Under the pieces are notes generated by a model, which saw only the letters and a program-made list of their open reading frames with translations, did not search any database and was not told the origin of the DNA. Positions 1 to 64,000 of a stretch of 64,000 nucleotides of DNA are shown piece by piece. Location of the stretch: NCBI GenBank assembly GCA_964016885.1, contig OZ024765.1, positions 10,106,001-10,170,000 of the forward strand, written 5' to 3'. The position numbers and the translations under genes were made by a program. This DNA comes from Eledone cirrhosa. Lineage: Eukaryota. Positions within the stretch are counted from its first letter, which is position 1. Every line of letters begins with the position of its first letter.

Positions 1-19
1 TATACATATATATATACAC

Positions 20-64
<45 letters not shown>

Positions 65-809
65 CATATTTATATACATATATATACATACATATATATA
101 TATACATATATATATACATATATATACATACATATATATACATATATATATACATATATATATATACATATATATATATACATATATATACATTCATATA
201 TATACATTCATATATATATATTCATATATATATACATATATATATACATATATATATACATATATATATACATATATATATACACATATGAATTATAACC
301 GTCGTGGATTATGTGAGGGGCATATAATCTGAAAAATACGCTCCCCAGACTATGAAAATGTCGCAGTGCATGAAATCCATATCATCACTTTGCTACGCAT
401 TTTCAATATTTTTAATGCTTACACTATTTTTAATACTTATACTATTTCTCCTCACACAGACTATAACAATCACATAAAGAATTCATCACCAGATCAACCA
501 CCTTAACACTCTCGATTACCTGCTTAAGTGCTTCTATTACACGTAACTCTCTGCCACACTATATAAACAAGATGCACGTGCTTGCCACACATATATCCCT
601 TGCACTCTATAACCGCTTAATTTCATGTTGTATTTTAACCTGTATTTTTGATTGTATTTTTGATTGTATCTTTTAATATGAATGTAATCTCTAAGTGTGT
701 ACTGCCACACTAAATGCTATAATGAATGTTGACCCACAATATTTGCATATGTATCTGTATGTCTCTTGGGTGAAAAGGAGGTCATATAAGTGTTCATTCA
801 ATAATAAAT

Positions 810-856
810 TGCTCCGAAGAATCCAAACCTCGGTTTGGAGGAAACAGTTGTAAGCA
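810..856 (+). ncRNA. Type I hammerhead-like motif (U4C core variant)
   Basis: TGCT-CCGAAGA-a-TCCAAAC ctcg GTTTGGA-g-GAAAC agtt GTA-AGCA; all three stems pair. Confidence 0.7.
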
Positions 857-1083
857 TAAAAATGTTTTGAACAGTTCTTTGATTCTTATAATTCATATAA
901 CTGCTCTGTAAATCATCTGATGTTATTACATTGAGCTATTTAACTTATTGGTAATAAGGTAGTAATATATTACTGCCTACCACTATTTAGGGTTTATAAA
1001 AATATATATAACTGCAAAAGGTTTTTGTATTTACATAACCATAAATAGTATAATTAATACTATATACACATATATATACATAT

Positions 1084-1152
<69 letters not shown>

Positions 1153-1267
1153 TATATACATATATATATGTATACATATATATATATACATATATACACA
1201 TATATATATACATATACATATATATACATATACATATATATACATATATATATATATATATTTATAC

Positions 1268-1299
<32 letters not shown>

Positions 1300-1519
1300 A
1301 TATATATATATACATATATATATACATATATATATATGTATATACATATATATATATTTATACATATATATATACATATACATATATATATATACATATA
1401 TATATACATACATATATATACATATATATATACATACATATATATATACATACATATATATAGATATATATATACATACATATATACATATATATATATA
1501 TAGGAAAAGCGGATGTAAA

Positions 1520-1557
<38 letters not shown>

Positions 1558-1631
1558 ATATATATACATACATATATACATACATATATACATACATATA
1601 TACATACATATATATACATATATATATACAT

Positions 1632-1698
<67 letters not shown>

Positions 1699-2135
1699 AG
1701 GAAAAAAGATGAAATTGAAAATGCAACTGGAGTCTTATTTTAAAAAATATATATATATTTATTTGGTTCCTTTACCAGTTTCGCAGTTCTTCTGCTTTTA
1801 AAAAGTAGAGTTGAGATGGGGGGTCTGTGGTTTTTCTGTGTAGGACACCTCACTTTCTAATATATACATATATATATATATATACATATATATATAAGTA
1901 TCAAAATGAAAATCCGAAAGCAAGGTAAAATTCCAATCATTTAATCACGACACATGTTTCAATAAGAGATAGATCGATTGTGAAGCCATGATCGATTATC
2001 ACTGATCTCATCAGGTGAAAATGAATTGTCTTCAAATTCTTGATATGAGGGAGAAAAAATATGAGGGAATGAATTCTGTGAGAGAACATCGATATTTTTT
2101 CTCCCTCATATCAAGAATTTGAAGACAATTCATTT

Positions 2136-2205
2136 TCACCTGATGAGATCAGTGATAATCATGACTTCACAATCGATCTATCTCTTATTGAAACATGTGT
2201 CGTGA
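2136..2205 (+). ncRNA. Type I hammerhead motif; inverted copy at 1945-2018 (-)
   Basis: TCAC-CTGATGA-(irregular stem II)-GAAAC atgt GTC-GTGA; lies in an inverted repeat with arms of about 165 bp (1893-2062 / 2092-2257). Confidence 0.65.
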
Positions 2206-2485
2206 TTAAATGATTGGAATTCTACCTTGCCTTCGGATTTTCATTTTGATACTTATACTCCGTTTTACATCATCTAGCTGTTCCCTTGAATGGGATTGGA
2301 GATATACAAAAGCGTGGAGGACTTAATATTGCTAACATAACTTTATTGGACCATTTTACACAACCAATAATGCACCTTACTATATAACAACTATATATAT
2401 ACATATATATATACATATATATATACATATATATATACATACATATATATATATATACATACATATATATATATATATACATACA

Positions 2486-2523
<38 letters not shown>

Positions 2524-2584
2524 CATACATATATATATACATACATATATATATACATACATATATATATACATACATATATAT

Positions 2585-2677
<93 letters not shown>

Positions 2678-2679
2678 TA

Positions 2680-3262
2680 AATATTAAAGGGTTAAATACT
2701 AAAGGGTTATATAATAAAGGTTAAATACTAAAGGGTTAACTACTAAAGGGTTAAATAATAAAGGGTCAAATAGTAAAGGGTTAAATACTAAAGGGTTAAA
2801 TAGTAAAGGGTTAAATACTAAAGGGTTAAATGGTAAAGGATTAACTACTAAAGGGTTAAATACTAGAGGACTAAATACTAAAGGTTAACTACTAAAGGTT
2901 AAATACTAAAGGGTTAAATACAAAAGGGTTAACTACTAAAGGGTTAACTACTAAAGGGTTAACTACTAAAAGGTTAACTACTAAAAGGTTAACTACTAAA
3001 AGGTTAACTACTAAAGGTTAAATACTAAAGGGTTAAATACTGAAGGGTTAACTACTAAAGGGTTAACTACTAAAGGGTTAAGTTCTAAAGGGTTAACTTC
3101 TAAAGGGTTAAATACTAAAGGGTTAACTTCTAAAGGGTTCAATACTAAAGGGTTGATTACTAAAGGGTTAAATACTAAAGGTGTAAATACTAAAGGGTTA
3201 ACTACTAAAGGGTTAACTACTAAAGGGTTAAATACTAAAGGGTTAAATACTAAAGGGTTAAA
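2680..3262. repeat. 14-15 bp minisatellite (ggttaactactaaag)n; second array at about 9410-9765
   Basis: Direct inspection. Confidence 0.9.
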
Positions 3263-3612
3263 CTCTGATAAAAAAAAGTGTCACAACAAAAAAAAGGAAA
3301 AAAGGAAGAAAGAAAGAGAGAAGGGGAAAAAACACACAGTCCACACTGTAATGTGGCCGTGTAGGTAACACTGTAAAAACCTCCCAGTCCCACACTGTAA
3401 ATGCGGTTGGTGTTAGGAAGGGCATCCAGCTGTAGAAAACCTGCCAGATAGTCCTATACGAACGAGACACGGTCACCTGACCAATCTTACCTCAAGTGCG
3501 ACACTTCCTGTCTGACCCATGCTAGCGTGGAAGGTGGACATTAAACGATGATGATATATATTGAGTACTATGGATTTCATTTTGTGTTCTTTGATCTTTT
3601 CATCTCTAATAG

Positions 3613-3732
3613 TGACCTGTTTGAGCGATGGAGAATATGTACCAGCAGGACCAATAGGGGATTCAGGGTGTAACTGCACACTAGATGGCGTTATATGTAA
3701 AGGAAAACCTGATCCCGGCCCGTATGAACCAG
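3613..3732 (+). CDS. Cys-module exon 1 ([39 protein letters not shown])
   Basis: TAG acceptor, CAG|GTAAT donor, 120 nt, open frame. Confidence 0.85.
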
Positions 3733-6700
3733 GTAATTATGGTATTACAATTATCTCAGGTGTGGGTGTGGGTGTGGGTGTGTGTATGTGTGTGTGTGTG
3801 TGTGTGTGTCTGTGTGTGCCTGGTTATGTGTGTCTGGGTGTGTGTGTGTGTGTCTGGGTGTGTGTGTGTGTCTGGGTGTGTGGGGGTCAGAGTGTATGTG
3901 TCTGTGTGTGTGTCTGGGTGTGTGTGTGTTGGGGTCAGAGTGTATGTGTCTGTGTGTGTGTCTGGGTGTGTGTATGTGTCTGTGTGTGTGTCTGGGTGTG
4001 TGTGTGTGTCTGGGTGTGTTGGGGTCAGAGTGTATGTGTCTGTGTGTGTGTCTGGGTGTGTGTGTGTGTCTGGGTGTGTGTGTGTGTCTGGGTGTGTTGG
4101 GGTCAGAGTGTATGTGTCTGTGTGTGTGTCTGGGTGTGTGTGTGTGTCTGGGTGTGTGTGTGTGTCTGGGTGTGTTGGGGTCAGAGTGTATGTGTCTGTG
4201 TGTGTGTCTGGGTGTGTTGGGGTCAGAGTGTATGTGTCTGTGTGTGTGTCTGGGTGTGTGTGTGTGTCTGGGTGTGTTGGGGTCAGAGTGTATGTGTCTG
4301 TGTGTGTGTCTGGGTGTGTGTGTGTGTCTGGGTGTGTTGGGGTCAGAGTGTATGTGTCTGTGTGTGTGTCTGGGTGTGTTGGGGTCAGAGTGTATGTGTC
4401 TGTGTGTGTGTCTGGGTGTGTGTGTGTGTCTGGGTGTGTTGGGGTCAGAGTGTATGTGTCTGTGTGTGTGTCTGGGTGTGTTGGGGTCAGAGTGTATGTG
4501 TCTGTGTGTGTGTCTGGGTGTGTGTGTGTGTCTGGGTGTGTGTGTGTGTCTGGGTGTGTTGGGGTCAGAGTGTATGTGTCTGGGTGTGTTGGGGTCAGAG
4601 TGTATGTGTCTGTGTGTGTGTCTGGGTGTGTGTGTGTGTCTGGGTGTGTGTGTGTGTCTGGGTGTGTTGGGGTCAGAGTGTATGTGTCTGTGTGTGTGTC
4701 TGGGTGTGTGTGTGTGTCTGGGTGTGTGTGTGTGTCTGGGTGTGTTGGGGTCAGAGTGTATGTGTCTGTGTGTGTGTCTGGGTGTGTTGGGGTCAGAGTG
4801 TATGTGTCTGTGTGTGTGTCTGGGTGTGTGTGTGTGTCTGGGTGTGTTGGGGTCAGAGTGTATGTGTCTGTGTGTGTGTCTGGGTGTGTTGGGGTCAGAG
4901 TGTATGTGTCTGTGTGTGTGTCTGGGTGTGTTGGGGTCAGAGTGTATGTGTCTGTGTGTGTGTCTGGGTGTGTGTGTGTGTCTGGGTGTGTTGGGGTCAG
5001 AGTGTATGTGTCTGTGTGTGTGTCTGGGTGTGTGTGTGTGTCTGGGTGTGTGTGTGTGTCTGGGTGTGTTGGGGTCAGAGTGTATGTGTCTGGGTGTGTT
5101 GGGGTCAGAGTGTATGTGTCTGTGTGTGTGTCTGGGTGTGTGTGTGTGTCTGGGTGTGTGTGTGTGTCTGGGTGTGTTGGGGTCAGAGTGTATGTGTCTG
5201 TGTGTGTGTCTGGGTGTGTGTGTGTGTCTGGGTGTGTGTGTGTGTCTGGGTGTGTTGGGGTCAGAGTGTATGTGTCTGTGTGTGTGTCTGGGTGTGTTGG
5301 GGTCAGAGTGTATGTGTCTGTGTGTGTGTCTGGGTGTGTTGGGGTCAGAGTGTATGTGTCTGTGTGTGTGTCTGGGTGTGTGTGTGTGTCTGGGTGTGTT
5401 GGGGTCAGAGTGTATGTGTCTGTGTGTGTGTCTGGGTGTGTTGGGGTCAGAGTGTATGTGTCTGTGTGTGTGTCTGGGTGTGTTGGGGTCAGAGTGTATG
5501 TGTCTGTGTGTGTGTCTGGGTGTGTGTGTGTGTCTGGGTGTGTTGGGGTCAGAGTGTATGTGTCTGTGTGTGTGTCTGGGTGTGTTGGGGTCAGAGTGTA
5601 TGTGTCTGTGTGTGTGTCTGGGTGTGTTGGGGTCAGAGTGTATGTGTCTGTGTGTGTGTCTGGGTGTGTTGGGGTCAGAGTGTATGTGTCTGTGTGTGTG
5701 TCTGGGTGTGTGTGTGTGTCTGGGTGTGTTGGGGTCAGAGTGTATGTGTCTGTGTGTGTGTCTGGGTGTGTGTGTGTGTCTGGGTGTGTTGGGGTCAGAG
5801 TGTATGTGTCTGTGTGTGTGTCTGGGTGTGTGTGTGTGTCTGGGTGTGTTGGGGTCAGAGTGTATGTGTCTGCCTGTGTGTGTGTCTGGGTGTGTGTGTC
5901 TGGGTGGCTGTGTCTGTGTGTGTGTCTGGGTGTGTATGTGTCTAGGTGTGTCTGGGTGTGTGTGAGTGTCTACGTGTGTGTATGTGTGTGTGCATGCATG
6001 TGTGTATGTATGTGTCAGTGTATGTGTGTGTGTCAGTGTGTGTGTATGTGCATGCATGTGTGTATGTATGTGTCAGTGTATGTGTGTGACAGTGTGTGTG
6101 TATGTGCATGCATGTGTGTATGTATGTGTCAGTGTATGTGTGTGTGTGTCAGTGTGTGTGTATGTGCATGCATGTGTGTATGTATGTGTCAGTGTATGTG
6201 TGTGTGTGTCAGTGTGTGTGTATGTGCATGCATGTGTGTATGTATGTGTCAGTGTATGTGTGTGTGTGTCAGTGTGTGTGTATGTGCATGCATGTGTGTA
6301 TGTATGTGTCAGTGTATGTGTGTGTCAGTGTGTGTGTCTGTGTGTGTGCATGCATGTGTGTATGTCAGTGTGTGTGTGTCAGTGTGTGAATGTGTCAAGG
6401 TGTGTGTGTGTCAGTGTGTGTGTGTCAAGGTGTGTATGTGTCAAGGTGTGTATGTATCAGTGTGTGTGTGTCAGTGTGTGTGTGTCAGTGTGTGTTTGTG
6501 TCAGTGTATGTGTCAGTGTGTGTGTGTCAGTGTGTGTGTGTGTGTCAGTGTGTGTGTGTGTGTCAGTGTGTGTGTGTGTGTCAGTGTGTGTGTGTGTGTG
6601 TGTGTGTGTCAGTGTGTGTGTGTGTATGTGTCAGTGTATGTGTCAGTGTGTGTGTGTGTGTCAGTGTGTGTGTATGTCACTTTACAAATGTGTACTGTAA

Positions 6701-8757
6701 ATGAAACAATGCCAAGTATTTAACCCTTTTGACATCAACCCACCCTGGAACTCTCCAGAAGCCCCCAGTCACCTAGAACACCCTGGGACCCAATGGAATC
6801 CCCTAGAACACTCTGGGAGCCAGTGGAATCCCCTGGAACACTCTGGGAGCCAGTGGAATCACCTAAAACACTCTGGGACCCAATGGATTCCCTGGAATAC
6901 TCTGGGACTCTGTGGAATCCCCTGGAACACTCTAGGGCCCAGTAGAATCCCCTGGAACACTCTGGGGCCCAGTGGAATCACCTGGAACACTCTGGGGCCC
7001 AGTGAAGTCCCCTGGAACACTCTGAGACCCAGTGGAATCCCCTGGAACACTCTGGAACACTCTGGAACCCAGTGGAATCCCCTGGAACACTCTGGGACCC
7101 AGTGGAATCACCTGGAACACTCTGGGACCCAGTGGAATCACCTGGAACACTCTGGGGCCCAATGGAATCCCCTGGAACACTCTGGGGCCCAGTGGAATCC
7201 CCTGGAACACTCTGGGGCCCAGTGAAATCCCCTGGAACACTCTGGGACCCAGTGGAATCCCCTGGAACACTCTGGGACCCAGTGGAATCCCCTGGAACAC
7301 TCTGGGGCCCAGTGGAATCACCTAGAACACTCTGGATGCAGGGCCCAATTTAGACCTTCCGGGGTAGTCATCATACACAAAAAATTAGAATACACAGCAA
7401 ACTCCCAATTTTAAATATCAAAGTCAGCTTGGCGCAAGTAACTGGATTTGAAAAGTTATACATACAGGTGTTAAATTCGAAAATTCTAACCATCCTAAAA
7501 CTAAAAAGCCCAGCTGAGGGCACAAATAAAATGCTATGGCCGTCACTGATAAGAACCTCCTCCCCCCTCCCCTCCACTGTGGTGGATGGGGTGGTGGTGG
7601 GGAGCGGACGGTGGGGGTACATGGGGTGGTGAAGGACCCGGAATATGGACACCCGTATTCCCCCCACCGGAGGCTGAGAACGAGACTGGTAATTATCTCC
7701 TTTGTTACCAAATTAGTACATCTTTTCCCTGATGAGAAGACAAATACATATGCTAACCTCTTTGATATGAAATTAGTACTCTTTTCAGGATAACAATATA
7801 ATTATTAACCCTTTAGAATTCACATTACTCTATGAATACTACTGTATTTTCATGGTAAAGGCTTTATCTCACATAATATCGAATCTATGAGATTTTCATA
7901 TTATTTATTTTGAGAACAATACCTTAACATCAGTTTGAGCGACCAGTTACAGCCAGTTTCAACAGAAAGAGGTAGAGAATTCTGGCTGGTTTTGGCCGGT
8001 TTAAACATTAAAGGGTTAAGGTCAGTATTTCCATTAAGCGATGTGCATGTCTTCTGATGAGAAGCCAAATACATATGCTAACTCCTTTGATACGAAATTA
8101 GTACTCTTTACAGGATAACAATATAATTATTACAGTAAGTATTCCCATTAGGCGATGTACATATCTTCTTATGACAACCCAAATACATATGCAAATCAAT
8201 TCAAGATATTTAGGAACTTTTTCAATTTGCAGGGAAGAAAGGAAGTATGTAAAATGTTATGTTAACATATCTATATTTTCAATGTGTAAATTTACATACA
8301 TATTTACACAGTCTACATATAGAGAGTTCACCAGGAAAATGTATACACATTTCAGCAAAAGAAAAAAAATTTATAAATATTTTTCTTGCTTAAATACCTC
8401 TTTCGAAAGTTATATCTAAACATATATATATGTTTTTGATCCTCTCCTTTGTTCTGTCATACGCCATAACAAAGGAGAGGCACAAAAACAAAGAAAAGAA
8501 TCCCCAGTCACTGAAGAGGTCACAGATTGTGTGACGAAAGAACTTTGACAATATATGAACAATCATCTGGTTGTGGAACCAACCAACCAACCGGAAATTT
8601 ATAAATTCCTAAATTTATAAATTTATTATAATAAATTGAAGTGAAAGCAAGTGGTGCGTGTGTTTCTTATTGGCAACATGACCCTCCCAAAGTATAACAA
8701 TATCGGTTTAAACACACGTTTTCAGATAAAGAATCTTGCTAAACAAATTCAGAAACG

Positions 8758-8819
<62 letters not shown>

Positions 8820-11800
8820 ATAATAATAAATTTGAAGACTAAAATCCAAAGAGGGCTCGATTAGGATAAATATATATCAAATATATAAGAACCGTAGAGC
8901 AAATGTTTATTAAAATAACAGATTAAAGTTTAAGCAAAGAATTGCTGCTTTCACTCTTAACGGGATCTTATATATATATATGAGTACCTATGAATACCTG
9001 AGAGTACCTGGGAGTACCTAGAGTACCTGAGACTAACTATGTGTATATTCTTTCTTTTTCTTGTACAGATGTTCAATGTTTGTTTAAAGGTGATCTGAAA
9101 CCAATTGGAAGAATCAATTCATTTTGTAATTGTACGAAAGATGGCAGAGTTTTATGTAACACTACCGATGATTTTAGTATGGATGACGTTCCAGGTAAGA
9201 CTCCTCTTACTTCCCATTCACCTTCCTCAGGTAAAGCTCCCCCTTCTTCACCTCACCCTTCACCTTCCACCTGTACAGGTAAGACTCCTCCTACTGCTCT
9301 TTCACCTTCCTCAAGTAAGCTCCTCCTCCTTCCACCTGTACAGGTAAAGCTCCTCCTCCTCCTTCCTCAGGTAAGCCTCCTCCTTCCTCAGGTAAGCTCC
9401 TCCTCCTTCTTAACTACTAAAGGTTAACTACTAAAGGTTAACTACTAAAGGTTAACTACTAAAGGTTAACTACTAAAGGTTAACTACTAAAGGTTAACTA
9501 CTAAAAGTTAAATACTAACGGGTTAAATACTAAAGGGTTAACTACTAAAGGGTTAACTACTAAAGGGTTAACTATTAAAGGTTAACTACTAAAGGTTAAC
9601 TACTAAAGGTTAACTACTAAAAGTTAACTACTAAAGGTTAACTACTAAAGGTTAACTATTAAAGGTTAACTACTAAAGGTTAACTACTAAAAGTTAAATA
9701 CTAACGGGTTAAATACTAAAGGGTTAACTACTAAAGGGTTAACTACTAAAGGTTAACTACTAAAGATTAAAGTTTAAGCAAAGAATTGCTGCTCAAAGAA
9801 TTGCTGCTTAAAGAATTGCAGATTAAAGTTTAAGCAAAGAATTGCTGCTTTCACCCTTAACGGGATCTTATATATATATATGAGTACCTATGAATACCTG
9901 AGAGTACCTGGGAGTACCTAGAGTACCTGAGACTAACTATGTGTATATTCTTTCTTTTTCTTGTACAGATGTTCAATGTTTGTTTAAAGGTGAACCAAAA
10001 CCAATTGGAAGAATCAATTCATTTTGTAATTGTACGAAAGATGGCAGAGTTTTATGTAACACTACCGATGATTTTAATATAGATATCATTCCAGGTAAGA
10101 CTCCTCCTACTGCTCTTTCACCTTCCTCAAGTAAGCTCCTCCTCCTTCACCTCCTCCTTCCACCTGTACAGGTAAAGCTCCTCCTCCTCCTCCTTCCTCA
10201 GGTAAGCTCCTCCTCCTTCTTAACTATTAAAGGTTAACTGCTAAAGGTATGTGTGTGTGTGTGTGTGTCTGTGTGTGTGTCAGTGTGTGTGCATGCATGC
10301 GTGTATGTATGTGTCAGTGTGTGTGTATGTGTCAGTGTGTGTATGTGTCAGTGTGTATGTGTCAGTGTGTATGTGTCAGTGTGTATGTGTCAGTGTGTGT
10401 ATGTGTCAGTGTGTGTGTGTGTGTCAGTGTGTGTGTATGTCACTTTACAAATGTGTACTGTAAATGAAACAATGCCAAGTATTTAATCCTTTTGACATCA
10501 ACCCACCCTGGAACTCTCCAGAAGCCCCCAGTCACCTAGAACACCCTGGGACCCAATGGAATCCCTTACAACACTCTGGAACCCAGTGGAATCCCCTGGA
10601 ACACTCTGGGGCCCAGTGGAATACCCTGGAAAACTCTGGGGCCCAGTGGAATCACCTAGAACACTCTGGGGCCCAGTGGAATGCCCTAGAACACTCTGGG
10701 ACCCAGTGGAATCCCTGGAACACTCTGGGGCCCAGTGGAATCCCCTGGAACACTCTGGGGCCCAGTGGAATCACCCAGAACACTCTGGGGCCCAGTGGAA
10801 TCCCTTAGAACACTCTGGAACCCAGTGGAATCCCCTGGAACACTCTGGGGCCCAGTGGAATACCCTGGAACACTCTAGGGCCCAGTGGAATACCCTGGAA
10901 CACTCTGGGGCCCAGTGGAATCACCTAGAACACTCTGGGGCCCAGTGGAATACCCTGGAACACTCTGGGGCCCAGTGGAATCACCTAGAACACTCTGGGG
11001 CCCAGTGGAATGCCCTAGAACACTCTGGGACCCAGTGGAATCCCTGGAACACTCTGGGGCCCAGTGGAATCACCCAGAACACTCTGGGGCCCAGTGGAAT
11101 CCCCTGGAACACTCTGGGGCCCAGTGGAATACCCTGGAACACTCTGGGGCCCAGTGGAATACCCTGGAACACTCTGGGGCCCAGTGGAATCACCTAGAAC
11201 ACTCTGGGGCCCAGTGGAATACCCTGGAACACTCTGGGGCCCAGTGGAATCACCTAGAACACTCTGGGGCCCAGTGGAATGCCCTAGAACACTCTGGGAC
11301 CCAGTGGAATCCCTGGAACACTCTGGGGCCCAGTGGAATCACCCAGAACACTCTGGGGCCCAGTGGAATCCCCTGGAACACTCTGGGGCCCAGTGGAATC
11401 ACCTAGAACACTCTGGGACCCAGTGGAATCCCCTGGAACATTCTGGGGCCCAGTGGAATCCCCTAGAACACTCTGGGACCCAGTGGAATCACCTAGAACA
11501 GTCTGGGACCCAGTGGAATCCCCTAGAACACTCTGGGACCCAGTGGAATCCCTTGGTAGACCCTGGAACATCTTGGTATCTGCTGGAACTCCCTGGAACT
11601 CTACTCTGCTTCTATGATAAAAATCTATTTCGATTAGAGTTCATATTTATCAAAAAACCTTCCTCCATATTTCTATATACAAACTTTTATTAACCCTTTA
11701 GCATTTAAACCGGTCATATCCAACCAGAATTCTCTCACCTCTTTCTATTCAAACTGGCTGTTACCAGCTATTCATATTTATGTTAAGGTATTGTTCTCAA

Positions 11801-13508
11801 AATAATTATCAAGATCTCATAGATTTGATATTATGTGAGATAATTATGTGAAATAAAGAGTTTATGGTGAAAATATAATAGTAAATATAGAATAATGTCA
11901 ATGCTAAAGGGTTAAGTTATGTCCAAACACCAGCTTAACCCTTTTGATATCAAACCCCACTGGAACCTCACCTCTGGTTCTATGTCAAAAAACTGTTTAG
12001 TTTAAAGGGTCCATATTTGATACAAAACCACCTAAACCTCCAACCTGTTCCTATGATAACCTTTTTATTTATCTAAAAGTCTTCCATCTATATTCTGCAT
12101 AAGAACCTTTGTTAAGTTGTGTTCCAAACAACAGCTTAACCCTTTTGATACCAAACTACCCTGTTTCTACGATAAAAATTTTTATATTTATCAAAAAATT
12201 TTCCATCATAATTCTAGATAAGAGCCTTTGTTAAGTTATATTCCATCAGATCTGAGTTGGTACTCAAAGTGAAGTAACAGTCCGTACAGTGGGATACGAT
12301 CCTGTACGAATGCCCAAACAGGCCAGGGGACCACAACTGGCTTATACATTGCTATGCGCTACCAAGTTCATTTTATCATGACACCATTATAGGATCAGTC
12401 TACAGAGTGTACTGGGTGCCTTTATAATGTAAATCACCAACACTAGGGAGACAGTCATGTCTTTGACAAAACTAAAAAATTCTCTCATCACTTTGTTAAG
12501 CAAGTTTACTATGGCTGGATGCAGGGCCCAATTTAGACCTTCGGGGGTAGTCATCATACATAAAAAATTAGAATACACAGCAAACTCCCAATTTTAAATA
12601 TCAAAGTCAGCTTGGCGCAAGTAACTGGATTTGAAAAGTTATACATACAGGTGTTAAATTCGAAAATTCTAATCATCCTAAAACTAAAAGGCCCAGCTGA
12701 GGGCACAAATAAAATGCTATGGCCGTCACTAATAAGAACCCCCCCCCCACTCCACTGTAGAGAGCCTGGGGCAATGTTTCCCTTTTCCCTCCTCCCCATT
12801 AGTAATTTGATTACCTCATACTACTCCTTTCGCTTTACGTCTGCTGCCTGCATGAATGTATGTGTGTGTAAAAGGAAGGGGATGGTGAAAACAACAAAAA
12901 CAGAGTGCTGCTACCTCTCTTGTTATGACTACCTCATACTACTCCTCTCTCTTTACATCTGAACGCTAACCACATTAGAGCACTAAATATATTCCATCAT
13001 GAAGGTACGTGGCTGAGTGGTTAGAGAGTTGGATTCACAATCGCGAGGTTGTGATTTCAATTTCCAGACCGGGCGATGCGTTATGTCCTTCAATAAGACA
13101 CTTTATTTCACGTTGCTCTTTTTATGTGGAGTTGCGACTGATAGATAATATTAGCAATTGGAAAGACCAATGGAAACATTGTTTCCTCCGTTTGATTTGA
13201 CGAGCACCACCCCACTCGTTAAGCAACTGAGGTCTGGGATCTTATCGATCAGCAGTCTACATATATATTCCATTGTAATGTGTGTATTGAGTACTCTAAC
13301 TTTGTGAGCTTTCCTTTACTTCTTCAGAGAAACCATGTTCCTATAAAGGGGAACTTGTAGGTCCCGGTCAGATTGGAAATTCAGGATGTAACTGCACAAA
13401 CGGAACTGTTGTATGTGATAAACGAAAAGGTTGGTAAACCCTTTATTACAATATTTGTAGGGATTTAATAATATAGCTAACCTCCTCATCTTTAACTTCT
13501 TCAGTACC

Positions 13509-13539
<31 letters not shown>

Positions 13540-13812
13540 CGCTGTAATGTGGCCATGTAGGTAACAGGGTAAAAAGTTCCCATTTCCACGCTGTAAATGT
13601 GGTTGGTGTTAGGTAGGGCATCCAGCCGTAGAAAACCTGCCAAACAGACCTATATGAGCAAGACACGGTCACCCGACCAACCTTGCCTCAAGTGGGACAA
13701 CTCCCGTCTAACCCATGCTAGCGTGGAAAATGGACGTTAAACGAAGATGATGATGATGATGATGATAGATGTATATATATATATGTATATATGTATATAT
13801 ATATATATATTC

Positions 13813-13868
<56 letters not shown>

Positions 13869-42201: not shown

Positions 42202-43604
42202 ATAACATCAATGACTGAGATTACAAATTCATAATAATAATTATTATTTTATTTATTAGCCTCAATGGCTTCTACATAGACATAGACACAGTACACATTA
42301 TAGAGATAGGGGTTACAATACATGTGGGGCTGGATAGACCACAGTTGTATAAAAACGAGGTTAGGGGCAAGGACGTTTTACAATAAATACAATTTAACCT
42401 TGGAATAAGTATAAAATTATTATCAAACACCATATAATTATCACAAGATTTAATATTATATAAAATACTAGCTGAGATACCTGGCTTTACCCAGGTAAAC
42501 AGATGATAAGAGAAGACCGGTAGAAGAGAAAATGGCTGTATTGGATGCGTTGTCTGTTTTGCAGTATAAATGTATGTGTGTGTGTGTGCATGTGTGTGCG
42601 TGTAAACCAGCATTTAAATCGGAGACGCTGGCCGTGAAACACAATCATCACTGACAACGAACACACAGAGAGAATCCCTTATGGTTGGTTCACAACCTGC
42701 TAGAAATAGCAGTCAGCTTGGATAACACACCCGGGATGTTTTTCTTCTTCTTTGATGATATAAGATGAGTATCAAGAAACCTTCCTGGGTATTATACCCT
42801 CATTCCATTGTTGTACTTACCTCTGGATTGTCAGTTTTTGTTTTTGTGTGATGCACGAAGGAACCAACCAACAAACAAACATCTCTTTTTATATTATGTA
42901 TAAATGAAAAAATATTTAGGGTTACCTTTATGAGGATGGATAACCCACTAGTTCAGTCAGGTCAGAAGACCCCACATTTCTGTTTGTTCAATAATTTCTG
43001 ATTTAGGCACAAATTCAGTCCAGTAATTTAGGGAGAGAAGGAAGTCATTTACATCTACCCCAGTATTTCACTGGTATTTTATTACATCTACCCCAGTATT
43101 GACATCATCTGTATATGTATGTATGTACAACCCACCCCACCCCATCCCATCCATCACCCCACCAACACAACACATCCACCACCCCAATACATCAACTTCA
43201 CCCACCAACACAACCACCACCCCACACCGTCTACACCCCACCCCACCACCACACCATTCACACCCCGCACCACCACCCCAATACATCAACTTCACCCACC
43301 AACACAACACATCCACCACACCACACCGTCTACACCCCACCTCACCACCCCAATACATCGACTTCACCCACCACACCTTACCCTCTACACACCCCAATAC
43401 ATCAACTTCACCCACCACACCTTACCCTCTACACACCCCAATACATCAACTTCACCCACCAACACATCCACACACCCCCACCATCTACACCCCCCCCATA
43501 CATCAACTTCACCCACCAACACATCCACCACACCACACCATCTACACACCCCAACCCACCACATCAACTCCACCCACCACCCCAATACATCAACACCACT
43601 CACC

Positions 43605-43635
<31 letters not shown>

Positions 43636-43786
43636 TACGATATTAATAAATGGAAACTATATTTATTTCATTATACATATTTCAGGGATACCACATTAAA
43701 TTTTGGTATGCCTTCATCAGATAAAATACAATATATAACAGTTTTACAAATAGGTTTGACGTACCCTTTAAAACTGTTATATATTG

Positions 43787-43851
43787 TATTTTATCTGATG
43801 AAGGCATACCAAAATTTAATGTGGTATCCCTGAAATATGTATAATGAAATA
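43787..43851 (+). ncRNA. Type I hammerhead motif; inverted copy at 43664-43728 (-)
   Basis: TATTTTAT-CTGATGA-AGGcATACCA..TGGTATcCCT-GAAATATGTATA-ATGAAATA. Confidence 0.8.
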
Positions 43852-44650
43852 AATATGGTTTTATAAATATAGTTTCCATTTATTAATATCGTATATATAC
43901 TCCAAAAATGTGTCGAGTGCTTTATGTCGGTTATAAATATATCCCAACAACTTTAAATAGAACTTTTGCATATATATATATATATATATATTTATCAAGA
44001 TAACAGATTAAAGTTTAAGCAAAGAATCGCTGCTTTCACCCTTAACGGGATCTTCTGAAACAGTTTCAGAAGATCCCGTTAAGGGTGAAAGCAGCGAATC
44101 TTTGCTTAAACTTTAATCTGTTATTTTAATAAATATTTGCTCTACGGTTCTTATATATTTGATATATATTTATCCTTATCGAGCCCTCTTTGGATTTTAA
44201 TCTTCAATTTTATTATTATTACTATATATATATATATATATATATATATTAGGGTAAACATTGATGCAATTCAATTCAAGCACTCAACGTACTTTTTCCA
44301 CATAGGAGTGACGGAGTAAATATCGAATAAGTAAAAGCGAAGTAGTTTCAGATGTTCAAGTCCTTTAATAATAATGCTGTGATATATATTTCAATGACGA
44401 CACTGGCCACACTGTTCTGTGTGCGAGTGTCGTGACAGCATCAGACAGCTTGTTACATAACATGACAGCGAATTTCGTTGAAATCTGCGGTGCTAATGGC
44501 CAACTTCCTTCGAACATGCGCTTGCGCAGACCGGTGGGGGTGAATTGGTACTCACAAGGGAACGGATGAAAAACCCAAAAGCACGAACTTCGTCCGTTCC
44601 CATGTCGATTCAATTTGGATTGCCTCGGAAACAACCTTATTATGTAACAA

Positions 44651-44724
44651 GCTGTCTGATGATGTCACGACACTCGCACACAGAACAGTGTGGCCAGTGT
44701 CGTCATTGAAATATATATCACAGC
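44651..44724 (+). ncRNA. Type I hammerhead motif; inverted copy at 44376-44449 (-) has a CUGAUGC core
   Basis: GCTGT-CTGATGA-tgtcACGACACTcgCACAC..GTGTGgccAGTGTCGTcatt-GAAATATATATC-ACAGC. Confidence 0.82.
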
Positions 44725-44771
44725 ATTATTATTAAAGGACTTGAACATCTGAAACTACTTCGCTTTTACTT

Positions 44772-44838
<67 letters not shown>

Positions 44839-44849
44839 CTTCATTGTTT

Positions 44850-63912
<19,063 letters not shown>

Positions 63913-64000
63913 CTGCAATAACAAAAACAAAAAACCATTTATAAGCGATATATATACAGCCGTAGACTAGCTCAGACTGTTGTTTCTAGAATCAAATGTA

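What the first reader, a model, noticed from the sequence alone, without database searches (positions are those of the whole stretch)
8920..10240. Recent exon duplication whose differences concentrate in amino-acid-changing codons
Seen: exons 9069-9194 and 9969-10094 differ at 8 nt in 6 codons, and every affected codon changes the residue (D>E, L>P, S>N, M>I, D>I, V>I). No purely synonymous codon differs. The 149 nt of intron upstream of each exon differs at only 1 nt. Cysteines, sequons and splice sites are untouched, and the changes cluster in the first loop and the C-terminal linker. Inference: diversifying selection on a new module, as seen in toxin, gamete-recognition and immune proteins, or patchy gene conversion. 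The pair could also be alternatively or mutually exclusively spliced.
Basis: partly seen in the sequence, partly recalled or inferred. Interest (0 to 1): 0.72.

Follow-up and report, generated by a model that had tools for sequence, protein, structure and literature searches.

The report
Young duplicated exon, selection unproven
An octopod gene for a likely secreted, disulfide-bonded repeat protein carries two near-identical copies of one predicted exon; every differing codon changes the amino acid, but chance and clustered mutation can account for that, so adaptive evolution remains unproven.

Summary
The counts are right: 9069-9194 and 9969-10094 differ at 8 nt in 6 codons, all residue-changing, against 1 nt in the upstream intron. 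The selection reading is not supported. CTG/CCA needs one silent step, so the tally is 7 nonsynonymous to 1 synonymous (dN/dS 1.9, P=0.49). The changes sit in two tight clusters (P about 1e-4). The duplication is very likely real: copy B starts with three abortive templated copies of its own start, one sample's contigs hold three versions of the exon's 3' end, and reads of two other samples match copy B. Copy A's 5' cluster was not seen in reads. The exon is one of five phase 1-1 exons for a 4-cysteine module with a weakly FN1/VWC-like predicted fold. The gene's likely positional orthologue in Octopus vulgaris (CAI9741643.1, next accession to XPB) has a signal-like N-terminus, module cores only 25-52% identical to the window's, and its own identical module pair. 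Verdict: ordinary exon duplication in a fast-evolving octopod secreted protein. Selection is possible but not shown.

The parts
3613..3732 (+). Predicted exon E1, 4-Cys module (first module in the window; the gene's 5' part lies upstream of the window)
   Evidence: AG/GT, 120 nt, phase 1-1, NCT sequon; aligns with the other modules
6677..7557 (+). Intron block X (unique 125 nt + 30-mer minisatellite + unique 226 nt), near-identical to block X' after E2b
   Evidence: 1 of 125 and 5 of 226 nt differ
8790..8969 (.). Fragment of a high-copy dispersed repeat; the duplicated unit begins inside it at 8919/8920
   Evidence: 93-96% matches at 24650-24858 and 44070-44249; very high depth in all four runs
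8920..9438 (+). Duplicated unit, copy A (intron end, exon E2a, donor-like minisatellite, first satellite units)
9069..9194 (+). Predicted exon E2a, 4-Cys module plus linker
   Evidence: AlphaFold pLDDT about 90 for residues 1-30, 52 and 43 for the linker
9195..9278 (+). 84-nt donor-like unit found only after E2a; ends at an in-frame spare CAG|GTAAGA donor (9279)
9410..9763 (+). Satellite of about 14-nt units (25 units) between the copies
9764..9819 (+). Duplication junction: three abortive templated copies of the unit's start (=8920-8949, 8935-8950, 8936-8945)
   Evidence: not resolved by reads because it lies in a high-copy repeat
9820..10248 (+). Duplicated unit, copy B
   Evidence: from 10028 to 10250 matched without listed differences by 7 and 14-15 reads of two other samples
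9969..10094 (+). Predicted exon E2b
   Evidence: contigs of X1, X2
10440..12740 (+). Intron block X' (counterpart of X, with extra sequence between its two unique parts)
13328..13429 (+). Predicted exon E3, 4-Cys module (weaker donor GTTGGT)
   Evidence: 102 nt, phase 1-1
19783..19883 (+). Predicted last coding exon E4, divergent 4-Cys module, stop at 19881-19883
   Evidence: no further module in six frames
44853..63914 (-). Neighbouring XPB/ERCC3 gene (its 3' part), used as taxon and synteny anchor
   Evidence: 476 of 493 covered residues identical to O. vulgaris XPB; one exon 100% identical to Octopus and Argonauta, 96% or less to other named molluscs

Best explanation
The two predicted exons are most likely a real, young tandem duplicate of one module exon in a likely secreted octopod repeat protein, and their differences likely come from a few clustered mutation events in loosely constrained positions rather than from demonstrated selection. 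Shown: the 8 differences, the templated junction, the five in-frame module exons, three versions of the 3' end in one sample. Inferred mechanism: error-prone break repair restarted three times at 8920 and then copied about 0.5 kb, giving a symmetric phase 1-1 exon that would be spliced in tandem and add one more disulfide-bonded FN1/VWC-like bead to a glycosylated beads-on-a-string extracellular protein. The likely effect is one more binding unit in a matrix or secretion protein. Afterwards about two multi-base events and a few single changes accumulated, mostly in the flexible linker, with some exchange between copies or alleles.
For: 7N/1S, P=0.49; clusters P=1.3e-4. 5 of 7 replacements lie after the last Cys, where pLDDT is 52 or lower (linker vs core P=0.047). 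In the Cys core pN 0.03 < pS 0.05, and among E1/E2/E3 pN 0.33-0.37 < pS 0.50-0.75. The 3' cluster abuts the 84-nt intron indel. Junction = three serial templated copies, a signature of alternative end joining (PMC7407515, passages). Three 3' versions in sample S1, depths 10/4.8/4 in X1 and 11/4.6/about 6 (by subtraction) in X2, graph arithmetic consistent. Copy B matched in two further samples. All inclusion patterns keep the frame. Multi-base mutations are mostly nonsynonymous and mimic selection (10.1101/165969, abstract). Likely orthologue with signal-like N-terminus and modules.
Against: The exon differs more than the upstream intron (8/126 vs 1/151, P=0.013) and than pooled intron blocks (7/501, P=0.004). 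The third version adds another replacement at the same codon as S/N (inferred His), so one codon has three residues; 8N/1S is still P=0.41. Module cores are only 25-52% identical to O. vulgaris (33-52% without E4) against 96.6% for XPB, which suits selection as well as relaxation. No local template explains either cluster convincingly. A's 5' cluster and the junction have no read support. No RNA evidence that the exons are used.
Confidence: 0.6

Rival explanations
1. Diversifying selection acts on the new module: a recognition protein (gamete, immune or venom type) gains new binding surfaces, and replacements are fixed faster than silent changes.
For: dN/dS point estimate 1.9; exon excess over introns P=0.013 and 0.004; three residues at one codon in one sample (third codon inferred); fast divergence from the O. 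vulgaris protein and an identical 35-aa module pair there.
Against: P=0.49 against neutrality; two clusters, so few independent events; core pN < pS; most changes in the linker. No expression or function data.
Confidence: 0.2
2. The duplicate is older than it looks. Gene conversion keeps most of it identical, and the two clusters are islands of divergence, kept by chance or by selection against conversion.
For: Runs of 138 and 79 identical nt between clusters; the third version appears B-like at the 5' cluster and A-like at the 3' end (inferred); intron blocks X and X' are 98% alike although their neighbouring exons are 58-66% alike; peaks of divergence under conversion are a described signature (PMC3924837, passages).
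Against: The three junction copies still match their template exactly, which fits a young event; no orthologous pair from a sister species was available.
Confidence: 0.13
3. The two copies are alleles of one exon joined in tandem by the assembler.
For: No read or contig was shown to span from A to B; the junction lies in high-copy repeat; A's 5' cluster is absent from the contigs laid. S1 may be the assembled sample, or a pool.
Against: Three 3' versions in one sample exceed two alleles of a diploid; the X2 contig ends at 10226, just where the A and B 3' flanks part; the copies have different 3' flanks and a templated junction that an assembler is unlikely to invent (inference).
Confidence: 0.07
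4. E2a and E2b are mutually exclusive exons that give two isoforms (this can hold together with any of the above).
For: Equal length, same phase, identical splice sites.
Against: 774-nt intron, joint inclusion keeps the frame, no complementary docking site beyond simple repeats and 12-nt palindromes; the other modules are arranged for serial inclusion, and the O. vulgaris model holds its identical pair in tandem.
Confidence: 0.07

Closest known systems
Octopus vulgaris CAI9741643.1 (hypothetical protein; UniRef automatic name Kielin/chordin-like; 392 aa)
   Same: Same 4-Cys module with NCT sequon (E=5.9e-4 over 1.84 billion proteins; hhalign probability 87%). It also carries a young module pair (35 aa identical).
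   Different: Module cores only 25-52% identical; 3 clear modules against 5 here; one-to-one module orthology unresolved. Its identical pair may be a real duplication or an assembly or annotation artefact (not tested). Function not described in the papers searched.
Fibronectin type I module / N-terminal subdomain of VWC (CCN3, collagen IIA) / VWF and mucin E modules
   Same: Predicted small all-beta module with 4 Cys; these families fill 9 of the top 10 Foldseek rows and the top 17 VIA rows.
   Different: Scores are weak (Foldseek E>=1.7; best VIA Z 3.1, rmsd 4.2 over 36; CCN3 Z 2.9, rmsd 2.7 over 40). No Pfam fn1 or VWC match. Shorter Cys1-Cys2 spacing than FN1 and 4 rather than 10 Cys as in VWC (family patterns recalled).
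Argonaut eggcase kielin/chordin-like, VWC-only matrix proteins (10.1101/2021.07.10.451900)
   Same: Octopod proteins made only of VWC-type modules, the most abundant class in the eggcase matrix (section 13 read).
   Different: Their sequences were not seen, so homology is untested; they carry recognised VWC domains, these modules do not.
Pleurobrachia bachei repeat protein (EukProt EP00116 P011278)
   Same: Tandem 4-Cys modules with the same spacing, 22-48% identical cores.
   Different: Ctenophore; acidic spacers; separated from the octopod modules in the tree (94/99, drawn open). Shared origin or convergence not decided.

Membership tests
Tandem exon duplication (exon shuffling of a symmetric module exon) | Two collinear copies with exon and flanking intron, same phase at both ends | tested here: met
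Tandem exon duplication (exon shuffling of a symmetric module exon) | More than two versions in one diploid sample, or reads spanning both copies | tested here: inconclusive
   three 3' versions in S1, but S1's nature is not on record and no record spans both copies
Tandem exon duplication (exon shuffling of a symmetric module exon) | Both copies spliced into mRNA | not testable with these tools
   no RNA holder listed
Sequence under diversifying selection | dN significantly above dS | tested here: not met
   7/97.5 vs 1/25.5, P=0.49; power very low
Sequence under diversifying selection | Independent single-base replacements rather than multi-base events | tested here: not met
   two clusters, P=1.3e-4
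Sequence under diversifying selection | Excess replacement polymorphism or site-model support over many alleles and species | not testable with these tools
   only three versions and one distant relative found
Fibronectin type I module (Pfam fn1) | Pfam profile match | tested here: not met
   no match in 5 of 5 modules at E<=5 or in P0123 at E<=1
Fibronectin type I module (Pfam fn1) | Four Cys with a C-x-C pair (pattern recalled) | tested here: met
   5 of 5 modules
Fibronectin type I module (Pfam fn1) | FN1 fold | tested here: inconclusive
   top rows but Z<=3.1 and E>=1.7
VWC domain / kielin-chordin-like proteins | Ten-cysteine domain (recalled) | tested here: not met
   4 Cys per module; P0123 has one 6-Cys VWC-like stretch at 55-89
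VWC domain / kielin-chordin-like proteins | Pfam VWC, SVWC or TILa match | tested here: not met
VWC domain / kielin-chordin-like proteins | Fold of the VWC N-terminal subdomain | tested here: inconclusive
   CCN3 VWC rank 1; collagen IIA VWC rmsd 2.6 over 45 columns but E=0.27
Pacifastin protease inhibitors | Six-cysteine pattern (recalled) and Pfam match | tested here: not met
   4 Cys; no Pfam match
Mutually exclusive exon pair | Frame clash on joint inclusion | tested here: not met
Mutually exclusive exon pair | Intron too short, or competing RNA docking site | tested here: not met
   774 nt; no docking site found by a short inverted-match search
Mutually exclusive exon pair | No E2a-E2b junction reads | not testable with these tools
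   no RNA holder listed

The most novel reading that the evidence does not exclude
An undescribed octopod family of secreted proteins, sitting beside XPB, whose array of minimal 4-Cys FN1/VWC-like modules is rebuilt by independent exon duplications in each lineage and driven apart by diversifying selection, caught here in the act with three residues segregating at one codon. It would be a candidate recognition protein of gametes, immunity or venom.
Probability: 0.2. Interest if true: 0.6.

Novelty: new member of a known kind. Interest (0 to 1): 0.3.

Why it matters
As it stands, this is a clean small example of how a symmetric exon is duplicated by error-prone repair, and of how a few clustered changes mimic positive selection. 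It also points to an uncharacterised, fast-evolving octopod secreted protein that Pfam does not recognise. If selection were shown with more alleles and species, the gene would be a tractable candidate for a cephalopod recognition or secretion protein, with a very young duplicate in which divergence can be watched at population level.

Tried and rejected
No whole genome is held, so the gene's 5' exons and paralogues elsewhere could not be sought. No RNA holder listed; this says nothing on expression. Word-based homologue searches with the five-module alignment found nothing (longer: 0 of 46 candidates; near: none). PDB sequence searches: 2 chance rows, 0 for P0123. Atlas: best 0.80 bacterial rows, and no usable hit. 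Earlier findings: 4 look-ups, none. Local templates for the clusters: B's 5' variant forms a 6-nt tandem repeat, but 15% of positions in the exon do as well; a 14-nt match of A's variant at 61747 (inside XPB) is taken as chance. Module tree: unresolved, cannot show that the window's modules form a clade. Whole-protein model of P0123 is poor (mean pLDDT 53); its long Foldseek rows against clostridial repeat regions have TM about 0.1 and were set aside. RAD reads cannot test copy A: the only SphI-type sites among those checked in 8700-10700 lie 3' of B (the enzyme pair is my inference). Sepia egg-case proteins have another Cys motif (PMC4500399, passages): rejected. RNA editing was rejected as a source of the G/A differences, as both states stand in intron-containing DNA. 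Literature searches returned 0 papers; 29 and 74 one listing each, not read.

Full report
1. Observation. The two 126-nt segments 9069-9194 (E2a) and 9969-10094 (E2b) have AG and GT ends and phase 1-1. Cysteines, sequons and splice sites are the same. So the description is accurate.

2. Is it more than chance? No, on the pair's own counts. CTG versus CCA needs one silent step on either path, so the tally is 7 replacements in 97.5 sites and 1 silent change in 25.5: dN/dS 1.87, Fisher P=0.49. Eight random substitutions leave only residue-changing codons in 9-20% of trials, depending on transition bias. The exon does differ more than the upstream intron (P=0.013), but that test assumes independent sites, and the 8 changes lie in two clusters, 3 in 4 nt and 5 in 12 nt (P=1.3e-4). 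As 2 to 5 events the contrast is P=0.59 to 0.10. Five of the 7 replacements fall after the last cysteine, where the model is low in confidence; in the core pN 0.03 is below pS 0.05. Multi-base mutations are known to be mostly nonsynonymous and to mimic selection (10.1101/165969; abstract and outline seen).

3. Is the duplication real? Very likely. Copy B is preceded by three abortive copies of the unit's own start (9764-9793 = 8920-8949, 9794-9809 = 8935-8950, 9810-9819 = 8936-8945). Templated insertions mark synthesis-dependent alternative end joining (PMC7407515; passages seen); that an assembler would not invent them is my inference. I laid 4 of the 6 listed runs on copy B only. Contigs of sample S1 (X1, X2; kind not on record, possibly the assembled sample) hold three versions over 10046-10106: B exactly (depth 4.8 and 4.6), an A-type (4, and about 6 by subtraction), and a third with C at 10076 (10 and 11). 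The binned depths fit a three-path graph, from which the third codon is inferred to be His, followed by the A-type end. One diploid locus cannot give three versions; a pooled sample could. The ratio is near 2:1:1 (against 1:1:1, P=0.044 if depths are taken as counts), but the tool warns that contig depth is no copy number. RAD reads of two other samples (7 and 14-15 reads, nearly all starting at 10028, so perhaps few molecules) match B to 10250 with no listed difference. Against: one contig runs through 9849-10075 with a single other letter, so A's 5' cluster (3 of the 8 nt) is not seen; contigs drop variants, so this is neither support nor refutation. No record spans both copies, and the junction is buried under a high-copy repeat.

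4. What the gene is. The window is octopod DNA: an XPB exon is 100% identical to Octopus and Argonauta and 96% or less to other named molluscs. On the + strand five exons encode the same module, C-x15/17-C-x-C-x6/8-C: E1 3613-3732, E2a, E2b, E3 13328-13429 and E4 19783-19883 with the stop. All inclusion patterns keep the frame, no sixth module is in the window, and pN is below pS among E1, E2 and E3, which supports coding. The 5' end lies upstream of the window. A profile search of 1.84 billion proteins gave 2 hits: a ctenophore repeat protein and O. vulgaris CAI9741643.1. It has a hydrophobic N-terminus like a signal peptide, one 6-Cys VWC-like stretch, degenerate modules and three clear modules, the last two identical over 35 residues. 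Its module cores are 25-52% identical to the window's (33-52% without E4), while XPB is 96.6% identical over 493 residues. The window's E1, E2 and E3 are closer to each other (58-62%) than to any O. vulgaris module, which hints at turnover within lineages, but the tree does not resolve it.

5. Fold. AlphaFold gives a small all-beta module with pLDDT about 90 over 30 residues. Foldseek puts VWC, FN1 and VWF or mucin modules in 9 of its top 10 rows, and VIA in its top 17, but scores are weak (E>=1.7; Z<=3.1). Pfam finds nothing. The module probably folds like an FN1 module or the first half of a VWC domain; it is not filed as a member of either.

6. How it most likely works. Inferred: a secreted, N-glycosylated string of disulfide-bonded beads that binds partners multivalently in a matrix or secretion. 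VWC-only proteins are the most abundant class in the argonaut eggcase (10.1101/2021.07.10.451900; passages and section 13 seen); this is a lead only, since their sequences, in tables and supplements I could not see, were not compared. Error-prone repair duplicated about 0.5 kb around one symmetric exon and so would add one bead. A few clustered events then changed loop and linker residues that the protein tolerates. I give this 0.6. Diversifying selection (0.2) and an older pair kept alike by conversion with islands of divergence (0.13; PMC3924837, passages seen) remain open. Mis-assembled alleles (0.07) and mutually exclusive splicing (0.07) are unlikely.

7. Novelty and verdict. Exon duplication in modular secreted proteins is a known kind of event (general knowledge). 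I found no paper on this gene or module in ten searches, which cover open-licence PubMed Central and bioRxiv only. The feature is real and correctly described, the selection signal is within chance, and the host gene is an uncharacterised fast-evolving octopod protein worth a comparative look. Interest 0.3.

Noticed in passing
window 15865-19041 (+): Unbroken 1058-codon reading frame of a LINE (endonuclease, reverse transcriptase, PHD finger) inside the E3-E4 intron, with a 5'-truncated relative at 13741-15021; possibly a young element.
   Followed up: partly
window 6677-7557 and 10440-12740: The introns after E1 and after E2b share blocks 98% alike (6 of 351 nt differ) although E1 and E2 are 58-59% alike; X lacks the extra sequence that X' holds between its two unique parts. 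Recent intron copying or conversion, unexplained.
   Followed up: partly
window 9195-9400 and 10095-10210: The intron start is a minisatellite of donor-like units. After E2a, spare donors at 9231 and 9279 are in frame and would add 12 or 28 Pro/Ser/Thr-rich residues.
   Followed up: partly
window 10076 (runs X1 and X2): A third version of the exon's 3' end, the deepest of the three, has C at 10076; graph arithmetic implies a His codon followed by the A-type end.
   Followed up: partly
P0123 residues 294-328 and 330-364: The O. vulgaris relative holds a 35-residue module twice without a difference: a parallel young duplication or an artefact.
   Followed up: no
window 1994-2160, 23376-23648, 24963-25106, 43654-43861, 43988-44136, 57426-57653: Six near-perfect fold-back palindromes of non-simple sequence, arms 66-124 nt, loops 1-46 nt, mostly between (AT)n tracts.
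   Followed up: no
window 31327-32667: About 11 head-to-tail copies of a 113-nt piece of a dispersed SINE-like repeat.
   Followed up: no
window 44853-63914 (-): 3' part of XPB/ERCC3, 13 exon matches to O. vulgaris XPB; it converges on the module gene.
   Followed up: yes
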